Assembly: GCA_964611355.1 (NCBI GenBank)
Contig: CAZSYD010000001.1
Span: 2,745 to 66,744, forward strand
Source of the DNA: an uncultured Ignavibacteriales bacterium
Lineage (GTDB): Bacteria > Zixibacteria > MSB-5A5 > GN15 > JAAZOE01
Direction: 5' to 3'
Length of the DNA stretch: 64,000 nucleotides
In this document: positions 1 through 64,000 of the stretch, piece after piece
Position numbering within the stretch: the stretch's first letter is position 1
How the letters are laid out: every line of letters starts with the position of its first letter
Notes under the pieces: model-generated
The model's input: the letters and a program-made list of their open reading frames with translations, nothing else
Database searches by the model: none
What the model was told of the DNA's origin: nothing
Translations under genes and position numbers: made by a program

Positions 1-1653
1 TCATGGCCGACGGTTAGATTCTGGATGACGTCCGGGGCAGAGAAGGATCAATTGGCCAAAAACAACCCAGCGAAGCTATTCAGGATGAAACAGGAAGCTA
101 TTCGTCTGGGTCGTGATCTCCAGGGCGGTATGTATGTTGTTTTGAGAGTCCAGATGGAACGACTGGACGAAAACGCCAGAAAAGACGCCGTTGACCGGGC
201 CCTCCAGATCATTCGCAATCGAATCGACGAGTTCGGCGTCACCGAACCGATGATTCAGAAACAGGGGAATGACCGGGTTGTCATAGAGCTTCCAGGCTTT
301 ACCGACACGGAGCGGGCGCAAAAACTGATTGGCGAGACGGCCCAGTTGCAATTCAAGCTGTTGGAAACGCCGGAAAACGCTTCCCTGCTTCTCAATAAAA
401 TAGATAAGGCGCTGGAGGAACTGGGTATTTCGGTTGAAAGTGTGACTCCGAAAGCGGAAGAAGAAACGGCGGCGTTGCAGGATTCAACCGTAACGGATTC
501 GATCGTCGCTGCCGACAGCGCCAAAGCCGAAGTTAACGTTCTGGCCGACCTGCTGGGCGAACAGGCTGATTCGCTTGGTGAGGCTGACATACTGACCGAA
601 GAGGAGTTGGAGTCGCCGTTCTCAATCTATCTGGAACCGATCCCGGGCATGGCGGAACCGATGTGGATGGTCGAAAACGAGTATGTTCTCAATCTGAAGG
701 CTATTTTGGACAGACCGGAAATAAAGAAAATTATTCCCAGCGACGTCGAGTTTTCCTGGGGCACGAGAGCCCAAAGTGAAAAGGGTCGGATAATGACCCA
801 ATTATATCTCTTGAAGAGCCGGGTACAGATGTCAGGCGAATACCTGACTGACGCTTCTCCCCAAACCGATCAGTTCGGGTCGCCCCATGTCGCCTTCCAG
901 CTTACCCGTGAAGGCGGGCGGATTTTCTCCCGCGTTACCGGCCCGAACATCGGCAAGCCGCTGGCGATTGTCCTCGACGGGAAGGTGGAATCAGCCCCCA
1001 ACATTCAGGACCGTATTCGTGACCAGGGGCGGATTACCCTGGGCCGCGGCGCCACCTTCGAAGAGGCGCGCGATCTTTCAATCGTTCTCAAGGCAGGCGC
1101 TCTGCCGGCGCCGGTGGAAATCATCGAAAGCAGCGTGGTTGGCCCGTCGCTGGGAAAGGATTCCATCAGCAAAGGTCTGACCTCTTCCTATATCGCCCTG
1201 ATTCTGGTTCTGGTCTTTATTGGCATTTATTACAGGTTGTCGGGCGTTATTGCCGATATTGCCCTGGTTTTCAACCTCTTCTTCTTGCTGGCGGCCATGG
1301 CCGCTCTGCGGGCCACTCTGACCATGCCGGGCATCGCCGGAATTATCCTGACTATCGGCATTTCGGTCGATTCCAATGTACTGATATTTGAACGGATTCG
1401 TGAGGAGATGTTCACCGGCAAGACGGTACGAGCCGCAATCGACGCCGGTTACGACCGGGCGCTGCTAACGATCATCGACAGCCACGTCACCACCCTGATT
1501 ACGGCCGCGATTCTTTTTATGTTGGGATCAGGACCGGTCAAGGGATTTGCCGTTTCGCTGTTTCTGGGTGTGTCGATCTCACTTTACACGGCGCTGGTGA
1601 TAACCAAGGTGATCTTCGACATCCGTAAGGGTTACAGGACCCTTTCCATATAG
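1..1653 (+). CDS. secD: Protein translocase subunit SecD (5' end truncated by window edge)
   Basis: The frame is open from nt 1, with no stop before the ATG at 25. A periplasmic-type region is followed by hydrophobic segments (IALILVLVFIGIYY, IAGIILTIGISVDSNVLIFERIREE). secF follows directly. Confidence 0.9.
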   Translation, partial: SWPTVRFWMTSGAEKDQLAKNNPAKLFRMKQEAIRLGRDLQGGMYVVLRVQMERLDENARKDAVDRALQIIRNRIDEFGVTEPMIQKQGNDRVVIELPGFTDTERAQKLIGETAQLQFKLLETPENASLLLNKIDKALEELGISVESVTPKAEEETAALQDSTVTDSIVAADSAKAEVNVLADLLGEQADSLGEADILTEEELESPFSIYLEPIPGMAEPMWMVENEYVLNLKAILDRPEIKKIIPSDVEFSWGTRAQSEKGRIMTQLYLLKSRVQMSGEYLTDASPQTDQFGSPHVAFQLTREGGRIFSRVTGPNIGKPLAIVLDGKVESAPNIQDRIRDQGRITLGRGATFEEARDLSIVLKAGALPAPVEIIESSVVGPSLGKDSISKGLTSSYIALILVLVFIGIYYRLSGVIADIALVFNLFFLLAAMAALRATLTMPGIAGIILTIGISVDSNVLIFERIREEMFTGKTVRAAIDAGYDRALLTIIDSHVTTLITAAILFMLGSGPVKGFAVSLFLGVSISLYTALVITKVIFDIRKGYRTLSI

Positions 1654-1676
1654 AGCACTTGAGGAGATAATAAAAG

Positions 1677-2615
1677 ATGTTTAGAATATTGTCCAAAACC
1701 AATATCAACTTTATCGGGTTACGGAAGATCTCTTTTGTTCTTTCGGCGATTCTGATCCTTTTGGGACTGGTCGCTTTTATGAGTATTTTGCTGGGCAAGG
1801 CTAATATGGGTATTGACTTTACCGGCGGTACCATGATCGAGGGCAGCTTTGAAAAGCCGATAGATATCGGGAATCTGCGGACGGCGTTGATTAAAGGCGG
1901 TTTCCCGGAAGCCTCCATCCAGGAATTGAAAGCCGAGGACGTGGAAAACTTCTATCTGATCAGGGTCAAAACAGTCGGCGAAGAAAATGTCGAAGCCGGC
2001 ACTGTCGAAACGGTTAATGTGATTCTCGGATTGATCGAAGAAGCCTTTTCTGAAAACAGCTTTCGCAAGGATTCTCACCATATAATCGGCGCCCTGGTGG
2101 GCGGAGACCTGCGTAATGCCGCCGTCAAGGCGGTTCTTCTGGCGGCGGTGGGAATCCTGATATATATCTGGTTGCGTTTCGACTTCCGCTTCGGTGTGGC
2201 CGCCACCATAGCGACCGTCCACGACGTTTTAACCGTTCTGGGGATTTTCTGGATTCTGGGAATTGAGATTGATCTCCTGGTTATCACGGCCCTTCTAACT
2301 CTGGCAGGTTATTCACTTACGGATTCGGTGGTTGTCTTTGACCGGATACGTGAGAACCTGAGGCTTTTCCGCAAGAAAGGCGATTTCGTGGCAACCATCA
2401 ACACCAGTATCAACGAGGTGCTTTCGCGGACTGTTATCACCACTGTAACCGTTCTGCTGGTGATTCTGACGATTCTGTTTTTCGGCGGTCATGTGCTTTT
2501 CACTTTCTCGCTGGCGCTGGCTATCGGTGTGCTGGTGGGAACTTACAGTTCGGTATTCGTGGCCAGTCCGATTGTCGTCGAGTGGGAAGCCCACAGCCCG
2601 AAGCGGTTTAAGTAA
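1677..2615 (+). CDS. secF: Protein translocase subunit SecF
   Basis: 312 aa with an N-terminal TM helix and a SecF-type core (LAGYSLTDSVVVFDRIRENL). Starts 24 nt downstream of secD. Confidence 0.9.
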   Translation: MFRILSKTNINFIGLRKISFVLSAILILLGLVAFMSILLGKANMGIDFTGGTMIEGSFEKPIDIGNLRTALIKGGFPEASIQELKAEDVENFYLIRVKTVGEENVEAGTVETVNVILGLIEEAFSENSFRKDSHHIIGALVGGDLRNAAVKAVLLAAVGILIYIWLRFDFRFGVAATIATVHDVLTVLGIFWILGIEIDLLVITALLTLAGYSLTDSVVVFDRIRENLRLFRKKGDFVATINTSINEVLSRTVITTVTVLLVILTILFFGGHVLFTFSLALAIGVLVGTYSSVFVASPIVVEWEAHSPKRFK

Positions 2616-2626
2616 ATCTTATCAAC

Positions 2627-2656
2627 AAAAAAACCCCGCTGCGGCGGGGTTTTTTT
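2627..2656 (+). terminator. Rho-independent terminator after secF
   Basis: A-run, then stem ccccgc (2634-2639) and gcgggg (2644-2649) around loop tgcg, followed by 7 T (2650-2656). Confidence 0.8.
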
Positions 2657-2800
2657 GTGTCAGAATTGTGTATCAGGTCATTTTCATATGCGTATAAAGA
2701 ACAGGTGTTCAAACCAATATTCTATATCAAATAGTATATGTATTATTTGAGGGCTGACATGCGTAGTGATAGGGCATGCAAATAAAAAAAGGAGGGACCA

Positions 2801-3460
2801 ATGTCGCTTAAGGCCTCATTCCTGCCGTTGGCTTTGGTATTATTTTTGGCGGTTCAAACTGCCTTTGCGTCTTCAGCCAGCCGTCCTGAATTGGAAATTG
2901 AGGGCTCGATTGCTATTGAAAGCAACTTCGAAGAGAGTATGGAATTTGATATTGTCTTCAAATTCATGCTCAAACCTGAAGGGCATTCGTATGATATAAT
3001 ACAACAGCAGCTTGAATCTCTGCGTAGTAAGGCGAAAAGCGGAGATTCTGAAGCAATCGCGACTCTAAATAGATTTAACCAAAAAATTGATACTGCCTAT
3101 TTATTGCCGGACAGCAATATTGAATTCCTATCGCCAGCAAGCTGGAGTGGAAAACTCGAACCGAACAAAGAAAACAGGTTGACAGTAAAAGCTCGATTGC
3201 TATACAAAATACAGACTCGGGTTGAGGGGGTGATCGGGTCCGCTTGCGAGAGGGGCATTGAAGACAATACTATACAATGCACATTTAATAGCTATTTCGC
3301 CTCAGACGTATTGTTTGAAGAAATATTGCCGGGTAAGAAAACGCCGAACGCAGACAGGTTACGTATTGACAGTTCCGGCAAGGCGATTACAATCAGGCAA
3401 GTGCATAAACCGGGCCTTTTTATAACTGATAGTACAAAAACGATAGAAAAAGTCGACTGA
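2801..3460 (+). CDS. Hypothetical secreted protein (orphan)
   Basis: Strong SD (aggaggg) 4 nt before the ATG. Signal-peptide-like N-terminus (LPLALVLFLAVQTAFASSA). I recognise no family motif. G+C is somewhat lower than in neighbours. Confidence 0.55.
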   Translation: MSLKASFLPLALVLFLAVQTAFASSASRPELEIEGSIAIESNFEESMEFDIVFKFMLKPEGHSYDIIQQQLESLRSKAKSGDSEAIATLNRFNQKIDTAYLLPDSNIEFLSPASWSGKLEPNKENRLTVKARLLYKIQTRVEGVIGSACERGIEDNTIQCTFNSYFASDVLFEEILPGKKTPNADRLRIDSSGKAITIRQVHKPGLFITDSTKTIEKVD

Positions 3461-3559
3461 CGGGTTACACTGCTTCGCGGTGGGTAAAATAATACCGCCA
3501 CATGGTCGAATGCCCTCGTCAAATCATTCGTAACGTGCCTGTTAATGATAATTTATAGA

Positions 3560-4081
3560 TTATAGAAACTTCGAGAAATCTATCTCGATTTTTCTTTTCG
3601 GCGCGGGCATTTGGATCATCTGCACCCCGGCCAGCTTGAACATCCGCCGCGCGGCAATAGATTTTTCATCTTCAGGATATTTGTCGCTAATATAGATAAC
3701 CGCCTTGATGCCGGCCTGGATAATCATCTTAGCGCATTCGTTGCAGGGAAATAGATTGACATACATTCGACAGTTGTTCATCCGGCCGAAATCGCTGTTT
3801 AGGATCGCGTTCATCTCGGCATGGCAGACATAGGGATACTTGGTATCAAGATATTCGCCCTGCCGCGCCCATGGCAGTTCATCGTCGCTGCAACCGGCCG
3901 GAAAGCCGTTGTAACCGATGCCGACGATCCGGTTTTCCATGTTGACGATACAGGCTCCGACCTGGCTGTTGGGATCCTTGCTGCGGAACGAGGAAAGAAC
4001 CGCCAGCGCCATGAAATACTCATCCCAGTTAAGGAAATCTTCTCTTTTCGTCGTTTTTTCTTCTGATATCATGCTTTCCAT
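3560..4081 (-). CDS. Deoxycytidylate (dCMP) deaminase, ComEB-like
   Basis: Zinc-deaminase motifs HAEMNAI and PCNECAKMI. 173 aa, the typical size. Confidence 0.88.
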
Positions 4082-4381
4082 ACCCCTGCCATCAAGACGA
4101 TTGTTTCTCTTTGCCCGTGATTATAAGCGACCCGGATTGCCCTGTCAACCATATCTGCGAAGCAACGGGATTTTTCCGGACTATTTCGGCTCACAAGAGT
4201 TTGAATTCTACATTCTATACCGGCAATATCAAGGGGAGCGGGATATTTCGCTTATGATTTATCAAGACAATAACCCCAAAACACGTGTTGAACTGTCGAT
4301 CTTATTGCTTCGGATATTGCGGGAAGGCTTTGCTGTTGACTTATCCCGCCGATTATATAATAATAACATATTGGAGTTTGT

Positions 4382-5245
4382 ATGCCGGATCTGTATATAG
4401 TTGAATTCAAAGGCCACCGGCGTGGCTATTATTATAATACCTATTACCACAGCCTTGAGCTTAGCAGCGGTGTAATCGTCGAGGCCGAGCGGGGCGAAGA
4501 CATGGGAAAACTCTCCGCTCAGCTCCCCGACGCAAGTAAGCCGAATCTTGAAGAGAGGCCAATGTCGATTTTGCGTCCGGCCACGCCCGAGGATACAGTC
4601 ATTAGCAGGGATAACACCGAGGCCGAAAAAGAAGCAATGAAACGATGCCGGGAATTGATCGCCAGCCACGGTTTGCCGATGAAATTGATTGGTTCCGAAT
4701 ACCAGCACGACCGCAACAAGCTGACTTTTTACTTCACCTCCGACAATCGGATTGATTTCCGGGCGCTGGTGCGCGACCTTGCGGCTATATATAAAACCCG
4801 TATTGAACTGCGGCAGATCGGCGTTCGTGACGCCGCCCGGCGGCTAGGAGGGTACGGTATATGTGGGCTGAGACAATGTTGCTGTTCGTATCTGAAAGGT
4901 TTTGAACCGATCTCAACCCAGATGGCCCGCGAACAGAACCTGTCGCTTAACCCGTCCAAAATCTCAGGCAACTGCGGGCGGTTGCTTTGCTGCCTGACCT
5001 ACGAAAAGCAGTATTATGAAGAAGCTCTGAAAAATTTCCCGATGCAGGGGGAGACGTATACGACTGAAAAAGGCGAAGGGGTGATCGAGTCGATAAATAT
5101 TTTTGAAGATCATATGGTAATCAGATACCCCGGCGGGGAAATGGAGAAGGTAACGCTGATTGATATTAAAAAGCGGGAACGGCGCGGGAAATCGTTTTTC
5201 AAGAATTGGCGTTCCCGGGTCGAAAAACACCCGAATAACAGGTAA
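4382..5245 (+). CDS. PSP1 domain protein (RicT/YaaT-like)
   Basis: The pattern LTFYFTSDNRIDFRALVRDLAAIYKTRIELRQIG plus the Cys cluster CGLRQCCCSYL...CGRLLCCL is typical of the PSP1 C-terminal domain. Confidence 0.8.
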   Translation: MPDLYIVEFKGHRRGYYYNTYYHSLELSSGVIVEAERGEDMGKLSAQLPDASKPNLEERPMSILRPATPEDTVISRDNTEAEKEAMKRCRELIASHGLPMKLIGSEYQHDRNKLTFYFTSDNRIDFRALVRDLAAIYKTRIELRQIGVRDAARRLGGYGICGLRQCCCSYLKGFEPISTQMAREQNLSLNPSKISGNCGRLLCCLTYEKQYYEEALKNFPMQGETYTTEKGEGVIESINIFEDHMVIRYPGGEMEKVTLIDIKKRERRGKSFFKNWRSRVEKHPNNR

Positions 5246-5271
5246 CCCTTCAATGAGGGTTAATTCCTCGT

Positions 5272-7248
5272 ATGGCAAGAACCTCTCGGAAAGAAACGGA
5301 CCGTACGAATAAAGGGGGCAAGATCGTGCTGAGTGATGTTTATGTGACGACGCCAATATATTACGTCAACGACAAGCCTCATATCGGGCATGCTTATACA
5401 TCCATCGCGGCCGATTTCCTGGCCCGGTTCTATCGGCTGGCCGGAAGGGAGTCGTTTTTCTTGACCGGAACCGACGAGCACGGCACTAAAATCGCCGAAA
5501 CTGCCGCAATTGCCGCAAAGTCGCCGCAGGAGTTATGCGACGAAATGGCGGCGCATTTCAAAAAAACCTGGGAAGCGCTCGGTCTGGCTCCCGATTATTT
5601 CGTTCGCACCACCGATGATCGGCATGTCGAGGCGGTCCGAAAACTGCTTGCTGTTCTTAAAGAGGCCAAAACCCCAGACGGTCAGGATGTAATTTACGAA
5701 GGCGTTTACGAAGGCCTCTACTGCACGGGTTGTGAAAAGTTTCTAACCGAAACCGACATGGAGAACGGCAACTGCATCTACCACAAGACGCCGCCGGTGC
5801 CGCTTAAGGAAAGGAACTACTTCTTCCGGCTGTCGTCTTATATACCGATTCTAAAGGACAAGGTTGAGAAAAACGAGTTAATGATTTTGCCCAAAGAGCG
5901 ACGTAAAGAGGTTCTGGGGCTTCTAAATCTCGGTCTGCCCGATTTTTCGATTTCGCGCGAATCGGTCAAATGGGGTATCCCTCTCCCGTTCGACCCTTCC
6001 CAGATTGCTTATGTCTGGGTGGACGCTCTCCCGAATTATATTTCGGGCGTTGGTTACGGCGATAATGGGAAACAGTTCGACAAATGGTGGAATTCGGCCA
6101 CGGTTGTGCACCTGATGGCCAAGGATATCCTGAAGTTCCACACTATCTACTGGCCGGCGATGTTAATGGCGGCCGGCGTGAAAACGCCGGATCGAATTTT
6201 CCTGCACGGATTTTTCACCGTCAACGGAGAAAAAATGGGCAAATCGGCAGGGAATATGATCGACCCCAACAAAATGGTCGAAATCTACGGCTCCGATGCT
6301 ACCCGGTACCTGCTCCTGAATCAATATCCGTTCGGCATGGACGGCGACATCAAGGAAAGCGAGTTCGCCGTCCGGTACAACGCCGATCTGGCCAACGATT
6401 TGGGCAACCTGGTTTCGCGCGTGGCCAAGATGATTATCCGGTACTTTGACGGTGTGTTACCGGAGCCGAAAGCGGGCATCCCCGGGCAGAAGGAAATGAT
6501 GGAAATCGCCGAAGATCTCCCGGATAGCGTTTACGATTATGTCAGGAAATTCCGGATAACCGATGCCATCGGCGGCGCTTTGAGCCTTGTGCGGGAGACC
6601 AATCGCTTTGTTGAAAATGCCGCTCCCTGGAAACTGGCCGGGGAAGGCAAATTCGATACGGTAGGCGGGATTTTATATACGGCGAGCGAATTGATACGGA
6701 TTGTAACAGTTCTTCTCTTTCCGATAATGCCCGGCAAAATGCGGGAGATCAGGTCGATTTTCAACCTCGATGATTCCAGCCTGACGCTTGATTCCGCCCG
6801 GACGTGGTTTGATCTGCCCCATGGCAGCAAGATCAATTTCAAGGGATCGGTCTTTCCCCGGCTTGATCCGGGTAAAATACCCGCGCTGGTTGAACCGCCC
6901 GAGACAAAAGAAAACGAAAAGACCAATCTTATCACGATTGATGATTTCAGCAAGCTTGACGTGAGAGTTGCTATAGTTGAATCAGCTGATAAAGTAGAAA
7001 AGGCCGATCGCCTGCTGAAACTTCAAATCGATATCGGAGATGAGAAACGGCAGATTGTTGCCGGTATAGCGCAGCAATACCAGCCGGATGAAATCGTCGG
7101 GAAAAGGATTGTCGTCGTCGTTAACCTTGAGCCGGTCAAAATCAGGGGGATAGAATCGCGCGGCATGCTTCTGGCGGCCCAAAAAGACGGCGTACTGAAA
7201 CTGGTTACAATCGACGGCGATATCGCTCCCGGAGCTACGATCAGCTAA
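5272..7248 (+). CDS. metG: Methionine--tRNA ligase with C-terminal tRNA-binding domain
   Basis: HIGH-type motif (KPHIGHAYT) and KMSKS-type motif (KMGKS). C-terminal EMAP/Trbp111-like segment (DVRVAIVESADKVEKADRLLKLQIDIG). An in-frame GTG at 5326 with an upstream ggggg is an alternative start. Confidence 0.92.
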   Translation: MARTSRKETDRTNKGGKIVLSDVYVTTPIYYVNDKPHIGHAYTSIAADFLARFYRLAGRESFFLTGTDEHGTKIAETAAIAAKSPQELCDEMAAHFKKTWEALGLAPDYFVRTTDDRHVEAVRKLLAVLKEAKTPDGQDVIYEGVYEGLYCTGCEKFLTETDMENGNCIYHKTPPVPLKERNYFFRLSSYIPILKDKVEKNELMILPKERRKEVLGLLNLGLPDFSISRESVKWGIPLPFDPSQIAYVWVDALPNYISGVGYGDNGKQFDKWWNSATVVHLMAKDILKFHTIYWPAMLMAAGVKTPDRIFLHGFFTVNGEKMGKSAGNMIDPNKMVEIYGSDATRYLLLNQYPFGMDGDIKESEFAVRYNADLANDLGNLVSRVAKMIIRYFDGVLPEPKAGIPGQKEMMEIAEDLPDSVYDYVRKFRITDAIGGALSLVRETNRFVENAAPWKLAGEGKFDTVGGILYTASELIRIVTVLLFPIMPGKMREIRSIFNLDDSSLTLDSARTWFDLPHGSKINFKGSVFPRLDPGKIPALVEPPETKENEKTNLITIDDFSKLDVRVAIVESADKVEKADRLLKLQIDIGDEKRQIVAGIAQQYQPDEIVGKRIVVVVNLEPVKIRGIESRGMLLAAQKDGVLKLVTIDGDIAPGATIS

Positions 7249-7264
7249 GTCTTCCCGTCCGGTT

Positions 7265-8035
7265 ATGATAGATACCCACTGCCATATCGACTTCCGGGAT
7301 TTTGACCAAGACCGGGAAGAGGTAATCGTCCAGGCCGCCGAGTACGGCGTTGACAGGTTGATTAATATCGGCGTCGATATCCAGTCGTGCCGCCGCTCGT
7401 TTACCCTGGCGGATTCGTACGAGAATATCTATTGCACGGTCGGGATACATCCTCACGACAGTAAAACGCTGACTAATGATTTTCTGGTCGAGATGGGAAA
7501 AATGGCCGAGCACCCGAAAGTTGTCGGGATCGGCGAGATCGGGTTGGATTATTATCGTGACCTGTCGCCGCGCGATATACAAAAGAAAGCGTTTATCCGA
7601 CAGCTTGACCTGGCGGTTGATCTGAAATTACCGGTCGTGATTCATGTTCGCGAGGCGATGGAGGACGCCGTCCCGATTATTGAGAATTACGCCGGCAAGC
7701 TTCGCGGCGTCTTTCATTGTTTTCCCGGGACGATCGAGCAGGCTCGCCAGGTGGCGGCAATGGGATTTTATATTTCGGTTAATGGGATGCTGACCTACAA
7801 AAACTCAAAAATGGCGACCGTGGCGCAGCAAGCTGAGTTGGAGACGATCCTGATCGAAACCGATTGTCCCTACCTGACTCCGTCGCCGCATCGCGGCAAG
7901 AGAAACGTTCCGGCGTACGTAAAATATGTCTGCGCCAAACTGGCGGAACTGAGCGGTATGAAATTCTCCGAAATCGACAAGATCACCACTCGCAACGCTG
8001 AAAAGCTGTTTGGCCTGGTGGAGACATTCGGCTGA
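7265..8035 (+). CDS. tatD: TatD-family metal-dependent hydrolase/DNase
   Basis: N-terminal MIDTHCHIDF, and EIGLDYY and ETDCPYL motifs. Confidence 0.88.
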   Translation: MIDTHCHIDFRDFDQDREEVIVQAAEYGVDRLINIGVDIQSCRRSFTLADSYENIYCTVGIHPHDSKTLTNDFLVEMGKMAEHPKVVGIGEIGLDYYRDLSPRDIQKKAFIRQLDLAVDLKLPVVIHVREAMEDAVPIIENYAGKLRGVFHCFPGTIEQARQVAAMGFYISVNGMLTYKNSKMATVAQQAELETILIETDCPYLTPSPHRGKRNVPAYVKYVCAKLAELSGMKFSEIDKITTRNAEKLFGLVETFG

Positions 8036-8826
8036 TGATAAGGGCCAAAAAATCTCTCGGTCAGCATTTCCTTTCCGATCCTCTGATAGTCTCACAAATA
8101 ATGGAGGCCCTGGCACCGCAGGCGGGTGAGACGATACTGGAAATCGGCCCGGGCGAAGGTGTTCTGACCATGCCGCTGGTCAATTCAGGCGCCGAAATCG
8201 TGGCCGTGGAACTTGACCGCCGGCTGGCTCCGAGGTTGGAAAAGCTGTTTGGAACGCATAATAATTTCCGCGTTGTTGAAGCTGATATATTGTCGATTGA
8301 TCCGGGAAGCGTCGGGCTGGAAAATTTCGCCGTGGTGGGTAACCTTCCATATAACATCACCACGCCCGTCATGGACTGGCTATTCAAATATCATGACAAC
8401 ATCGGCCGGGCAGTGCTGATGATGCAGAAGGAAGTGGCCGAAAGGGTAACCTCGCCGCCCGGCAAAAGGGCGCGTTCGACGATATCGGTTCTCACCGAGC
8501 TTTATTACGACGGCGAGTTGTTTTGTCTCGTTCCACCGGAATCATTCAAGCCCCCACCAAAGGTTGACTCGGCCGTGGTGCGGTTTGTGCGCCATAATCG
8601 GAAATATGAAATCAGCAATCTCGCGCGCTTTGAGAAGTTTGTCCGCTTCTGTTTCGCCGGTAAACGGAAAAACCTGCTCAATAACCTTAATTCAGCTTAC
8701 CCGATCAGGCGCGAGCAGTTAAGCGAGACAATCACACAGGTATGCGGATCAAATAAAATCCGTGCAGAACAGATCGAACTGGATAGTTTTATCAGGCTTT
8801 CAGAAGAAATCTTTCGCCGGACGTAA
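8035..8826 (+). CDS. rsmA: 16S rRNA (adenine1518/1519-N6)-dimethyltransferase
   Basis: KSLGQHFL N-terminus, SAM motif ILEIGPGEGVLT, and NLPYNITTP motif. The start overlaps the tatD stop. Confidence 0.92.
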   Translation: MIRAKKSLGQHFLSDPLIVSQIMEALAPQAGETILEIGPGEGVLTMPLVNSGAEIVAVELDRRLAPRLEKLFGTHNNFRVVEADILSIDPGSVGLENFAVVGNLPYNITTPVMDWLFKYHDNIGRAVLMMQKEVAERVTSPPGKRARSTISVLTELYYDGELFCLVPPESFKPPPKVDSAVVRFVRHNRKYEISNLARFEKFVRFCFAGKRKNLLNNLNSAYPIRREQLSETITQVCGSNKIRAEQIELDSFIRLSEEIFRRT

Positions 8827-8863
8827 ACATCTAATGCCCTGTCTCCCGGATTGAGCCAAAGCG

Positions 8864-8874
8864 TCGGGTTTCTC
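8864..8874. repeat. Left copy of exact 11-bp direct repeat TCGGGTTTCTC bracketing the AT-rich cassette
   Basis: The identical 11-mer occurs at 12478-12488 in the same orientation. This copy lies between the rsmA stop (8826) and the radical SAM stop (8890). Confidence 0.5.
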
Positions 8875-8889
8875 ATTCGTTGCGCTTCA

Positions 8890-10113
8890 TTAGTCATTTT
8901 TAAGTATAGGAGACCATGCATCAGGCAACGTTTTCTTGGCCTTCTCGAAGGGCGTGTGGCGCAGTCTATATGACGATTGTTGATCGATTATTTTACGTAC
9001 TAAAGTGGGGCTATAGTAGTTAAGACTTTGTCTCACGCAAATATTCTGTCTTCGTACGTTTCTTCGAAATTGCCGCATTTGAGCATCGGTCCACTTTGGG
9101 TGGATATAATAGTCACTTATCGATTGTTCCTTCATATATGGCAGATAATTGTCAAATGTCTGATTGAGCGGCCTATATCGGCAATCAGAAATTTGAACTT
9201 TCCACTCCCAGCATTTTAACCTCTTCTTTTCCATTTCTTTAAAATCTATATCATAGTTATACAGCATGAACACAAAAATACCTTTAGAACGAAACCCTGC
9301 CTTTACCAGGATATCTATCTGCCTTTTTATTGATCGCCAAGATTTGTAATTGTGATCCCAAGCTATCCTGGGATTCTTAAAGCCAGCCTGCTTTAATAGA
9401 CAAGCTATATATGGTTTTTCAAGGAGTATTCTACCATCAAATCCCGACTGGCTTTCACATATCGGGTGGCCATTCTTTCCTCGAATTTCTATTATTTCTT
9501 CGAGTATGTTTTCAATAAAAGGATTTGCTAAGAGATTGTTATCATAGAATATAATCCTCGATGCGCAAATTTCGGTCCTAATGCTTTTCTTATAGGTAAT
9601 TTCCGGTTCGATGCGCCATACTCCACAAAAGCGGCATTTTCTGAAGCATCCCCTTGAGGTATGTATAATTTGGTAATCTATGGGATGAGGATTTTCAAGA
9701 ATGTTATAGTTTAAATGATGTTTAGAGGCATATTCTTCGGCTTGCTTATGGGTACCGATAAAAACTTCGTCACAGCCAGTGTAGTCTTTGCAGTGTTGTG
9801 GCATTAAAGAAGCATATACTCCACCCACAATGATCTTTGCATGCGGGAAAATTTTTTTGTAATGCTGAACACTCTCCTTGACATGCCGAGACCAATACGT
9901 GAATAATGATGTCACCATCACCAAGTCAGGGTTGTATCTGGTTCCCAATAACCTTCTTTCCTTGTTCCCTCTGGCTAGTTTTGTAATATGGCCAATGCTT
10001 CTATAATAGTCATGGAGTTTAAGCAAACCAATAGGAAGAAAGTTCTTGTGATTCCTACTCTTCAGAGGTACAGGAAAATTGGGTTCAATCAAGAGGATAT
10101 TCATTCTGAGCAC
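8890..10113 (-). CDS. Radical SAM enzyme with B12-binding-like N-terminal domain
   Basis: CX3CX2C motif CFRKCRFC at 9625-9648 (residues C156, C160, C163). N-terminal Rossmann-like pattern ILLIEPNFP...LPIGLLKL...DLVMVTS...IIVGG. The track start is GTG at 10113, directly after the upstream TAA; an ATG at 10104 is an alternative. Confidence 0.8.
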   Translation of the reverse strand: MLRMNILLIEPNFPVPLKSRNHKNFLPIGLLKLHDYYRSIGHITKLARGNKERRLLGTRYNPDLVMVTSLFTYWSRHVKESVQHYKKIFPHAKIIVGGVYASLMPQHCKDYTGCDEVFIGTHKQAEEYASKHHLNYNILENPHPIDYQIIHTSRGCFRKCRFCGVWRIEPEITYKKSIRTEICASRIIFYDNNLLANPFIENILEEIIEIRGKNGHPICESQSGFDGRILLEKPYIACLLKQAGFKNPRIAWDHNYKSWRSIKRQIDILVKAGFRSKGIFVFMLYNYDIDFKEMEKKRLKCWEWKVQISDCRYRPLNQTFDNYLPYMKEQSISDYYIHPKWTDAQMRQFRRNVRRQNICVRQSLNYYSPTLVRKIIDQQSSYRLRHTPFEKAKKTLPDAWSPILKND

Positions 10114-11961
10114 TTATGCATGTGGGTTTAAGTCAGGCGCACCAATGCAGTTGGATAGCCACAAAAGTCCAGCGGTTCCATCAAGAATATCTTGATCATC
10201 ACATTGTCTTATATGGCTTGTAGGGTCTCTTAACACCTTTATTTGGCTGACGCGATACTCAAAATTGCCTTTAATCTTGAAGATTGGCTCAAAGATTTCA
10301 TCCCAATTATTGCCGTAGTTAACTACACTTATTAATTCTCCAAGTCCAAGGAATTCGAATTTTTTCGCGTTCAGATCGATTTGCCTTTCTTCTAAACGCG
10401 GCTTGTTTCTGGTTTCCTTTATCCACATATCGTCCGCATCCTTTTTAGGGCCTCCAGGCACTCCCTGCTTCCACCATTTTTCGCTGCCGTAATGGCTCTT
10501 TAGCTTGTCCAAGATGAATTCGCGCAAGATACCTTCCGCAAGCCGTGCTTTATCCTCTAAGCTGGATATAAGAGGCGGTTTATCAGATGGCACTACATCC
10601 GGCAGCCCACCCATCCGTGCAGGAGAATAATTTGTCACAGATCGTTGAATCACTTGACCTATACGTGCTGCATTTTCACTCTGCGGGCCACGGCCCGTTT
10701 TGCTGCGAATATCTTTTTGCATATTTTCATTGATTTTGAGGTGTTCTATTACCGGCTTTAGAAACGTATCGCGGACTTCTCGCCTGAAATCTTGATTCCT
10801 GCCTGATTTTAGAAGCGATTCTTGTTTCGTATTAATGAAGTAGTTTAATATATCCTGGAATACCATGATAAATACTCCAAACCCATTGTTGCTAATTAAA
10901 ACGCTGCCCTTTCCTTTATTCCAATCTTCTGGCCAAAGCTCTTTTAATATTTCGTAATAGCTACCGATAATCCTCGCCGCATTATCAGGGGTTCTGGTTT
11001 CATCAGACGGATGCTTCAAATACTTCCATTGTGCATATTTCTCTATGGTGGAACAGACTGTTGTAAGACTGAGTTTGGCAGCGCCTATTGCAGGCATACT
11101 CGGTATATCAATATATTCACTCAAAGGCCCGGATTCTCTTAGCCGTTTGGCGGTTTCTGCAATTTGATACTGCAATCTCTGTTTATCGTCTGTGCTGTCG
11201 CGATAAATATCAGAATATAGGTCCCATAGTAAATTCCTAGGGACTGAGGTTTGCTTTTCGTTTATCTCTTTGAAGAGATTTGCCTGTTCCAAGGTTTCAA
11301 GGTTATCAAAAGCCAATACTGGCACCAGCATGTCTTCTTTCTTCGCCTTAGCGGCTCCGTAGAGCCTATGTTGTCCGTCAATTATCCAAGCTGATCCATA
11401 GTATTGAGGTAACGAAATCGTGCCAATTGATACATCATTTTCATAATGTTCCATTTTGTCCCATTTTATTGGCCTTGAAAAGTTAACTATTATGCTATTT
11501 GGGAAATAGCCGTCCTGCTCGTCAATAAAACGTCCTATTTCTTTTAACTTGGCGTTTCTAAGCATCCGTTGATAAACTTGAGATGCGGCTACAATTCCTG
11601 TAAGGTCACGGTGATGAACGTACGCATAGTCCAATAGCTTTTTGGCTGGGATCATGAAAGTGTAAAATGTTTGGCCCCCGATTTTGCCCCTAATGGCCGG
11701 ATACTTTAGCCCCAACTTCTTTTGTCTAATATCCTTAAAGATTACAGAATATAACTGACACTTGGCCGCAGGACCAACCTGCTTGACAAGTTTCTCGATG
11801 TATTCAATTTCGTTGGATGACCACAGAAAAAGCCGCCTGAACCCCCTCTTTCTCACATGATCAACATATTCTTGGTCTACAGGTCTCTTTTCGCGGGAGC
11901 TAATCGCAATTACAATGTTTATTTGCCCACAATTAATTCCATACTTGTCTTCAATTTCCAT
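10114..11961 (-). CDS. DGQHR-domain (DndB/ParB-Srx-like) protein fused to a C-terminal Swt1-type HEPN domain
   Basis: Literal DGQHR motif at 11365-11379 (WIIDGQHRLYG). The C-terminal roughly 145 aa read LREFILDKLKSHYGSEKWWKQGVP...VLRDPTSHIRQ, with Rx4H at 10213-10230. Confidence 0.8.
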   Translation of the reverse strand: MEIEDKYGINCGQINIVIAISSREKRPVDQEYVDHVRKRGFRRLFLWSSNEIEYIEKLVKQVGPAAKCQLYSVIFKDIRQKKLGLKYPAIRGKIGGQTFYTFMIPAKKLLDYAYVHHRDLTGIVAASQVYQRMLRNAKLKEIGRFIDEQDGYFPNSIIVNFSRPIKWDKMEHYENDVSIGTISLPQYYGSAWIIDGQHRLYGAAKAKKEDMLVPVLAFDNLETLEQANLFKEINEKQTSVPRNLLWDLYSDIYRDSTDDKQRLQYQIAETAKRLRESGPLSEYIDIPSMPAIGAAKLSLTTVCSTIEKYAQWKYLKHPSDETRTPDNAARIIGSYYEILKELWPEDWNKGKGSVLISNNGFGVFIMVFQDILNYFINTKQESLLKSGRNQDFRREVRDTFLKPVIEHLKINENMQKDIRSKTGRGPQSENAARIGQVIQRSVTNYSPARMGGLPDVVPSDKPPLISSLEDKARLAEGILREFILDKLKSHYGSEKWWKQGVPGGPKKDADDMWIKETRNKPRLEERQIDLNAKKFEFLGLGELISVVNYGNNWDEIFEPIFKIKGNFEYRVSQIKVLRDPTSHIRQCDDQDILDGTAGLLWLSNCIGAPDLNPHA

Positions 11962-11988
11962 TTTAATTTACAAACGCTTTCAAAAATA

Positions 11989-12390
11989 TTACTCCAACTT
12001 GTTTTTATCATTAATCGGTCCGTCCAATTTGGAACTTTGGCAATCAATAATAAAGATATTATCGCCTTCTCTGGCAAAAACGTCAATCTGCTTTGAATAA
12101 GTATTAAACCCTAATTTGAATCGTTTACTTTCCTTGTTCATACAAGGAAATCCAAGCTTGTAGAAAATCATCCAAACACGATCTTCAAATAACTCAGCTT
12201 CTGTCTTTTCCTTCCTTATTTTGATTCTAGTCTTAAGCCTAGGCCCTTTTTTCTCTTCCCAACCTTTTTCCATGTGGTTTGTTAGTTGATCTTGCGGCAC
12301 GGATTTCTCTCGGTACAGCTTAATCCTCTTGGAAGCGGCTTTTCTCAGCTCCTTATTATTAGTACAGAGTTCACCTTCGATTCCACGCAT
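11989..12390 (-). CDS. Small basic protein with restriction-endonuclease-like (PD-(D/E)xK-type) strand pattern
   Basis: Strong SD (aaggaggg) before the ATG. FEDRVWMIFYKLGF...QIDVFAREGDNIFIIDCQSSK resembles the helix, D-strand and (D/E/Q)xK-strand of Mrr/NucS-like folds. The expected ExK position reads DCQ. Confidence 0.5.
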   Translation of the reverse strand: MRGIEGELCTNNKELRKAASKRIKLYREKSVPQDQLTNHMEKGWEEKKGPRLKTRIKIRKEKTEAELFEDRVWMIFYKLGFPCMNKESKRFKLGFNTYSKQIDVFAREGDNIFIIDCQSSKLDGPINDKNKLE

Positions 12391-12427
12391 TAAGTCCCTC
12401 CTTTTGAAAAACTAACAATACTATAGG

Positions 12428-12456
12428 ATTATAATTCTACTCCTTTTCAGTAGCAA
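12428..12456 (-). promoter_or_regulatory. Sigma70-type promoter of the cassette operon
   Basis: On the minus strand: TTGCTA (12456-12451), a 17-nt spacer, then a perfect TATAAT (12433-12428). It lies about 38 nt upstream of the ATG at 12390. Confidence 0.5.
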
Positions 12457-12477
12457 GCCAAATTTGTAATCTATATT

Positions 12478-12488
12478 TCGGGTTTCTC
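12478..12488. repeat. Right copy of exact 11-bp direct repeat TCGGGTTTCTC
   Basis: Identical to 8864-8874. It lies between the cassette promoter and the nfu stop (12579). Confidence 0.5.
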
Positions 12489-12578
12489 TCCGCCTGTGGC
12501 GGATCAGAACGCCGACCTGCATTATAAACCCCATATATGTTCGTAGAGACGGTTTGCGAACCGCCCGTACGATTGATA

Positions 12579-13184
12579 TTACTCGCCCGGGGCCTGGAAG
12601 TACGGGTTCTGTCCGGAGGCGTGATCGGTAACATCTACGATTTCGGTTATCTCCGGTGCCCGCGAACGAAGAATCTGTTCGATACCGTATTTCAGGGTGT
12701 GGGCCGCCGAAGCGCAGCCCTGGCAGCCGCCCCTCATCGTCAGATAAACGGTCGTTTCCTGGAGATCAACCAGTTCGACACTGCCGCCGTGAGCGGCGAT
12801 GCCGGGATTTATTTCCTCGTCGAATACCTTCCGTATCTTTTCGCGCAGTTTTTCGTCGATGGCCGGTTTTTTATTTTTGATTTCAGAAGATATCAAATTG
12901 CCGCCCGCCGATATTTTTTCGCGCATTACCGCGCCTATTTTTTTGCCGATATCCTGCCACCGGTCGTCGGTTGATTTCATCACGGTGACGATATTACCGG
13001 CAACCATTACCTTGCTGACACCGGCAACTTCAAACAGAGCCTCCAGAAGCGGCGAACCTTCGGCCATCTCCCGGCTGGTGCATTTGACCACCCCATCGTA
13101 GAGTTCGTAATCGGTTCGAAACCGGCAGACGTCCGGATCTATTTGCAGTTCGGCGGTAATATTTATGGTACCGGCGTCCTTCAT
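12579..13184 (-). CDS. Nfu/NifU-family Fe-S cluster assembly protein
   Basis: C-terminal NifU-type motif GGSVELVDL...TMRGGCQGCASAAHTLKYGIEQIL, and an N-terminal Nfu_N-like segment (LFEVAGVSKVMVAGNIVTVMK). Confidence 0.85.
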   Translation of the reverse strand: MKDAGTINITAELQIDPDVCRFRTDYELYDGVVKCTSREMAEGSPLLEALFEVAGVSKVMVAGNIVTVMKSTDDRWQDIGKKIGAVMREKISAGGNLISSEIKNKKPAIDEKLREKIRKVFDEEINPGIAAHGGSVELVDLQETTVYLTMRGGCQGCASAAHTLKYGIEQILRSRAPEITEIVDVTDHASGQNPYFQAPGE

Positions 13185-13204
13185 CGTCAGGCGTCTCCCA
13201 TATT

Positions 13205-14320
13205 CTATACGTTAAACGACTGCCGGGAAGAGTCGCTTTTTTTGCGATTCAATTCCCTGAGCTTGTTAAAATCGTATATGCCGGTGTCGTGTCCGTCGGA
13301 GAAGCTGATTGAGATTGCATAGCGGCCGACCTTCTCAAAGGCTTTGATCTTAATATCGAGCGGCACTTCTCCGGTAGCGGCGCCGGGAACGGGAGCACTA
13401 ATCCGCAAATCGTAGGGAGTATATTCCTCGACGGCGCCGTCCGGCCATTCGATAGTAAGATTTCCTTCTTCCGATAATTTGATATCTTTTGGTTCATCGA
13501 CGCTCAGAACGCCCTCTTTAATTGTGCTCTTGAAACGTTCGGCTATTTCAAGAAAAGCTTTAACCGAAGGCGAATCGGTTTTTTGGACCATCAGCGGCGT
13601 ACCCTCGTCGCTACTGGTCATCAATTCCGGGTCAATCGGAATACTGCCTAAAAAGTTCACGCCAAACTTCTCGGCCATTTTCGCGCCGCCGCCGGTTTTG
13701 AAAATCGCCGTATGCGTCCCGCAATTGGGACAGGTAAAGCCGCTCATATTTTCAATAATGCCCACGATCGGGACATTGACATGATCGAACATCCGGAGAC
13801 CCTTCTCAGCCACCCCCAGCGCCACCTGCTGTGGAGTGGTAACGATAATTGCGCCGCTGAGGTGCGCCTGCTGCGCCAGAGTAATCTGTACGTCGCCCGA
13901 TCCGGGGGGCAGATCGACTATCAAATAATCCAGGTCGCCCCACAGAACATTTCCGAGAAACTGTTGAATCAGTTTGGAAGCCATCGGACCGCGCCATATA
14001 ACCGGTTGTCCTTCCGCCAATAATAACCCGATCGACATAAAAGTCAGGCCGTGCCTTTTAAGCGGTATCAGGTAATCACCCTGCGTCTCGGGTTGCTTCC
14101 CGATTGCGCCCAGCATAGCCGGTTGGCTGGGCCCGTACACGTCGGCGTCCATCAGACCGACCCTGGCGCCCGATTTATTAAGCGCTATCGCGAAATTGGT
14201 TGAAACGGTTGACTTGCCGACGCCGCCCTTGCCGCTGGCGATGGCGATGATGTGTTGAATTCCGGCCAGCCCCGCCGGCTTTTCCTGATGAGCCGGACGA
14301 TTTGCTTTATTTTCTGCCAT
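13205..14320 (-). CDS. apbC: Mrp/ApbC Fe-S cluster carrier ATPase with C-terminal DUF971-like domain
   Basis: P-loop GKGGVGKST and CPNCG cluster-binding motif. The C-terminal LTIEWPDG...ISISFSDGHDTGIYDFNKLREL resembles DUF971. Confidence 0.88.
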   Translation of the reverse strand: MAENKANRPAHQEKPAGLAGIQHIIAIASGKGGVGKSTVSTNFAIALNKSGARVGLMDADVYGPSQPAMLGAIGKQPETQGDYLIPLKRHGLTFMSIGLLLAEGQPVIWRGPMASKLIQQFLGNVLWGDLDYLIVDLPPGSGDVQITLAQQAHLSGAIIVTTPQQVALGVAEKGLRMFDHVNVPIVGIIENMSGFTCPNCGTHTAIFKTGGGAKMAEKFGVNFLGSIPIDPELMTSSDEGTPLMVQKTDSPSVKAFLEIAERFKSTIKEGVLSVDEPKDIKLSEEGNLTIEWPDGAVEEYTPYDLRISAPVPGAATGEVPLDIKIKAFEKVGRYAISISFSDGHDTGIYDFNKLRELNRKKSDSSRQSFNV

Positions 14321-14557
14321 TTAATTTACCTTGCCTTCCGTTATTAGTTTTGTCGCTTACATTGTCTTCAATATTGGGCTAATTACGTAATTTTCGGTCA
14401 AAACGCAAGTAGCTAAAGGCGATATTTATATAATAACAATTTATGTCGGCCAAGGTTCACATAAAGCATTAAAAGCCGCAATACTTTATTTCGCGCACAC
14501 GAAATTGATTTAAAAGTCTGAAATAAAAGTCTAATTATTAAATAACCTGCCTGAGAC

Positions 14558-14589
14558 AAAAAAGGCCGGTTGAGGGGGCCGGCCTTTTT
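14558..14589 (-). terminator. Rho-independent terminator downstream of the GAF-HisKA gene
   Basis: Stem ggccgg (14564-14569) pairs with ccggcc (14579-14584). On the minus strand it is followed by a T-run (plus-strand A-run 14558-14563). Confidence 0.7.
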
Positions 14590-14634
14590 GGATAAGAGGG
14601 GGGATCATATGGAAAGTCTGATAATGGGGAGGCT

Positions 14635-15462
14635 TTACGTCTTGTCGTCTTTCTTTTCTTCGTCTTCCTCTATATCTTCCTTGTCCTTCCGGCTCTTGCC
14701 GGACAGATCAATCATTTTCATCGTTCCGGTATAATCGACCGTGGGGGCATCGGCCGCTTTCATCAAACGCCCGGTTACCTCGCGTATCTGGTTGGCCGAT
14801 TCTTCTATAATTTTTAACCGGGATTGGATATCCTCCGGCAGGTTCTGGTTTTTAAGCATAAGAAGCTGGAGGTTTCCCAGAAGCGCCGTGAGTGGATTGT
14901 TTATTTCGTGATTGATCGCCACCGCCATTTCAACTATGGCGGCTTCGCGTTCGGATTTGACTTTCGATTCCAACTCCTGTGGGCTGATCTCGCCGCCGGC
15001 AATAACCGGCGATGAAGCCAGAGCCAGAACAGCCGCCAGTGCTCGCAGGAAATGGTCATAATCATGGAGCTGAGCCTTATCGGGCTTGATTCCAATTAAA
15101 GCGCCGAATTGCCGCCCGCCGGTTTCAATCGGCAGACTGAAAACCGAGCGAACCGGCTCGCCGCCCAGTTCCATGTAGGCGGCGTTGAGTTTGAAGTCCT
15201 GCCTCAGCATGCTAAGAAGAGAGCTCTCCGTTTCCAGAAGAATCTGTCTGTCATTGTCGTTTCCGGCGGTTACCGATTTGACTTTTATCTCACCCTGTTC
15301 ATCCCATAAAATCAGAGCCCCGGCGGTCAGACCGATATATTCAGCGGCCGAAACCAGGGCTTTCTGAGCCACCAGTTCGACAGATTTTCCGCTGACGGCG
15401 GCTATGGCGGCTTCGGCCAGGGCCCGAAACCTGAGGTCTTCATGACGAGGCGAACTGTTCAT
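14635..15462 (-). CDS. GAF-like sensor plus HisKA dimerisation/phosphoacceptor domain, no catalytic ATPase domain
   Basis: H-box AVAINHEINNPLTALLGNLQLL. The protein ends about 70 aa later in an acidic tail (KDKEDIEEDEEKKDDKT) with no N/G1/G2 boxes. Confidence 0.7.
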   Translation of the reverse strand: MNSSPRHEDLRFRALAEAAIAAVSGKSVELVAQKALVSAAEYIGLTAGALILWDEQGEIKVKSVTAGNDNDRQILLETESSLLSMLRQDFKLNAAYMELGGEPVRSVFSLPIETGGRQFGALIGIKPDKAQLHDYDHFLRALAAVLALASSPVIAGGEISPQELESKVKSEREAAIVEMAVAINHEINNPLTALLGNLQLLMLKNQNLPEDIQSRLKIIEESANQIREVTGRLMKAADAPTVDYTGTMKMIDLSGKSRKDKEDIEEDEEKKDDKT

Positions 15463-15693
15463 ATCATACCGAGTTTGAGCAAACTTTATGCCTTTGACTC
15501 GTATTATTGATCTGTTTGAGCTTTAGGGTCAGCCGTTTGGCGGGTTCCCTCGACGGCTCAACATAATATAGCGGTTTTGGCGATATCTATTCAGTTCATT
15601 TTTTATACAAATATCGTGATAAATCAATCCCAAATAAGGCAAATATGAAGCGAAATTCATATTTATTGCATTTGGTAATATCCGTTTGATACC

Positions 15694-15721
15694 TTGACAG
15701 ACGCTCGGAAATAATTAGATT
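15694..15721 (+). promoter_or_regulatory. Candidate sigma70 promoter for purF
   Basis: TTGACA (15694-15699), a 16-nt spacer, then TAGATT (15716-15721), about 27 nt before the GTG at 15748. Confidence 0.35.
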
Positions 15722-15747
15722 AACGTTTTTTCCGGAAGGGAGACGCC

Positions 15748-17142
15748 GTGGCCGAAGGCATGATCCATGACAACTGCGGGATTTTCGGCATCTTTGGTCC
15801 CAGAAAGGCCGCCGAACTGACCTACTTCGGTCTTTACGCCCTTCAGCATCGTGGCCAGGAATCGGCCGGAATCGTTACCGCCAACAACAACCGGTTGAAT
15901 CTCTACAAGGGAATGGGCCAGGTCTCTGAGGTTTTTGCCGACAAATCAATCTTCGACAAGCTCAAAGGGAAAATCGCCATCGGCCATAACCGATACAGCA
16001 CCACCGGTGCCAACTCCATCACCAACATTCAGCCGTTTGTCATCACCAATCGCGACAGAATGCTGGCCGTGGCGCATAACGGCAACCTGACCAATTCCAT
16101 AATGTTAAAGAAAAAACTGGAAGCCGGCGGCTCCATTTTTCAAACCACTTCAGATTCCGAGATAGTTCTTCATCTGGTGGCCAGGTCGAAAGCGGAAGAT
16201 AACTTCAGCAAGGTTTGCGACGCCGTTAAAAAGTTAAAAGGAGCATACTGCTACCTGTTTTGCGGTGAGGACAGCATCATCGCCGCCCGCGATCCATGGG
16301 GGTTCCGTCCTCTGGTTTTGGGGCACCTCAACGGCCACTGGGTAGTTGCCTCCGAAACCTGCGCCTTCGATATAATCGGAGCAAGGTACAAGCGGGATAT
16401 TGAGCCGGGCGAGGTATTGGAAATATCCGCCGACGGCCTGCGTTCCGAATTCCCTAACCGCAAACATAAACACGCCTTCTGCATTTTTGAGTATATCTAT
16501 TTTTCCCGGCCCGATTCGATTGTTTTCGGAGAAAACGTCGACAAGGTGCGCCGCCGTCTGGGACAGCTTTTGGCCCGGGAACATCCGGCTGACGCCGATA
16601 TCGTCATGAGTATTCCCGATTCGGCCAACACCGCCGCCCTCGGCTTCTCGGAAGAATCCGGGATCAAGTTCGAGATCGGCTTTATCCGCAACCATTATGT
16701 CGGTCGCTCGTTTATCGATCCGGAACAGAGAATTCGCGACCTTGACGTCAAAGTCAAGTTCAATCCTGTCAAGGGAGTCATCAAAGGCAAGCGGGTTGTC
16801 CTGGTGGACGATTCCATTGTGCGCGGCACAACGTCAAAAAAGCTGGTTCAGTTAATCCGCAATGCCGGCGCCAAAGAGATTCATTTTCGGGTTTCGGCCC
16901 CGCCGATTATTTCCCCGTGTTATTTCGGTATCGACATGCCGACCAAAGAGGAATTTATTGCCAACCAGAAAACCATTGAACAGATTCGCCGCTTTATCGG
17001 CGTGGAATCATTGGGGTATTTGTCGGTCAAGGGAATGCTTTCGATGCCGTCTTTGCCGGATGATGATTTTTGCGTCGGCTGCTTCACTGGCAAATATCCG
17101 CTCAAGATACAGGCTTTAAGCAACAAGATGCGGTTGGGGTAG
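15748..17142 (+). CDS. purF: Amidophosphoribosyltransferase
   Basis: Ntn-type CGIFGIFG near the N-terminus, PRTase motif VVLVDDSIVRGTT, and C-terminal Cys ligands (CVGCFTGKYP). GTG start with a ggag SD; an ATG at 15760 is an alternative. Confidence 0.93.
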   Translation: MAEGMIHDNCGIFGIFGPRKAAELTYFGLYALQHRGQESAGIVTANNNRLNLYKGMGQVSEVFADKSIFDKLKGKIAIGHNRYSTTGANSITNIQPFVITNRDRMLAVAHNGNLTNSIMLKKKLEAGGSIFQTTSDSEIVLHLVARSKAEDNFSKVCDAVKKLKGAYCYLFCGEDSIIAARDPWGFRPLVLGHLNGHWVVASETCAFDIIGARYKRDIEPGEVLEISADGLRSEFPNRKHKHAFCIFEYIYFSRPDSIVFGENVDKVRRRLGQLLAREHPADADIVMSIPDSANTAALGFSEESGIKFEIGFIRNHYVGRSFIDPEQRIRDLDVKVKFNPVKGVIKGKRVVLVDDSIVRGTTSKKLVQLIRNAGAKEIHFRVSAPPIISPCYFGIDMPTKEEFIANQKTIEQIRRFIGVESLGYLSVKGMLSMPSLPDDDFCVGCFTGKYPLKIQALSNKMRLG

Positions 17143-17241
17143 GTTTGCTCGAATCGGTGAGTTTATTTTTAATTATGCCGCAGTTTTAGCAGGTTGGTGT
17201 TCCGAATGGACCGAAGCGAAATGAGAAACCCGACACCGAAT

Positions 17242-18699
17242 CTACATCATCATAAACACCGACGACGCAGCCAGTTTGAGGAAATAGCCGGGGAAGATGC
17301 CCAGACCGAGGGCTCCGGCGGCGGTAATTACTATCACCAGACCGACCGTCCAGGCCAGAGGGTAACCTGTTTCGACGACATCGGCCGATTCTTCCCGGTC
17401 AAAAAAGGCCGCCTTGAGCGGACGCAGGTAATAGTAAACTGATATCAGGCTGTTTAGAACCGCTGCGACCACCAGCCAGACCAGGCCGACCTTGACGGCG
17501 GCGGCAAAGATATAAAATTTCCCGATAAACCCGGCCGTCGGCGGAAAACCGGCCAGCGAAAACATGAACAGCGCCATAAAGATCGACAGCCAGGGATGCT
17601 TTATCGCCAGGCCTTTGTATGTATCGATATGATTAGAGCCGCCTTTCCTATTTTCCACAATGGTCACGATGGTAAATGCGCCCATGTTGAAAAAGCCGTA
17701 GGCCAAAAGGTAAAACAGCGCCGCCGAGACCGCTTCGGAGCCGCCGGCAGTGAGCGCCACAAGCAGATACCCGGCATGGGCGATTGAACTATAAGCCAGC
17801 ATCCGTTTGACGTCGTTTTGCATAACGGCCAGGACGTTGCCGATGGTCATGGTAAAGAAAGCCAGCATCCATAGAAGCGGCGCGAAAATACTGAAAACGC
17901 CTCCCAGTCCGATCAAAAGAATTCTAAGCAGAACCGCCACTCCGGCCGCCTTGGGGCCGATCGAGAAAAAGGCCGTTACCGGCGTCGGCGCGCCTTCATA
18001 GACGTCGGGCACCCACATATGGAACGGGAACGAGGCAATCTTAAAGCCAAAACCGATCAGAATCATGGCCGCGCCGATCAGAAAATAAAGCTGACTTTTC
18101 TGCATGGCCACGCCGGTCGAAATAAATATCTGCCGCAGATCAGTGGTGCCGGTGCCGCCGAATACCAGCGCGATCCCGTAAATGAAAAAGGCCGACGCAA
18201 AAGCGCCCATGAAGAAATACTTGGCCGCCGATTCGTTTGATTTCAGATTGGCCCTGTTAAATCCGGCCAATACATAAAGCGGCAATGACATTATTTCCAG
18301 CCCCAGGAAAATAACGATCAGGCTGGTCGAGGAAACCATGACCATCATTCCGGCAGTGGAGATAAGCATCAGGGCATAATATTCCGAGCGCGCCAGGTTT
18401 CGGCGAACCAGATAATCATGGGATAGAAGAACCGCCGTTCCGCAGGTTAGCAGAAAAATTATCTTGCAAAACAGGCTGAAGTTGTCGCAGAGGACCATGT
18501 CAAAGTAGCCGCTTTCGCCCTGATTCCACGATTTGACAACGAAGAAAAACGAAACCAGAACCGCCGCAAATGAAAAGACCGGGGCCAGCGAACGTCCTCT
18601 TACCAGAGGCAGGAAGACAAGAATAATAAAGGAAAAGACCAGAAGCGTAAGTTCCGGCGTGATAATGTTTATATTTATTGCGGCGCCCAACTGCGACAT
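17242..18699 (-). CDS. nuoN: NADH-quinone oxidoreductase subunit N
   Basis: 485-aa polytopic antiporter-like protein and the last gene of the nuo operon. Confidence 0.88.
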   Translation of the reverse strand: MSQLGAAININIITPELTLLVFSFIILVFLPLVRGRSLAPVFSFAAVLVSFFFVVKSWNQGESGYFDMVLCDNFSLFCKIIFLLTCGTAVLLSHDYLVRRNLARSEYYALMLISTAGMMVMVSSTSLIVIFLGLEIMSLPLYVLAGFNRANLKSNESAAKYFFMGAFASAFFIYGIALVFGGTGTTDLRQIFISTGVAMQKSQLYFLIGAAMILIGFGFKIASFPFHMWVPDVYEGAPTPVTAFFSIGPKAAGVAVLLRILLIGLGGVFSIFAPLLWMLAFFTMTIGNVLAVMQNDVKRMLAYSSIAHAGYLLVALTAGGSEAVSAALFYLLAYGFFNMGAFTIVTIVENRKGGSNHIDTYKGLAIKHPWLSIFMALFMFSLAGFPPTAGFIGKFYIFAAAVKVGLVWLVVAAVLNSLISVYYYLRPLKAAFFDREESADVVETGYPLAWTVGLVIVITAAGALGLGIFPGYFLKLAASSVFMMM

Positions 18700-18774
18700 A
18701 ACCCTCTCCGGGGATACTTTATTTTATCGTGCGGCTCACAGCCGCATTAGTATATATGGCAACGTCAATCATTA

Positions 18775-20343
18775 TCAATCACATCCCGTTTTAACCTCAG
18801 CCGTTCCCGGCGAAGAAATTTCAACAACGTCTTTCGACAGGCTTGCCTCGTAGGTGTTGCGGCCCGCCTCCACCTGCCGGATAACCGTTTTTACCGACGG
18901 TTCAAGAAGCCTGAAAAACGGCTTCGGATAAATCCCGATCCAGAAGACCATAATCACCAGAGGAATAAGGACAAGCTTCTCCCGAAGGTCAAGATCGACA
19001 AGCTTTTCGTTGGCCGCTTTGGTAATTTTGCCGTAAAATACCCGCTGGTACATCCAGAGCATATAGCAGGCGGCAAAGATTATCCCGGTGCCGCCAAGAA
19101 TAGCATAAACCTTGTTGTACGACCAAGCCCCGAGGAGAATTAAAAATTCGCCCACAAAGCCGTTGGTGCCGGGCACGCCGATCGATGACAGCATGATAAT
19201 CATAAAAAAGGTCGAATAGACAGGCAGTCGGCCGGCCAGGCCGCCGTATTCGGAAATCAGCCGGGTGTGGCGCCGTTCGTAGATCATCCCAACCAGAATA
19301 AACAGCGCCCCTGTCGAAATGCCGTGGTTAATCATCTGGATCATCGACCCCTGCATCCCCTGCAGATTCAGGGTCATCATGCCCAGCATGATAAACCCCA
19401 TATGCGATACCGATGAAAAGGCCACCAGCGATTTAATATCTTTCTGCACCATCGCCACGAGTGCGCCGTATATGATGCCGATCACAGCCAGTACCGAAAT
19501 CACCGGCATAAACTCAAAGGTGGCGATCGGGAACAGCGGCAGGCAGAACCGGATAAAACCATAGACGCCCATCTTCAGGAGAATACCGGCCAGAATCACC
19601 GAACCGGCGGTCGGGGCTTCGACGTGAGCGTCCGGCAACCAGGTATGGAACGGCCACATCGGTATCTTGATAGCAAAGGCCAGGCCGAAGGCGGCAAAAA
19701 GCCACAACTGCATCTCGCGCGCCAGCGGCATGCCGGTAATTTTCATCAGATCGAAAGTATATTCGCCGAACAATGCGTGATACTGGAAGTAAAGCACGAT
19801 CAGCGCCACAAGCATCAGAAGCGAACCGACCATGGTAAACAGCACGAACTTGATGGCCGCATACATCCGCCGTGCCCCGCCCCAGATACCGATAAGAAAA
19901 TACATCGGGACCAGCATCACTTCCCAGAAGACATAGAACAGGAACATATCCATCGAAGCAAAGACGCCCAGCATGCCGGTTTCAAGAAGCAGGATCATGG
20001 CGAAGAAGGCTTTGTGCGCCCGTTCGACCGCCTTGAAAGCCGAAAGCACCGCAATCATGGTCAGAAAAGTCGTCAGGACAATAAGCAGAAGTGATATGCC
20101 GTCAATGCCCAGATGATAGCTGATGCCCAGTTGCTCTATCCAGGATACGTTGATCTCAAACTGCATCCCGGTAGCGATCGGGTCGAAATAGAAGATCAGG
20201 TAAAGCGACGAAATAAAAGTCATCAAAGAGAAAAACAGGGCGCTGTGGCGAATCGATACCTGGTCGTCCTTCGGGATAAGAAGAATAAAAAACATCCCGA
20301 CCAGCGGCAGGAAAGTAACAATCGTAAGAATCCAGCTTTCCAT
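18775..20343 (-). CDS. nuoM: NADH-quinone oxidoreductase subunit M
   Basis: 522-aa antiporter-like membrane protein between nuoL and nuoN. Confidence 0.9.
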   Translation of the reverse strand: MESWILTIVTFLPLVGMFFILLIPKDDQVSIRHSALFFSLMTFISSLYLIFYFDPIATGMQFEINVSWIEQLGISYHLGIDGISLLLIVLTTFLTMIAVLSAFKAVERAHKAFFAMILLLETGMLGVFASMDMFLFYVFWEVMLVPMYFLIGIWGGARRMYAAIKFVLFTMVGSLLMLVALIVLYFQYHALFGEYTFDLMKITGMPLAREMQLWLFAAFGLAFAIKIPMWPFHTWLPDAHVEAPTAGSVILAGILLKMGVYGFIRFCLPLFPIATFEFMPVISVLAVIGIIYGALVAMVQKDIKSLVAFSSVSHMGFIMLGMMTLNLQGMQGSMIQMINHGISTGALFILVGMIYERRHTRLISEYGGLAGRLPVYSTFFMIIMLSSIGVPGTNGFVGEFLILLGAWSYNKVYAILGGTGIIFAACYMLWMYQRVFYGKITKAANEKLVDLDLREKLVLIPLVIMVFWIGIYPKPFFRLLEPSVKTVIRQVEAGRNTYEASLSKDVVEISSPGTAEVKTGCD

Positions 20344-20349
20344 CGCTTC

Positions 20350-22272
20350 TTACCTCACCACCAGGAATCCGATTACCACCACCGCGCCGACCACGAAAAC
20401 GGTCATGTAGGCGCGCACGTATCCGGTCTGCATACGACGGAAGGTTTCCGACATATCCCCCACCAGTCGGGCCAGCCCGTTGGCGATGCCGTCGATCAAG
20501 AAAACGTCGATTATTTTCCAGAGGAAAATGGAACCGTTGACCACCGGCCGCACTATCGTTGCGCCGTAGAACTCGTCAACATAATACTTGTTGAGGATTA
20601 TCCGGTACAATCCCTCCATCGACTGCCGCAGCGACGTGACTTTGTCGATATTTTTCCGATAGAGATAATAAGCCAGGTAAATCGAGACCAGAACCAGCAC
20701 GAAGGTTATCGCCATCAGGGCGTATTCCAACGAAGAACTGTGATGGACTTCGTGGCCGCTCAGGGGGATGTGAGCCATAACCGGTTCGAGAAATTTCTCA
20801 AACCAGGCTCCGCCACGGAGGACATGCGGTATCCCGACCCAACCGCCGACAAACGACAACACCGCCAGAATAATAAGCGGCATGGTCATCACTTTCGGCG
20901 ATTCATGGATATGCTCGGCGGTCTGCCGATCATAGCGTCCTTCGCCGAAGAAAGTCAAATAAAGCAGGCGGAACATATAAAAGGCAGTCAATGCCGCCGT
21001 GATAACTCCAACCAGCCAGAAGATAATATGGCCGTGACCGGATGAGAATGATTTCCAGAGGATTTCATCTTTGGAGAAAAACCCGGAAAAAAGCGGTATG
21101 CCGGTTATTGCCAGAGTACCCACCAGGAAGGTTTTATACGTTATCGGCAGGCTTTTCTTCAGGCCGCCCATCCGGCGCATATCCTGCTCCGCCGACAAGG
21201 CATGAATCACCGAGCCGGAACCGAGAAATAAAAGAGCCTTGAAGAAAGCGTGCGTCATCAGGTGGAAAATACCGGCAGTGAAGGCGGCCACACCGCAGGC
21301 CATCATCATATATCCAAGCTGGCTGATGGTGGAATAGGCCAGCACGCGTTTGATATCGTTTTGCGCCAGACCGATAGTGGCCGCCACAAAGGCGGTGACG
21401 CATCCGATGACGGCCGTTACAAGCATCGTTGTCGGCGCCATCAGGAAAAGGAAGTTAAGCCGCACCAGCATATAGACGCCGGCGGTGACCATGGTGGCGG
21501 CGTGAATTAAGGCCGACACCGGCGTGGGGCCTTCCATAGCATCGGGAAGCCAGATATACAGCGGAATCTGGGCCGATTTGCCGGTGGCTCCGAAAAGGAG
21601 AAGCAGCGTCGCCGCCGTCACCAGCCCGCCGCCAAAGACGAACGCTTCGGGGGCAACATGCTGCAGTTCGGTAAACTGAAACGTCCCCGCCGCCCAGAAG
21701 ATAATAAAACCGCCGAGCAAAAAGCCAAAATCGCCGATACGGTTGACGATGAAAGCCTTGTTTCCCGCGTCCGTAGCCGATTTCTTATCGAACCAGAACG
21801 CGATAAGAAGGTAACTGCAGAGACCGACGCCTTCCCAGCCTATGAACAGCAGAATCAGGTTGTTGCTCATAACAAGCGTCAGCATCGAAAACATAAACAG
21901 GTTCATGTATATGAAGAACCGCTTGATGCCGGGATCGTGGGCCATATACCCGATGGAATAAACATGAATGATAAAGCCGACGCAGGATACCACCATTATC
22001 ATGACGGACGACAGCGGATCAAGCAGGAAGGCAATGTCAAGATTCAGCGACCCGACCGGTATCCATGAAAAGAGCACCTGTTCGACAAGGCGATGTTCAG
22101 GTTCAAGCCCCAGGAGCTTAAAGAAAAGAATCACCGAAAAGACAAATGACAATCCGACCGAACCGACAGCCAGCGTTTGTACGACGCCTTTGGACAAACG
22201 GGTACGAAAGATTCCGTTTATTACGAAACCGAGAAGCGGCAGAAGCGGCACTATATACAGATAATCAAACAT
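20350..22272 (-). CDS. nuoL: NADH-quinone oxidoreductase subunit L
   Basis: 640-aa antiporter-like membrane protein with a long C-terminal extension, in the expected operon position. Confidence 0.9.
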   Translation of the reverse strand: MFDYLYIVPLLPLLGFVINGIFRTRLSKGVVQTLAVGSVGLSFVFSVILFFKLLGLEPEHRLVEQVLFSWIPVGSLNLDIAFLLDPLSSVMIMVVSCVGFIIHVYSIGYMAHDPGIKRFFIYMNLFMFSMLTLVMSNNLILLFIGWEGVGLCSYLLIAFWFDKKSATDAGNKAFIVNRIGDFGFLLGGFIIFWAAGTFQFTELQHVAPEAFVFGGGLVTAATLLLLFGATGKSAQIPLYIWLPDAMEGPTPVSALIHAATMVTAGVYMLVRLNFLFLMAPTTMLVTAVIGCVTAFVAATIGLAQNDIKRVLAYSTISQLGYMMMACGVAAFTAGIFHLMTHAFFKALLFLGSGSVIHALSAEQDMRRMGGLKKSLPITYKTFLVGTLAITGIPLFSGFFSKDEILWKSFSSGHGHIIFWLVGVITAALTAFYMFRLLYLTFFGEGRYDRQTAEHIHESPKVMTMPLIILAVLSFVGGWVGIPHVLRGGAWFEKFLEPVMAHIPLSGHEVHHSSSLEYALMAITFVLVLVSIYLAYYLYRKNIDKVTSLRQSMEGLYRIILNKYYVDEFYGATIVRPVVNGSIFLWKIIDVFLIDGIANGLARLVGDMSETFRRMQTGYVRAYMTVFVVGAVVVIGFLVVR

Positions 22273-22276
22273 ACCC

Positions 22277-22582
22277 TTACCATTTCATCAGGTTGAGAAA
22301 GTCGGCATTGACCGATTCCCGGTTGCGGAATATGGCGATGATAATAGCTAATCCCACCCCGGCTTCGGCGGCGGCCACCGTCATCACCAGGAAAACAAAA
22401 ACATGCCCGTCCATAATACGGAGATAGCGCGAAAAGGCGATCAGCGCCAGGTTGCCGGCGTTAAGCATTATCTCAATCGCCATAAACATGATAATCATGT
22501 TGCGTGAAACAAGCACGCCGATGGTTCCGATAGCAAACAGAAAGGCCGACAAAATGATATAATAATCAAGCGGTACGGTCAT
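22277..22582 (-). CDS. nuoK: NADH-quinone oxidoreductase subunit K
   Basis: 101 aa with 3 TM helices, in the expected operon position. Confidence 0.88.
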
Positions 22583-22583
22583 T

Positions 22584-23075
22584 TTAATGCCCCTTCCTGG
22601 TCATAACCACCGCGCCGATGATGGCGGCCAGAAGCAATATCGAGGTCAATTCAAATGGATAGACAAACTTGCCGTATAACAGCCGGGCCACTTCGGGCAC
22701 CGAGCCAAAAGTTTCGTCCACGCCGGCAAAACGAGTCATTCTTCCCATAGTAATCCAAACCAGTTCCGCCAGAAGGACAATACCGAATACCCACGCCCAG
22801 GGTTTTAGTCTGCCCAGCGTATCGACTCCAAGATCGGCGTAGCGGATATTGAGCATCATAACGACGAATAAAAACAGCACCAGGATCGCCCCGCCGTAGA
22901 TAAGAACCAGAAAAGCCGCCACAAACAGCCCGGACAGCATCACATAGAGCACCGACTGAGCCATGATCGAGAGTAACAGATAAAGGATACTGCCGACCGG
23001 GTTTTTGACCGTAATGACCATAACGGCCGAGGCGAGAGCAATAACCGCCGCCACGATGAAAACCAGCATTTCCAC
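22584..23075 (-). CDS. nuoJ: NADH-quinone oxidoreductase subunit J
   Basis: 163-aa membrane protein in the expected operon position. Confidence 0.85.
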
Positions 23076-23102
23076 TATTTGGAACCTCTCCCTGACATCA
23101 GC

Positions 23103-23591
23103 TTAGTAGTATCTCCTTGTCTTCCGGTAAATCTTTTTATAAGGACGATCCTCGCGGGGATGCTCAACCAGCATATCCTCCTTGGTGCGTATAAATTTGT
23201 CCCGGTGATCGTCCGCCAGTTCGTATTCATGCCCCAGAAATATGGCCTCCTCAGGACAGGCCTCTTCGCAGAAGCCGCAGAATATACAGCGGATGATATT
23301 TATCTCATAGACTTTCGCGTACCTTTCGCCTTTTTCATTTTCTGCCGGTTCCATGTAAATAGCGTCAGCCGGACATGCGGCCGCGCACAGCCCGCAGCAT
23401 ACGCAGCGTTCGGTGCCGTCGTCGTATCGCTCAAGATAGTGAAGTCCCTTATAACGTGGCGCCATTTCGTATTTGACCCGGGGATATTTCCGGGTTACCG
23501 GCTTGTATAACAGATGCTTTACCGTGGTGGACAGCCCGACCGGTAAGGCCACAAACGTTGTCTTTACTATGTCCCAAAAAGCTCGCCACAT
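23103..23591 (-). CDS. nuoI: NADH-quinone oxidoreductase subunit I
   Basis: Two 4Fe-4S ferredoxin motifs, CVCCGLCAAACP and CIFCGFCEEACP. Confidence 0.92.
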   Translation of the reverse strand: MWRAFWDIVKTTFVALPVGLSTTVKHLLYKPVTRKYPRVKYEMAPRYKGLHYLERYDDGTERCVCCGLCAAACPADAIYMEPAENEKGERYAKVYEINIIRCIFCGFCEEACPEEAIFLGHEYELADDHRDKFIRTKEDMLVEHPREDRPYKKIYRKTRRYY

Positions 23592-23593
23592 AG

Positions 23594-24586
23594 TTATATC
23601 ACATACATAATGAAACCGGTTACCAGAACATTGGCCAGGGCCAGCGGGAAGAGAACCTTCCAGCCGAGTTCCATAAGCTGGTCATACCGTAAACGAGGAA
23701 AGGTCGCCCGAATCCAGATATAGAATATCATGAAAAAGACGACTTTAATTAGCAGCCAGACCGGAGCCGGGAAAAACGGCCCCTGCCAGCCGCCGAAAAA
23801 TAAAGTCGAAGCCACGGCGGAAACGGTCAGCATATTGGCGTATTCGCCTATGAAAAACATCGAAAATCGCATCGACGAGTACTCGGTATGGTATCCCGCC
23901 ACCAGTTCCGATTCCGCCTCGGGCATATCGAACGGGGCGCGATTGGTTTCGGCCATGCCGCAAATCCAGAATATTAAAAAGGCAACCGGATTTTTGAACA
24001 CATACCAGTCCAGCACCGAGGCCTGCTGGTTGACCAGTTCTGTCAGCGACAACGTTCCCGCTATCATAATAACCGGAACAATCGACAGGCCATAGGCGAC
24101 CTCGTATGAAATCATCTGGGCCGAACTGCGGATACCTCCCAGAAGAGAATACTTGGAACCGGACGACCAGCCCGCCAGCGCCAAACCGTAAACGCTCAGC
24201 GACGTCGTCGCCAGGATAAACAGAATGCCGATGTTAAGATCTGATATCGTCAGCGGTATTTCGTATCCGAAAAGCTGAATCGGCGGTCCGATCGGCACCA
24301 CGGCAAAAGCAAGGAAACCGGGTATAAAGGCAATCAAAGGCGCCGCCGCCATAAAGATTTTCTCAGCCTGACCGGGAACAACGTCTTCTTTGAAGATCAG
24401 CTTAAGACCGTCGGCAATCGGCTGAAACAGGCCGAAAGGCCCGACATACGTCGGTCCCATCCGATGCTGCAAATGCCCCAGGAGCTTGCGTTCCAGCCAG
24501 GTAGCGTAAGCGCAGCCGGTGACGACCGCCACGAAAATGACGATAACCTTGACGACAATGAGTATGTAATACATCAGGTCAGCCAT
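23594..24586 (-). CDS. nuoH: NADH-quinone oxidoreductase subunit H
   Basis: 330-aa polytopic protein with NuoH/ND1-like segments (GLFQPIADGLKLIFKED, NRAPFDMPEAESELVAGYHTEYS). Confidence 0.92.
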   Translation of the reverse strand: MADLMYYILIVVKVIVIFVAVVTGCAYATWLERKLLGHLQHRMGPTYVGPFGLFQPIADGLKLIFKEDVVPGQAEKIFMAAAPLIAFIPGFLAFAVVPIGPPIQLFGYEIPLTISDLNIGILFILATTSLSVYGLALAGWSSGSKYSLLGGIRSSAQMISYEVAYGLSIVPVIMIAGTLSLTELVNQQASVLDWYVFKNPVAFLIFWICGMAETNRAPFDMPEAESELVAGYHTEYSSMRFSMFFIGEYANMLTVSAVASTLFFGGWQGPFFPAPVWLLIKVVFFMIFYIWIRATFPRLRYDQLMELGWKVLFPLALANVLVTGFIMYVI

Positions 24587-27138
24587 TACCCGTCATCCAG
24601 TTTCTTGATCCTGACCCAGCCGCCGCCAGCGTGCGAAATCAGGCTGTTGACCTCAGTGGCGGCGAAATTATTCGGCACAAACAGGACTTCTCCCTCAAAG
24701 AATTTGGAAAGCCTGGCTTTCAGTACCAGCTTTCCGGTGCTCGATTCCACCCGCACCAGAGTGCCCTCTTCAATACCCAGCTTATCCGCCAGATGTGGGG
24801 ATATTTCCAAGTACGGTTCAGGCGTAAACCGCAGCAGCGATTCGCAATGCTCGCTCAAGTAACCGAAATGATGCAGATCATTGCCGACCAAAAGGCGATA
24901 CGGATATCCTTCGTGCTCTACGGGAGGTATGTACTTTATCTCGAAGAATTTATTGACATCCCGAGGCGTTCGTTTCCATGATTCGAGGACTTCCCTGGTT
25001 TCATTCTTCAAGGCGTCATCATCCGGTTCAAGAGGCAAGTCCATCGCTTTGGCCAGAGACCGGATAATCTCAATGCCGGTTTTTATTCCATCGGCGGGAG
25101 GCAGAGCCGTCTCGAATCTCTGGTATCGTCCTTCCAGATTGACATATGATCCCGCCTGTTCCGACCAGCCGGCCAAAGGCAGCACCACGTCCGCCTTTTC
25201 GGTGGTGGCGGTTTCAAACAGGTCGGCCACGACAAGGAAATCAAGCTTGTCGAGGGCGGCGTTGACAAAAGGCCCGTCGGGATAGCGCATCGCGGGATTG
25301 GCTCCCATAACAAAGACCGAATCGATCTCCTCGTCGAGGGCACCCTTGAAAATCTGCGAGGAATTGCAGCCCGGCGAATCGGGCAGCGGCTCTGCCCAGT
25401 TATTTTCCAGCGTATCGGCCAGTTCTTTCGGGATCAGAGGTCTGAGTCCTGCGCGGCAAGCGCCCATGGCGTTAGCCTGCGAGGTCAGAATTATTGCCCT
25501 GCCGTCTTCCACTCCCAGCAGATTAGCCAGGTTATAGAGCCCATTGGCCGGTACATAGCGGCGAGGCAGAGCTTTCAAATAATCACCGGCCAAAATGAAC
25601 AGATTTCCCGCTTCAGCCAGAGCCAGAGCCAGTTGGTTTATTCGCTCTTCTCCGATTCCGCAAATTGAAGCCGCTTCTGCAAGAGTTGCCGGAGACAGCT
25701 TCTCTTTGACTCCGACTGCCCTGCCGTCGTCCATATTTTTATAGAGCTTCCGATCAATAATGGAATGCATCAGCGCGACCAAAAAGGTTGTTTCGGTATC
25801 CTGCTTGTAAATAAGCTCGTCCACCGAAATATCGGCCGACTTGGTCTCCACCGGATTGGCCGTGTAAATCCGCACGTTGTTTTTCCGGTATGCTTTGCGT
25901 AATCGCAGGTTGACAATCGGATGATCCTTGATGAAGTTCGACCCGAAGACAAAAACAGCATCGGCCTTTTCCAGATCGGCGATCCTGAACGGCGCTTCCA
26001 GGAGACAATCGTAGGACTCGGCTGTCTGGCCATCTCTCAGGTCAATAAATCTCAACCGGTAGTCAACCGAGTTGGACCGAAGCACCTTACGGAAAAATTT
26101 ATTGAATAGATAATATGTCTCAGTGGAAAGATTGCCGCCCGCCAGACCGGCGATGCAGACCGATCCTTTTTTGCCTTTGATCTCTTTGAAACGGCGGGCA
26201 ATCAATTCAATTGCTTCGTTCCAGCCGGCCGGTACCTGCTTTCCTTCCTTTTTAATCAAAGGCGTTTTCAGACGATCCTGCGAGTTAATATATTGATACC
26301 CGTAGCGGGCAATATCGCAAATCCAGCCTTCGTCAACGTCGTCGTTGCGCCGCGACGTCACCCGCCAGATTTTTCTATGATCAAACCAGAGTTTTATATT
26401 CTGGCCGTCGGCGTCGTAGCCGGAGATTGAATCGGCCTGATCGGTTTCCCAGACGCGAACCTTGTACCGCCAGTCGGCGTTGGTTAATGCTCCCACGGGA
26501 CAAATTTCGACCACGTTCCCGGAATACAGATTCGCAACCATCTCTCCCGGAGGTGCGTCAATAACCGTATCACTGCCGCGCTGATAGACTCCCAAGTCGT
26601 ACTCGCCGGCGATTTCTTTATTGAAACGGATGCATTTGAAACAGGTTACGCACCGGTTCATGTTTCGGATGATCTCGGGGCCGATCCGCTTGTCGTCAAA
26701 AGTGGTTGTTGTCTCTTCGTCGATGACCCGCTTGCGTGCAAAAGTCTGCCGCGATTTATCCAGACCATAATAGAAAACGTTATTCTGCAGATCGCATTCG
26801 CCGCCCTTGTCGCAGGTGGGGCAATCGATCGGGTGATTGAGAAGCAAAAATTCCAGCACGCCCCGCCGGGCCTTGATGATGCTTTCGGTGTTGGTTCTTA
26901 CGACCATACCGGGCATCGCCTCGGTAGCGCAGGAGACCACCGGTTTGGGGGACTTTTCGATATCGACCAGGCACATCCGGCAGGCTCCGATCGAATCGAG
27001 CTTGGGATGCCAGCAGAAATGCGGAATATCGATACCGATACTCATGGCCGCCTCAAGAACCGTCGTTCCCTTGTCAACCGTGACTTCCCGGCCGTCTATG
27101 GTCAGGGTTACTTTTTCTTTTTCGCCGTTGTCAGCCAT
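24586..27138 (-). CDS. nuoG: NADH-quinone oxidoreductase subunit G
   Basis: 850 aa. N-terminal 2Fe-2S and 4Fe-4S Cys clusters (CWHPKLDSIGACRMC, CPTCDKGGEC), then a molybdopterin-oxidoreductase-like body. Confidence 0.92.
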   Translation of the reverse strand: MADNGEKEKVTLTIDGREVTVDKGTTVLEAAMSIGIDIPHFCWHPKLDSIGACRMCLVDIEKSPKPVVSCATEAMPGMVVRTNTESIIKARRGVLEFLLLNHPIDCPTCDKGGECDLQNNVFYYGLDKSRQTFARKRVIDEETTTTFDDKRIGPEIIRNMNRCVTCFKCIRFNKEIAGEYDLGVYQRGSDTVIDAPPGEMVANLYSGNVVEICPVGALTNADWRYKVRVWETDQADSISGYDADGQNIKLWFDHRKIWRVTSRRNDDVDEGWICDIARYGYQYINSQDRLKTPLIKKEGKQVPAGWNEAIELIARRFKEIKGKKGSVCIAGLAGGNLSTETYYLFNKFFRKVLRSNSVDYRLRFIDLRDGQTAESYDCLLEAPFRIADLEKADAVFVFGSNFIKDHPIVNLRLRKAYRKNNVRIYTANPVETKSADISVDELIYKQDTETTFLVALMHSIIDRKLYKNMDDGRAVGVKEKLSPATLAEAASICGIGEERINQLALALAEAGNLFILAGDYLKALPRRYVPANGLYNLANLLGVEDGRAIILTSQANAMGACRAGLRPLIPKELADTLENNWAEPLPDSPGCNSSQIFKGALDEEIDSVFVMGANPAMRYPDGPFVNAALDKLDFLVVADLFETATTEKADVVLPLAGWSEQAGSYVNLEGRYQRFETALPPADGIKTGIEIIRSLAKAMDLPLEPDDDALKNETREVLESWKRTPRDVNKFFEIKYIPPVEHEGYPYRLLVGNDLHHFGYLSEHCESLLRFTPEPYLEISPHLADKLGIEEGTLVRVESSTGKLVLKARLSKFFEGEVLFVPNNFAATEVNSLISHAGGGWVRIKKLDDG

Positions 27139-27140
27139 CT

Positions 27141-28421
27141 CTACTCAAAAGAATAATCAGTCTTCACCATGCACGTTTTGTGCTTGATATGGTATTCAAA
27201 CTCCTCGCGGAAATGTTCTATGATCGACTCGATCGGCATTACCGCGGCGTCGCCCAGCGGGCAGATCGTCCGGCCCATAATATTGTCGCAGATATCAAGA
27301 ATCAACTCGATGTCGCCTTCCCTGCCGTCGCCGTTTTCGATCCGGTTAATGATCCGCTTGAGCCAGGCCGTCCCTTCGCGACAGGGTGTGCATTTACCGC
27401 ACGATTCATGGGCATAGAAATTTATCAGCTTCATGGCCACCCAAACCATGCAGGCGCGTTCGTCAATAACGATAATCGCTCCGGAGCCGAGCATCGATCC
27501 GGCCTCGGCGACCGATTCAAAATCGAGCGGCGTATCTATCTGATCCGGCATCAGAAGCGGCGTTGATGAACCGCCGGGAATGATTGCTTTCAGTTTCCGG
27601 CCGTCCTGAACCCCGCCGCCAAGTTCGTTGATGATATAGGAAAGCGACGTGCCGAGGGGTACCTCATAGTTGCCCGGTCGCTCGACATTTCCGGAAAGCG
27701 AAAAGATTTTCGTGCCGGGCGATTTTTCGGTGCCGAAGGAACGATACCAGTCGGGGCCGCGATTGATAATGTGCGGTATGCCGGCGAGGGTCTCGACATT
27801 GTTGACCACAGTCGGGCATTTGTAAAGCCCCTCGATGGCGGGGAACGGCGGGCGGATGCGGGAGAGACCGCGATCGCCTTCGAGAGAAGACAGAAGCGCC
27901 GTTTCCTCGCCGCAGATATAAGCGCCGCCGCCGGTATGGACGATGACTTCGAGGTCATAGCCGCTGCCGAGGATATTTTTGCCCAGATATCCCTTTTCGT
28001 ATGCTTCGCTTATAGCTTCTTCCATTCGACGGGCCGGATAGACGAATTCGCCCCGGACATAGACGAAGGCATGGTGCGCCTGAATGGCGTAGGCGCAGAT
28101 AATTATCCCTTCGACGACCATGTGCGGGTCGCGTTCCATCAGCACACGGTCTTTGCAGGTGCCCGGCTCCGACTCGTCGGCGTTACAGCAGAGGTATTTC
28201 GGTTTACTCGTATCTTTGGGAATAAAACCCCATTTCACACCGGCCGGAAAACCGGCGCCGCCGCGACCGCGGATACCCGATTTCTTGACGATGTCGATAA
28301 CCTCATCCGGCCGGTGCTGCCTGATGACTTTCTCAATCGCCTGATAGCCGCCGTTTTTGATATAGTTATCTATCCTGTACTGTTCGGGCTCGTCAATATA
28401 TTTGAAAAGCACCTTTTCCAT
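27141..28421 (-). CDS. nuoF: NADH-quinone oxidoreductase subunit F
   Basis: FMN/NADH motifs GRGGAGFPAGVKW and the 4Fe-4S motif ESCGKCTPCREG. I take the start as the internal ATG (MEKVLFKYID) at 28421, just after the nuoE stop, rather than the track start at 28484. Confidence 0.92.
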   Translation of the reverse strand: MEKVLFKYIDEPEQYRIDNYIKNGGYQAIEKVIRQHRPDEVIDIVKKSGIRGRGGAGFPAGVKWGFIPKDTSKPKYLCCNADESEPGTCKDRVLMERDPHMVVEGIIICAYAIQAHHAFVYVRGEFVYPARRMEEAISEAYEKGYLGKNILGSGYDLEVIVHTGGGAYICGEETALLSSLEGDRGLSRIRPPFPAIEGLYKCPTVVNNVETLAGIPHIINRGPDWYRSFGTEKSPGTKIFSLSGNVERPGNYEVPLGTSLSYIINELGGGVQDGRKLKAIIPGGSSTPLLMPDQIDTPLDFESVAEAGSMLGSGAIIVIDERACMVWVAMKLINFYAHESCGKCTPCREGTAWLKRIINRIENGDGREGDIELILDICDNIMGRTICPLGDAAVMPIESIIEHFREEFEYHIKHKTCMVKTDYSFE

Positions 28422-28422
28422 G

Positions 28423-28914
28423 CTACTTGCTTTCCGTCTGAGCCCTGGCGCGAAGGTCGGCCAGTATCTGATCGACCTTTTCACGGGTCAAATTTTCGTA
28501 GTACTTATCATTTACCCGCATCATCGGGGCCGCCGAACAGCCGCCGAGACATTCAACCGAAATCAGGGTGAACATCCTGTCCGGCGTGGTCTCTCCCATC
28601 TTGACACCGAGCTTTTCTTCGATATAGGTTATCATATTGTCCGCGCCGCGCAGCGAGCATGATATATTATGGCAGACCTGAATCAGATAGCGGCCGACCT
28701 CTTTCTTGGGGAACATTGTATAAAACGAGGCCGCCTCGGCGATCTCAACGTACGGAACCCCGGTAAGCTGCGCGATTTCCCGATATATGTCCGGATTTAG
28801 ATGGCCAACCTGCCTGTAAGCGGCCGTCAGGGCCGGGAGTATCACCGACCGTCGCGACGGATACCGTTCCATCTTAGTCTGAATCTCTTTTATTGTGGTC
28901 TCTTTCAGGATCAT
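28423..28914 (-). CDS. nuoE: NADH-quinone oxidoreductase subunit E
   Basis: Thioredoxin-like 2Fe-2S pattern CHNISCSLRG...CLGGCSAAP. Confidence 0.92.
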   Translation of the reverse strand: MILKETTIKEIQTKMERYPSRRSVILPALTAAYRQVGHLNPDIYREIAQLTGVPYVEIAEAASFYTMFPKKEVGRYLIQVCHNISCSLRGADNMITYIEEKLGVKMGETTPDRMFTLISVECLGGCSAAPMMRVNDKYYENLTREKVDQILADLRARAQTESK

Positions 28915-30086
28915 CGATCAACCTCGCCAAGAACGATATCAATGGAACCGATACAGGTAACCACATCCGCCACCAGGCGGCCGCGGACCATCGGGTCGAG
29001 CGTCTGCAGATTGATAAACGACGGCGGCCGCACTCGCATCCGATACGGCCGGGTGGAACCGTCCGAAACGATGTAGTAGCCAAGTTCGCCTTTGGGCGAC
29101 TCAATAGCCTGATAATAAGAACCGGCCGGAACCTTAAACCCTTCCGTGATAATCTTGAAATGGAAAATCATCGCTTCCATTTCAGACAAAACCTTCTCCT
29201 TGGGCGGCAGAACAACTCCCGGGACATCGGCCTTGTACGGCCCTTCCGGCATGCCGTCCAGCGCCTGCTTCATTATCCGAAGCGACTGCCGCATTTCTTC
29301 CATGCGAACCAGATACCTGTCGTAACAATCGCCGTTTTCTCCGACCGGGATATCAAAATCAAACTTTTCGTATCCTGAGTACGGTTTGGCCTTACGCACG
29401 TCGTATTTAACGCCTGTGGAACGCAGAATCGGGCCCGTCACCGATAAGTCGAGCACCTGCCGGGCGGTAAGTTTCCCGACGCCGGTCAGCCTTTTGATCC
29501 AGATGCGATTGGACGAAAGCAGGTTTTCATAATCTTTCATCTTTTGCGGGAATACCCTGAGAATCTTTTTAATCTTCCTGTCGAAATCGGGCGGCAGGTC
29601 GTACGCCAGACCGCCGATTCGAAAATAGGTCGACATCATCCGCTGGCCGGAGACCGCCTCGTAAACATCCAGAAGCATTTCCCGTTCACGGAAGGTATAG
29701 AGAAGCATCGACATGGCGCCGATATCGATAGCATGTGTGCCCAGCCAGACTAAATGACTGTTGAGCCGGGTCAGTTCGGTCAAAAGCACTCGCGCGTATT
29801 TGACCTTTTCAGGGATTTCAATCCCCAGAAGCTTTTCTACCGCCAGAACATAACCGAGATTATTCGACATCGGCGCCAGATAATCCATCCGGTCGGTCAT
29901 CGGGACAACCTTGTAATACAGCTTATTCTCGGCCGTCTTTTCGATGCCGGTATGCAGGTACCCCAAATGCGGCGTCGCGCTGATAATCGTTTCTCCGTCC
30001 AGCTCCAGCACGACGCGCAAAACGCCGTGGGTAGCCGGGTGCTGGGGACCCATGTTAAGGGTCATTGTCCTAGCACCTGTCGTCAC
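28911..30086 (-). CDS. nuoD: NADH-quinone oxidoreductase subunit D
   Basis: 391 aa with LNMGPQHPATHGVLR near the N-terminus and the C-terminal VLGEVDR typical of the 49-kDa subunit. Confidence 0.93.
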   Translation of the reverse strand: MTTGARTMTLNMGPQHPATHGVLRVVLELDGETIISATPHLGYLHTGIEKTAENKLYYKVVPMTDRMDYLAPMSNNLGYVLAVEKLLGIEIPEKVKYARVLLTELTRLNSHLVWLGTHAIDIGAMSMLLYTFREREMLLDVYEAVSGQRMMSTYFRIGGLAYDLPPDFDRKIKKILRVFPQKMKDYENLLSSNRIWIKRLTGVGKLTARQVLDLSVTGPILRSTGVKYDVRKAKPYSGYEKFDFDIPVGENGDCYDRYLVRMEEMRQSLRIMKQALDGMPEGPYKADVPGVVLPPKEKVLSEMEAMIFHFKIITEGFKVPAGSYYQAIESPKGELGYYIVSDGSTRPYRMRVRPPSFINLQTLDPMVRGRLVADVVTCIGSIDIVLGEVDR

Positions 30087-30616
30087 TTGATAATCTCCGG
30101 CGGCTTATCCTTATTGTGCGTAAATTGAGGAACCTCGTACGTCAGCGGAAAATCCTTGCGATGCGGCCAGCCGTCCATTCCTTCGGGCGTAATAATCCGA
30201 CGCAGGTCGGGATGGCCTTCGAATTCGATTCCCAGCATATCGTACACTTCCCGCTCCAGCCAGTCGGCGCCCGGATATATCGGTTGAATTGATCGAATCG
30301 ACGGTTTTTCGGAATCCGGGATGGTTGTCTTTACCAGCACGCGGAGACTTTTGGCAATTGAATAGAAATTATAAACCAGTTCGAATCGCATTTCCGGGCA
30401 TTTGATCCAGTCAACGCCGCAAATGTCGGAAAGGAGCTCAAAACCGGTGTGGGCATCTTCCTTCATGAACTCGGCAAGGTCAAAGACGATATCGTCGGTA
30501 ATAAATATGGAAAGCTGGTCGGCGAATTTGCCGTGGCCGGTTATCCTGTCGCCGAACCGATCTTTAAGCGCGCCCAGCAGTTCCGATTCAGCTTTAGTTA
30601 TCTCAGCTTGTTCCAT
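30083..30616 (-). CDS. nuoC: NADH-quinone oxidoreductase subunit C
   Basis: 177-aa 30-kDa-subunit-like protein (EREVYDMLGIEFEGHPDLRRI). It has a 4-nt overlap with nuoD. Confidence 0.9.
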   Translation of the reverse strand: MEQAEITKAESELLGALKDRFGDRITGHGKFADQLSIFITDDIVFDLAEFMKEDAHTGFELLSDICGVDWIKCPEMRFELVYNFYSIAKSLRVLVKTTIPDSEKPSIRSIQPIYPGADWLEREVYDMLGIEFEGHPDLRRIITPEGMDGWPHRKDFPLTYEVPQFTHNKDKPPEIIK

Positions 30617-30656
30617 ATTTCACAAACTTATCCATAAAAAAATGGCCTGAAGAATC

Positions 30657-31163
30657 TCAGGCCGAAGCCCGTTTCGGTTTCTTTGCCGCCTTATCCCTGA
30701 TTGATTCCTTCATGACCTTCTCATGCAACCGCATGATACCGTCAATCAACTGCTCCGGGCGCGGCGGACAGCCGGGGATATAGATATCAACCGGAATAAT
30801 CCGGTCGACGCCCTGCAGAATGGCATAATTGTTGAATATCCCGCCGCACGAAGCGCAGGCCCCCATGGAAATAACCCATTTGGGATTGGGCATCTGATCG
30901 TAGAGTCGTTTTATAACCGGAACCATTTTGTTGGATACCCGGCCGGCGACAATCATCAAATCGGCCTGGCGCGGAGAGGGACGCGTTACCTCCATGCCGA
31001 AACGGGCCAGGTCAAAATGAGAGGCAAAAGTCGCCATCATCTCGATGGCGCAGCAGGCCAACCCGAATCCAAACGGCCACATTGAAGATTTTCGGGACCA
31101 ATTAACCAGATAATCAACCGTGGTCAATATTATGGAATCGGGGATTTTTTCCTCTAATCCCAT
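30657..31163 (-). CDS. nuoB: NADH-quinone oxidoreductase subunit B
   Basis: N2 cluster ligand motifs [17 protein letters not shown] and IPGCPP. Confidence 0.93.
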
Positions 31164-31522
31164 TTCAATGCCCCCGCGCGCAGGATGTAAATATACCCAA
31201 TCAGCAGGATGGCAATAAAGACTGTCATTTCGATCAGGCCAAAAAGCGCCAGTTCGTCGTAAATTATGGCCCAGGGGTATAGAAAGACCACTTCTATATC
31301 AAATATGATAAACAGAATGGCCACCATATAGAATTTGACCGAAAACCGTTCTTTGGTATCGCCGGTGGGGACAATGCCGCTCTCGTATGGTTCCTCTTTA
31401 ATTGTGCTCTTGGTTTTTCTTCCGAATAGAACAGAAAGCCCCAGCATGGCCAGGGCGGAGATACCAACGAGAGCGATCAGGACGAGTATTGGAAAGAAGG
31501 TTTCAAACATTACCGGGCTCAC
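31154..31522 (-). CDS. nuoA: NADH-quinone oxidoreductase subunit A
   Basis: About 120 aa with 3 TM helices and the first gene of the operon. The track start is GTG at 31522; an ATG at 31510 (MFETFFP) is an alternative. Confidence 0.88.
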
Positions 31523-31537
31523 AAAATTTTGACCGGC

Positions 31538-31566
31538 ATGTTAATAATATTACGCTCCCATGTCAA
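31538..31566 (-). promoter_or_regulatory. Candidate sigma70 promoter of the nuo operon
   Basis: On the minus strand: TTGACA (31566-31561), a 17-nt spacer, then TAACAT (31543-31538). The leader would be very short, so this is tentative. Confidence 0.3.
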
Positions 31567-31735
31567 TATAAATTCGCCTTTTTCCTATTCAAATCCAGCC
31601 TTTATAATACTACCCCACGTAGAATCATCAACTACAACGCCATACATATCAATAGGTTATAATTATGATGAATTACGAGTAATTTGGTATTATTAAAGAT
31701 GTTAGTCGGTCACATTGGCGCGTAATACCGGCCGG

Positions 31736-32782
31736 TTATGCGCTGACAACCCGAATATGATTGGAAAAAATCCACCCCTTTTTACCGCGATAAACCTCCA
31801 CCCGATAAATACCCGGATCAGTTATCTTATGCTCGAATTCTTTTGTGGTCGCTTCAGCGCAAAGTCTTCCATCGGCGATCAGCCGAATGCGGCCGCGAAG
31901 GGGGGCCGACACCCTGGCTTTTGTATTCGACTCCAGGGTTATTTCACTTCCCGAAACGCCGGAATTTAAATCAGAGCCGATCTCAAAAACAAAATTGCGC
32001 GCTTCGCCCCAACGATAGTTGGAAACGAAAGCCCGGCCATCGCGGATGGCATCGTAAATTTGACCTTTGGCTGTGGTCAGGTCGCGCGAAAGCGGCTCGG
32101 TCAGAAGCAGATGTGTCCGAATTGATTTGAACTGGACTTTGTAAGGGAAAATGGTCAGCCTAAGCGGTCCGGCGTGGTAAAGGAACCCGTGAGCGTCAAC
32201 CGAGCCTATCCCGACTACTTTACGCTTCATACTCAACTCGTCCCATTTCCATAAGATTCTGCTTGTCGGGCCTCGAAGGCACTTGCGCGGCGAGAAAATC
32301 ATCTTTAAGCGATTGAAAATCCTGAGGTTTTCCATCCATTCCGACATCTGGTTCCAGATTTCCAGCCCGTCAAACCCTTCCGCGTCCCACGCCGTCCATG
32401 GATACGACCGAAACCTGGCGTCGCGCCCTCTGATTTCATCCGGATGAGCCATTATTCCCAGGGCGCCTTTTTCCGCGGCGGCGCCGACGTAATCGGCCGC
32501 TCTCATTGAAGCCGGCAGGACTTCATCATGGTCGAATATCAAATAATGATTGCAGTCTTCGCAGTCGTTATGCTCGTATCCGATCAAAACGAGGAGATTA
32601 CCGTAGAATCCTTCTTTGCCTTCATGCAGTCCTTTCAGAGTCATGTGGTCGGTGAAGAGAAGAAAATCAAGCCCGACCTCCTGCCCGATCGCTGCTATTT
32701 CTTCGTGCGTCTTGGTGCCGTCCGAATCGAGGGTATGGATATGAATAACACCGGTTATAACGGTGTAATCCTTTGTTGCCAT
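31736..32782 (-). CDS. PHP-domain (CehA/McbA-like) metallohydrolase
   Basis: N-terminal GVIHIHTLDSDGT, and later HPDE and VDAHG His/Asp motifs typical of the PHP fold. Confidence 0.7.
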   Translation of the reverse strand: MATKDYTVITGVIHIHTLDSDGTKTHEEIAAIGQEVGLDFLLFTDHMTLKGLHEGKEGFYGNLLVLIGYEHNDCEDCNHYLIFDHDEVLPASMRAADYVGAAAEKGALGIMAHPDEIRGRDARFRSYPWTAWDAEGFDGLEIWNQMSEWMENLRIFNRLKMIFSPRKCLRGPTSRILWKWDELSMKRKVVGIGSVDAHGFLYHAGPLRLTIFPYKVQFKSIRTHLLLTEPLSRDLTTAKGQIYDAIRDGRAFVSNYRWGEARNFVFEIGSDLNSGVSGSEITLESNTKARVSAPLRGRIRLIADGRLCAEATTKEFEHKITDPGIYRVEVYRGKKGWIFSNHIRVVSA

Positions 32783-32785
32783 AAC

Positions 32786-33448
32786 CTAATCCTTCCGGTT
32801 CAGGGTTAAAACGACCGCCCAATAATACTCATTGAAAAGCAGTTTTTCCACCTTGCCCCACTTTTTGAATATCGAGACCAGTTCTTCCCGGTCAAAATAA
32901 TTTTTCAGAATCAGGTATTCTTCGCCATTTTCCAGCCGCCTCTTTTTGTAGCTGTTGATATGCGAATTGTCCCAGATGAGTCCGGGGACCATCTCGCAGA
33001 TCGGGTTGTTATCGCAAATGAAAACCGGAGAACCCGATTTGACCACCCGGCGCACGGTTTCGCCCAGCCGATCCAGGTCCTGCCGCCTGACATGGGAAAC
33101 CACATAAGTCACCATCAGGCCGTTGAAAAAATCCCGGGAAAAGGGGAGATGGAAGAAATCGCTCCGGATAAATTGCGCCCGGCAGCGATAGGTTTTCTTT
33201 TTTGCTTCGAGAAGGGTGCTTTTGTTTATATCTATCCCGACGATTGAAGCCGCCTTCTCCGATACTATCCTTGTCCAGAAGCCGGTGCCGCAGGCCAGGT
33301 CGAGGACATTTCGTCCCACCAGTACGCCTTTCGAAACATCGTACAGATCAGCCAGTTCTTTCTGCCGCGCCGGGTTGTCACGGAAATAGGCCTGCTCGTA
33401 TTCCGGCGCCCGCTTCCGGTAGTACTCTACTGTTTCGTCGCGTTCCAA
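32786..33448 (-). CDS. Class I SAM-dependent methyltransferase
   Basis: Motif I VLDLACGTGFWT, and an acidic residue at the end of the following strand (IVGIDIN). Confidence 0.8.
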   Translation of the reverse strand: MERDETVEYYRKRAPEYEQAYFRDNPARQKELADLYDVSKGVLVGRNVLDLACGTGFWTRIVSEKAASIVGIDINKSTLLEAKKKTYRCRAQFIRSDFFHLPFSRDFFNGLMVTYVVSHVRRQDLDRLGETVRRVVKSGSPVFICDNNPICEMVPGLIWDNSHINSYKKRRLENGEEYLILKNYFDREELVSIFKKWGKVEKLLFNEYYWAVVLTLNRKD

Positions 33449-34839
33449 TTTTTTCCCTTCGTGTCAGGTACTTTGCGAAATATATAAAGCCCGACCGCCA
33501 TCATGACGGCCAGGGCTATTATGGCCAGCCGATACGGCATGCGCGCAGCCGTTTCCCCTTCCAGGTTAAAAAGATTTGCCATCATTTTCCCCGGCAGATA
33601 ATCGGAAGAAAAGATATAAACCACGCCTCCCCAGACCAGTGGCCCGCAGATCGCCGCCGCTCGCCCGGAAAGAGAAAACAGCCCGAAAAACTCACCCAGC
33701 TTCTCCGGCGGCGAAAGCTGAATCAAAAGCGGCCGCGAAACCGACCAGACCCCGCCCAGAAGTATCCCGACAATCGGCCCGGATATCCAGAAGATAACCG
33801 GCAGGCTGTTTACGGCAAAAACGATAAGTATCAGAATCCAGCCAGTAACGATGCCGAATAAAACCTTTTTCGGCGACAGGCGGTCGGCCAGATGACCGAG
33901 CAGATATGCCCCGATCATGGCAAAAGCCGTCGAAATAATGAAAAAGATGATTCGTTCTTCATCCCCCATTCCAAGAACTCGTTCGGTGAAGACCGCCATA
34001 AAAATTATCACCGTGGCGATGGCGTCCTCGAAAAAATAATCGGAAATCAAAAATCGTAAAAGCCCGGGATATTTTTCGGTTGATTTAATCGACCGCCAGA
34101 CATCCTTATAAGCCGCGCCCAGCCCGACAGCCTTTGTGGCGGAGGCATTTCCCCTGTCTGATAACGCCCGATTTGTCGGGGTTCCGGCAGCGATCCTCTC
34201 TCTGACGAACAGAAAAATCGGAACCGAAAAAAGGGCGAAGAAAAATGCTGTCGGAATAAACGCCGCCGATTTGCCGCCACCTGTCAGAAACGGAATATCC
34301 AGACCAAAGACATTCCCGGTGACAAACGGCAGAACCAGAATCATGCCGACAATGGAGCCGAGATATCCCAGCGAGACGCCAAAACCGGACACCTTGCCGA
34401 CATTCTCATTAGTAGAGACCGAGGTCAAGAGAGCATTATAGAAAACCATGCTACCTTCATAGAAGAAATTGGAGACGGCGAAGAAAATCAGAACCAAAAA
34501 CATCACGGCCACAGGCATCGAGGCGAAGATAATCACCGAACCGATCGCTCCGGCGGTAAAGACAAAAAGAAAAAGCAGTTTCCTTTGTTTATGAAAAAAC
34601 GATCCCGAACCGGCTTTTTTATCCGAAAGATATCCGAGGGCGGGCATCAGCGCTGCCACCAAAAGCATCGAGGCGGAATAGGTGATGGAATAATGGATAT
34701 CTTTGTATCCCAGATCGAGCACCAGCCAGGCGGCAAAATAAAGCGAAACGATATTCATCGAGTAGATGGTATTGGCGAAATCGTAGAGCGCCCATGATAT
34801 TACATCGAGCCGCCATATGTCGCGCCGGGGATTGGACAT
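33427..34839 (-). CDS. MFS transporter (UMF1/Atg22-like)
   Basis: 470 aa with about 12 TM helices. The N-terminal WALYDFANTIYSMNIVSLYF is typical of the UMF1 subfamily. Confidence 0.75.
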   Translation of the reverse strand: MSNPRRDIWRLDVISWALYDFANTIYSMNIVSLYFAAWLVLDLGYKDIHYSITYSASMLLVAALMPALGYLSDKKAGSGSFFHKQRKLLFLFVFTAGAIGSVIIFASMPVAVMFLVLIFFAVSNFFYEGSMVFYNALLTSVSTNENVGKVSGFGVSLGYLGSIVGMILVLPFVTGNVFGLDIPFLTGGGKSAAFIPTAFFFALFSVPIFLFVRERIAAGTPTNRALSDRGNASATKAVGLGAAYKDVWRSIKSTEKYPGLLRFLISDYFFEDAIATVIIFMAVFTERVLGMGDEERIIFFIISTAFAMIGAYLLGHLADRLSPKKVLFGIVTGWILILIVFAVNSLPVIFWISGPIVGILLGGVWSVSRPLLIQLSPPEKLGEFFGLFSLSGRAAAICGPLVWGGVVYIFSSDYLPGKMMANLFNLEGETAARMPYRLAIIALAVMMAVGLYIFRKVPDTKGKNWNATKQ

Positions 34840-34952
34840 GGTGGGTTAAGTATAGTATGAAGCGGGTAGATATCAAAAGACGATTTGATACAATCTTGCG
34901 CCGGATTGCAGGGAAGCGGTCACTGCGCCGGATCAGGATGGAGAAAGGGTAA

Positions 34953-35741
34953 TTATGATACCGCTTCCAACCAGCGGTCCAAAAACAAAAGCAATTCATC
35001 CGGAGGCCGAATCCAAAGATCGGCTTCGGTAGGACGTTTTTCAGCTCTAACCAGTACTCGAAGCCCATGTCCTTTCAGAGCCTGGAATGCATCTTCATCG
35101 GTCAGATCGTCGCCAAGGTAGGCCATGACAGCCCCGTTCGGAAGTTCATCCAGTGTTGAGGAAACAGCCTCACCCTTGGTAATACCTATCGCTCTCAGTT
35201 CCATCCCGCCGTCAAATTCATGCAGCATCAATCCATATTTAATCGAATTTTCCGACCAGGCGGTCTCGATTTTTTCCCTGATCGAAGCCACTTGATCATT
35301 CGGCACACCCCGCCAGTGAAATGCCAGACCAGCCGGCTTTGTCTCCAAATAGCGGGACAGATTCTCACCCACAGCCCACTTTTCGGCTTTATGCAGGCCA
35401 TAGGTTGTCTGCCGGGGAAGCTCCGCTTTGCTTAATCCTTTACCCGGAATATGCCCCTCGGCCCCGTGGCAGCCACGGATCTCAGGGAGAATTTCGAGCC
35501 CCAGAAGTGGTATCAGGGCTTCCACGGCCCGACCGGAGACAATTATAAGGCGGGTTGTGCCCGAATCTATAAGTTTGGCCAGCCTTTCTTCGACGCCCGG
35601 ATAAGGAAACGCCTTATCTCTCTTTTCGTGAAAGGGAGCCAGCGTGCCGTCATAATCCAGCATAAGAACACGGTCAGCGGCTCCGGTCAGTTGGCTGAAG
35701 AACCGGTCCAATGATATATGGCGAGTCAGGATTTCCATCAC
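34953..35741 (-). CDS. otsB: Trehalose-phosphatase-like HAD-IIB phosphatase
   Basis: HAD motif I LMLDYDGTLAP, IVSGR, and C-terminal GDDLTDEDAF. Size and pattern match OtsB. Confidence 0.8.
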   Translation of the reverse strand: MMEILTRHISLDRFFSQLTGAADRVLMLDYDGTLAPFHEKRDKAFPYPGVEERLAKLIDSGTTRLIIVSGRAVEALIPLLGLEILPEIRGCHGAEGHIPGKGLSKAELPRQTTYGLHKAEKWAVGENLSRYLETKPAGLAFHWRGVPNDQVASIREKIETAWSENSIKYGLMLHEFDGGMELRAIGITKGEAVSSTLDELPNGAVMAYLGDDLTDEDAFQALKGHGLRVLVRAEKRPTEADLWIRPPDELLLFLDRWLEAVS

Positions 35742-35748
35742 GGCCGGC

Positions 35749-36987
35749 CTAATTGGCGATCAGGTGATTGGCCAGACCTCTTCGCAGACCCAGCATCAGG
35801 GTGAGGTACTCGCGCAATTGGCGATTGCACAGGTAATTCTCGGTAATAAATTTCTTTGCCGTTATGCCCATCGATTTGATTTTTTCCGGCTGGTGTAGCA
35901 ATCTGCGTATCCGCAGAGCCGCCCCTTCCGGCGTGTCAACCAGATAGCCGGTGTGATGGTTATGCACCTGCAGCCGAATACCGCCGGCATTACCACCGAT
36001 GACCGGCTTTCCTTTCCACATCGCCTCGGTAACCGTCAACCCGAAACCTTCCTGCAGGGATTTCTGCAGAACAAGAGTTGATGCTCGCTGCAGGGCGTTG
36101 ATCGTTCGATGAGCGTCCGGCGGCAGTTTCAGAACATGAATCGCCTCATTGCCGTTGGCGACGGCATATACCTCCTCAAGGACAGCCGCTCCCTCGGGGT
36201 CATCGGTGGCTCCCCCGCCGGCCAGGACCAGTTGAGCGTCGCAGGTTCCGTTCAGCAGATTGAAAGCCTTTATAACCCCAATCGGATCTTTGAAACGATC
36301 AAAGCGGGAAATCTGGGTAAGAATCGGCGTCCCGTTCACGATACCATATCTGTCCAGCGTGGCCTTTACCTCCTTGCGGGAAAGGTCAACATTTTTCTCC
36401 GACAATGGATCAATACTGGGCGCAACAATAAATTGCGGATGATTGAGCCTCCGGGCGAAATCGGGCATGGAAAATATGGAACCGTCGTATCCCATAACCT
36501 TGGAGCGGATATAGTTCCAGACCTTTCGGTTCGGCCGGCTGGCGTCAATATGACAGCGCCATATCCACTTCCCTTTTCGGTTTGGGCAAAGATCCAGAAG
36601 CATGGCCGGCTGAGGATCGTGGATCACGACAAAGTCGGCTTCTTCAAGGATCGGACGAAGTCGGTCGGCATTGGCCGCGATCGTATCCTCGTAGGACTTG
36701 ATCATCGTCTGCGTGAGGGGGACTTCGTTGCCCTGGAGACCGTTGTGAAACGCCTTGGTCGTCTGATAAAAGGCCGAGTTGCCTTCGACTATTTCCCAGG
36801 AAGCATCCAGTCCCAAATCGTTCATCAGGGGGATCATCCAGAAAAGAATCTCCGCCACGCCGCCGCCCTCCCGGGTCGAATTGACGTGGACCACCACAGC
36901 ACCTTTCAGGTCAACAGAGAGCTGGCGCAGCCTCGAGGTCGCCACCGAGCCTATTATCCGCTCATAGTCAGTAAGGGTTCTATCCAT
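35749..36987 (-). CDS. GT4 glycosyltransferase of the trehalose synthase (TreT)-like type
   Basis: VVHVNSTREGGGVAEILFWMIPLMNDLGLDASWEIV...FYQTTKAFHNGLQG resembles the TreT N-domain. C-terminal GT-B motif EGFGLTVTEAMWKGKPVI. The start is set at the internal ATG 36987 (MDRTL), 2 nt after the upstream stop, rather than the track start 37017. Confidence 0.75.
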   Translation of the reverse strand: MDRTLTDYERIIGSVATSRLRQLSVDLKGAVVVHVNSTREGGGVAEILFWMIPLMNDLGLDASWEIVEGNSAFYQTTKAFHNGLQGNEVPLTQTMIKSYEDTIAANADRLRPILEEADFVVIHDPQPAMLLDLCPNRKGKWIWRCHIDASRPNRKVWNYIRSKVMGYDGSIFSMPDFARRLNHPQFIVAPSIDPLSEKNVDLSRKEVKATLDRYGIVNGTPILTQISRFDRFKDPIGVIKAFNLLNGTCDAQLVLAGGGATDDPEGAAVLEEVYAVANGNEAIHVLKLPPDAHRTINALQRASTLVLQKSLQEGFGLTVTEAMWKGKPVIGGNAGGIRLQVHNHHTGYLVDTPEGAALRIRRLLHQPEKIKSMGITAKKFITENYLCNRQLREYLTLMLGLRRGLANHLIAN

Positions 36988-37816
36988 AAACCTTCTCCGA
37001 CGCGACGCCGCCTGCAACTTCGATCAGGCTCTGTTTCAGTTCCGGCAATGACAAATAATAGAAATCGAGCCCGGCCAGCGCTCCCAGCAATTTCCCGTAT
37101 GGCCGGTCAAACCCGGAAATCCAGACGGAGAAGTCATCCAGTCCGTTATCCGTTCGGCGGCGGGCTTCTACGAAATGATAATAGATCGAACCAAGAGACA
37201 TCTGAGGTAAAGCGGTACGCAAATCCTCAGGACTCACCAAAAATATCCCGGTGTCGAAGACGACCGTCGCCGCCTGCATGAAGTGGAAATCACGACCGGG
37301 CGGCGCCCAGGGGATGTAATAGATTTCGGCCAGCCGCTCCTCAAGAATATCAAGCACCTGCATCCGCAAATCTTCCAGCGAGTCCATTCCGTATGGGTTG
37401 ATAATGGCCAGCCTTTCCGCGAGAACCCGGTCACGAAGCTGGCGCGCCGCCCAGACGGCGAAATCATTGCGATATTCGGGGTCATCAAAGGTCGGGCGGA
37501 TGACTGTTTCGCAGAAGTGATGAAAAAGGCACTCCACCGAACACTGGCTTATACGCTCCTGCAATTCCCGAAGGTTCATGGCGTTTCTAACGCCGGCCAT
37601 TCTCGTAATCAGCGTGCAGTCTTTAATCTGAAACGGCATATTTCCTGTTTCGGCCATTGCCTTTATTCCCTTTAGAATTTGCCCGGACACACCAACCGAG
37701 CAGGTTGCGAATGTATAACTAAGTATGCCTTCTTTGTCAAATCGTTCGGGAGCCTGAATCCCCCCGAACGGCAATAATAGATAGGTATAGTTTAGTCCAA
37801 TTTCCGATATATTCAA
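36980..37816 (-). CDS. Conserved hypothetical protein inside the GH13/TreT cluster
   Basis: Long ORF in the operon frame, with no motif I can name securely. The track start is TTG at 37816; an ATG at 37657 (MAETGNMPFQIKDC) is a plausible alternative. Confidence 0.5.
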   Translation of the reverse strand: MNISEIGLNYTYLLLPFGGIQAPERFDKEGILSYTFATCSVGVSGQILKGIKAMAETGNMPFQIKDCTLITRMAGVRNAMNLRELQERISQCSVECLFHHFCETVIRPTFDDPEYRNDFAVWAARQLRDRVLAERLAIINPYGMDSLEDLRMQVLDILEERLAEIYYIPWAPPGRDFHFMQAATVVFDTGIFLVSPEDLRTALPQMSLGSIYYHFVEARRRTDNGLDDFSVWISGFDRPYGKLLGALAGLDFYYLSLPELKQSLIEVAGGVASEKVYG

Positions 37817-37825
37817 AAATCAGGG

Positions 37826-40800
37826 TCAGGATTTTATCTTTGCCGACATTAATTCAGCCATCTTTTCCACCTGGTATTTGGCCTTATCGGCGGCGTTAAG
37901 AATTTTACGGGCTGCCTTAAGAACACCGGACACGCTTTTATCACTGATTCTGCCGGCGGCATTAAGCTGCATCAGGCTTATCACCGGCAACGAATTAACC
38001 AGATGCTCAAGTCTTTCTTTGTTTATCCAGAACGCCTCATTAAACCGGTTGAGTTGCAGATATTCGCTCGCGAGAGGATCTTCCAGTACCATTTCCACGA
38101 AATTAGCGATACCCGACGCAGGCCCGACAATAAGTAAATCTTCAAACTTGGTCAGCATTGCCACCAGCAAGGCATCTATGCGAGCTTGCGCCTTATCACC
38201 GAGGAAACCGGCAAACAATTCAGCTATTGTTTTTCGCAACAGCCAGTCTTCCAAGTGGATATAACTCAGCTTATCCTGAGGCGCGACATCATCGGGCGAA
38301 GACAACTCTCCCAACCGGTGAACGGCGGCCCACGCCACGGCGACGTGCCGTCCCGGCTCCTTTACAGGTCGATCAAATTGAGCCAAAACCTTACTGGCGA
38401 TCTTGTCACTTATCGGAAACTTCTTGATTTTTTCTTCAAGCGGAACGGCGCTTATCTCTTTTGTTATATTCTGAAGGATTTCTTCATAGTCTTCGCCGGA
38501 ACCTGCAAAATCTTTAACTGCGGCAAGAAAATCCCGCGTCGCCTGAATGAACCTGGAAGACGCTTTTTTATCGTTCTTTGCAAAACCGCGAAGCAGGTCG
38601 GCATTCAATAATTCTCGGAAGGGAATAAGAATCGGGTCGAGCTTCATTTCGCGCGCGGCTTCCTCGATACTGTGTACGCCCCGGCCGTTCAGACGGCGCG
38701 ACAGTTCACTCCACGACCCGTCGCTATCATGGATTTCCCGGAAGTCCAGAAAGGCGTGATATTGATAAGCATACAGCTCCGCGTAAAGACCTTTCTCGGC
38801 TATCCGGCGGCCGGGGCGAATATATTCCAACCCCGTTTTGTGGTCGCGAAAAGAATACAGGTACCCATCCCCGGTATTAAGCGCCAGCGCTTCGGCCAGT
38901 GTCCTGCGAACCATAACCGCATTGTCGGCGCCGCCGACATTTATCTGTGTAGAAGTGTGAATCCGGCCGCGGGTGGTATTGTAAGCGTTGTTATAAAGGA
39001 TAACGGCCCGCTCGTCGCCGGCCCGGTTGGAATAGGCGAAAACATTTTCATCGACCCACCCTTCCGGACTATTAAAATCATAAAAAGCAAAATTCTCGGC
39101 GCCGCTGAAAAGTCGGCGTCGTCGCATGAGCGGAAAAATCTCAACCTCATGACGTCGCACCATTTCTTCGTCAACAGGCTCATCCCAGTAAGCCCGCCGG
39201 TATTCCATGCCGTATTTCTCGGTGAGACCTTCAATTTGCCCGTGACCGAACATCGGCAAACCCGGCATGGTAACCATAAGGGCCGCCACGCCGAAATACT
39301 TGTCCCCTTTGCCGAATTGTTCCACGGCGGTGCGTTCATCGGGGTTGTTCATGAAATTGACGAATCGCTTAATAACCTCGGGACTGAATTCCAGAACGTT
39401 CTTGACCGTGGTTCGATAGTCGGCGTTGTCCTCCATTTTAAGCATATTCATGAAAGCGCTGTTGTAAACGCGGTGCATGCCGAGCGTACGGACGAAGTAA
39501 CCCTCCATTAACCAGAAGGCTTCGGCTATAAGAAGAGTGTCGGGCACTTCCGCAGCGACACGATCGACCACCTCTCTCCAGAATTCACTTGGAAACACGG
39601 CGCTGAACTCCGCCCCGGACATGCCCCGTTCGGCGCGCGAAGGAACAGCCCCGCCGTCGCCCTGCCTTGGAAACCAGAGACGCTGATAATGCCGTTTGGC
39701 CAGCGTCATGGCGGCGTCAAAACGGATAATCGGGAACTTGCGGGCCACATGAAGAATCATCCGAATGACCGCTTCACGCACTTCCTGTATGGTGAAGTCA
39801 AGCTGGGCGGTATCGTTCCAGGGCATACTTGTGCCGTCGTTACCGTGGTAGATGTATTTCACGTCGCCGGTCCATTTGTCGATCCGCTTGAACACCACGG
39901 CCGCATCGCCGTGACTCCAGTAGCCGTCCTCAATCTGGATAGTAACGCGCTGATCCCACGACAGGTCCTGGCCCGTGTATTGATAGCACGGAAAGGGCGG
40001 ATAATCGAGCCGGATGAACCAGTCCGGATGCTCGATTACCCATTTGGAATAGATACCCATATGATTAGGCACCATATCACTGGCCAGCCGAATGCCGCGC
40101 CGCAGGGCCCGGTCGTGAAGATTTCGATACGCCTCTTCACCGCCCAAATCCTCGGCGATGGTATAATCGTAGATCGAATAGGCTGAAGCGGAGGCTTCGG
40201 GGTTACCCATAATCTGTTTGATTTTCTGCGAGGCTTGTGAGCGCTCCCACAGCCCGATCAGCCACAAACCGGTAAACCCCCACCGGGCCAGCCGGTCCAG
40301 TTCTCCATCGGGAATGTCGCTTAGATGTTTAATATGCCGCCGGTATCGTTTCGACAATTGGTCAAGCCAGACGTAAACGCTCTTGGCCAGTATAACAACG
40401 TTCGACATCCAGTCGGCGTCCTGGCTGAACATGGCCGGTTCGGGATACCCCAGGTCGCCATAAAGATCACGGCCAAACTGCAGCACCAGATTCGGCCCGG
40501 GGCCCAAACCCCGCAGCCGTTGTTCTTCTTTCAGAATATCCAGAGCCAAAAGGAGACGTTCGAGCAGTTCGGGCGGCAGGAAATCCGCCCAGCGCTGCCT
40601 GATATAATCGAGCTGACCCTGCATGGAATCGGGCGAGGCCGTCATCGGGGCGCGCAAACACCTAAACAGCGTCATCCCGACCTGCTTTAAGGCAGGTTGC
40701 TTTTCAAAATACTGCTCCAGCCCCTCTATGTAGGATTGATACGGGGAGCGTTTTTTCAAATCGACATCGTCAAAAAGCTCTCTGAAAGGTCGAAACGACG

Positions 40801-41311
40801 GGTTTTCCATTGCCAGGGAAAGAAGTATCATCTCGCCGGCGACCGTTTCGTAGTTCATTGAAATCTCCGAACGACCCGGCAAATAGACATCTTCCGTTTG
40901 ATCACCCCGGATCACCGACGGCGGCGGGAAAAGATCGACAAACGACCGGGGCGAACGTTCCACCACGGCCCGGCCCCGCTGACGGGCGGTCCATTCGAGC
41001 CCCCGGGGAATAGTCCCGGCCATTTCTTCGAAGCAGTAGACATTGAACAGGTACCGCAGGATATCCACGATTACCGCCGTCGAGATCAATTGGCCCGCAT
41101 AAATATAATCGACGGTGTGCGACAGGCGTGCATATCTCTTATTAAATCGGTCAGCCAAAAGCCTGATACCGTAGATCTCGGTAGCCGCTTCGCGGGCATT
41201 TAAGGCTTTAACCAGATCGGCGATGTCAAGGTCTTCCCAGGATTTCCGGGACAGGTGAAAGCCGAAAGGAAAATAGTTATGCAACTGTTTATAAAGCTGG
41301 GGACCGGCCAT
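37826..41311 (-). CDS. Large GH13 (alpha-amylase family) enzyme, 1161 aa
   Basis: The four GH13 conserved regions appear in order: DMVPNH, IRFDAAM, LLIAEAFW and FMNNPDE. There are long N- and C-terminal extensions. Confidence 0.8.
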   Translation of the reverse strand: MAGPQLYKQLHNYFPFGFHLSRKSWEDLDIADLVKALNAREAATEIYGIRLLADRFNKRYARLSHTVDYIYAGQLISTAVIVDILRYLFNVYCFEEMAGTIPRGLEWTARQRGRAVVERSPRSFVDLFPPPSVIRGDQTEDVYLPGRSEISMNYETVAGEMILLSLAMENPSFRPFRELFDDVDLKKRSPYQSYIEGLEQYFEKQPALKQVGMTLFRCLRAPMTASPDSMQGQLDYIRQRWADFLPPELLERLLLALDILKEEQRLRGLGPGPNLVLQFGRDLYGDLGYPEPAMFSQDADWMSNVVILAKSVYVWLDQLSKRYRRHIKHLSDIPDGELDRLARWGFTGLWLIGLWERSQASQKIKQIMGNPEASASAYSIYDYTIAEDLGGEEAYRNLHDRALRRGIRLASDMVPNHMGIYSKWVIEHPDWFIRLDYPPFPCYQYTGQDLSWDQRVTIQIEDGYWSHGDAAVVFKRIDKWTGDVKYIYHGNDGTSMPWNDTAQLDFTIQEVREAVIRMILHVARKFPIIRFDAAMTLAKRHYQRLWFPRQGDGGAVPSRAERGMSGAEFSAVFPSEFWREVVDRVAAEVPDTLLIAEAFWLMEGYFVRTLGMHRVYNSAFMNMLKMEDNADYRTTVKNVLEFSPEVIKRFVNFMNNPDERTAVEQFGKGDKYFGVAALMVTMPGLPMFGHGQIEGLTEKYGMEYRRAYWDEPVDEEMVRRHEVEIFPLMRRRRLFSGAENFAFYDFNSPEGWVDENVFAYSNRAGDERAVILYNNAYNTTRGRIHTSTQINVGGADNAVMVRRTLAEALALNTGDGYLYSFRDHKTGLEYIRPGRRIAEKGLYAELYAYQYHAFLDFREIHDSDGSWSELSRRLNGRGVHSIEEAAREMKLDPILIPFRELLNADLLRGFAKNDKKASSRFIQATRDFLAAVKDFAGSGEDYEEILQNITKEISAVPLEEKIKKFPISDKIASKVLAQFDRPVKEPGRHVAVAWAAVHRLGELSSPDDVAPQDKLSYIHLEDWLLRKTIAELFAGFLGDKAQARIDALLVAMLTKFEDLLIVGPASGIANFVEMVLEDPLASEYLQLNRFNEAFWINKERLEHLVNSLPVISLMQLNAAGRISDKSVSGVLKAARKILNAADKAKYQVEKMAELMSAKIKS

Positions 41312-41355
41312 TTATCATCACTTTCTCGTATAACTGTCCTTTATCATTCAATCGG

Positions 41356-41370
41356 GCGGAAACTGCGCCA
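41356..41370 (-). promoter_or_regulatory. Weak sigma54-like -24/-12 element upstream of the GH13 operon
   Basis: The minus strand reads TGGCGCAGTTTCCGC. GG and GC have the correct 10-nt spacing, but the -12 element is CCGC rather than TTGC. It lies about 45 nt upstream of the ATG at 41311. Confidence 0.3.
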
Positions 41371-41585
41371 TAGCTTTTTAATATATATCAATTATGCTAA
41401 TGACGCCATATAAACGAGAACATCCGGTAACGGCTTATGGTTCCGGCTGCTTTTGTTATCAAAGTCGATAAATGTCAGGTTCAAACAAACAAATCGCCAA
41501 ACTCAAGTCAGCCGTTTGACCAACGCCCCCTCCACTTTAGCTTTTGCTGCGCCGTACCGATATAAGAGATGATGGGGAATAAATA

Positions 41586-42950
41586 ATGTCAAGCAGAACA
41601 ATCGTTTACGGCGAGATAATTGACCGGGCCGGGCGTCAGGAATTAATCGGCAGCCATCGCCGCCACACCGGCAATCTGCAATGGAAAGACCATCCGGCGC
41701 GGCTGGACGCTATTGAAGAACCGTCGCTGGTATTTGTTGATCTGGACGATCCCCGCTTTTCCAACCCCGAATTCCTTTTATCTCTCTCCACCACCGGAGA
41801 AAACATCAGGGTCATCGGAAAACTCAACCAGCCCGATATCGATAAAACCATACGGGTTTCCAAACTGGGCGTAAGCGAAGTATTGACCCCTTCCGAGTGC
41901 CTGGAAAGATTGCACATTTTCATGAATGACCTGGAAAAGGAACATGAAACCGAAGATGAAAAACCTCCGGAATACAGCGTCGAATCGCTAATCGGCAAAT
42001 CCCGCGACATGGCCGGTATTCGCAAAACAATTCGATTGCTGTCTGAAGTTGATTTTCCCAGCGCCCTGATTCTCGGAGAAACCGGAACCGGTAAAAGCCT
42101 GGTCACCAAGATACTGCATAATACCGGCGTCAGGTCAAAACACAACCTGGTGGAGGTCAATTGCTCGGCCATACCCGACGAACTATTCGAGTCCGAACTG
42201 TTCGGTCATACCAAAGGAGCCTTTACCGACGCCAAGTCGGAGAAGACCGGGCTTTTTGAATACGCTCGGGGCGGCACGCTGTTTTTGGATGAGGTCGGCA
42301 ATCTTTCTTCGTCGGCGCAAGCCAAGCTGCTTAAAATTCTCGAGGATAAGAAGCTACGCAAGGTAGGCGACGTTAATGTAAAAGATATTAATGTAAGGGT
42401 GGTTGCGGCGACCAACACTAATCTTCGAGAAGCCATTGAAACGGGCAAATTCCGCGAAGATCTCTTTTTCCGCCTTAACCTTCTAACGCTTGAGATACCG
42501 CCGTTGAGAAAAAGGCCGGAAGATATAGCGCCGATGATCGAGCGTTACCTTACCTTTTACTCCACCATATATAATAAGCCTGATATCGAGATTGAAGATG
42601 ATGCCGTCAGGGAAATGGAACATTACTCCTGGCCGGGAAATGTCCGGGAATTGTGTAACGTTATTGAAAGGACCGTCCTTTTAAGCAAGAACCGGGTTAT
42701 CAGACTCAAAGATATTAAAGCGGCTTTAAGGAGAAGCCGTATCAGTCCCGCCGAAAGGCGCCAGATAATAATCGACCTGCCGCCTTACGGTATCAGCCTC
42801 AGGGAAATCGAAGAAAACGTAGTCAAGCAGGTGCTTAATATCTTCAACTGGAATAAATCGGAAACCGCCAAATTCCTCGCCATTTCCCGCCCCCGGTTGA
42901 GAAGAATAATCGAGACCGGCGGATTGGAACAAAACCGACGCAAAAGCTGA
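41586..42950 (+). CDS. Sigma54-dependent transcriptional activator (bacterial enhancer-binding protein)
   Basis: AAA+ Walker A GETGTGKS, a GAFTGA-type loop (GAFTDA), and a C-terminal Fis-type HTH (NKSETAKFLAISRPRLRRII). The N-terminal 130 aa is not a canonical receiver. Confidence 0.88.
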   Translation: MSSRTIVYGEIIDRAGRQELIGSHRRHTGNLQWKDHPARLDAIEEPSLVFVDLDDPRFSNPEFLLSLSTTGENIRVIGKLNQPDIDKTIRVSKLGVSEVLTPSECLERLHIFMNDLEKEHETEDEKPPEYSVESLIGKSRDMAGIRKTIRLLSEVDFPSALILGETGTGKSLVTKILHNTGVRSKHNLVEVNCSAIPDELFESELFGHTKGAFTDAKSEKTGLFEYARGGTLFLDEVGNLSSSAQAKLLKILEDKKLRKVGDVNVKDINVRVVAATNTNLREAIETGKFREDLFFRLNLLTLEIPPLRKRPEDIAPMIERYLTFYSTIYNKPDIEIEDDAVREMEHYSWPGNVRELCNVIERTVLLSKNRVIRLKDIKAALRRSRISPAERRQIIIDLPPYGISLREIEENVVKQVLNIFNWNKSETAKFLAISRPRLRRIIETGGLEQNRRKS

Positions 42951-42952
42951 GA

Positions 42953-42971
42953 TTGGAACAATTCGTTCCAA
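42953..42971. promoter_or_regulatory. Palindromic upstream activator site 1 (TTGGAAC-N5-GTTCCAA)
   Basis: Perfect 7-bp arms, located 3 nt after the activator stop codon. It has the same core as the site at 43034-43050. Confidence 0.55.
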
Positions 42972-43033
42972 CTCCCTCCGTTTATTGTAATCCGTGTAAG
43001 CATAACAGATTGTCCAAACCTTATTGGCCGATC

Positions 43034-43050
43034 TGGAACGCACTGTTCCA
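43034..43050. promoter_or_regulatory. Palindromic upstream activator site 2 (TGGAAC-N5-GTTCCA)
   Basis: Perfect 6-bp arms. Its centre is 80 bp from site 1 and about 110 bp upstream of the -12 element. Confidence 0.55.
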
Positions 43051-43138
43051 AACGCCTCCTTTTCCCCTCCTTTCCCCGAAACCTGCCTTATGCTCCTAAT
43101 AGATTGACAAACAAGAGATTATAATAATCCAAAATTCC

Positions 43139-43154
43139 CGGCATTCAGCTTGCA
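43139..43154 (+). promoter_or_regulatory. Sigma54 (-24/-12) promoter
   Basis: CGGCATTCAGCTTGCA against the consensus TGGCAC-N5-TTGCA. GGCA and TTGCA are present with exact spacing. It lies about 60 nt upstream of the ATG at 43216. Confidence 0.65.
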
Positions 43155-43215
43155 CAGTCTCCTACTGCATCAAAAAATAGAAATCTCTTCAACCAATAAA
43201 TTGAGGAGCGTTGCA

Positions 43216-43761
43216 ATGATGAATTCTAGACTTTCCAAAATGACCCTGAAGGCCGGAGTTGCCGTTGTTATCGCCCTGGTAGCGCTGGCAGGATGCTCCA
43301 AGTCGCCTTTGGGTATCGAGGCCGAGAAGCCTGAACCGAAGCTTTTAACGAGGGCGCCGATGTTCACCTCGGGTGCCCAGCTTTCGTCCGCCAATTACGA
43401 AATCGAACAAATTATTTCCGCTGCGGAAGGCGGCCGGCTGGTCCTTTATGACGTAATCCTCGACATTCCCCCGGGAGCCGTTGACAATGATACGCTTTTC
43501 AGCATAGCTATTCCGGATATCACCGTATTCTACAACGATTTTGGCACAAGCGGCCTGGAATTCGATGAACCGGTTACGGTAACCATGTCTTATCGGGAAG
43601 CCGATCTGTCCGGCGTCAATGAGTCCACCATCCGCATAGCTTGGCATAATAACAGCACCGACAAGTTTGAAGACGTCGATTGTGCAGTTGATTTCGATAA
43701 TAAAACGGTCACTGCCGAACTGTATCATTTCTCCGCCTACGGACTGATTTCCGACGAGTAA
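43216..43761 (+). CDS. Lipoprotein of unknown function
   Basis: SD gaggag, and a signal peptide ending in the lipobox LAGC (MMNSRLSKMTLKAGVAVVIALVALAGC). The track start (TTG at 43150) lies inside the sigma54 promoter and is rejected. Confidence 0.7.
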   Translation: MMNSRLSKMTLKAGVAVVIALVALAGCSKSPLGIEAEKPEPKLLTRAPMFTSGAQLSSANYEIEQIISAAEGGRLVLYDVILDIPPGAVDNDTLFSIAIPDITVFYNDFGTSGLEFDEPVTVTMSYREADLSGVNESTIRIAWHNNSTDKFEDVDCAVDFDNKTVTAELYHFSAYGLISDE

Positions 43762-43805
43762 TAATTATTGCCGGAGAATTTAACCACTTAACCTAACGGG
43801 AAAGA

Positions 43806-44876
43806 ATGATGAAAGAATTAGCCATAAAAAGCCCGGATCGCGAATTTTGCTCGGGGATCAGGGATGGCTTGACGCTTCTAAATCTTGCCCGGGGTTGGCT
43901 CAAACAGGGTAATCCGGTGGTAGCCGTCGAACTGCTGAAATCAGCCGTACGCTCTACTGAAGCCGAACGCGACAGGGAGTTGCTGGCGCAGATTCTCAAG
44001 TCGATCGGCCGCACCATGATGATGCAGTCGGAATGGGAAGGCGCCGACACTCATTATCTCGAAGCCCAGCGCCTGTTCCTTGATCTGGAAAACTACAAAG
44101 GCGCAGCGGAATGTATCCGCAACCGCTCCAATATGTATTTCCAGAAAGGGAAATATAAGGAATCGGAGGAGCTTTGTGGTCAGGCTCTGGAATGGGCGAC
44201 GCAGATAAATGATTATGAATTGCGCGCAACCATCTTGAACACGCTGGGCGCGATAAAATCGGCTACCGGCGACCTGAGAGAATCTATTAAGATATTTAAA
44301 CTATGCCTGGCCGACTTCCAAACAAGCGGCAATAAAATACGGCAGGGGTACGTTTTGCTCAATATCGGACTTACCCAAACGGAGTTGACCGAGTATGTCG
44401 AGGCCATAACAAGTCTGGAAAAGTCGCTCGCCATCGCCCTGGACGGCAAAGATTTAAATCTGGTGGAAATTTGTTACCAGAACATCTCCAAGTGTTACCT
44501 GGCGCAGAAAGAAACAAACCTGGCCAAGTCCGTGATCGACACTGCCCGCAAAATTCTGCCGGGGCTCAATTCCAAAGCCCTTGAAACGGAATTGAACCTG
44601 GTCGATTGCAGAATCCTGCGAATGACGGGCAATATCAAAGGCGCTGAGGACCTGATCGAAAAAACCTATCAAATGGCCATTGAAAATAAGTTGACGGCGC
44701 TGGAAGCGGATGTGCTCTTTGAGCAGGGGCTGCTGGAAAAGGACAAAGGCAACTTTGAGTTGGCTATAGCCAAACTTGATGCCGCCGTTAACCAGTATGG
44801 TTTGCTCGGCGTCGAGAAGAGTTTCAAGGAAGCTATCCGGACGCTCGAACAACTTAAAAGGAACCTTAATGGCTGA
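43806..44876 (+). CDS. TPR-repeat protein
   Basis: Repeated 34-aa-type A/Y/L patterns (e.g. AECIRNRSNMYFQKGKYKESEELCGQALEW). Confidence 0.75.
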   Translation: MMKELAIKSPDREFCSGIRDGLTLLNLARGWLKQGNPVVAVELLKSAVRSTEAERDRELLAQILKSIGRTMMMQSEWEGADTHYLEAQRLFLDLENYKGAAECIRNRSNMYFQKGKYKESEELCGQALEWATQINDYELRATILNTLGAIKSATGDLRESIKIFKLCLADFQTSGNKIRQGYVLLNIGLTQTELTEYVEAITSLEKSLAIALDGKDLNLVEICYQNISKCYLAQKETNLAKSVIDTARKILPGLNSKALETELNLVDCRILRMTGNIKGAEDLIEKTYQMAIENKLTALEADVLFEQGLLEKDKGNFELAIAKLDAAVNQYGLLGVEKSFKEAIRTLEQLKRNLNG

Positions 44877-46794
44877 TGGACTGACAGCGCTTGGGATGGG
44901 AAGCAGAGTCGACGGAGAACCGCCAGGTCCTTTGTCGATGGAGAACCCGGCCGCAGAACCGGACTGGAGCAATACCGTCGACAACCTGCTGAACCTGGCA
45001 AGGCAGGCCAATAAATCGTTTGATTACGACCGAGCCATCAATTACCTGTCGAATCTGGAAGGGATCTGGGATTCAAAGGGGCTACCGGAATTTTCTCTGG
45101 ATTTGCGCTTTGAGCTCCACCGGGAAAAGGGGAAGGCATACGCCGCCAAAGGCAAATATGAAGAAGCTATCGAGGAATACAAGAAAATCCTTGAGTTTTG
45201 CCATGATTCCCGCTACCTGTCGGCCAAGTCGGAGACTTTTACCCAAATCGGTCAGCTCCTGGCCAAACAGGGCGATTATGATCGCGCGCTTGGATACGTA
45301 CAGAGAGCTATCGGCGCCTACCGGCGTCTGAAAGACGACCAGGGTATTTGCAGAGCCCTCCGTAACCTGGGCGTGATCTACGTCGAGCTTGGTGAATTTG
45401 AGGAAGCCGAACTCAACTATCAGGAAGCGATCGAAATCGCTCAGAAGATCGGCGACCGGATACTGTATGCCGATTTGGTCAACAACCTCGGCGCCATTAT
45501 GAATATGAAAGGGTGCTGGAAGAGGGCGCTGGATCTGTATAACGAATCCCTACATATATACGAATCGGACAACCAAGTCCGGAAAAGCGCCTATACCAAG
45601 AATAACCTTGCCATAACTCTCGCGGAACAGGGCATAAACGACGAAGCCTTTGATCATTTCCAGCAGGCTTACAAGATTGCCACGAGTATCAAGGACGCCT
45701 CCCTGACGCTTATCGTCGATATTAATCTGGCTGACTTATTCCTCAAAAAGGGGGTCATGGTCAACGCGAAAATCCACTGCCGGAAAGCCGAACATTACTT
45801 GGAGCAGGCCGGGTTGATCAACAGCAACCTGGTCGAGGTAAAGAAAATCGCCGGTAAAATCGCTTTGCGCGAAAAAGATCAAAACACCGCCTTAAGGTAT
45901 TTTAATGAATCGCTGAAACTCAGCCGTCAGGCCGGAACGAGATTTCTGGAAGCCGAGGTGCTACTGGAAAGAGGAACCCTCCTGAAAATGATGCGCCGGA
46001 ATTTTGACGCGCTAAACGACTTGGAAGCGTCATTCCAGATATTCACAAGCCTGAAAGCCCAGGGTAAACGGGAACAGACCGAAAGGGTCATTAATTCAGT
46101 CGAGAGATTGTACCTGGATATCTTCAATTCAATGGCAAGAGAAGTCGATCAGAAGGATAAATATACCAAGGGTCATTCCGACCGAGTGGCTTCGCTGGCG
46201 CTGCTTCTTGGCAGGCAACTGGGTCTGCGCACCGATGAACTTAAAACCATCGTCGCCGCGGCGCTTCTGCATGATATCGGCAAGATCAAAATTGACGATA
46301 ATATTCTCAAGAAGGCCGATAAGCTAACCGACGAAGAGTATTTCCGCATAAAGAAACACCCGGAACTGGGGATCGAACTGCTGCGCGGCAAGGACCTCCT
46401 CTGGGATATAAAGCCATTGATCCTCCATCATCACGAAAAACTGAACGGTACAGGCTATCCCCTCGGCCTTAAAGGAGAAGATATTCCCCTGGGAGCAAGG
46501 CTTATCTGCATCTCTGATGTTTTTGACGCTCTGACTTCGGACAGGGTTTACCGTTCCGCTTACAACCCCGGTGAGGCTCTTGATATTATGCGGAAAGAGT
46601 CGGGGACCACTTTCGACCCGTTTCTGTTGAAGTGTTTTATTGAAATGATTAGATCCGGAAAAGGCGACCCGGTTATCAATGCCCGAACCAGCGAGGATGA
46701 GCTATACGGCATCTGGTCACAGTGCATGGTAGATAACAAGGAAGAGTTAAAGAACGACAGTGCACCGGTAAGCGAGCAGCGCTCGTCAGGCTGA
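44869..46794 (+). CDS. TPR-repeat protein with C-terminal HD-GYP domain (putative c-di-GMP phosphodiesterase)
   Basis: HDIGKIKI and HHHEKLNGTGYP motifs, preceded by multiple TPRs. The start is set at ATG 44869, overlapping the upstream stop (ATGGCTGA), rather than the track start 44776. Confidence 0.82.
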   Translation: MADGLTALGMGSRVDGEPPGPLSMENPAAEPDWSNTVDNLLNLARQANKSFDYDRAINYLSNLEGIWDSKGLPEFSLDLRFELHREKGKAYAAKGKYEEAIEEYKKILEFCHDSRYLSAKSETFTQIGQLLAKQGDYDRALGYVQRAIGAYRRLKDDQGICRALRNLGVIYVELGEFEEAELNYQEAIEIAQKIGDRILYADLVNNLGAIMNMKGCWKRALDLYNESLHIYESDNQVRKSAYTKNNLAITLAEQGINDEAFDHFQQAYKIATSIKDASLTLIVDINLADLFLKKGVMVNAKIHCRKAEHYLEQAGLINSNLVEVKKIAGKIALREKDQNTALRYFNESLKLSRQAGTRFLEAEVLLERGTLLKMMRRNFDALNDLEASFQIFTSLKAQGKREQTERVINSVERLYLDIFNSMAREVDQKDKYTKGHSDRVASLALLLGRQLGLRTDELKTIVAAALLHDIGKIKIDDNILKKADKLTDEEYFRIKKHPELGIELLRGKDLLWDIKPLILHHHEKLNGTGYPLGLKGEDIPLGARLICISDVFDALTSDRVYRSAYNPGEALDIMRKESGTTFDPFLLKCFIEMIRSGKGDPVINARTSEDELYGIWSQCMVDNKEELKNDSAPVSEQRSSG

Positions 46795-46894
46795 AGGAAG
46801 GAACGTAAAAAGTATTTACAGCATAAAGGGAAAGTCGCAAACAGACAAATAACCTGATACCCCTTTCCTTTGGGCGAACTCCACCCCCGTGCAG

Positions 46895-46926
46895 AAAACC
46901 CCCTGACGGTAGCGTCAGGGGGTTTT
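46895..46926 (+). terminator. Rho-independent terminator after the HD-GYP gene
   Basis: A 14-bp perfect stem, aaaaccccctgacg and cgtcagggggtttt, around loop gtag. The A/T runs make it potentially bidirectional. Confidence 0.75.
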
Positions 46927-47183
46927 CATATCGTAGACAAACGATAAGAGAATCATATTATCTTCGAATAAAGCCGGTGGTACCGGAAGGTTCGAATGAT
47001 CGGTGGTCTATTGACTTTGCCCGGATCAGATTGTCAACCGCCGCCGGTTGAAATGCCCGATGGTAATAAATGATTTCACGCGAGAGTATCGGGTCATCAT
47101 GGTAGGCTATTCAATCACCTGTGAGAGGGTAGCTGCTATACCAGACCGGATTGTCCGTAGCAGAACATATTCACCAATTCATT

Positions 47184-47442
47184 TTAACAATCCCGGCCTG
47201 GATGACGACTACGCCAATCGTAATAAGCGCTCCGAGAGGTCCGAAGCGCCAGGCACATTTTCTCAACCCGGAAAGTGGAGTGGTAATCTTCGATAAAACG
47301 GTACCTCATCGGGGTTTTGTCGAGAAAATGGCCAAGGCCTTTTCTAATATGTCGCGCTTCTCCTTTTCTCTTCGGTTACCAGCCGCACCGGCTCGATCTT
47401 GAAAGTACGGTCATAGCTGCGACACTTCCCATTCTCAGTCAT
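47184..47442 (-). pseudogene. IS3-family transposase OrfA/OrfB fragments
   Basis: Hand translation gives three fragments. After a GGAGG SD, MTENGKCRSYDRTFKIEPVRLVTEEK matches an OrfA N-terminus. EKEKRDILEKALAIFSTKPR* matches an OrfA C-terminus and is in another frame. MRYRFIEDYHSTFRVEKMCLALRTSRSAYYDWRSR matches an OrfB N-terminus, is in the -1 frame, and stops at 47184. Confidence 0.65.
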
Positions 47443-47783
47443 CTGGACACCTCCTGATAGAATCATAATACTATCCTTTCGCCCTATCCGCTAAACAGGG
47501 GGAGGTTCAATGCGGGCTTGGCCGTCTTCAATGGCGTGACGTTGGTCCAATTCTATGCAGGTATCTTAACCGATTGGGCATCGATGTCGCTATTTATCTT
47601 CCTGCCGAAACCCAAGTGGCGGGCGATCTGCTTAAAAAAGAGTTTCTGTTGAGTTAGTCGATAAAATATTTCCAAATAGATCTGTTTTGTTTCCATAAGA
47701 ATTTTTTGTTGATTTACCTATTACTGTCGATAAAATAATGGGGTTAGTCTCTACCGCTTTTATATATTGGAACGGAGGTACCC

Positions 47784-48812
47784 TTGGGGTTTTTTGATTT
47801 GATCTCAAACGACATCGGCATAGATCTGGGAACGGCCAATACGCTGGTGTTTGTCCGGGGACAGGGGATTGTTCTCAACGAGCCGTCGGTGGTGGCCCTC
47901 GAACGGATTTCGAACAAGGTGGTGGCTATCGGTTCGGCCGCCAAGGAGATGCTGGGACGCACCCCCGGTGAGATTGTTGCTATCCGGCCGCTGCGCGACG
48001 GCGTCATTGCCGATTTTGAGATTACCGAAAAACTCCTGGGTGATTTTATCAAGCGGGTAGTGCGACATAAGTATTTGATGAAACCCCGCATTGTGATCTC
48101 GGTACCGTCCGGTATTACCGAGGTGGAAAAAAGAGCCGTGCGCGATTCGGCGGAGAATGCCGGCGCGCGTGAGGTGTATCTTATTCAGGAACCGATGGCG
48201 GCCGCTATCGGCGTCGGTCTGCCGGTCGATCAGCCCTCGGGCACGATGGTTATTGACATCGGCGGAGGCACTTCCGAAATCGCCGTGATTGCCCTCAACG
48301 GTATTGTCAGCGTTACCTCCATCCGGGTCGCCGGCGACGAGATGAACGAAGCGATTATTATGTATCTCCGCAAGAATTATAATCTCCTGATTGGCGAGCT
48401 TACGGCTGAAGAGTTGAAAATAAGTATCGGTTCGGCCTGCCAGTTGGAGCAGGAGCTTTCGACCGAGGTAAGAGGCCGTGACCTTGTGGCCGGCGTCCCG
48501 AAATGTATCAAGCTGTCATCGGTGCAGCTTCGGGAGGCGCTGGCGGAGCCGATTGAGGCGATTATAGAAGGGGTTCGGCGGTCGCTGGAGCAGACTCCGC
48601 CGGAGCTGGCTTCCGATATCCTTGAACGTGGAATTGTCCTGACCGGCGGGGGGGCTCTTCTTCGCGGACTGGATAGACGGTTGCGCGAGGAAACTAACCT
48701 GCCGGTCTATGCCGCCGACGATCCGCTCACCTGTGTCGTCCGTGGATCAGGCAAGGTGCTCGAAGATATGCAACTATTCGACAAGGTTCTTATCAAAGCC
48801 CGCCGGGATTGA
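47784..48812 (+). CDS. mreB: Rod shape-determining protein MreB
   Basis: [13 protein letters not shown] phosphate-1 motif and an actin-fold pattern throughout. TTG start after a ggagg SD. Confidence 0.93.
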
Positions 48813-48840
48813 TTTTAATTGCATTAAAGCGTCGATATGG

Positions 48841-48873
48841 GCCGCTTCCGATATCGGGAGCGGCTCTTTTTTT
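48841..48873 (+). terminator. Rho-independent terminator after mreB
   Basis: Stem gccgcttcc and gggagcggc with one G-U pair, followed by a T-run (48867-48873). Confidence 0.75.
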
Positions 48874-49049
48874 AATCTGTACTTCCTGTTATTATACTTT
48901 GTAAAACTATCAGGACATTGAAAATCGTCCCGGTGAATTGAATAGTCAGAACCGATTTTGCTTGAGTTAATGGATTTTCGAATTATCTATATTCCATTGG
49001 TCTTTTTGCGGTTTCGGTTGTCAAACCGGTAGAATGTAGAAAATAACGG

Positions 49050-49583
49050 ATGATGCCTGACGAGCGGTTGTTGACAGAAAAAGCCATAGGCGGCGATAAG
49101 AAGGCGTTTACTGCGCTGGTCGGGCGTTATCAGAACAGGATTTTTGCCTTTATTATGAGAATGACAGCCAACAGAGAAACGGCTCTCGACCTGACCCAGG
49201 ATACTTTCCTGGCCGCTTATCAGAACCTCGCCGGTTTCAGAAAAGAGTCGCGATTCTCAACCTGGCTGTTTCAAATAGCCGCCAACAAGACAAGAAACTT
49301 CCTGAAGAAATCGAAAAAGGAAATGGCACTGCCGGACGATTATGACCGGGTATCCGAATCTTATCGGCCTGACGACGAATTGGAAAGAAAAGAGTATGAA
49401 CAGGCATTATTGGAAGCTGTCGCTTCGCTTCCGCTAAAGCAGAGAACGGTTTTCAACCTTCGTTTTTACGAGCAACTCAAATTCGACGAGATCGCCCGGA
49501 TTCAGGGAAGTTCCGTTTCGGCGGCAAAGACCAACTTTGCCGAAGCTCTGAAAAAGCTGAAAAAGAGGCTGGGTGGAAAATGA
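49050..49583 (+). CDS. ECF (group 4) RNA polymerase sigma factor
   Basis: Region 2 (RYQNRIFAFIMRMTANRETALDLTQDTFLAAY) and region 4 HTH (FDEIARIQGSSVSAAKTNFAEALKKLK). Confidence 0.88.
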   Translation: MMPDERLLTEKAIGGDKKAFTALVGRYQNRIFAFIMRMTANRETALDLTQDTFLAAYQNLAGFRKESRFSTWLFQIAANKTRNFLKKSKKEMALPDDYDRVSESYRPDDELERKEYEQALLEAVASLPLKQRTVFNLRFYEQLKFDEIARIQGSSVSAAKTNFAEALKKLKKRLGGK

Positions 49584-50158
49584 ACTGCCGCCGGGTAAAA
49601 GAGTGGCTGGACGGTGATATTACGTCGTCGGGAATCGAGCTTCCCGATGAAATAAGAAAGCATGTCGATTCCTGCAACGAGTGCCGGGCCTATTACCGGG
49701 AATTGCTCGAATTGAGAGAAAAGCTGGGCGGGCTAAATAATATCACGCTTACGGCAGACGAATCGAATCAGTTAATCCTGAAGATCGAAACGGCGATTGA
49801 CCATTCGGCGCAACCGGATTCAAAACGGTCACTTGCAAGGTGGACTAAAATAATCGCACGACCGGTGCTGGCCGTGGCGGCGCTGCTGATTATTACTATG
49901 TTCTCGACTCCGTATCTGCCGACCGATCTGACAGTTACTCAGGAGATAGAAGAGATTTTGCCGAGCCGGACCGGTCAGGAAAATTTTCTGCAACTTCTGC
50001 TAAATGGCGATATTGATTACCTGTCGTCGCTTCTGGATCAGTCTTCGATTTCATATATAACGGATCAGGTGAAACCGGGGCAGGTTGATGATATCCTGAA
50101 CGATATCTCCGCCGAGGAGATGGAATGGCTGACGGAAAATCTGAAAATGGAGATATAA
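49580..50158 (+). CDS. Anti-sigma factor (zf-HC2 type), single-pass membrane protein
   Basis: N-terminal CRRVKEWLDG...HVDSCNECRAY motif and one TM helix (VLAVAALLIITMF). Its start has an ATGA overlap with the sigma gene. Confidence 0.8.
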   Translation: MNCRRVKEWLDGDITSSGIELPDEIRKHVDSCNECRAYYRELLELREKLGGLNNITLTADESNQLILKIETAIDHSAQPDSKRSLARWTKIIARPVLAVAALLIITMFSTPYLPTDLTVTQEIEEILPSRTGQENFLQLLLNGDIDYLSSLLDQSSISYITDQVKPGQVDDILNDISAEEMEWLTENLKMEI

Positions 50159-50159
50159 G

Positions 50160-50696
50160 GTGAGAAAAACGTTTCGCATATTCGGGTTGTCTCTTACGCT
50201 CCTTGCTTTAGCCTCTTTGATCGCAGCACAACAAAACGTACAGCGTCTCCACGGTAAAGGCCCGCACGGCAGGGATAATTTGGGGGCTAATATCGAAGGT
50301 CTCCGTTTGCTGAAGCTGCTCGAAGTTCTTGATATGCCTGAAGAACAATCGGAAAAATTCATTCCGCTTTTCCATAGTTTTCGGAAAGACATTAAGGAGC
50401 TGCAACGAGAAAGAAAAACCGCTTTTGATACGCTGGTTTACTACCTGCATCAGCCGGATGCCGATGAGAAATTAACAGTGTGCTTTGCCGCAATTCGAGA
50501 AAATCTTGAGAAATTAGATGCTCGCACGCATAAGTTTTTCGATGATTGCAGTGGTATTTTAACGGCTTATCAACTTGGACGGCTGCTTTTGTTTCATGAA
50601 CGGTTTGAGCGGGAGGTCCTTGAATCTCTACGGGAGTTTCGTCGCTGTGGAACGTCGAGTCCGCCGTTTGAGGGAAATAATAAACCAAATAGATGA
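50160..50696 (+). CDS. Periplasmic Spy/CpxP-family (LTXXQ) protein
   Basis: Signal peptide, an LTAYQ motif, and helical E/R/K-rich repeats. GTG start 1 nt after the upstream stop. Confidence 0.65.
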   Translation: MRKTFRIFGLSLTLLALASLIAAQQNVQRLHGKGPHGRDNLGANIEGLRLLKLLEVLDMPEEQSEKFIPLFHSFRKDIKELQRERKTAFDTLVYYLHQPDADEKLTVCFAAIRENLEKLDARTHKFFDDCSGILTAYQLGRLLLFHERFEREVLESLREFRRCGTSSPPFEGNNKPNR

Positions 50697-50707
50697 AAGG
50701 AGTAACA

Positions 50708-51223
50708 ATGAAACGGTTTTTGTTTATCACCGCGATCCTGTCCCTTCTGGCCGCACCGGCGGCTGTGGTTGGTCAGGGGTATCATCATGGCCCGATGGGG
50801 CCCGGGGCGCCGGGTGGACCGGGGCATGGCAATCTGCTCGAATGCAAAAAAGATATCAATCTTTCCGAAGATCAAATGGAAAAGATTGAAGAAATCAATT
50901 TCAACCACCGCCAGATGATGATTGATCTTAAGGCTGAGCTGGAAAAAGCGAAACTGAAAAAACGGCGTGAAATGTACTCCGATGCACCGAATAAGACAAA
51001 GGTTTTGGTTCTTACAAAAGAGATCGTCAACATCCAGGGGAAAATGGCCGAAGCCAAAGTAGAACATCGATTTGCACTACGGCAGATACTAACAAAAGAG
51101 CAACTTGAAAAATGGAAGGAATGTCGGCAAAAGTGCAAAGCAGGCCAAGGACCCGGCCTGAATGGCGATCGGCCGGGACGTGATATCGGCGGATGGCAGG
51201 GAAAACGCCAGGGACGCATTTAA
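50708..51223 (+). CDS. Periplasmic Spy/CpxP-family (LTXXQ) protein with Gly/Pro-rich tail
   Basis: SD aaggag 5 nt before the ATG at 50708. Signal peptide (MKRFLFITAILSLLAAPAAVVG) and LSEDQ and LTKEQ motifs. The track start 50693 is in frame but lacks an SD. Confidence 0.65.
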   Translation: MKRFLFITAILSLLAAPAAVVGQGYHHGPMGPGAPGGPGHGNLLECKKDINLSEDQMEKIEEINFNHRQMMIDLKAELEKAKLKKRREMYSDAPNKTKVLVLTKEIVNIQGKMAEAKVEHRFALRQILTKEQLEKWKECRQKCKAGQGPGLNGDRPGRDIGGWQGKRQGRI

Positions 51224-51257
51224 ACCTTAAAATATTAAGAAGACATCTCGTAGATAA

Positions 51258-51285
51258 GGGTCGGCTGATACGCTGACCCTTTTTT
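51258..51285 (+). terminator. Rho-independent terminator after the ECF module
   Basis: An 8-bp stem gggtcggc and gctgaccc with one G-U pair, loop tgatac, then 6 T (51280-51285). Confidence 0.7.
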
Positions 51286-51367
51286 CTGCCAATCTGGCAG
51301 AAATACGCCGATTTTGCTTGACTTTACCCGAATCAACGGCGATTTTCTTAATTTAAGAGGTCAAAAT

Positions 51368-53536
51368 ATGCCGAAACGACAGAACTCGGATTGGATTCTC
51401 GATTTCATTCGTAGTCAAACCGATCGCCCAATGAAGATCAAAGAACTGGCTCGGACAATAGGCGTCAATTCGACCGATTATCCTCAATTTCGCCGGACTG
51501 TCAGGGGTCTTGTCAGCGACGGGAAACTGGTCAGGTTAAAGCGTGGTAGAATAGGTTTGCCCGATCAATTAGACCTGGCGACCGGCACGATTGCAATAAC
51601 TCGCTCCGGTTTCGGGTTTTTGAAATGTGATCGCGGAGACGAAGAGATATTTATTGCCGCTCGTGACCTGCACACCGCGTTTGACGGCGACCGGGTACTG
51701 GTTCGCCTGAAGCCGGGATTCGGCTTTAAGGGTAAGCGCGAAGGTGTGGTAATTGATATCGTTGAACGGAAAACCAGGCAACTGGTCGGGAAATTAGTTA
51801 AAGGGCGCGGCTATAATTATGTTGTACCGGATTCGAAAAATTTCCAGCGTGATATAAGTATTATTAAGGCTGGTACCGGTCGGGCTCGCGACGGGGAAAA
51901 AGTCGTTGTCAGCCTCGAGGACTGGACTGACCCGTACCTGCATCCCGAAGGCAGGGTGATCGAACGGCTTGGTTTTCCGGGCGATCCCGGCGTCGATACC
52001 CTTTCGATAATCCGTAATTTCGATCTCCCCACCGATTTCACTGATGAAGTGCTCAAGGAAGCGGAAGAGGTTGCTTCCGACTGGAAAGGCGAAATAAGAA
52101 AAAGGACCGACCTGACCGGGCTGACTTTGTTTACCATCGATCCCTCCGACGCCAAAGACTTCGATGACGCGGTTTCGATTGAGATGGTAAACGGCCGTTA
52201 CCGTCTGGGAGTGCATATCGCCGATGTTTCCCATTTCGTACGAGGCGGCTCGAAACTTGACAATGAAGCGTTCAAGCGGGGCACGTCGGTCTATTTCCCT
52301 GACCGTGTGATTCCGATGCTTCCGGAGAAGCTCTCCAATGACGTCTGTTCTCTTCGCCCCGCTCGGAAACGGCTGGCTTATTCGGTTTTTTTGGAATTCG
52401 ACAGGGAAGGAAATACACGGGATTATCAACTGCACCCGTCGGTGATCAGATCCCGCGCCCGGTTGAGTTACGGCGAGGTGCAGCAGTTTTTCGACGGTGA
52501 GGAGCCGACCGGGCGGGTCTTGAGGGTGGCTGATGAGCTTCGTATCATGCGCGAGTTGGCCCGGATTCTGCATAAAAAGCGCGATCAGGCCGGGTCGCTT
52601 GATTTCGACCTGCCGGAAGCCAAAATCACCCTTGACAAAGAAGGGAACGTGATCGAGATCGGCAATCGCATCCGGACAGAGTCGCACCGGCTTATCGAAG
52701 AGTTTATGCTGGCGGCCAATCGCCAGGTGGCGCTTCATTTCTTCCGCAATGCGCAGCCGATTCTGTACCGCGTTCACGAACGGCCGGACATGGAAAAGCT
52801 GGAGGCGTTTTCATATCTGGTGAAAGGGTTTGGTTACCGTTTCCCGGTGTCGCCTAATATGCCTGCGCGGGACTTTGCTCGATTTATAAATCGCGTTAAG
52901 GGTAAACCGGAAGAAGAGCTGATAAACGAACTGCTGCTCCGCTCCATGAAAAAAGCGATTTATCAGCCGAAAAACATCGGCCATTTCGGGCTGGCCTTTA
53001 CTCACTATCTGCATTTCACCTCGCCGATCAGGCGTTATCCCGATCTTTTGGTGCATCGTCTTTTGAAACAATTGAAAAAGGGAAAATACCCGGTCAGGCT
53101 GGCGCAAAAACTCGGCCCGGTTCTGTCCAACGCCGGCAAACACTCCTCGGAAATGGAACGACGGGCTATGGAAGCGGAACGCGAGGCGGTGAAGGCCAAG
53201 CAGGCGGCTTATATGGCGGAGCGGATAGGCGAGGAATATGATGGGATCATATCCGGTATAATCAACTTTGGATTTTTTGTTCGCCTGGTCGGTCCGGGTT
53301 GTGAAGGTATGGTCAGGGCTTCCACGATTGACGATGATTATTACCGCTATGACGAGTCTGGGTATCGTCTGGTCGGCCGCCGGCACGGAAGGGTATTTCG
53401 TTTGGGTGACAAGATCAGGGTGGGCATTCTGCGGGTTGACGTCGAGGCTGCGGAAATAGACCTGTATCTGCTTCAGCCACAACCGCCAAAAGAAAAGCCC
53501 AAAGGAAAACGATCGTTGAGGAAGATGGAAAAATGA
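51368..53536 (+). CDS. rnr: Ribonuclease R
   Basis: RNB catalytic motif LFTIDPSDAKDFDDAVSIE, a C-terminal S1 domain (YDGIISGIINFGFFVRL) and a basic tail. The start is set at ATG 51368 after agagg; the track start is TTG at 51314. Confidence 0.92.
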   Translation: MPKRQNSDWILDFIRSQTDRPMKIKELARTIGVNSTDYPQFRRTVRGLVSDGKLVRLKRGRIGLPDQLDLATGTIAITRSGFGFLKCDRGDEEIFIAARDLHTAFDGDRVLVRLKPGFGFKGKREGVVIDIVERKTRQLVGKLVKGRGYNYVVPDSKNFQRDISIIKAGTGRARDGEKVVVSLEDWTDPYLHPEGRVIERLGFPGDPGVDTLSIIRNFDLPTDFTDEVLKEAEEVASDWKGEIRKRTDLTGLTLFTIDPSDAKDFDDAVSIEMVNGRYRLGVHIADVSHFVRGGSKLDNEAFKRGTSVYFPDRVIPMLPEKLSNDVCSLRPARKRLAYSVFLEFDREGNTRDYQLHPSVIRSRARLSYGEVQQFFDGEEPTGRVLRVADELRIMRELARILHKKRDQAGSLDFDLPEAKITLDKEGNVIEIGNRIRTESHRLIEEFMLAANRQVALHFFRNAQPILYRVHERPDMEKLEAFSYLVKGFGYRFPVSPNMPARDFARFINRVKGKPEEELINELLLRSMKKAIYQPKNIGHFGLAFTHYLHFTSPIRRYPDLLVHRLLKQLKKGKYPVRLAQKLGPVLSNAGKHSSEMERRAMEAEREAVKAKQAAYMAERIGEEYDGIISGIINFGFFVRLVGPGCEGMVRASTIDDDYYRYDESGYRLVGRRHGRVFRLGDKIRVGILRVDVEAAEIDLYLLQPQPPKEKPKGKRSLRKMEK

Positions 53537-54963
53537 AGCGAGTTGTTCAGTCGATTCTATTCTTCGCCGAAAAGGATTATCCCTTTATCCATTCCTCCAT
53601 CGGCTCGGGCAGGGTTCGCATGGTTGGCGAACCGTCGGAACTGATCGAAGCGGTCAAGCACGACAGGTTTTCCGTCATCCTTTTCGATACGGTCCATCCG
53701 AGGTTTTCGGAATCGCTGGTTATGCGCGTTTATCGCAGAACGCCATTGGCTGAATTCTGGCTGCTTGCCCATGACAAGCATCATACTCTCCCTGAATATA
53801 TGATAGATAACATCTTTTCGTATAATATCAGGAAGGCGGAATTTGAAACCAGGATCAAGGCGGTTCTTCGAATAAAGGCTTTTCTGGAGGAGTATCACAT
53901 GGTCGGCAAGTCGGCCAATCTTAAACAGGTTGCCGAAATGATCTCGCAGGTGGCGCCGACCGATATATCGACCCTGATAATCGGGCCGTCCGGATCCGGC
54001 AAAGAACTGGTCGCCCGGGCGCTGCACCGCCATTCTACCCGAAAAGATAAACCGTTTATTGCCGTAAACTGCGGTGCGCTGGCCGAGGGACTTCTTGAGT
54101 CGGAGCTTTTCGGCCATGAGAGAGGTGCCTTCACCGGCGCGATCGGCAAGCGCGAAGGAATATTCAAGCGGGCCGACGGCGGCACCGTCTTCCTTGATGA
54201 AATCGGTGAAACTTCGCCGGCATTGCAGGTGAAACTTCTGCGGGTTCTGGAAGAGGGGAATTTCAACCGGGTCGGCGGAAGCGAACTGATTCATGCCGAT
54301 ATCAGGGTGTTGGCGGCGACCAACCGCGAGCTTACCGAGGCGATTGCGGAGAAGGAATTCCGCGAGGACCTTTATTATCGATTGGGCGCCATTCGAATAA
54401 ACCTGGCCGGTCTGGTCGAACGTAAAGCCGATATTATTCCGCTTATAAATCATTTTTTCAGGGAGCAAACCGGAACGGTTCGGGGCATCTCGGAGCGGGC
54501 CACGGAGATGCTGATAGGCTACGGATGGCCCGGCAATGTTCGTCAGTTACGCAATTTTGTCAGCCATATGGCGGTAACCGCCGGCGAAGGTGAAATTTCG
54601 GAGAGTCACGTCACACAATTCATCGAGGAGCAGGGGTACGTTGAACGCCACCTGCCGGTCGTTACCGACAAAACCCCACAGCAGGCGGAATTCCAACTGA
54701 TCTACCGGGCGCTGCTTTCGCTGGGTCAGGAAGTTCGGATGATGCGCGACCTGATTATCGAAAACCTGCCTTCAGGGCGCGAAGCGGTTGAACCTCACGA
54801 TATCACTGATCCCTACCGGATGGAGAGTATCGAAGAAGTGGAAGAGCAGTTGATAAAACAGACTCTTGAGTCGGTGGGGGGCAATCGCCGTCAGGCGGCG
54901 GGGCGGCTTGGTATCGGTGAACGAACCCTTTACCGTAAACTAAAAAAATACGATATTGATTAA
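53533..54963 (+). CDS. Sigma54-dependent transcriptional activator with degenerate receiver-like N-domain
   Basis: Walker A GPSGSGKE, a GAFTGA loop, and a Fis-type HTH (NRRQAAGRLGIGERTLYRKLKKY). ATGA overlap with the rnr stop. Confidence 0.88.
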   Translation: MKRVVQSILFFAEKDYPFIHSSIGSGRVRMVGEPSELIEAVKHDRFSVILFDTVHPRFSESLVMRVYRRTPLAEFWLLAHDKHHTLPEYMIDNIFSYNIRKAEFETRIKAVLRIKAFLEEYHMVGKSANLKQVAEMISQVAPTDISTLIIGPSGSGKELVARALHRHSTRKDKPFIAVNCGALAEGLLESELFGHERGAFTGAIGKREGIFKRADGGTVFLDEIGETSPALQVKLLRVLEEGNFNRVGGSELIHADIRVLAATNRELTEAIAEKEFREDLYYRLGAIRINLAGLVERKADIIPLINHFFREQTGTVRGISERATEMLIGYGWPGNVRQLRNFVSHMAVTAGEGEISESHVTQFIEEQGYVERHLPVVTDKTPQQAEFQLIYRALLSLGQEVRMMRDLIIENLPSGREAVEPHDITDPYRMESIEEVEEQLIKQTLESVGGNRRQAAGRLGIGERTLYRKLKKYDID

Positions 54964-56593
54964 ATTCTGCGCAGTAATTCTTTTATTGCCCGTTATGTGT
55001 TTGCCGATTTGCGGGAAAACATATTCGGCCCCTTTCAACATCCCCGACCCGGAGGAGGTATACGAAGCGTATAGCGACGGATTTATCGACTACGAGGAGT
55101 ATCGCGCATTACTTGAGATCTCGCGCGGTCGAAGGTTCATACGCAGCGATTCACTTTTTCTTTTACAGTTTCCGGATTTGCTCACAGGTTTTTCATCAAA
55201 TCCGCTTTTTACTCCTGTAGCCGATACGCTAATGTCCCCACAGAGAGAAGAAGAAATAATTCCATCGCGATGGAACCGGCAGATTCTCTATCGTCAATAC
55301 CAGAAGCTAACGGGTGAAGATGAGCGAAAAAGGCTGTTTCGCTTTCGGTCTTCCTTTGATCGTTTGGCCTTATACGGGGAGTATGAGACGGAATACTCGG
55401 GCGCGCACAAATGGGGACAGAGGTATCTGGAATACTCACTCACGAATCAATCGGGCGACTACAGTCTGACCGTCGGCAGTTACAAGGATCGTTTCGGGCT
55501 GGGGCTGATTTACGGTTATCATGGTCAACTCATCGACAGACCTGATGAATCGGATAATTTGGAGAGACTTCTTTATCCCCGCTACGGCGGTTCCAATGGC
55601 GTTATTGTGACCGCCGAAAGAGAAATCGGAGAATACAAATTTGTGTACGATACCGATCGCAACGAAGCGTTCGGCAAAGACTATTTCGGCTTTTCCATGC
55701 CACTGACCGGCGGAAATCATTCGTTTCAATTATCCGGTGGTTATGGCCATTTGCGCAATCGAACGAATCAATCACGGCTTGACGCAACATTTCTTTCTAT
55801 GTATGGTCGATCAAATCTTTTCCTTTCCGATGCCGACTTCGAGCTGGCGGTCGCGTCATTTGACAAGAAGATACCGGTTGCCGGAGCATTATATTTCAGG
55901 CGGAAACGTCGCGTAGTTTCGGTGACCGTAACAAGCTGGCATTATGACGATGATTTCCCGTCATGGTTTTCCGGCGGGCCGTCTTCAAGACGATACCGGA
56001 CGATTTCACCGGGCGATATCGGTCTTTCCGTCCGCGACCGGTTCGCGGGTGAAACCGGCGGAGTGGTCAAAACCACGACTGCACTTTCGAAGAAACTGTC
56101 TTTATATTCGGCCATAGGATACGCCTGGCGGGGATTCGACGATAATCGAGTCGAAACGCGTCTGGGCGTCAAATATAGATTAAACGATATTTACCGTACC
56201 AGAGTCGATTGTTACTGGAGATCGGATGACCTATATTCGGGCGACCGTTCGCAGCGAAGGATACAGTATGAACTTGTCCGGGATAAGGGGGATATACGGT
56301 CCCGAATCGTTTTCGGGCATCGATTTGACCGATACGGCGAACGCGATGATTATCTGGTCTATTTCGAGAGCAGGCTTATTAATCGATTGGGGCGATTGAG
56401 ATTTCTGTGTAAGCTGGATCGTTTGCGGTTTGACAATATCAAAAACAACTACATGTATGTTGCTCTCTCCCATGAGACCGAAATCAGCGGTGGTTTGAGT
56501 TCGTATATCAAGTACAGTTATCGTTACCGGCGAGGGCAGCCCGGCAACAGCTATGGGATGTTGCGCTGGGATTTCAGTTGGGCCGTTAAATAG
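54956..56593 (+). CDS. Hypothetical outer-membrane beta-barrel-like protein
   Basis: Signal-peptide-like N-terminus after a TTG start that overlaps the activator stop. Long Y/R/G/D-rich alternating segments. C-terminus LRWDFSWAVK. Confidence 0.5.
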   Translation: MIKFCAVILLLPVMCLPICGKTYSAPFNIPDPEEVYEAYSDGFIDYEEYRALLEISRGRRFIRSDSLFLLQFPDLLTGFSSNPLFTPVADTLMSPQREEEIIPSRWNRQILYRQYQKLTGEDERKRLFRFRSSFDRLALYGEYETEYSGAHKWGQRYLEYSLTNQSGDYSLTVGSYKDRFGLGLIYGYHGQLIDRPDESDNLERLLYPRYGGSNGVIVTAEREIGEYKFVYDTDRNEAFGKDYFGFSMPLTGGNHSFQLSGGYGHLRNRTNQSRLDATFLSMYGRSNLFLSDADFELAVASFDKKIPVAGALYFRRKRRVVSVTVTSWHYDDDFPSWFSGGPSSRRYRTISPGDIGLSVRDRFAGETGGVVKTTTALSKKLSLYSAIGYAWRGFDDNRVETRLGVKYRLNDIYRTRVDCYWRSDDLYSGDRSQRRIQYELVRDKGDIRSRIVFGHRFDRYGERDDYLVYFESRLINRLGRLRFLCKLDRLRFDNIKNNYMYVALSHETEISGGLSSYIKYSYRYRRGQPGNSYGMLRWDFSWAVK

Positions 56594-56608
56594 GATTATC
56601 CGTTGATT

Positions 56609-57448
56609 ATGCGACGCAGTTTAATAATATTATTTTACCTGCTTTTTCTCGCGAGTTTGTCGTCGGGTCAAAGATCTTTTGACGGCCCGATTCTGTCGGA
56701 ATTCCTTCCCAATCAAACCGGTGACTTGGAAACCGAATGGATTGAACTATGCAATCCAACCGATTTTGACGTCGATCTGCAGGAATACAAAATCGGAGAC
56801 GAATTAGGCTGGCGCGATATTTCCGACACCGCGCTGATTCTTCTTTCCGGCGGATATATTATCCTATCCCAGGATATGGGCCGTTTTCTTGAATATTATT
56901 CCGATTTCAATGGAATCGTCACTTCCCCGGACGGATGGCAGATACTCAACAACGACGGCGACATGGTGCGGCTGGGGGATGCTTCCGGCCATACGATTGA
57001 CAGTGTCGTTTATGACAAGGCCTTTGCAGATAATCGCAGTTGGGAAAGGTATATTGACGCTGACAGGAAGTCATTTTGGGGCGGTTCGTTCGACCCGGCC
57101 GGTTCTACACCGGGTTTTCCAAACAGCTATTTTTACCCGCGCTTAGGCAGCATTGATATTGAAATATCGCCCGATCCGTTTTCGCCGGACGGGGACGGTT
57201 TTGAAGATGTTACAATCATCAAATACAATCCGCCTGAAGGCGAATCGTTTGAGCTGGCTGTCTATGATATTTCCGGTCGAAAGGTAAAGACATTTCTTAA
57301 GAATGACGTCTCTATTCCAGGCGAAATAACCTGGGACGGCCGGGGCGATGACGGCAGAAGACTGCCGGTCGGTATTTATATCGTCTATGCCCGCGTTGAG
57401 GGCGAAACGTCGATGGAAACGAAAAGGACGGTGGTGATAGCGCGATGA
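56609..57448 (+). CDS. Secreted lamin-tail-domain (LTD) protein with C-terminal FlgD-Ig/T9SS-sorting-like domain
   Basis: LTD pattern ILSEFLPNQTGDLETEWIELCNPTDFDVDL...LNNDGDMVRL. C-terminal PDPFSPDGDGFEDV...VYDISGRKVKTF...PVGIYIVYARVEG. An in-frame TTG at 56603 is an alternative start. Confidence 0.7.
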   Translation: MRRSLIILFYLLFLASLSSGQRSFDGPILSEFLPNQTGDLETEWIELCNPTDFDVDLQEYKIGDELGWRDISDTALILLSGGYIILSQDMGRFLEYYSDFNGIVTSPDGWQILNNDGDMVRLGDASGHTIDSVVYDKAFADNRSWERYIDADRKSFWGGSFDPAGSTPGFPNSYFYPRLGSIDIEISPDPFSPDGDGFEDVTIIKYNPPEGESFELAVYDISGRKVKTFLKNDVSIPGEITWDGRGDDGRRLPVGIYIVYARVEGETSMETKRTVVIAR

Positions 57449-58257
57449 GGTCGCTTCGATATGCCACTTTAGGTTTGGTTCTATGGTGCGGTTTTTGTCT
57501 GCGCGCCGAAGCAACCGGCCTGTCTTATGCCGACAATCAGGTTTTCTCGCACGGGTATGTCGATTTCGAATCCGCCGGGCCATTGGTCATCACCGATTAT
57601 CCGTTCGCTTCAACTGGAAAGAAGTTCGCCTTTCAGACTTCTTATCGTCAGCTTTATGCTATCAGGGAATTAACCGACAACCGGGCGGCGGTCGCGGTTT
57701 CAATCGACAGGTTTTCCCTCGGCGCGGCTTTGGCCGCCTTTGGCGAGGCTAATTATTTTCATCAGGTTGGTATTTCGTCGTTCGTGAATTATCGCTGCGG
57801 AGGCATTGCGGGCGGGGTTGCCGTTGTTTATCATCGCTATTCATTCAACGAAAAGTATGATGCATTATCTTTAACAACTATTAACGCCGGATTCTCTTAT
57901 ACCGGGCAGATGGTGACCTTGTTTGCCGCGACTCGAGCAATCAATCAGCCGACTTACTATGATGGCGGCGAATCGCTGCCGCCGGAGGGAGAAATCGGCA
58001 TTTCGCTGAAATCGAGCGAAGGATTGGACAGCCATGCCAAAGCGTTGTTTATTCGATACCGGAAGCCGACCGCCGAACTTTCGCAATCATTTCGCCTGTC
58101 CGACTATGCGCAGATAAACTGGGCTTTAGTCCTTCGTCCGGCTCGATTCGGCGCAGGATTAAATCTTGAGCATGGCCATTTCGGTTTTGATTACAGATTC
58201 TCCCACCACCCGGTTCTCGGCTGGACGCATACGGTGATGTTAACCGTGTTTGGCTAA
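57445..58257 (+). CDS. Hypothetical outer-membrane beta-barrel-like protein
   Basis: Signal peptide, short amphipathic beta-strand-like segments, and an aromatic residue near the C-terminus (MLTVFG). ATGA overlap with the upstream gene. Confidence 0.45.
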   Translation: MRSLRYATLGLVLWCGFCLRAEATGLSYADNQVFSHGYVDFESAGPLVITDYPFASTGKKFAFQTSYRQLYAIRELTDNRAAVAVSIDRFSLGAALAAFGEANYFHQVGISSFVNYRCGGIAGGVAVVYHRYSFNEKYDALSLTTINAGFSYTGQMVTLFAATRAINQPTYYDGGESLPPEGEIGISLKSSEGLDSHAKALFIRYRKPTAELSQSFRLSDYAQINWALVLRPARFGAGLNLEHGHFGFDYRFSHHPVLGWTHTVMLTVFG

Positions 58258-58361
58258 ATCGATTGTTGGGTTTTTCGCTACGCTAAGAACCCAACCCACT
58301 ATACTGCCCGTTACGAAGAACCTGTTGACTCAATCGCCTTTTAAGTTATAATAATTAACTT

Positions 58362-59504
58362 ATGGAACCTCTCGATATATACGAAACTGAACACCTGCGG
58401 TATCCGGCGCCGTATGCGGCGCTGTCGGAAAACAGCCGGGGAAGAAAATTTCCGATTCCGCGAAATCCTTTCCGGACGGAGTACCAGCGCGATCGGGATC
58501 GGATTATTCATTCCAACGCTTTTCGAAGATTACAGCATAAGACGCAGGTGTTTGCCAATTTCGGTGAGGAAAGCGATCATTACCGCACCCGGTTGACTCA
58601 CACCATCGAAGTTGCCCAGATAAGCCGAACCATAGCAAGGTCGCTTGGCCTGAACGAAGACCTGGCCGAAGCGGTGGCGCTGGCGCATGACCTTGGGCAT
58701 ACGCCGTTCGGTCACGCCGGGGAGGAAGCGCTCGATTCGCTTTTAGCCGACAGCGGCGGGTTTAACCATAATATTCAATCGTTGCGCGTGGTCGATTATC
58801 TGGAGAAACGGTATCAGGGGCATTACGGACTGAATCTGACCTATGAATTGCGTGAGGCGATCATAAAACACGAAACGGACAGCGATATCGAGATTCCCGA
58901 TGAATTCAACCCGAATGAACAGCCTCTCCTGGAAGGTCAGCTTGTCAATCTGGCTGACGAAATCGCCTACGATGGTCACGACGTCGATGACGGCATTTCA
59001 TCGGGGCTGCTGACTCTCGAAATGCTGCGCGAGGTTGATTTTTTGAAGGATATTATTCGGGAGGTCGAAGGCGATCTTGAGGAAAAGACGCCGGAGATGA
59101 TCCGGACGGCGTTGATTCGCAACCTCGTTAACCGAATGGTGATTGATCTGGTTCAGGAAATCCGCGACCGGTTGCGGCAAAATGGAATTACCTCGGTTGA
59201 GGACGTCAGGCAGTCCGTCAATCGGCTGGTGGATTTTTCCGAAAGCCGGAAGGCGTTTAATGAGAAGTTGAAAAGTTTTCTCGAGGAAAACATGTATCAT
59301 CATCCCGGTCTGGACCGAATGCACGAAAAATCCTGCGAAATCATCATTTTTCTTTTTAAGCATTATCTTGAAAACCCGGAGGATATTCCGGAAGGATTTC
59401 GACGTCGTTTCCCCGACCAGGAAATAAAGCGTCTTGCGACCGATTATGTCGCCGGAATGACCGACCGTTTTGCCCTGGCCGACTTTAATCGCCTGCAATG
59501 TTGA
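58362..59504 (+). CDS. dgt: dGTP triphosphohydrolase-like HD-domain protein
   Basis: RDRDRIIHSNAFRRLQHKTQVF and LAHDLGHTPFGH motifs. Confidence 0.88.
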   Translation: MEPLDIYETEHLRYPAPYAALSENSRGRKFPIPRNPFRTEYQRDRDRIIHSNAFRRLQHKTQVFANFGEESDHYRTRLTHTIEVAQISRTIARSLGLNEDLAEAVALAHDLGHTPFGHAGEEALDSLLADSGGFNHNIQSLRVVDYLEKRYQGHYGLNLTYELREAIIKHETDSDIEIPDEFNPNEQPLLEGQLVNLADEIAYDGHDVDDGISSGLLTLEMLREVDFLKDIIREVEGDLEEKTPEMIRTALIRNLVNRMVIDLVQEIRDRLRQNGITSVEDVRQSVNRLVDFSESRKAFNEKLKSFLEENMYHHPGLDRMHEKSCEIIIFLFKHYLENPEDIPEGFRRRFPDQEIKRLATDYVAGMTDRFALADFNRLQC

Positions 59505-59531
59505 ACATCTCAAATTGCAATGATCTGCACC

Positions 59532-59563
59532 AAAAGGCCGCATTCGGGGGGGCAGGCCTTTTT
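59532..59563 (+). terminator. Rho-independent terminator after dgt
   Basis: aaaaggcc (59532-59539) pairs with ggcctttt (59555-59562). G-rich loop, and T-run 59559-59563. Confidence 0.6.
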
Positions 59564-59668
59564 ACAAAATCTGTAACTCGTTATAAGATAACAGAATTAC
59601 TCCCGATTGCTTCTCCCGTCCTGACAGGCATGCAGGTTGCCGCTTAAGACTTCCCGGAAGGAAAAATT

Positions 59669-60043
59669 ATGGAACTGTTTTTCGGATCGCACAAAATTTC
59701 GGGTGGCAATGCGGCCCCCGGGAACCTGGTGACCTTTTCCATTCCCGACCTTGGCGTCAGGTTCAAAGCCCCTTACGCGGCCGATAATACGGTTCTCGAT
59801 TACGCGGCCCTTCTGACTCTTTTGGAATTTATTGAAATCAACCCGCAGCTTTTTACCAATCGAGCGCTGGAGCTTTATTGCAATAACTATGACCTCGTGA
59901 ACCAGGTAAAAGACAGCCGGGTGGAGGATATTGAACTGGCGCCGTTTTTGAGAAAAGCGCTCGAATATCGCAGTAAGCTCAGGTTTTCGCTCAACTGGAT
60001 ACCGGCTCCCGACAATCCCGCTCAGAACCTCGAAATAAATTGA
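59669..60043 (+). CDS. Hypothetical protein (faint RNase H-like pattern)
   Basis: Co-directional with its neighbours, with the purine-rich ggaaggaaaaatt before the ATG. DNTVLDYAALLTLLEFIE...LELYCNNYDLVNQV loosely resembles the RNase H helix and strand. An equally long antisense ORF exists. Confidence 0.4.
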   Translation: MELFFGSHKISGGNAAPGNLVTFSIPDLGVRFKAPYAADNTVLDYAALLTLLEFIEINPQLFTNRALELYCNNYDLVNQVKDSRVEDIELAPFLRKALEYRSKLRFSLNWIPAPDNPAQNLEIN

Positions 60044-60074
60044 CAAAACAGTTCATTGCGGCCTACCTTTGGGT

Positions 60075-61055
60075 ATGGCTTCGTCATTTATTACCGCTGA
60101 ACATTTGACGATAGAGATCGGCAGGGGCCGATACCGGCCGGTTTATTATTTTTTCGGCGAAGAAGATTTTCGCAAGTCCGAGGCCGTCAAGTATATTTTA
60201 AACCATTATGTTCCCGAGCAGCAAAGGGTTTTTAATTTTTCCCGCTTGTCGATTGAAAAGATCGATTTTGAAACGGTCTGCAGCGAGCTGGCCGCTATTC
60301 CGATGCTGGGGGAAAGGCGGCTTATACTTATAAACGAAGCTCAGAAACTGAAACCGACACAGCAGAAACGTCTTTTTTCGCTTCTGGGGAACCCTTCGCC
60401 GGAGACGATTATTATCCTGTCCAGTCCGGCCGCGCGCACGCCGCGTAAGAATTCAGCCTTTTTCAAGGCCGTCGGCCGTGTCGCTCAGCCGGTACAATTC
60501 GGCCGGCTGACCCGGAATATGGCAACGATAAGAATACACAAGCGTCTGGAGTCTGCCGGATTTACTTATGATAAGGAGGCGATCGATCTTTTAATTTCCC
60601 TAACCGATGGCGATTTCGGCGGTCTTGATGGAGAGCTGGAGAAGCTTACGCTGTCGTCCGAGAAGGGGAGCCATATTGGATTGGGTGATGTCAAAAGAAT
60701 GGCCAGTTCATATCAGGATTTCAATATTTTTGAGTTGATTGATTTAATCGCCGAAAAAAAGGCGGATAGAGCGCTTGAGGCTTATCATGATTTAATCCGG
60801 AAAGGGATGCGTCCGGCGTCGCTGCTGCGGCAACTTTCAAATCATATTCTCAATTTGCTCAGGGTTCATACCGGCAAACAGGTTTCGGGGGCGCCGTATT
60901 TCGTCAACAAGCTCAGGCATCAGGCCCCGCTCTTCGACAAGGAAAAGGTTCTTGACGCCATTTCCCGGATAGCGGCGACAGAGCGGGAAATCAGGCGTTC
61001 CGCGATCAAACCGCCCATTCTGGTGGAAAACCTGATTCGCGAAATTTCCAGATAA
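60075..61055 (+). CDS. holA: DNA polymerase III subunit delta
   Basis: About 326 aa. The N-terminal PVYYFFGEEDF...IPMLGERRLILINEAQKL pattern is typical of HolA. ATG at 60075 is preferred over the track TTG at 60069. Confidence 0.8.
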   Translation: MASSFITAEHLTIEIGRGRYRPVYYFFGEEDFRKSEAVKYILNHYVPEQQRVFNFSRLSIEKIDFETVCSELAAIPMLGERRLILINEAQKLKPTQQKRLFSLLGNPSPETIIILSSPAARTPRKNSAFFKAVGRVAQPVQFGRLTRNMATIRIHKRLESAGFTYDKEAIDLLISLTDGDFGGLDGELEKLTLSSEKGSHIGLGDVKRMASSYQDFNIFELIDLIAEKKADRALEAYHDLIRKGMRPASLLRQLSNHILNLLRVHTGKQVSGAPYFVNKLRHQAPLFDKEKVLDAISRIAATEREIRRSAIKPPILVENLIREISR

Positions 61056-61058
61056 ACT

Positions 61059-61640
61059 TTGGAAGAAAAAAAAGATATCAGGGTATTCAACAGGGAAACC
61101 GGTTTGGACGAATCGGTTCTGGCGGCCTCCGCCCGGCTCGGCGACAAGGCCGCTTTCGGAGAACTGGTCAGGATGCACCAGCGAAAGGTATTGCGGATGG
61201 TGGTCGGAATGGTCGGCGATCTTGACAGCGCCATGGATATTGTGCAGGATAGTTTTGTCAGGGCATACCAAGCGCTCGACAGGTTCGATGAAACGCAGCC
61301 GTTTTATCCCTGGATATCCAAGATTGCCGGTAACCTGGCTATAAATCATATCAGGAAAAGAAGCCGAGAGACAAGCCTTGATCTGGAAATAACGAAGCAG
61401 GCTTCGGCCAACCCGGATCCGCTAAAAAAGCTTCAGCTTGAAGAAACGGATCAGCGTTTCATGAAGGCGGTAGGCGAGTTGCCGACCCAGTATCGGGCGG
61501 TCTTTATTCTGAGGAATTTTGAGGAGTTGAGCTACGAGGAAATCGCCGAGCGTTTGGAAATCTCGGTCGGGACGGTCGATTCGCGGCTGTATCGCGCCCG
61601 GCGAATACTGGTGGATAAACTGAAAGAGCTATTGGAATAA
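61059..61640 (+). CDS. ECF RNA polymerase sigma factor
   Basis: Region 2 (GDKAAFGELVRMHQRKVLRMVVGMVGDLDSAMDIVQDSFVRAY) and region 4 (SYEEIAERLEISVGTVDSRLYRARRIL). TTG start. Confidence 0.85.
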   Translation: MEEKKDIRVFNRETGLDESVLAASARLGDKAAFGELVRMHQRKVLRMVVGMVGDLDSAMDIVQDSFVRAYQALDRFDETQPFYPWISKIAGNLAINHIRKRSRETSLDLEITKQASANPDPLKKLQLEETDQRFMKAVGELPTQYRAVFILRNFEELSYEEIAERLEISVGTVDSRLYRARRILVDKLKELLE

Positions 61641-61642
61641 TT

Positions 61643-62995
61643 ATGTCGCATAATTGCGGATCATACAAAGAGAGACTATCGGCTTATCTGGACGGCAATC
61701 TGCCGCCGGAAGAGATGGCTGAAATCTCGGCCCATCTGAAAATATGCCCCGAATGTTTGGCCTTGCTGGAGAAAATGAAGCGGTTGGACAGGATGGCGTC
61801 CGATTCTCTGCCCGAATTCGACGATTCGGTACTGAATGAACTGGAAAAGAGGATAACCGATGAAATCGACCGGTTGCCCGAAACTTCCGTTAGTAAAGAA
61901 CCGAAGAAGCCGAAGATTATCCCGATTTGGTATCGGTATGCGGCGGCGGCGGCATCAATTGTATTTGTGTTTCTGATCGGGCGGATGGCCTATGAGGATT
62001 CGGCCCGTCAATTCGTGCGGCCGGTACCGGCCGAACCGACTTATTTTGAACACAGGAGGGTGGAGTCTTCACCGCAAAAAGAACTACCGCCGGAAGATTT
62101 ATCGGACAAAGGGAAATTTGAAAAACGGAAAGCGATTAAGGAGGAAGATAAAGAACCGTCGGTACCGGAAAGACCGATCGAAAAGGTTGATTTGACGTCT
62201 CCATCGCGACTTCGCGAAAAGGAAAAGGGAATGGAACGCCGGAAAGTACGGCCGGAGATCGAAACTAAACCGGAAGCTAAAGCAAAACCGGGAATAATCC
62301 AATTTGACAAGGAACCGGTTACAGTTACGGAAGGCGAAACTGAGACGATTAATATAAGCAAATCAATAGCCGTACGGGGAAGGCAGGAAAAACAGATTGA
62401 GGAACCTCGCGAAGGTGTTCCGGCCGATACCCGGTCCCGGGAAACCGGCAAGGCCTCTTATGCGCCGATTCAGGAACGCGACCGAATTGAAGCAAACGAG
62501 GTTTCTCCGCCTGATGTAGTGCCGACTTCCGCACTTGAAGATATGGCCGATATGGATGCGGCTATGCTCAAGAAAAAGGACGAAAAGGCCGGCCTTGAAC
62601 ATACCGGGGAAAGACTACCGGCAGAGAGTTCCCTGGAATCATTTTACGTCTCGGAGATCGCATCGGCGCAGGCGAGTATGTCTGGCCATCAGTATGGAAA
62701 AACGGTTGGCGGCGGGGTTGACGATTCGCTGACCATAATCAGGATATTGCTTAAGCGCATCGAGTCAAGGCCGGAAGCCGATACGCCTTATGACCGGATA
62801 ATCAGTATTTATATGGAAGCGAGAGCCAACTACGATCTTTACCGATTTACCGGCGATAATAGCTGTTTATCGAGAACGTCTGATCTCAGGGAAGCCGCTC
62901 TTGAGATTATCCGTATTCGACAAAATAAAGGCAGCGAAGATCCCCGGTTGATGAAATATATGGAAGAAATCAATCGTTGGGATATATCCGAGTGA
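61643..62995 (+). CDS. Anti-sigma factor (zf-HC2) with one TM helix and a long K/E-rich extracytoplasmic region
   Basis: CGSYKERLSAYLDG...HLKICPECLAL motif and TM helix YRYAAAAASIVFVFLIGRMAY. Starts 2 nt after the sigma gene. Confidence 0.78.
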   Translation: MSHNCGSYKERLSAYLDGNLPPEEMAEISAHLKICPECLALLEKMKRLDRMASDSLPEFDDSVLNELEKRITDEIDRLPETSVSKEPKKPKIIPIWYRYAAAAASIVFVFLIGRMAYEDSARQFVRPVPAEPTYFEHRRVESSPQKELPPEDLSDKGKFEKRKAIKEEDKEPSVPERPIEKVDLTSPSRLREKEKGMERRKVRPEIETKPEAKAKPGIIQFDKEPVTVTEGETETINISKSIAVRGRQEKQIEEPREGVPADTRSRETGKASYAPIQERDRIEANEVSPPDVVPTSALEDMADMDAAMLKKKDEKAGLEHTGERLPAESSLESFYVSEIASAQASMSGHQYGKTVGGGVDDSLTIIRILLKRIESRPEADTPYDRIISIYMEARANYDLYRFTGDNSCLSRTSDLREAALEIIRIRQNKGSEDPRLMKYMEEINRWDISE

Positions 62996-63032
62996 TTTAA
63001 TTCTTACGGAGAACTATTGCAGGCGCTGGGAA

Positions 63033-63692
63033 ATGGGGTCGTTTTCAAAATCGATGGAATGGTCGGAACAGGAATACCGGCAGGCGCGGCATAATATGGT
63101 TGAGCGTCAGCTGGCCGGTCGTGATGTAACTGATCCGGCGGTGCTGGAGGTAATGCGCAGGGTTCCCCGGCACCTTTTTGTTCCTGCCGATTTGCGCCTG
63201 GAAGCGTATGATGATTCGCCTTTGCCGATTGGATACGGCCAGACTATTTCTCAGCCGTATGTCGTTGGCTCAATGACCCAGTTTCTTGGGCCGGACAAGA
63301 GCAAAGGCGTATTTGAAATCGGCACCGGGTCGGGTTATCAGACGGCTATCCTGGCGGAGTTGTTCGGTCACGTGGTTACCGTTGAGTATTATTCCGAATT
63401 GTCTAAGCAGGCGCAGAAAATATTGCAGGAACTCGGATATAACAATATCGCTTTCCACGTCGGCGACGGACTTAAAGTTCCGGGAAAAAGGGACAAATTC
63501 GACGCCATTATAATCACCGCCGCCCCGGAGGATATCCCTGATGAACTGGTTAGCCAGCTCAAAGAAGGTGGCCGATTGATTGTTCCGGTGGGAACTGTTA
63601 TCCAATATCTTGAGTTGGTCATAAAGGATAAGGACGGGAAGCTGGATTTCCAGACGCTCTACCCGGTCAGGTTTGTGCCTCTTCAACGCTGA
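63033..63692 (+). CDS. pcm: Protein-L-isoaspartate O-methyltransferase
   Basis: QTISQPYVV, SAM motif VFEIGTGSGYQTAILA, and the IIITAAPEDIP motif. Confidence 0.92.
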   Translation: MGSFSKSMEWSEQEYRQARHNMVERQLAGRDVTDPAVLEVMRRVPRHLFVPADLRLEAYDDSPLPIGYGQTISQPYVVGSMTQFLGPDKSKGVFEIGTGSGYQTAILAELFGHVVTVEYYSELSKQAQKILQELGYNNIAFHVGDGLKVPGKRDKFDAIIITAAPEDIPDELVSQLKEGGRLIVPVGTVIQYLELVIKDKDGKLDFQTLYPVRFVPLQR

Positions 63693-63780
63693 CGTATTTT
63701 ATTCTCAACCGATCGAGAACCTTTTTGGCTTATTCTCGTAAGTAAGAAACAGGTACGAGATTCCGTGAAAGGAGGAACCT

Positions 63781-64000
63781 GTGGGAAAAAGGTTATACAG
63801 GTCCAGAAAAGACAGCACCATTGGGGGTGTTTGCGGGGGGTTAGGGGAATATTTCGGGATTGACCCGACGTTTGTACGGATCATCACCGTGCTTTTGATT
63901 TTCGCCGACGGTATCGGGATAATCGGTTATATCATCGCCTGGATTATTATTCCCCAACATCCGGTAGAGGACCAGTCGGAGGAGAAGGAACCCGCAAGCT
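63781..64000 (+). CDS. PspC-domain membrane protein (3' end truncated by window edge)
   Basis: GTG start 5 nt after a ggagg SD. Hand translation gives LYRSRKDSTIGGVCGGLGEYFGIDPTFVRIITVLLIF, and the frame is open to nt 64000. Confidence 0.75.
   Translation, partial: MGKRLYRSRKDSTIGGVCGGLGEYFGIDPTFVRIITVLLIFADGIGIIGYIIAWIIIPQHPVEDQSEEKEPAS

Follow-up and report, generated by a model that had tools for sequence, protein, structure and literature searches.

A two-gene cassette of a REase-like/DGQHR/HEPN protein and a B12-type radical SAM enzyme as a candidate restriction-modification-like module

We analysed a stretch of 64,000 nucleotides (the window) from an uncultured Ignavibacteriales bacterium and found a cassette that, judged by sequence comparison, is a two-gene module, a duo and not a trio. 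Its first two open reading frames are one ancestral gene, encoding a REase-like/DGQHR/HEPN protein (the big protein), and its last encodes a radical SAM enzyme (rSAM) with a B12-binding domain. We give about even credence to reading the cassette as a restriction-modification (R-M)-like module, with the rSAM marking host DNA and the big protein serving as effector. The features referred to below are as follows.

8864-8874: 11-bp direct repeat TCGGGTTTCTC, left copy, at the GC-rich/AT-rich boundary
10113..8890, minus strand: rSAM ORF, 407 aa from GTG 10113; likely true start ATG 10104, giving 404 aa
8890..10104, minus strand: B12-binding-domain radical SAM enzyme, 404 aa; predicted DNA-modifying 'M' component
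11961..10114, minus strand: ORF2, 615 aa, the C-terminal 615 residues of the REase-like/DGQHR/HEPN protein
~10186-10530, minus strand: HEPN domain of ORF2 (HEPN_Swt1)
~10849-11697, minus strand: DGQHR domain of ORF2 (TIGR03187)
11924..12008, minus strand: 85-nt patch with 16 G:C->T:A substitutions relative to the 99%-identical sibling contig L172
12390..11989, minus strand: ORF1, 133 aa
12403..12395, minus strand: Shine-Dalgarno (SD) sequence AAAGGAGGG before ORF1
12456..12428, minus strand: promoter-like TTGCTA-17-TATAAT upstream of ORF1, a consensus match only
12478-12488: 11-bp direct repeat TCGGGTTTCTC, right copy, also present in L172

The ORF coordinates agree with the initial annotation in giving three co-directional minus-strand frames, separated by 27 nt (ORF1-ORF2) and 0-9 nt (ORF2-rSAM), and the flanking genes were likewise confirmed as rsmA and nfu, encoding RsmA and Nfu. 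Because these are housekeeping genes, the window is not a defence island. The exact 11-bp direct repeat reported to bracket the block is present, and base composition switches exactly at each copy; the sharing of an 11-mer or longer between the two flanking intergenic segments has a post hoc P of ~0.004, whether estimated by shuffling or empirically over the window. The cassette is indeed lower in G+C, at 0.38-0.42 (~0.40) against 0.51-0.535 in rsmA/nfu (~0.52), a smaller contrast than the 32-38% against 60-63% first counted by hand. Together with the AT bias of the cassette in five of seven related loci, this composition and the placement of the repeat at its boundaries make a foreign origin the best reading. 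We found no empty site (rsmA-nfu without the cassette); in the closest relatives that lack the cassette, mrp-nfu is present but rsmA does not lie downstream. The promoter-like site and SD sequence reported for the block are both there, but the region has no overall excess of promoter-like sites (14 against 9.8 +/- 3.8 expected from shuffles).

ORF1 and ORF2 share a reading frame and align collinearly with single homologues of ~750 aa (ancestral length about 748 aa), which overturns the earlier three-gene reading. ORF1 aligns with residues 1-130 of P0004 (51% identity, E = 8e-39) and of P0015 (47% identity, E = 5e-36), and the equivalent region is fused to the remainder of the gene in ~78 of 82 related loci. 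What had been taken for a separate small PD-(D/E)xK protein is thus the detached N-terminus of the DGQHR-HEPN protein. It forms the first part of a PD-(D/E)xK-like domain, reading 'IDCQ' against the family consensus 'VECK', and a Foldseek search with the full-length model matched the N-terminal region only to PD-(D/E)xK nucleases, weakly. The nuclease-like ExK motif is not strictly kept (K in 17 of 25 sequences, 'DCQ' in the window copy); the N-domain may therefore be no nuclease but a reader. Profile searches bore out the DGQHR domain proposed earlier: TIGR03187 matches ORF2 at E = 5e-45 (154 bits, cut-off 58.9), and the DGQHR motif at residues 195-199 is invariant in the family. The proposed Swt1-type HEPN domain with Rx4H also held up. 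Pfam HEPN_Swt1 falls below the Pfam cut-off in the window copy (E = 6.6e-4), PF18731 is precomputed on many homologues of the big protein, and the R and H of Rx4H (R578/H583 of ORF2) are invariant in 25 of 25 sequences.

The split of gene 1 in the window coincides with the 85-nt patch, which holds 16 differences from L172 against only 2 in the other 1504 nt. On the coding strand, these are nine G->T and seven C->A changes, which create three in-frame stops (TAA, TGA, TAA); one of the substitutions creates the ATG of ORF2, a start without an SD sequence. In L172 the frame is open across the ORF1/ORF2 junction, reads ...LEEYVGKRGDIKRAIEAKYGRNCGPINIV and agrees with the family consensus. As assembled, with gene 1 interrupted, the window cassette therefore probably does not work: it retains an intact rSAM alone, as an 'orphan modifier', and this copy is uninformative on activity.

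Either the gene has truly been inactivated or the patch is an artefact of the reads. We put only a little short of an even chance on a sequencing or assembly artefact, in which the organism carries an intact 748-aa gene and the patch reflects a poor-quality, low-coverage read stretch. Within a span of 85 nt, shorter than a single read, every one of the 16 differences is G->T or C->A, and the near-absence of differences elsewhere points the same way. Dye cross-talk on Illumina instruments classically produces A<->C and G<->T miscalls. L172 also ends 38 nt beyond the patch, which suggests a stretch that assembles poorly or has low coverage, and a search of the rest of the window revealed no further gene-breaking AT patch. 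On the other hand, assemblers normally drop singleton k-mers, and the patch sits within a 130-kb contig; guanine oxidation or depurination also has a G:C->T:A signature; and the same gene in the nearest relative was independently inactivated by an IS insertion (L191-193), so real loss occurs.

The second gene, annotated by NCBI as a truncated 352-aa version, encodes a protein 100% identical to its sibling P0241. Its earlier assignment as a B12-type radical SAM enzyme stands on an above-threshold match to PF02310 (E = 2.6e-9), an invariant CX3CX2C motif (C156/C160/C163) and its structural neighbours, but PF04055 remains below its cut-off (E = 1.3e-3). The AlphaFold model (mean pLDDT 85) is closest by Foldseek to TsrM (6wte; E = 5e-12, TM about 0.56), CysS and TokK, so that the predicted fold matches cobalamin-dependent rSAM methylases. 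The search also returned the non-methylase B12-like rSAMs AprD4, a dehydratase, and MtaB; the predicted chemistry is therefore not fixed as methylation. As in the class B (cobalamin-dependent) rSAM methyltransferases TsrM, TokK, CysS and Fom3, an N-terminal Rossmann-type B12-binding domain precedes a TIM barrel with CX3CX2C. The cassette enzyme shares only 10-14% identity with them, is shorter (about 404 aa) and has a C-terminal region of its own that carries three invariant Cys. The substrates of known members are small molecules or peptides rather than DNA, and cobalamin binding by the cassette rSAM is only predicted. A profile search for a PDB relative found none, and the rSAM itself has no recognisable DNA-binding domain.

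In related genomes, the rSAM gene lies directly downstream of the big gene, 9 nt past its stop (L001-L005, L007, L191-193), with congruent identity ranks (79/63/58/56/52% for the rSAM, 64/56/55/55/44% for the big protein). The homologues are thus syntenic as big gene plus rSAM, not as the trio. When we counted candidate modifiers within three genes of the big protein at 81 loci, partners comprised 31 B12-type rSAMs, 21 Dam, 5 MT-A70 and 5 N4/N6 methyltransferases (MTases); a candidate modifier was present in 58 of the 81 loci, and 23 were without a recognised one. Profile matches of the MTase partners reached E = 4e-47 for D12 Dam (PF02086), 5e-29 for MT-A70 and 6e-27 for N6_N4 MTase. The rSAM occupies the DNA methyltransferase slot of related modules, which suggests an undescribed radical-chemistry marking of self DNA, and this partner swapping strengthens the logic of a modification-coupled conflict system set out in the initial annotation. 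In Novosphingobium aromaticivorans, a tblastn search with P0004 also recovered the DGQHR protein encoded on pNL1 (coverage 84%, E about 1e-66).

The rSAM further occurs outside this module. Homologues at 57-63% identity form the terminal gene of at least four other helicase/nuclease operon types: a DEAD helicase with an SMC-like (DndD-like) AAA_23 protein and dnd_assoc_4; an SNF2 helicase with unknown proteins; a GHKL ATPase with a giant SNF2; and NurA with a HerA-like protein. Two proteins are fusions, P0380 joining a full C5-cytosine DNA MTase to the rSAM (hhalign probability 99.9%) and P0378 joining the rSAM to an MTase C-terminal part. Relatives lie on at least 256 viral-contig loci; those at 41-50% identity are solo copies with no big protein nearby. 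The big protein itself is on only nine viral contigs, mostly with Dam.

We rejected membership of the cassette in Dnd, Dpd or Ssp, because scores fall below cut-offs and the defining genes are absent, in line with the earlier observation that dndACDE, dpdA-queCDE and sspBCD are missing. Dpd resembles the cassette in having a DGQHR ParB-like protein and couples an unusual-chemistry DNA modification (DpdA/DpdB/DpdC, 7-deazaguanine) to helicase-bearing restriction (DpdD-K); its pathway also includes a radical SAM step (QueE). In the cassette, however, the DpdB model reaches 88.7 bits on ORF2 against a cut-off of 300, the DGQHR domain is fused to REase-like and HEPN domains, and the rSAM, with its B12 domain, is unrelated to QueE. 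DpdA/TGT or queCDE are neither adjacent in the window nor recurrent in the 81 related loci. With Dnd and Ssp, the cassette shares a ParB/Srx-fold protein coupled to a DNA modification module, and the DEAD helicase operon type above adds a further Dnd likeness, but the DndB model gives 34.9 bits on ORF2 against a cut-off of 328 and no dndACDE or sspABCD genes are present. In SspE (DUF262 ParB-like plus nuclease), GmrSD and BrxU, a ParB-like NTPase is joined to a nuclease domain, much as in the big protein; relative to Ssp, the big protein carries DGQHR where DUF262 has DGQQR, and REase-like and HEPN domains in place of HNH. PADLOC, which has no model for the rSAM, matches PDC-M34B to the HEPN region of ORF2 (E = 4e-6). 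PDC-M34 was rejected as the same system: only the 115-residue HEPN domain aligns to a 192-position model and the rSAM and ORF1 are unmatched, and the similarity is therefore at domain level only.

The closest precedent is the ParB/DGQHR-HEPN fusion of the Saro_3948 type, catalogued already in 2013 (Anantharaman et al. 2013, PMC3710099) and linked, as ParB-HEPN(Swt1) fusions, to R-M systems by in silico prediction (PMC3710099; Makarova et al. 2013, PMC3632139). These proteins, with ParB/DGQHR, Swt1-like HEPN and REase-like domains, belong to the same family as the big protein, but both papers only list the fusion and describe no radical SAM partner; 'radical SAM' occurs in neither. We found no published description of the pairing, in line with the earlier view that this is not a named system.

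Type II/IV R-M systems and orphan phage methyltransferases share with the cassette a compact mobile modifier with a nuclease effector, solo phage modifiers and frequent decay of the restriction half, and Dam, MT-A70 or N4/N6 MTases can stand in for the cassette modifier. The cassette differs in two respects: its modifier belongs to the radical SAM enzymes and not to the SAM methyltransferases of SN2 type, and its effector has ParB-like NTPase and RNase domains in addition. As an R-M-like defence module, the two genes would have been acquired horizontally together. Gene 1 would be a three-domain effector/reader (REase-fold N-domain, DGQHR, HEPN), with the central DGQHR domain (ParB/Srx, DndB/DpdB-like) as a putative DNA-handling domain of NTPase type. 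The rSAM would modify the DNA of its host covalently, most plausibly by radical methylation or alkylation, in the role that Dam, MT-A70 or N4/N6 methyltransferases have in sister modules. Unmarked, foreign nucleic acid would be the target of gene 1: it would attack DNA through its REase and/or ParB-like domain, and the HEPN RNase could be a second, abortive-infection-type effector.

In Dpd systems, the DGQHR protein assists modification, not restriction, and the big protein could therefore be on the modification side. A Dpd-like division of labour, in which a DGQHR ATPase helps the rSAM install the modification and the REase-like and HEPN domains act on unmodified targets, seems unlikely to us. 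The big protein, or a separate small DGQHR protein of alphaproteobacteria, would be the DpdB counterpart and the rSAM the DpdA counterpart, so that the big protein would serve in modification as a cofactor and also as the effector. DpdB is the best subfamily match of the DGQHR domain in PADLOC (E = 1.6e-27) and NCBIfam (3.4e-25), and an alphaproteobacterial long-rSAM subtype has that extra small DGQHR protein directly upstream of the rSAM. The rSAM P0363 has a C-terminal tail with a weak ParB-type match, but this tail shows no significant similarity to the big-protein profile. Against this division of labour, the big protein also pairs with Dam, MT-A70 and N4/N6 MTases, enzymes needing no helper, and phage copies and other operon types of the rSAM occur without any DGQHR protein.

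We consider it quite unlikely that the rSAM instead makes a small-molecule or nucleotide product, as viperin does, or modifies RNA or protein, with the product triggering or restraining the HEPN RNase of an abortive-infection effector. In its favour, prokaryotic viperins are an established case of radical SAM chemistry on nucleotides in defence, and the Rx4H of the HEPN domain is invariant. The structural neighbours include AprD4 and the tRNA methylthiotransferase MtaB, and the additional invariant C301, C311 and C359 suggest an auxiliary cluster, as in enzymes of more complex chemistry. Positional replacement by four DNA methyltransferase classes, covalent fusion to C5-cytosine DNA methyltransferases and partnership with DNA helicases and nucleases all argue for DNA. 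Least probable is that the pair takes no part in phage defence and is a selfish, toxin-antitoxin-like addiction module or one for epigenetic regulation: the cassette is a solitary insertion amid housekeeping genes, decay is frequent (the window patch, the IS in L191-193, a fragmented copy in L007) and a HepT/MNT pair adjoins the module in L191, but addiction and defence are not mutually exclusive for R-M-like systems, one SNF2-type rSAM operon (L201) lies beside AbiTii and a Gabija-like pair, and other copies are on plasmids and prophage-like contigs with integrases. If the R-M-like reading is true, the pairing of the big protein with the rSAM would represent an undescribed radical-chemistry route to marking self DNA.

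Three co-directional minus-strand ORFs were seen in the AT-rich block at 8864-12488, in agreement with the initial annotation, and the sequences proposed as a sigma70-like promoter and a strong SD are both present ahead of the first. The elements are as follows:

5′ of ORF1: promoter-like TTGCTA-17-TATAAT, a consensus match
5′ of ORF1: SD AAAGGAGGG
12390..11989, minus strand: ORF1, 133 aa
11961..10114, minus strand: ORF2, 615 aa
10113..8890, minus strand: ORF3, the B12-binding-domain radical SAM enzyme (rSAM), 407 aa; likely true start ATG 10104, giving 404 aa

The observation of this cassette proved largely real but mis-parsed: it comprises two genes, one of which is broken in the window. Homologue alignments and the identical sibling protein (P0241) backed the rSAM start at ATG 10104, while the NCBI call (P0121, 352 aa, within 8890-10113) is too short and begins 52 codons late. 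Promoter-like matches as a class showed no enrichment in the cassette region, and Rfam gave no ncRNA match in the cassette or the window. The G+C of the three ORFs was 0.38-0.42, compared with 0.51-0.535 in the genes on either side and 0.503 over the entire window; the dip is real, but far smaller than hand counts had suggested.

The cassette is flanked by MetG, TatD and RsmA on one side and by Nfu, Mrp/NUBPL and a HisKA protein on the other, and these surroundings are not a defence island. The proposed exact 11-bp direct repeat, TCGGGTTTCTC, was found at both ends, and the change from GC-rich to AT-rich composition falls exactly on each copy. In a post hoc test, a match of at least 11 nt common to the two flanking intergenic segments had P ~0.004 when sequences were shuffled and again when equivalent pairs of segments were sampled from the window. 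The repeat and the composition change fit an insertion junction. No integrase or transposase lies within the cassette. An empty site was not found, metagenome contigs containing no exact copy of the junction predicted for one. Loci retrieved through Nfu included only a cassette-bearing sibling and distant relatives without rsmA downstream, and exact-protein look-ups with the window proteins P0001, Nfu and RsmA returned no match. A functional tie to the Fe-S neighbours nfu and mrp was dismissed as coincidence, such linkage being absent from every other locus.

ORF1 had been read as a gene of its own, encoding a separate small PD-(D/E)xK-like protein, in a cassette of three genes. Homologues of ORF2 are mostly ~750 aa, and ORF1 corresponds to the first 130 residues of two full-length homologues, P0004 and P0015 (51% and 47% identity; E = 8e-39 and 5e-36). 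The ORF1 region is joined to the remainder of the gene in about 78 of 82 related loci. ORF1 and ORF2 share a frame; homologues align collinearly through the apparent gap, where stops replace their E, G and D. The sibling, an independent metagenome contig of 1589 bp (L172), is 98.9% identical to window 13474..11886 and shares its nfu, right-hand repeat copy and ORF1; its junction is an open frame, ...LEEYVGKRGDIKRAIEAKYGRNCGPINIV..., that agrees with the family consensus, and we therefore take L172 as the ancestral state. An independent small nuclease was accordingly rejected, because ORF1 aligns collinearly with the beginning of homologues encoded by one gene and because the sibling frame is open, leaving two genes, the rSAM gene and one for a single big protein (ORF1 plus ORF2).

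The break in the big gene lies in one substituted patch:

12008..11924 (L172 1467-1551): 85-nt patch with 16 substitutions, all G:C→T:A

On the coding strand the changes are G→T (n = 9) and C→A (n = 7), whereas the remaining 1504 nt differ at 2 sites. They give the stops TAA, TGA and TAA, and an AGG→ATG change makes the codon called as the ORF2 start, before which there is no SD. L172 ends 38 nt past the patch. A single substitution class over a stretch shorter than one read is compatible both with clustered guanine-lesion mutagenesis, which would make the gene a real pseudogene, and with a read artefact of the Illumina cross-talk type that became fixed where coverage was low. The window has no other gene-breaking AT-rich patch, the remaining AT dips being intergenic. 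DGR-type mutagenesis was rejected, as the substituted bases are G and C rather than A and the neighbourhood lacks a reverse transcriptase; gene conversion was rejected because all 16 changes (16/16) fall in one substitution class. As assembled, the window copy of the cassette is probably non-functional.

Independently of the window, an IS insertion has removed the N-terminal domain of the nearest other relative, P0002 (64% identity). In three separate assemblies, a transposase C-terminus (rve_3, E = 2.5e-4) stands at the contig end (L191:1-122, L192:1-112 and L193:1-104), and the big gene, truncated at its N-terminus so that the REase-like domain is gone, follows 15 nt downstream. The rSAM is unbroken in both lineages, and 100% identical in the sibling. 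Directly downstream of the cassette in one of these assemblies (L191:3359-3986) lies a HepT-like/MNT (nucleotidyltransferase) toxin-antitoxin pair.

In ORF2, a DGQHR domain was confirmed above curated cut-offs by both TIGR03187 (154.3 bits vs 58.85; E = 5e-45) and PF14072 (58.7 bits vs 29.1; E = 7e-16), with the pentapeptide itself at ORF2 residues 195-199; DGQHR and F366/N370 are invariant in 25/25 family sequences. The claim of a Swt1-type HEPN domain with Rx4H held in its motif and fold: R578-x4-H583 is present in ORF2, R714 and H719 of the family alignment are invariant (25/25), and the full-length model is all-helical over residues 600-745. The profile PF18731 stayed below its cut-off in the window copy (20.4 bits vs 27.5; E = 6.6e-4) and is precomputed on many homologues.

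The putative nuclease part lies at the N-terminus of the big protein rather than in a separate one. Full-length models have an N-terminal alpha/beta domain, and all Foldseek matches of the full-length model were to PD-(D/E)xK nucleases, though weak (best E = 5.6e-3; 1y88, rmsd 2.6 Å over 116 residues); the same whole-protein search returned no match for the DGQHR or HEPN parts. No Pfam entry matched the N-domain, and a profile search found no relative of the big protein among PDB sequences even at E <= 1. Conservation in the N-domain was 25/25 for E67, 24/25 for D100, 19/25 for E113, 25/25 for C114 and 17/25 for K115. The window has D-C-Q in place of ECK, a variant that occurs elsewhere in the family. 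C114 of P0004, inside this nuclease-like ECK, is invariant although the adjoining E and K vary.

For the rSAM, the proposed B12-binding-like N-domain and CX3CX2C motif were both recovered: PF02310 scored 37.4 bits against a cut-off of 32.1, and C156/C160/C163 are invariant in 28/28 sequences. Both this motif and its fold support its assignment as a radical SAM enzyme; PF04055, precomputed on many homologues, fell below the cut-off in this copy (19.4 bits vs 29.5). The AlphaFold model (mean pLDDT 85) best matched the cobalamin-dependent rSAM methylases TsrM, CysS and TokK, and also matched AprD4, MtaB, MoaA and corrinoid proteins; AprD4, itself a top match, shares this fold without being a methylase. 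The rSAM may belong among the class B cobalamin-dependent methyltransferases. A profile search of PDB sequences found no relative even at E <= 1. Three further C-terminal cysteines, C301, C311 and C359, are invariant, which hints at an auxiliary metal site.

These proteins fall outside the Dnd, Dpd and Ssp systems, as had been claimed, on both profile cut-offs and gene content. The DGQHR domain of ORF2 is most like that of DpdB among the subfamilies, but lies far under the DpdB, DndB and DGQHR_dnd_1 equivalog cut-offs (NF041060, 88.7 bits vs 300 for DpdB; TIGR03233, 34.9 bits vs 328 for DndB). A Dnd gene cluster was not recurrent among the neighbours of 81 related loci, and the window cassette is flanked by RsmA and Nfu; TGT-like or queCDE neighbours were absent at the window cassette and not recurrent in the related loci. 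As predicted, PADLOC-DB v2 assigned no named anti-phage system: the rSAM and ORF1 match no family, and ORF2 gave domain-level matches only, to DpdB, DndB and PDC-M34B. The fusion of ParB/DGQHR to HEPN is of the Saro_3948 type, catalogued in 2013 (PMC3710099). On plasmid pNL1, the big-protein gene was recovered by tblastn, with small DGQHR, radical SAM and ATPase genes as neighbours. Searches of openly available full texts turned up no report connecting a B12-type radical SAM either to DGQHR or HEPN proteins or to operons of restriction type.

When we examined relatives of the big protein, 412 were found in a collection of species-representative genomes, spanning Bacteria, CPR, Archaea and DPANN. 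Neighbouring ORFs were clustered over 81 loci, with a candidate modifier defined as lying within three genes of the big protein. The partner was a B12-type rSAM in 31 loci, a D12 Dam methyltransferase in 21, and an MT-A70 or an N6_N4 methyltransferase in 5 each. At least one candidate modifier was present in 58/81 loci, a lower bound because tblastn finds further rSAMs at some loci scored as having none. The rSAM occurs in a short form of ~406 aa, directly 3′ of the big gene after a 9-nt spacer, in the window and its closest relatives, and in a long form of ~545 aa with a GHKL ATPase, often joined by a PIN_8 protein and by another DGQHR protein of small size. Together with the 31 rSAM loci, this arrangement upholds the expectation that the cassette genes are syntenic in other genomes. 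Two cultured alphaproteobacterial plasmids, pNL1 (NC_009426.1, 118850-125348) and NZ_CP072139.1, carry an extended version. It encodes the big DGQHR protein, a second and small one (~335 aa), a radical SAM of the long form (~540 aa) and a GHKL ATPase, to which a PIN-like protein and a further ATPase may be added.

The rSAM family was also found in operons of other kinds, as the terminal gene and with 57-63% identity to the window rSAM:

Operons ending in an rSAM gene
DEAD/ResIII helicase, SMC-like AAA_23 and dnd_assoc_4: Koleobacter methoxysyntrophicus and others
~485-aa SNF2 helicase and three unknown proteins: in one case next to AbiTii and a Gabija-like pair
GHKL ATPase and 1436-aa SNF2 protein
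NurA-like and HerA/CedB-like proteins: Thermoplasmatota; Marinitoga camini virus 1

One SNF2-type operon (L201:9581-13825) adjoins AbiTii and a Gabija-like OLD-TOPRIM ATPase/UvrD helicase, a defence-island context. In the temperate Thermotogae virus Marinitoga camini virus 1 (KP836355.1, 37383-41209), an rSAM relative adjoins HerA and a NurA-like nuclease, and a Thermoplasmatota MAG (L196) has the same arrangement. Both DEAD-helicase/AAA_23/dnd_assoc_4 loci also have an unrelated second PF04055 radical SAM gene (301-344 aa) within ~5 kb (L194:12076-12981 and L203:13212-14246).

The family numbered 165, 1019 and 3082 clusters at 50% identity for E <= 1e-30, 1e-10 and 1e-3, respectively. On viral contigs, rSAM relatives occupied at least 256 loci and were mostly solitary, three of them having 41-50% identity; on such contigs the big protein was rare (9 loci, mostly beside Dam). 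Two proteins join the rSAM to a C5-cytosine DNA methyltransferase: P0380 (777 aa) is a full-length, unambiguous fusion (PF00145, E = 5e-57), and P0378 (584 aa) carries the methyltransferase domain (PF00145, E = 9e-17). These fusions hint that 5-methylcytosine or its surroundings may be the substrate. In P0355 (797 aa), an intein with a LAGLIDADG-like domain interrupts the rSAM core. The C-terminal tail of P0363 was tried as a DGQHR/ParB domain, but hhalign was not significant and the TIGR00180 match was weak, so that it is suggestive at most.

Genetic coupling to a nuclease-like protein, swapping with four methyltransferase classes and fusions to methyltransferases are shown for the rSAM, and would suit the modifier of a restriction-modification-like two-component module. 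Our strongest inference, drawn from the displacement, is that it is functionally equivalent to DNA methyltransferases. It behaves as an M half because it occupies the slot of four DNA methyltransferase classes, serves several helicase/nuclease modules, is fused to methyltransferases and occurs alone on phages. The rSAM would thus be the modification half of a restriction-modification-type system, presumably acting on DNA, and the big protein, in which the catalytic motifs of DGQHR and HEPN do not vary, would be the reader/effector. The initial intuition of a modification-coupled conflict system was supported and much sharpened, the swapping with methyltransferases strengthening it. The kind of mark, the choice of unmarked or marked DNA for attack, any DpdB-like aid of the DGQHR domain to modification, and the phenotype are likewise inferred. 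We consider the overall restriction-modification-like model to be evenly poised, with the cassette a candidate for modification-based self/non-self discrimination in which a radical SAM enzyme is the modifier.

A more tentative proposal, to which we give clearly less credence, is that the conserved rSAM family puts a covalent, radical-derived mark of a previously unknown kind on DNA. Bacteria, Archaea and their viruses would then have at least five different restriction-type modules in which this family is the exchangeable modifier. Candidate marks would be C-methylation or alkylation at an unactivated carbon, or an elaboration of 5-methylcytosine. To our knowledge, the well-understood self-marking systems all use SN2 methyltransferases, sulfur insertion (Dnd/Ssp) or base exchange (Dpd). 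If the proposal is true, prokaryotic immunity would gain an epigenetic self-marking chemistry of a new class, and a radical SAM modifier would mean new DNA chemistry for phage counter-defence as well, because solo rSAM copies sit on viral contigs. Such a mark could confound sequencing, and could serve as a new orthogonal DNA label. For annotation, the three genes of the window become two and the NCBI rSAM start needs extending. The rSAM family is widespread, unannotated and testable in cultured hosts, with carriers including N. aromaticivorans DSM 12444 pNL1, Agrobacterium and Rhizobium plasmids, Koleobacter methoxysyntrophicus and Marinitoga camini virus 1, and a radical mark could account for more than 1000 diverged 50%-identity clusters whose present annotation goes no further than "radical SAM protein" or "hypothetical".

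Follow-up and report, generated by a model that had tools for sequence, protein, structure and literature searches.

The radical SAM enzyme encoded at the end of a small low-GC island in the genome of an uncultured bacterium is, on balance, probably the modification half of restriction-modification-like systems, marking the self DNA of its host. In the proposed scheme, the island would form a two-component defence unit. Its restriction (effector) side would be a protein of about 750 aa combining a PD-(D/E)xK-like nuclease, a DGQHR ParB-like and a HEPN domain, and its modification side would be the radical SAM enzyme, using a [4Fe-4S] cluster and SAM and possibly cobalamin held on a Rossmann N-domain. 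The enzyme would install a covalent mark on the cell’s own DNA, the mark would separate self from invader, and the enzyme would hold the place taken in sister systems by a Dam-like or N6/N4 DNA methyltransferase. The same family would represent a portable modification gene for at least six further modules (Pbe-like, GHKL, DISARM-like, ParB-SNF2, PglZ-HerA, and type I with HerA). The domain make-up, the conserved motifs, the linkage of the genes, and the alternating presence of methyltransferases are observations, whereas DNA as substrate, a protective effect of the mark, its chemistry, and cobalamin use are proposed.

The window (the whole analysed stretch of 64,000 nucleotides) has a GC content of 0.50, and the three-ORF island of 3.6 kb (8827..12470) a GC content of 0.40, against 0.51 and 0.50 in its flanks. 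It is situated between rsmA/ksgA (8035-8826, plus strand) and a NifU-like gene (12579-13184, minus strand), and the flanking ORFs, judged by eye from their translations only, are housekeeping-like (metG, tatD, and rsmA; NifU-like and Mrp/ApbC-like). A promoter-like site, TTGCTA-17-TATAAT, was found at 12428..12456 (minus strand) as a pattern match only (10/12 matches in a consensus scan), and a putative AAGGAGG ribosome-binding site lies between it and the ATG at 12390. We found no tRNA gene within the window, no meaningful direct or inverted repeats flanking the island, and no integrase among the listed ORFs. The island is defence-like and horizontally acquired. Its assignment to a Dnd or Dpd system was rejected by the scores (88.7 vs 300 for the DpdB equivalog and 34.9 vs 328 for DndB), and no DndA, DndC, DpdA, or other dnd/dpd gene is present among its three ORFs.

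The radical SAM gene is the final gene of the island. A previous sequence-only reading had proposed two starts for it, GTG 10113 directly after the TAA of the upstream DGQHR ORF (10114-10116) and ATG 10104, 9 nt further on. These positions are correct and the ORF is real, spanning 8890..10113 (minus strand; 407 aa) when counted from GTG. Each of the 25 homologues in the alignment starts where the ATG lies (MNILL...), so that the likely start codon, as far as the alignment can tell, is ATG 10104, giving a gene at 8890..10104 (minus strand) and a product of 404 aa. The junction with the DGQHR ORF is tight in related DGQHR loci too (a gap of +8 nt in locus L003 and of -4 nt in locus L067), and this conserved arrangement would be compatible with translational coupling of the two genes. 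The best homologues of the protein were retrieved with E = 1e-247 to 1e-147, scores that are far beyond chance; its closest relative is 79% identical, and the alignment demonstrates that every invariant residue of the family is present in the window ORF.

Sequence and modelled fold place the product among the radical SAM proteins and give it an N-domain of the B12-binding type; radical cleavage of SAM is predicted for it, and it may bind cobalamin. The alternating strand/helix pattern noticed earlier at its N-terminus does correspond to a B12-binding-type Rossmann domain (residues 4-131; 9721..10104, minus strand): Pfam PF02310 matches residues 59-126 with 37.4 bits (gathering cut-off 32.1), the AlphaFold2 model (pLDDT 84.4, pTM 0.82) contains five beta-alpha units in residues 5-131, and Foldseek matches the domain to corrinoid-binding domains and to the N-domains of CysS, TokK, AprD4, and MtaB. 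The CX3CX2C cluster motif (C156/C160/C163) is located exactly where it had been reported, at 9625..9648 (minus strand; TGC TTC AGA AAA TGC CGC TTT TGT), and is 100% conserved in 103 superfamily members. The suggested profile check succeeded only in part: in addition to the PF02310 match, we obtained a PF04055 (Radical_SAM) score under the gathering cut-off (19.4 vs 29.5 bits), and a precomputed PF04055 match is present on several close homologues. The fold was nevertheless recovered by Foldseek, which matched the model to radical SAM enzymes at E 1e-10. MtaB, CysS, AprD4, TokK, biotin synthase, and MoaA are among the enzymes matched, and the model has the partial TIM-barrel fold common to the solved enzymes.

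The partial-barrel core (residues 147-311; 9181..9675, minus strand) was delimited by AlphaFold2, Foldseek, and conservation, and carries residues conserved superfamily-wide: D191-N-N193, G224-x-D226-x-R228, A251-x-D253, and N286. It is followed by a basic C-terminal region (residues 312-407; 8893..9180, minus strand) with the motif DCRYRPL, recognised by invariant columns in the core-family alignment; AlphaFold2 confidence is low at residues 315-337. Three cysteines, C301 just upstream in the barrel core, C311, and C359, are conserved in the core family only and not in distant DGQHR-linked subfamilies. Variation within the family is limited to short loops and the C-terminal tail, without a variable domain of target-recognition size, which counts against the modification role: sequence specificity would have to be supplied by a partner or be absent.

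Known relatives of the protein were recognised by fold only: a profile search of PDB sequences gave no match even at E<=1, and among the curated class B subfamilies of NCBIfam (BchE, PhpK, HpnR, TIGR04013, and TIGR04072) the best score was 21.7 bits against cut-offs of 251-650. Neither PADLOC nor NCBIfam has a model that covers the radical SAM protein, ORF3 of the island, or the 325-aa partner of the GHKL operons described below. The class B enzymes TokK (7kdx) and CysS (9n1b) likewise have a B12-type Rossmann N-domain followed by a CX3CX2C barrel (Foldseek E 1e-10 to 1e-7, TMq 0.52-0.60), but their sequence identity to the window protein is only 11-14%. They comprise 620-660 aa and act in antibiotic biosynthesis, whereas the window protein comprises about 400 aa, ends in a basic C-terminal region of its own, with additional cysteines, and occurs in a defence context. 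AprD4 (6fd2), with the best TM-score of 0.63, and MtaB (9a6d), with the best E-value, resemble it in size and in combining a flavodoxin/Rossmann N-domain with a radical SAM barrel. AprD4 is a diol dehydratase that is not known to use cobalamin and has the same N-domain type. MtaB binds a second cluster through three N-domain cysteines, whereas near-invariant N-domain cysteines in the radical SAM family are only two (C108 and C114), and no TRAM domain was found. The presence of MtaB, which acts on tRNA, and of the non-cobalamin AprD4 among the best structural matches makes an RNA substrate or a non-methyl chemistry conceivable.

The restriction-side gene normally comprises about 750 codons, and it is split in the window: the DGQHR ORF (615 aa; 10114..11961, minus strand) represents its 3' 615 codons and ORF3 (133 aa; 11989..12390, minus strand), the detached N-terminal part colinear with residues 1-134 of the ~750-aa homologues, represents its first 133. 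The description of this neighbour as a DGQHR-HEPN gene agrees with its DGQHR domain and HEPN-like region, while the split and ORF3 had been missed. TIGR03187 (DGQHR) scores 154.3 bits against a cut-off of 58.85, Pfam DndB 58.7 bits, and PADLOC DpdB 94 bits; the domain extends over about 10849-11697 with an intact DGQHR motif at 11365-11379 (minus strand). The HEPN-like region (about 10186-10536, minus strand) matches HEPN_Swt1 at 6.6e-4, with 20.4 bits under the Pfam cut-off of 27.5, and PADLOC PDC-M34B at 4e-6; it carries an Rx4H motif (RDPTSH, 10213-10230), of which R712 and H717 are invariant in the partner family, and the C-terminus is all-helical in the model.

ORF3, for which we found no match in Pfam, NCBIfam, or PADLOC, carries a putative PD-(D/E)xK-like core, with QIDV at 12079-12090 and IIDCQ at 12037-12051, where the family motif reads QIDV...VVECKSS. 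D100 is invariant in this domain, and the E/D-C-K/Q/R/M triplet varies at the K position, the window having DCQ. For the model of the full-length partner, Foldseek gave weak local matches (E 4e-3 to 1) to PD-(D/E)xK nucleases, among them Can2, Cdn1, AF1548, McrC, and Hjc.

The junction of the two pieces (11962..11991, minus strand) contains three in-frame stops (TAA, TGA, and TAA), and its read-through, ...NKLE*YF*KRL*IKMEIED..., aligns without gaps to ...NKLEEYVGKRGDIV... of homologues. The split inside the nuclease-like domain may mean that the restriction arm is disabled or weakened in this genome while the radical SAM gene is intact. One may go further and regard the window unit as a decaying remnant, made up of a restriction pseudogene and an orphan radical SAM gene without a current defence role. 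We consider this quite possible, although short of probable. The three stops are in accordance with it, and so is the relative with the 79%-identical radical SAM protein, in which the end of an apparent IS transposase gene interrupts this domain; restriction-modification systems commonly lose the restriction gene and keep the modification gene. However, of the 94 family columns with a conservation of 90% or more, the split gene retains 93 outside the 30-nt junction, each of its two pieces is an intact ORF, and the radical SAM ORF has lost none of its invariant residues. Moreover, an ATG is present after the last stop, so that a form consisting of two polypeptides is possible. Decay would concern the state of this copy and not the role of the family, and it is compatible with a modification half.

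The modification role of the radical SAM enzyme is suggested by what stands beside the partner family in other genomes. The ~750-aa nuclease-like/DGQHR/HEPN family was inspected at 80 metagenome loci: a radical SAM gene of the same superfamily is adjacent in 25, a DNA methyltransferase in 25, and both in none, as judged by a methyltransferase screen that is not exhaustive (BLAST to a small reference set plus motifs, which alone miss an N6_N4 family). The chance of zero overlap is 3.5e-9, uncorrected for phylogeny. The methyltransferases are D12-class/Dam-like (Pfam 1e-47 to 7e-60) and N6_N4. At least four radical-SAM-linked clades interleave with methyltransferase-linked clades in the partner tree: the partner of the DGQHR-family protein was swapped several times, with at least four switches. 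Neither partner was found in 10 of the 60 loci assessable by full flanks, which means that the DGQHR-family protein can exist alone and counts against the proposed scheme. According to the sequence-only reading, homologues of the neighbouring gene occurring without the radical SAM gene would speak against the pairing. Such homologues do occur, and because a Dam-like or N6/N4 DNA methyltransferase usually takes the place of the radical SAM gene there, they explain the pairing rather than refute it.

As for the radical SAM family itself, a scan of 185,579 species, each represented by a single genome, found 147 relatives. The family loci (n=80 genome loci) span Bacteria, Archaea, CPR, DPANN, and Asgard lineages, and carriers include Methanobrevibacter curvatus DSM 11111, M. 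filiformis DSM 11501, Methanococcoides sp. FTZ1, Koleobacter methoxysyntrophicus, and Velamenicoccus archaeovorus LiM. Genomes of CPR and DPANN usually lack cobalamin synthesis, and the occurrence of the family in them counts against cobalamin use. The low-GC island, the patchy cross-domain distribution, and the small number of relatives among so many species reject the assignment to a housekeeping radical SAM family, named earlier as an alternative. Among viral contigs we found just three close relatives, at 41-50% identity, and PbeD accompanies one of these; the core family occurs chiefly in cellular genomes. The phage relatives reside in DNA-metabolism clusters, which favours a role in DNA modification; one has the order NrdD-NrdG-N6_N4 methylase-radical SAM-PolB, and another joins the radical SAM gene to a DUF5906 primase/helicase, close to a weak DpdA-like gene.

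A recognisable restriction-type module occurs within three genes at 70 of the 79 scorable loci. As called by PADLOC, Pfam, and NCBIfam in the 80 genome loci, the partner modules are Pbe-like (PbeABCD; HKD-helicase/CxC-ABC/DndE) in 28, a GHKL restriction-enzyme-like ATPase in 23, DISARM-like DrmABCE in 10, ParB-SNF2 in 3, PglZ-HerA in 3, type I with HerA in 2, and DGQHR-HEPN in only 2. Pairing with a DGQHR protein, which had been singled out from the window, is consequently not a hallmark of the family as a whole. The module calls include PbeA at 773 bits, PbeC at 624, and DrmA at 373, along with DrmB, DrmC, DrmE_C, a BbrUII/HgiDII-family ATPase, dnd_assoc_4, SNF2, DUF87, and PglZ. Subclades of the radical SAM family mostly follow the partner type, with occasional swaps, and the window protein groups with those of two DGQHR-linked loci (L082 and L092). 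With respect to the Pbe genes, the radical SAM gene may be downstream with overlapping ends, divergent, convergent, or upstream. The linkage survives rearrangement, which points to a functional pair and not to the stacking of genes in islands.

At most of these loci no methyltransferase stands nearby: 61 of the 79 have none within six genes. The 18 that have one count against the modification role, although some represent separate restriction-modification pairs. The DISARM-like operons have the order DrmA-B-C-E-radical SAM and are without a methylase, and a crude regex search for PP-loop (DndC-like) genes near the Pbe-type loci found nothing. Restriction modules of these kinds are ordinarily accompanied by DNA-modifying enzymes. 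Elsewhere, DISARM is paired with DrmMI or DrmMII, and HgiDII-type enzymes are paired with C5 methylases. CxC-ABC/Pbe systems occur together with either C5/N4 methylases or genes for phosphorothioation (PMC10853773).

The enzyme remains 49-58% identical across Bacteria and Archaea and across the seven unrelated partner architectures; therefore, we suggest that it has a common substrate, DNA, and not a partner protein. An alternative substrate would be RNA (tRNA or rRNA) or the partner protein, the enzyme serving, for example, to shield host RNA from a HEPN RNase or to mature the restriction complex. Radical SAM enzymes able to methylate RNA bases do exist (Cfr and RlmN), the top E-value in Foldseek belongs to a tRNA methylthiotransferase, and the window partner has a HEPN-like domain, predicted to act as an RNase. 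However, the Pbe, GHKL, DISARM-like, and ParB-SNF2 partners are DNA-directed and have no HEPN domain, the DGQHR family, when not linked to a radical SAM gene, is found with DNA methyltransferases of the D12 and N6_N4 classes, and seven unrelated architectures cannot share a single protein substrate while the enzyme stays 50-60% identical. We believe this possibility to be quite improbable, and the least favoured of those discussed here.

The radical SAM enzyme may also be a co-effector that, in the manner of viperins, turns a nucleotide or another small molecule into an antiviral product, or else makes a signal from it, and acts as a second line beside the restriction modules. The very high conservation of the family is compatible with a universal small-molecule substrate, and unrelated systems do accumulate in defence islands: genes for TIR-LRR, NACHT, and Cas1 occur near some family loci. 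Prokaryotic viperins are radical SAM enzymes of antiviral defence and set a precedent for this role, but they are not known to have a B12-type N-domain. OpnA of the Ophion system is reported to be a further radical SAM protein in antiviral defence (10.1101/2025.09.30.679545). It likewise has no B12-type N-domain, and both differ from the window protein in their partners and inferred logic. No PADLOC defence model matches the window protein, its best hit being PDC-M51A at E = 0.14. The viperin-like assignment was rejected by this result and by the different architecture, and of the two roles offered by the sequence-only reading we favour the other one, nucleic-acid modification. A co-effector would, in addition, leave unexplained both the alternation with methyltransferases beside the DGQHR family (25 vs 25 vs 0) and the need of the partner modules elsewhere for a DNA-modification partner, and the linkage kept through changes of gene order argues for a functional pair. 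This role is in our opinion unlikely.

A modification half, on the contrary, has close parallels in known systems. The DndABCDE phosphorothioation system, the DpdA/DpdB 7-deazaguanine system, the DISARM genes DrmMI/MII, and the methylases of CxC-ABC (Pbe) occupy the same genomic position as the radical SAM gene and presumably play the same role: like these DNA-marking enzymes, it adjoins DndB/DpdB-like, DndD/DndE-like, or DrmABC restriction genes. Its fold and chemistry are, however, unrelated to those of the PP-loop DndC, the TGT-like DpdA, and the Rossmann-fold SAM methyltransferases. On the restriction side, GmrSD is a stand-alone modification-dependent enzyme, and GmrSD and SspE, relatives by DGQHR/DUF262, are modification-dependent or modification-sensing enzymes, because of which the mark may be protective or activating in its logic; we infer protection. 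DUF262 enzymes of the GmrSD/SspE/BrxU type resemble the partner gene in having a ParB-like DGQHR NTPase-type domain, nuclease domains, and a link to DNA modification. The Pfam GmrSD_N match of the partner gene is weak (0.013), and the partner differs in its N-terminal PD-(D/E)xK-like and C-terminal HEPN domains, in place of the DUF1524 HNH of the GmrSD type, and in being paired with a modification gene, whereas GmrSD stands alone. A DGQHR-related ParB-like domain fused to nuclease domains and tied to DNA modification systems was described previously (PMC3632139).

As to the nature of the mark, we tentatively propose, with less assurance than for the modification role itself, that it represents a radical-generated DNA mark of a new kind, which would serve as a self-label for no fewer than seven unrelated restriction machineries of anaerobic Bacteria and Archaea; the phage relatives would then represent counter-defence. 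A C-methyl group, or another group linked through carbon, is conceivable at a position of the base, sugar, or backbone beyond the reach of ordinary SAM methyltransferases. In PADLOC, NCBIfam, and the openly searchable literature, we found no description of the family as a defence component or of its pairing with a DGQHR protein, in agreement with the earlier statement that no such pairing was known.

If the proposed role is true, a radical SAM enzyme would represent the “M” of restriction-modification-like immunity and found a further class of enzymes that modify DNA; an epigenetic mark new to DNA would probably join methylation, phosphorothioation, and 7-deazaguanine. The way in which the methylase-less Pbe-like, DISARM-like, and GHKL modules spare the host DNA would be explained as well. 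Defence screens, being aerobic and performed in E. coli or Bacillus, would be blind to an oxygen-sensitive enzyme that may need cobalamin. The family, being highly conserved, of about 400 aa, and present in cultured methanogens, makes the hypothesis directly testable.

The radical SAM gene at 8890..10113 on the minus strand is a real ORF beside the DGQHR-HEPN gene, as the sequence-only reading had it; the TAA of the upstream ORF occupies 10114-10116 and is followed directly by one proposed start, GTG 10113, and 9 nt further by the other, ATG 10104. We take the ATG as the start because all aligned homologues begin (MNILL...) at this position. The codons of the CX3CX2C cluster motif lie exactly at 9625-9648 (-). 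Of the two domains expected for the protein, HMM scanning recovered one: B12-binding (Pfam) scored 37.4 bits against a curated cut-off of 32.1 (residues 59-126), while Radical_SAM (Pfam) stayed below its cut-off (19.4 versus 29.5). The AlphaFold2 model (26 sequences; pLDDT 84.4, pTM 0.82) predicts a Rossmann domain of five strands (residues 5-131) and, after it, a core resembling a beta/alpha barrel, and its Foldseek neighbours in the PDB are MtaB, CysS, AprD4, and TokK (E 1e-10 to 1e-7; TMq 0.52-0.63); a sequence-profile search of the PDB gave nothing at E<=1. The original description as a radical SAM enzyme with a B12-type N-domain is correct at the level of the predicted fold and the motif. 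In modelled fold and working the protein resembles class B radical SAM enzymes, yet the proposed comparison with subfamily models placed it in no curated class B subfamily, and it matched no PADLOC model. The three cluster cysteines, R154-G155, D191-N-N193, G224-x-D226, A251-x-D253, N286, and several Rossmann-domain residues are invariant across the superfamily, and the additional cysteines C301, C311, and C359 occur in the core family only.

Of the more than 2,200 homologues of the radical SAM protein, the best 120 each reach 54% identity or more, represent Bacteria as well as Archaea, and carry no functional name. When 1.84 billion cluster representatives were searched exhaustively, 163 clusters matched at E<=1e-30 and 1,001 at E<=1e-10, and a scan of one genome per species (185,579 species) gave 147 relatives, 80 of which (49-58% identity) were kept for neighbourhood analysis. 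Their carriers include methanogens, ANME, Bathyarchaeia, Thermoplasmatota, Asgard, and DPANN among the archaea, as well as CPR, Chloroflexota, Omnitrophota, Elusimicrobiota, Bacteroidota, and others. To judge by the sequences, such a spread at this identity marks a gene that moves horizontally and is strongly constrained.

Neighbouring ORFs of the 80 loci were clustered, and the representatives were scanned against Pfam, PADLOC, and NCBIfam. The pairing with DGQHR-HEPN noted from the window is real, but it is limited to two of the 80 loci (L003, L067), and other restriction-type modules dominate. The most frequent (28 loci) comprises PbeA (HKD and SF2 helicase; 773 bits), a small protein, PbeC (CxC ABC ATPase; 624 bits), and PbeD (DndE-like, dnd_assoc_4). 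In 23 loci the neighbour is a GHKL ATPase of the BbrUII/HgiDII restriction-enzyme family, usually with a 325-aa protein, and ten loci have a DISARM-like DrmA-DrmB-DrmC-DrmE set (DrmA 373 bits, DrmE_C 51 bits). Family scans also revealed ParB-like plus SNF2 genes (three loci), a large protein with PglZ-like and HerA-like proteins (three), and HsdM-HsdS-x-HerA-like (two); eight loci showed no partner module or reached a contig edge. Gene junctions are tight, overlaps of 4-41 nt being frequent; beside Pbe genes, the radical SAM gene may also be divergent, convergent, or upstream, which argues that the linkage is functional beyond the operon. Further neighbours are defence genes (TIR-LRR, NACHT, Cas1, and an N6_N4 methylase that forms a pair of its own with a NucS-like nuclease). 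The radical SAM tree mostly follows partner type, with some swaps, and the window protein clusters with the DGQHR-linked L082 and L092.

Several loci show additional arrangements. The 325-aa protein, encoded between the GHKL and radical SAM genes (L038:3821-4798 and equivalents in about 15 loci), has as its sole match a weak hit to NCBIfam PP_RS20740_fam (5e-8, far below cut-off), and it may serve as a subunit for specificity or as an adaptor. Two paralogues of the family adjoin each other in L018:10001-12900 and in L069, the second one in L018 being convergent and very divergent. A longer form (542-553 aa) occurs in L121, L124, L134, L144, and L156 as part of a three-gene arrangement that includes both a DGQHR-family protein and a GHKL ATPase, so two partner types meet in one locus; genes for ParB-like and SNF2 proteins are also present in L134.

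As the reverse test, metagenomes were scanned with a profile representing the approximately 750-aa DGQHR family, which yielded 80 loci. A radical SAM gene of the same superfamily is adjacent in 25 (63-67% identical to the window protein in L082 and L092, 22-35% in the others; that of L088 is homologous over its full length, E = 2e-21), and a DNA methyltransferase, either D12-class N6-adenine (Pfam 1e-47, 7e-60) or N6_N4, in another 25. No locus of the 80 has both; ten with full flanks have neither, and 20 were not assessable. The probability of no overlap by chance is 3.5e-9, without phylogenetic correction, and when the DGQHR-family proteins are arranged in a neighbour-joining tree, at least four clades linked to radical SAM genes are interleaved with methyltransferase-linked ones.

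The partner modules are all DNA-directed and elsewhere rely on an enzyme that modifies DNA: this is DrmMI or DrmMII for DISARM, and a C5 methylase for HgiDII-type enzymes. The partners of CxC-ABC/Pbe systems are phosphorothioation genes or C5/N4 methylases (PMC10853773). No methyltransferase was seen within six genes in 61 of 79 radical-SAM-linked loci, nor within the DISARM-like operons. Given that the modules elsewhere rely on DNA modification, that methyltransferases are mostly missing here and otherwise alternate one-for-one with the radical SAM enzyme, and that this enzyme is highly conserved beside unrelated partners, it is most economical to suppose that it would mark DNA, enabling its restriction-side partner to tell self from non-self, and would occupy the methylase position; we lean slightly towards this reading. 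The mark may serve for protection or for sensing, its chemistry may be methyl or other, and cobalamin may be used. Phage relatives (27-30% identical; L167:2872-10867, L168:2852-9278) occur in DNA-metabolism clusters, a setting that agrees with DNA marking: one cluster contains NrdD, NrdG, an N6_N4 methylase directly followed by the radical SAM gene, and then a family B polymerase with a LAGLIDADG insert, and the other DUF5131, a DUF5906 primase/helicase, the radical SAM gene, and a weak DpdA-like ORF.

Other observations count against DNA marking. The radical SAM alignment shows no variable region of target-recognition size, and among the structural neighbours are enzymes that act on tRNA (MtaB) or lack cobalamin (AprD4). 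Methylases lie near some radical SAM loci, and some DGQHR-family genes have no partner. Of the rival readings, a viperin-like co-effector appears unlikely, and modification of RNA or protein instead of DNA quite improbable in our judgement.

In the window, the radical SAM gene is the last of three same-direction ORFs in a 3.6-kb island of 40% GC between flanks of 50-51%, which, judged by translations, carry metG, tatD, and rsmA on one side and NifU-like and Mrp/ApbC-like genes on the other. Upstream of the first ORF (ORF3, 133 aa, without any family match) lie a promoter-like site and a strong ribosome-binding site. The middle ORF (615 aa) encodes the DGQHR protein (TIGR03187, 154 bits), with an intact DGQHR motif (11365-11379, -) and a HEPN-like C-terminal region (RDPTSH, 10213-10230, -). 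It resembles the DUF262/DGQHR ParB-like restriction proteins, a group that occurs in fusion with nucleases and in association with R-M systems (PMC3632139). This protein is neither DndB nor DpdB, scoring far below both cut-offs (34.9 versus 328 and 88.7 versus 300), and the island was rejected as a Dnd or Dpd system.

In homologues (more than 100 full-length members), ORF3 and the middle ORF form one gene of about 750 aa. In the window they share a frame and are parted by three stops (TAA, TGA, TAA; 11962-11991, -) within 10 codons (30 nt), followed by an ATG; the read-through aligns gaplessly, the stops standing at E, G, and D/E codons, and keeps 93 of 94 columns of at least 90% conservation, stops aside. 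The cluster does not look like random pseudogene decay, the gene being otherwise well kept, and could be either functional gene fission or recent inactivation. A pattern match to a second promoter (TTGACG-17-GATAAT, 12058-12086, -) inside ORF3, some 95 nt before the ATG at which the 615-aa ORF begins, could allow separate expression of this downstream piece. The split falls inside an N-terminal domain with the motif QIDV...(E/D)C(K/Q/R), which in the model of a full-length member (pLDDT 85.9) weakly and locally matches PD-(D/E)xK nucleases (Foldseek). The nearest relative, whose radical SAM protein is 79% identical, has an IS-transposase-like gene whose 3' end abuts this domain at about residue 120; three independent assemblies (L161:1-125, L162:1-115, L163:1-107) break off upstream of the truncated DGQHR gene, at a distance of about 100-125 nt, and their edge reads as an IS transposase C-terminus (..YNKNYLHSALGYRSPNQAEE..), so that an IS insertion appears to have removed the nuclease-like domain. 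Together with the window stops, this junction indicates two independent interruptions of the domain in a small clade. That the window copy is a decaying remnant, which would be compatible with DNA marking, we regard as a serious possibility, somewhat short of even. In the same relative, the radical SAM gene is immediately followed downstream by a toxin-antitoxin pair of the HepT-like/nucleotidyltransferase (MNT) kind (L161:3359-3986, -).

As the sequence-only reading supposed, the searchable literature (subscription papers being outside its scope) contains no described DGQHR-radical SAM pairing, nor a B12-type radical SAM enzyme as a partner of Pbe, DISARM, or GHKL modules. The finding is more general than the DGQHR pairing, since the radical SAM family partners several restriction-type modules, and judged from sequence it is best filed as a putative form of innate immunity that works by modification and in which a radical SAM enzyme takes the place of the methylase.

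Follow-up and report, generated by a model that had tools for sequence, protein, structure and literature searches.

The window, the whole 64,000-nt stretch of DNA analysed here, carries a low-GC island in which a split gene for a large DGQHR-HEPN protein is followed directly by a B12-binding-type radical SAM gene. From sequence and genomic context we infer the enzymatic activities, that the radical SAM enzyme acts on DNA, and in which direction self and non-self are told apart. Together they suggest, with moderate confidence, a restriction-modification-like module: the radical SAM enzyme would mark self DNA, and the large DGQHR protein would sense DNA and act through its DNase-like and HEPN domains. 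The features of the locus are given below in window coordinates.

8827–12543, no strand: low-GC island, whole module (GC contrast and sister-genome comparison)
8864–8874, minus strand: 11-mer GAGAAACCCGA near the left island end (repeat comparison)
8890–10113, minus strand: B12-binding-type radical SAM gene (Pfam B12-binding and Cys motif)
10114–11961, minus strand: 615-aa ORF, comprising the C-terminal half of a nuclease-like domain, the DGQHR domain, a helical middle part and a HEPN-like domain (open frame and profiles)
10144–10569, minus strand: all-helical HEPN_Swt1-like domain, residues ~465–606 (profiles, model and conserved R-x4-H)
10840–11709, minus strand: DGQHR (DndB/ParB-like) domain, residues ~85–374 (profile spans and Foldseek)
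11722–11961, minus strand: residues 1–80, helix-strand-helix-strand-helix, completing the fold begun in the upstream ORF (AF2 model)
11962–11991, minus strand: in-frame spacer with three stop codons (read-through alignment)
11989–12390, minus strand: 133-aa ORF, N-terminal half of a restriction-endonuclease-like domain, FED...QIDV...IIDCQ (homologue alignment)
12428–12456, minus strand: promoter-like site TTGCTA-17-TATAAT upstream of the 133-aa ORF (consensus match only)
12478–12488, minus strand: identical second copy of the 11-mer GAGAAACCCGA near the right island end (repeat comparison)

The island was acquired horizontally. Its GC content is 0.37–0.44, against 0.50–0.54 in the flanks, and its 3.7 kb carry three ORFs (8890–10113, 10114–11961 and 11989–12390). 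The island is absent from a sister genome, L211, in which MetG is 92% identical and the sequences flanking the island are 92–93% identical at the nucleotide level. Homology between L211 and the window stops at 8826 and restarts at 12544. The genes rsmA and nifU, which together with the radical SAM gene are the neighbours of the 615-aa gene, are only 33 nt apart in L211. A search of the island for tRNA genes, Rfam matches, an integrase and long terminal repeats found none. Both copies of the 11-mer continue into TTTGGCT; the repeat alone is statistically insecure. In a promoter scan of the region, the number of matches such as the one listed above was not above chance.

The original prediction treated the protein as one 615-aa polypeptide, which holds in this genome only. 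Homologues are ~750 aa long, with a restriction-endonuclease-like domain in the first ~135 residues, and this N-terminal part is here a separate ORF. The ancestral protein of ~750 aa had three domains, and the 615-aa protein is the larger of the two pieces into which it has been split. The 133-aa ORF is 47–52% identical to residues 1–133 of the ~750-aa homologues, and the 615-aa part is 55–59% identical. The three stops of the spacer (TAA 11989–11991, TGA 11980–11982 and TAA 11968–11970) stand where homologues have E, G and D. In an alignment with six full-length homologues the read-through translation needs no gaps; both ORFs around the stops stay open, with no frameshift, and the chance of three random positions falling within 8 of 758 codons is 2.2e-4. 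A strong Shine-Dalgarno sequence lies ahead of the 133-aa ORF, and no clear one was found at the start of the 615-aa ORF. Two ideas about the split were rejected. A conserved split, considered from two short close homologues, fails on both, P0002 being cut by an insertion sequence and P0044 having a miscalled start. An alternative code or stop read-through does not agree with three stops of two kinds (TAA, TGA) in a window whose other genes are normal with table 11.

In the AF2 model, residues 1–74 of the 615-aa protein are arranged as H2–11, E16–19, H27–38, E44–47 and H49–74, and the region of residues 1–80 aligns without gaps with homologues. The Card1_endonuc match in L044 covers residues 84–217 and thus extends ~70 residues beyond the ECK motif. 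The N-terminal family consensus matches NERD, Hjc, Card1_endonuc and HSDR_N_2, all sub-threshold (NERD 19.2 against a cut-off of 22.1; Card1_endonuc 22.5 against 26.4). Among 43 sequences the family motif reads QxD...(E32/Q5/D3/F3)-C-(K25/R12/other 6). The window copy has D...DCQ in place of the usual ECK, a variant also found in the intact full-length homologues P0027 and P0060. Owing to the split and the DCQ motif, the predicted DNase arm of the window copy probably works less well or has to form from two separate chains. Disruption is frequent among the nearest relatives too (P0002 carries an insertion sequence, P0067 is interrupted where its contig breaks and L016 is broken), and given these and the split copy, the locus may be inactive.

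The DGQHR motif, which the original prediction had placed at 11365–11379, is present in the 615-aa ORF as residues 195–199 (codons GACGGACAACATAGG). D195–R199, like R578 and H583, are invariant across 44 homologues with identity down to 30%. The 615-aa protein scores 154.3 bits with the TIGR03187 DGQHR domain (cut-off 58.85; residues 89–371) and 58.7 bits with Pfam DndB PF14072 (cut-off 29.1; residues 87–349). With both scores above the curated cut-offs and the motif present, it is a member of the DGQHR family. The top match in the defence library was PADLOC DpdB (E 1.6e-27, residues 85–379). The DGQHR domain is the most conserved section of the large protein, and the DGQHR-HEPN part of the window copy keeps every family-invariant residue (38/38 in the 615-aa part). 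Assignment as DndB proper was rejected on a score of 34.9 bits with TIGR03233 against an equivalog cut-off of 328 and on the lack of dndACDE genes beside the 615-aa gene. Assignment as DpdB proper was rejected on 88.7 bits with NF041060 against 300 and on the lack of dpdA within the island. The AF2 model of the full 615-aa protein has a pLDDT of 85.9. Its top PDB match in Foldseek was the ParB N-terminal domain 5k5d_C (probability 0.99, E only 0.017), with whole-chain TM-scores of 0.20/0.41 that are low because the query consists of several domains. BrxU and SspE were later, non-significant matches, with E above 1.

The R-x4-H motif, expected at 10213–10230, is likewise present as RDPTSH (residues 578–583, codons AGAGACCCTACAAGCCAT) and is the sole R-x4-H in the 615-aa protein. 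Its conservation among homologues was upheld, the R and H of R[DNSGH]xxxH being invariant in 72 sequences with C-terminal domain identity down to ~21%. The form R[DN]xxxH is that of the HEPN superfamily motif (Rx4-6H with a polar residue after R). HEPN_Swt1 (PF18731) gave 20.4 bits with the window protein alone, below the cut-off of 27.5. The same profile was matched by 28 of the 44 homologues at E ≤0.01 and scored 32.9 bits (E 8e-8), above the cut-off, against the family consensus of the C-terminal domain. PDC-M34B also matches this domain (E 4e-6). As to the HEPN fold, the C-terminal domain modelled alone is all-helical with a pLDDT of 94.4, but a structure search with this model returned no match in PDB or BFVD at E <1. 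PDB sequences searched with the DGQHR-HEPN family profile gave no match at E ≤1. The C-terminal Swt1-type HEPN domain with its R[DN]xxxH site is a predicted RNase. The proposed combination of a DndB/ParB-type DGQHR domain with a Swt1-type HEPN-like domain in one polypeptide stands, and this architecture is kept across hundreds of clusters. The coupling of DNA-state sensing to RNA cleavage that the original prediction suggested is putative. The original prediction had missed the N-terminal nuclease-like domain and the split, the radical SAM gene to which the ORF is coupled, the family's restriction-modification-like logic and the prior cataloguing of ParB with Swt1-HEPN.

The radical SAM gene encodes 407 aa if started from GTG 10113, or, likelier, 404 aa from ATG 10104. 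The stop of the 615-aa gene abuts its start, an arrangement that indicates translational coupling to the upstream gene. The protein scores 37.4 bits with Pfam B12-binding (cut-off 32.1), and the match to Radical_SAM PF04055 is weak (19.4 bits against 29.5). The three cysteines of GCFRKCRFC (CxxxCxxC) do not vary among 29 homologues, the most distant at 23% identity. PDB sequences, searched with a profile of the radical SAM family, gave no relative at E ≤1, and no NCBIfam equivalog matched the protein. Across the top 120 of the 2439 homologues found, identity is 55–79% and conservation exceeds that of the DGQHR protein, a pattern that would be as expected of a modification component relative to a restriction component.

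Radical SAM proteins 44–63% identical to that of the window are encoded at the end of operons of several types: DrmA-DrmB-DrmC-DrmE, PbeA-PbeC plus a small DndE-like protein, SNF2, GHKL and ParB_N. Of 68 radical SAM loci with enough upstream sequence, 54 belong to the Drm, Pbe, SNF2, GHKL and ParB_N classes. The contexts of the family are mostly without any DGQHR protein. On pNL1 and in L203, a short DGQHR/DndB-like protein lacking HEPN directly precedes a radical SAM gene. That relatives of the enzyme close such varied operons offers independent support for its putative modification role.

The DGQHR-HEPN family comprises 937 clusters at 50% identity (E ≤1e-30), and nearly all its members are 750–800 aa and matched end to end. 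Partner genes were compared at 79 species-level loci. A D12 Dam methyltransferase lies directly downstream in 36 of these, often overlapping, and two tested Dam partners match Pfam MethyltransfD12 at ~1e-48. A radical SAM gene is nearby in 13 (in 9 it follows directly on the same strand, in 2 it is adjacent but convergent, and in 2 it lies ~1.6 kb off). Homologues at 33–64% identity have the radical SAM gene downstream. With a Dam or radical SAM gene at 49/79 loci, the effector is regularly linked to a modification-type gene. Neighbours at the other 30 include further D12, MT-A70, N6_N4 and C5 methylases, and ~20 of the 79 loci have no modification gene nearby. The radical SAM gene sits in the slot held by Dam, MT-A70, N6_N4 or C5 methyltransferases in sister clades. 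A defence role fits the acquired island and the pairing of the family with DNA-modification genes.

These features can be joined in the following mechanism. On this view, the window holds a module of two genes, present here as three ORFs, that was acquired horizontally and belongs to a widespread family of restriction-modification-like defence systems. The ancestral large protein combined PD-(D/E)xK-type nuclease-like, DndB/ParB-type DGQHR and Swt1-type HEPN domains. By analogy with DpdB, SspE and GmrSD/BrxU, the DGQHR domain may bind or sense DNA in an NTP-dependent manner. The radical SAM enzyme would put a radical-chemistry mark on host DNA, and the large protein would scan DNA for this mark. 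On encountering unmarked DNA it would cut that DNA, arrest the cell by activating the HEPN RNase, or do both. More tentatively, at somewhat short of even confidence, the B12-binding-type radical SAM family may be a DNA self-marking enzyme that stands in for methyltransferases in five or more kinds of defence system, including the DGQHR-HEPN module and DISARM-like, Pbe-like, SNF2/GHKL and ParB_N operons. The radical SAM-bearing systems are found chiefly in metagenome-assembled genomes that represent uncultured bacteria and archaea of sediment and groundwater.

Toxic restriction components usually end up inactivated, and the window copy could be a decaying remnant whose large gene was killed by nonsense mutations, leaving only the radical SAM gene, if anything, at work here. 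Three in-frame stops inside a folded domain, the missing Shine-Dalgarno sequence before the 615-aa ORF, DCQ in place of ECK, and related copies that are broken or cut by an insertion sequence all point to decay. We regard it as unlikely, although deserving of serious attention, in view of the limitation of the stops to 8/758 codons (P ~2e-4) with both ORFs open and no frameshift, and of the retention of 38/38 family-invariant residues in the 615-aa part. In addition, conservation of the 133-aa ORF (47–52%) is close to that of the rest (55–59%), and DCQ is shared with the intact P0027 and P0060.

DpdB is an ATPase needed by DpdA for 7-deazaguanine insertion, and DndB regulates phosphorothioation; the DGQHR protein might similarly serve mainly to bring the radical SAM enzyme onto DNA or to hold it back there, with its nuclease-type domains secondary. 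The top defence-library match to DpdB (E 1.6e-27), the DGQHR domain as the best conserved part and the short HEPN-less DGQHR/DndB-like protein directly before the radical SAM gene (pNL1, L203) are consistent with such a role. It nevertheless seems quite improbable: the same large protein also pairs with ordinary Dam-type methylases, which require no helper, it has kept its HEPN Rx4H site and a nuclease motif that is mostly conserved, and the radical SAM family mostly occurs without a DGQHR protein. The DGQHR NTPase-plus-nuclease enzymes SspE and GmrSD/BrxU act in a modification-dependent manner, and, on this precedent and with SspE and BrxU among the weak structural matches, the DGQHR protein could be activated by the radical SAM mark or could attack modified foreign DNA, as SspE or Type IV enzymes do. 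Those structural matches are non-significant (E above 1), and the gene is tightly paired in operons with a self-modifying enzyme whose type varies (Dam, MT-A70, C5, radical SAM), the signature of classical self-protection; modification dependence is slightly less probable still. The radical SAM enzyme might finally have no DNA role, producing a small antiviral molecule in the manner of viperin, modifying RNA or acting as antitoxin to a HEPN toxin. Defence radical SAM enzymes include prokaryotic viperins and Ophion OpnA (bioRxiv 10.1101/2025.09.30.679545), and antitoxins often accompany HEPN toxins (PMC3710099). Nonetheless, in DISARM-like and Pbe-like operons as well as in the DGQHR-HEPN family the enzyme stands where a methyltransferase otherwise sits, and, unlike that of viperin, its N-terminal domain is of the B12-binding type found in class B enzymes; a non-DNA role appears the least likely of these possibilities.

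If the radical SAM enzyme of the favoured restriction-modification-like module marks DNA, restriction-modification-type immunity reaches beyond SAM methyltransferases, phosphorothioation and 7-deazaguanine. Such a system would represent DNA modification by radical chemistry, undescribed so far in host genomes, with a new epigenetic DNA mark awaiting identification. It would have consequences for metagenome methylome calling and for phage-host biology of anoxic habitats, and could supply new DNA-modifying tools. The large protein would be a natural case of one DNA sensor bearing both DNase-type and RNase-type effectors, as predicted, and it makes directly testable the order of action proposed for HEPN-linked restriction systems, 'restrict first, then shut the cell down'. 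The loci of N. aromaticivorans pNL1 and Koleobacter methoxysyntrophicus come from sequenced isolates, and tests may be practical. The radical SAM gene of pNL1 is SARO_RS17525, and that of Koleobacter is Pbe-linked.

Plasmid pNL1 of N. aromaticivorans carries the gene for a homologue of 769 aa, SARO_RS17535, 28% identical to the window protein (E 2e-49), which is probably the Saro_3948 cited in 2013. A Swt1-like HEPN fused to ParB ('Saro_3948') was catalogued by Anantharaman et al. 2013 (PMC3710099, Table 1), and DGQHR/ParB fusions to PD-(D/E)xK, HNH and HEPN were noted by Makarova et al. 2013 (PMC3632139). The window protein shares with the Saro_3948-type fusion a ParB-superfamily DGQHR domain and a Swt1-type HEPN domain with Rx4H. 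Both papers list the fusion only; the N-terminal nuclease-like domain and the methylase or radical SAM partners are not described, and the HEPN paper (PMC3710099) makes no mention of radical SAM. In the literature, subscription-only papers aside, no description was found of a DGQHR-HEPN and radical SAM pairing or of radical SAM in the modification slot.

With class B (cobalamin-dependent) radical SAM methylases the window enzyme shares the layout of an N-terminal B12-binding-type domain followed by a predicted radical SAM core with CxxxCxxC. Cobalamin use and methyl transfer would be putative in this enzyme, for which neither an NCBIfam equivalog nor a PDB relative at E ≤1 was found. With DndB and DpdB the large protein shares the DGQHR domain family (Pfam DndB above cut-off; PADLOC DpdB E 1.6e-27), but it is far under both equivalog cut-offs, about twice as long and equipped with two extra nuclease-type domains. 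Canonical DISARM uses the methyltransferases DrmMI or DrmMII. DrmA-B-C-E and PbeA-PbeC operons end in close homologues of the radical SAM enzyme (44–63% identity), and therefore the putative modification module appears to be common to those systems and the window, which itself has no Drm or Pbe genes. Pbe depends on Dnd phosphorothioation or a methylase (PMC10853773). Ophion is unrelated to the pairing described here. SspE, GmrSD and BrxU consist of a DUF262 DGQHR NTPase and a DUF1524 HNH nuclease. They resemble the window protein in joining a DGQHR ParB-like sensor/NTPase and a nuclease effector in one polypeptide, with defence tied to DNA modification status. The DGQHR domain of the window protein instead belongs with those of DndB and DpdB (with GmrSD_N it reaches only 16.1 bits, the cut-off being 33.2), its effectors are PD-(D/E)xK-like and HEPN where those systems have HNH, and the window protein is paired with its own modification-type gene.

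The large open reading frame of the module is open over its whole length, and the two motifs on which the original prediction of a DGQHR and Swt1-type HEPN fusion was based are both encoded in it:

10114-11961, minus strand, large open reading frame, 615 aa
11365-11379, DGQHR motif, residues 195-199
10213-10230, RDPTSH (R-x4-H), residues 578-583, the sole R-x4-H in the protein

The 615-aa protein matched the NCBIfam DGQHR domain TIGR03187 (154.3 bits, cut-off 58.85), Pfam DndB (58.7 bits, cut-off 29.1) and the PADLOC DpdB profile (E 1.6e-27). Pfam DndB was also matched by 39 of 44 family members at E<=0.01, and D195-R199 do not vary among 44 sequences, of which the most distant has 30% identity. 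Identity as DndB or DpdB was rejected, as the equivalog scores were 34.9 versus 328 and 88.7 versus 300 respectively; both models being missed widely, the protein is a DGQHR-domain protein and neither DndB nor DpdB. The AlphaFold model (mean pLDDT 85.9) had the ParB N-terminal domain 5k5d as its top PDB match (probability 0.99, E 0.017, TM-scores 0.20/0.41). Two enzymes with DGQHR, BrxU and SspE, were lower among the matches, without significance.

The C-terminal 140 residues scored 20.4 bits with Pfam HEPN_Swt1, under the cut-off of 27.5, and matched the PADLOC candidate PDC-M34B (E 4e-6). At the family level, HEPN_Swt1 was matched by 28 of 44 members at E<=0.01, and the majority consensus of the domain scored 32.9 bits (E 8e-8), over the Pfam cut-off. 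Residues R578, H583, E476, W496, N552 and W601 are also invariant in the 44 sequences. Conservation of Rx4H among homologues, on which the original prediction depended, was borne out across 72 sequences, where it takes the form R-[DNSGH]-x3-H and neither R nor H varies. Modelled alone, the domain is all helical (pLDDT 94.4). Foldseek searches of PDB and BFVD with this high-confidence model gave no match to a HEPN or any other fold at E<1, and none was found among PDB sequences with the family profile, so that the evidence for a putative HEPN_Swt1-like domain is its profile similarity together with the conserved motif of catalytic type.

Among 5.8 billion proteins searched, the large protein had about 800 relatives, mostly of about 750 aa. 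Their extra 135 N-terminal residues correspond to a 133-aa ORF in the window (11989-12390, minus strand), just upstream of the 615-aa ORF, in the same frame and 27 nt from it. The joined read-through translation aligned without gaps to six full-length homologues, and three stops (TAA, TGA, TAA) lie at positions where these carry E, G and D; the chance of three random stops within 8 of 758 codons is about 2e-4. Identity to homologues is 47-52% for the 133-aa piece and 55-59% for the remainder. A strong Shine-Dalgarno sequence and a promoter-like site lie upstream of the 133-aa ORF, and no clear Shine-Dalgarno sequence was found upstream of the 615-aa ORF. Two short homologues that might have indicated a conserved split were rejected, since P0002 is cut by an insertion sequence and the start of P0044 is miscalled.

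The N-terminal region carries the restriction-endonuclease-type motif FED...QxD...(E/D/Q)C(K/R) and matches NERD, Hjc, Card1_endonuc, Mrr_cat and HSDR_N_2, all sub-threshold. In the family locus L044, the Card1 match extends about 70 residues beyond the ECK motif, and residues 1-74 of the 615-aa model form helix-strand-helix-strand-helix; thus, the split runs through the nuclease-like domain and not between domains. The window has DCQ in place of ECK, as do the intact homologues P0027 and P0060. Since its nuclease-like domain is split and its motif reads DCQ, this copy probably has a weakened DNase arm, and the locus may be becoming inactive. Related copies of the large gene are often disrupted. 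A transposase end lies directly upstream of a truncated homologue in L008-L010 (positions 1-120), eight contigs break right after a 518-aa truncated copy (ends of L209/L210), and the copy in a Nitrospira MAG (L016) is broken.

The three ORFs, including the radical SAM gene (8890-10113, minus strand), lie in a low-GC stretch (0.37-0.44 versus 0.50-0.54) between two flanking genes:

8035-8826, plus strand, rsmA, left flank
12579-13184, minus strand, nifU-like gene, right flank
8864-8874 and 12478-12488, 11-mer GAGAAACCCGA near both island ends, with TTTGGCT 3-15 nt after each copy

In a sister genome, whose MetG shares 92% identity, both flanking genes occur at 92-93% DNA identity, with rsmA and nifU 33 nt apart and no island between them, which delimits the island to 8827-12543. 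Neither an integrase nor a tRNA gene nor a long repeat was found at the island, and across the window (1-64000) tRNA genes were absent and nothing matched Rfam at the gathering thresholds. The 11-mer pair, which is not statistically secure, could be a relic of how the island was inserted; a third copy is at 17223. The genes rsmA and nifU converge on a palindromic hairpin (GGTTTGCGAACC at 12545-12562; GCGGTTCGCGAACCGC at about 9470-9487 of the sister contig L211), and the island went in exactly between this hairpin and the stop codon of rsmA. The window MetG is 71-72% identical to Zixibacteria MAG proteins (FCB group), and the host is probably a member of this candidate division. The window holds further large ORFs, e.g. 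37826-41311 (1161 aa).

The radical SAM gene, for a product of 404-407 aa, comes directly after the 615-aa gene, whose stop codon adjoins its start codon. Its product has a B12-binding-type domain (37.4 bits, cut-off 32.1), a weak Radical_SAM profile match and the motif GCFRKCRFC, whose three Cys are conserved without exception in 29 homologues, the most distant at 23% identity. The gene is found downstream of large-protein homologues in many genomes and metagenomes. Partners were surveyed at 79 species-representative loci encoding the nuclease-like/DGQHR/C-terminal Rx4H architecture, from Dehalococcoidia, WOR-3, Verrucomicrobiota, Nitrospirota, Alphaproteobacteria, CPR bacteria, DPANN archaea and Methanosarcinales. 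A D12-class Dam methyltransferase is directly downstream in 36, often overlapping, and a radical SAM gene is nearby in 13. Neither arrangement was seen in 30, among whose neighbours are four further D12 and four MT-A70 DNA methylases, along with one C5 and at least one N6_N4 enzyme. This is the partner pattern of the restriction component in a restriction-modification-like pair, and the radical SAM gene occupies the modification slot. A HepT/MNT toxin-antitoxin pair (L008, 3359-3986) and genes for a Vsr endonuclease and a C5 DNA methylase (L006, 13517-16450) adjoin homologous modules, which is compatible with defence islands.

The radical SAM family has 2439 relatives, the top 120 being 54-79% identical. 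Among 79 metagenome loci whose copies share 44-63% identity with that of the window, almost none had a DGQHR-HEPN gene, and the radical SAM gene is the last gene of several other operon types.

Operon types at the 79 metagenome radical SAM loci
PbeA-PbeC and a small DndE-like protein, radical SAM last: 18 loci
GHKL ATPase operons, radical SAM last: 11 loci
SNF2 helicase and a 340-aa protein, radical SAM last: 9 loci
ParB_N protein and a 501-aa protein, radical SAM last: 9 loci
DrmA-DrmB-DrmC-DrmE (DISARM-like), radical SAM last: 6 loci
Short DndB-like protein and radical SAM: 1 locus
Unclassified: 14 loci
Too little upstream sequence: 11 loci

Examples are L092/L093 7001-8257 (Koleobacter methoxysyntrophicus CP059066.1), L148, L164, L133, L190, L170 and L095. 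The 340-aa, 354-aa, 139-aa and 501-aa partners had no Pfam or PADLOC match. DISARM and CxC-ABC/Pbe systems normally carry or need a DNA-modifying enzyme (PMC10853773); the radical SAM gene thus constitutes a module that passes between defence systems dependent on modification.

A sequenced-isolate case of the DGQHR/radical SAM pairing is plasmid pNL1 of N. aromaticivorans (NC_009426.1 118850-125348). Here the gene for a 769-aa DGQHR protein, which shares 28% identity with the window protein (E 2e-49), is convergent with an operon that encodes three proteins: a DGQHR protein of 335 aa, a radical SAM protein of 537 aa (25% identity to that of the window, E 1e-15) and an ATP-binding protein of 507 aa. 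L038 shares the long radical SAM and GHKL arrangement of this locus. In IMG/VR, 32 viral-collection contigs (L096-L125) encode radical SAM relatives, which may be true phage genes or come from host DNA within prophage calls. Two of them are close, at 54% and 47% identity, and the majority are distant forms of 540-640 aa with SNF2 and GHKL genes alongside.

DpdB, SspE and GmrSD-type enzymes bind DNA and hydrolyse NTP. The domain content, conserved motifs, gene split, island, two-gene coupling and partner statistics are observations on the sequences. In the mechanism proposed, the radical SAM enzyme would put a mark on host DNA, cobalamin-type C-methylation being one guess among several for its chemistry. 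By analogy with those enzymes, the DGQHR domain would bind DNA, hydrolyse NTP and read the DNA state. The nuclease-like and/or HEPN domain would then act, combining direct restriction with RNA-level shutdown, following the rationale for HEPN-linked restriction enzymes (PMC3710099). Of the coupling of DNA-state sensing to RNA cleavage originally proposed, the co-occurrence of DGQHR and a conserved Rx4H in one protein stands, while the activities themselves are predicted.

A ParB and Swt1-HEPN fusion is listed in Table 1 of PMC3710099 as 'ParB (Saro_3948)', and DGQHR/ParB fusions to PD-(D/E)xK, HNH and HEPN nucleases were noted in PMC3632139. The 615-aa protein, with its predicted functions, belongs to this catalogued type, and the fusion as originally worded is therefore not new. 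In literature searches that covered openly accessible papers, no account was found of the three-domain family as restriction partner of Dam, MT-A70 or other methylases, of its pairing with a radical SAM gene, or of operons of DISARM-like, Pbe-like and further types that contain this radical SAM family. Judged from sequence, the main point of the module would be the radical SAM partner more than the fusion, tempered by the split copy and the predicted nature of its function. With functions as proposed, the whole module would differ from the restriction-modification-like defence described so far.
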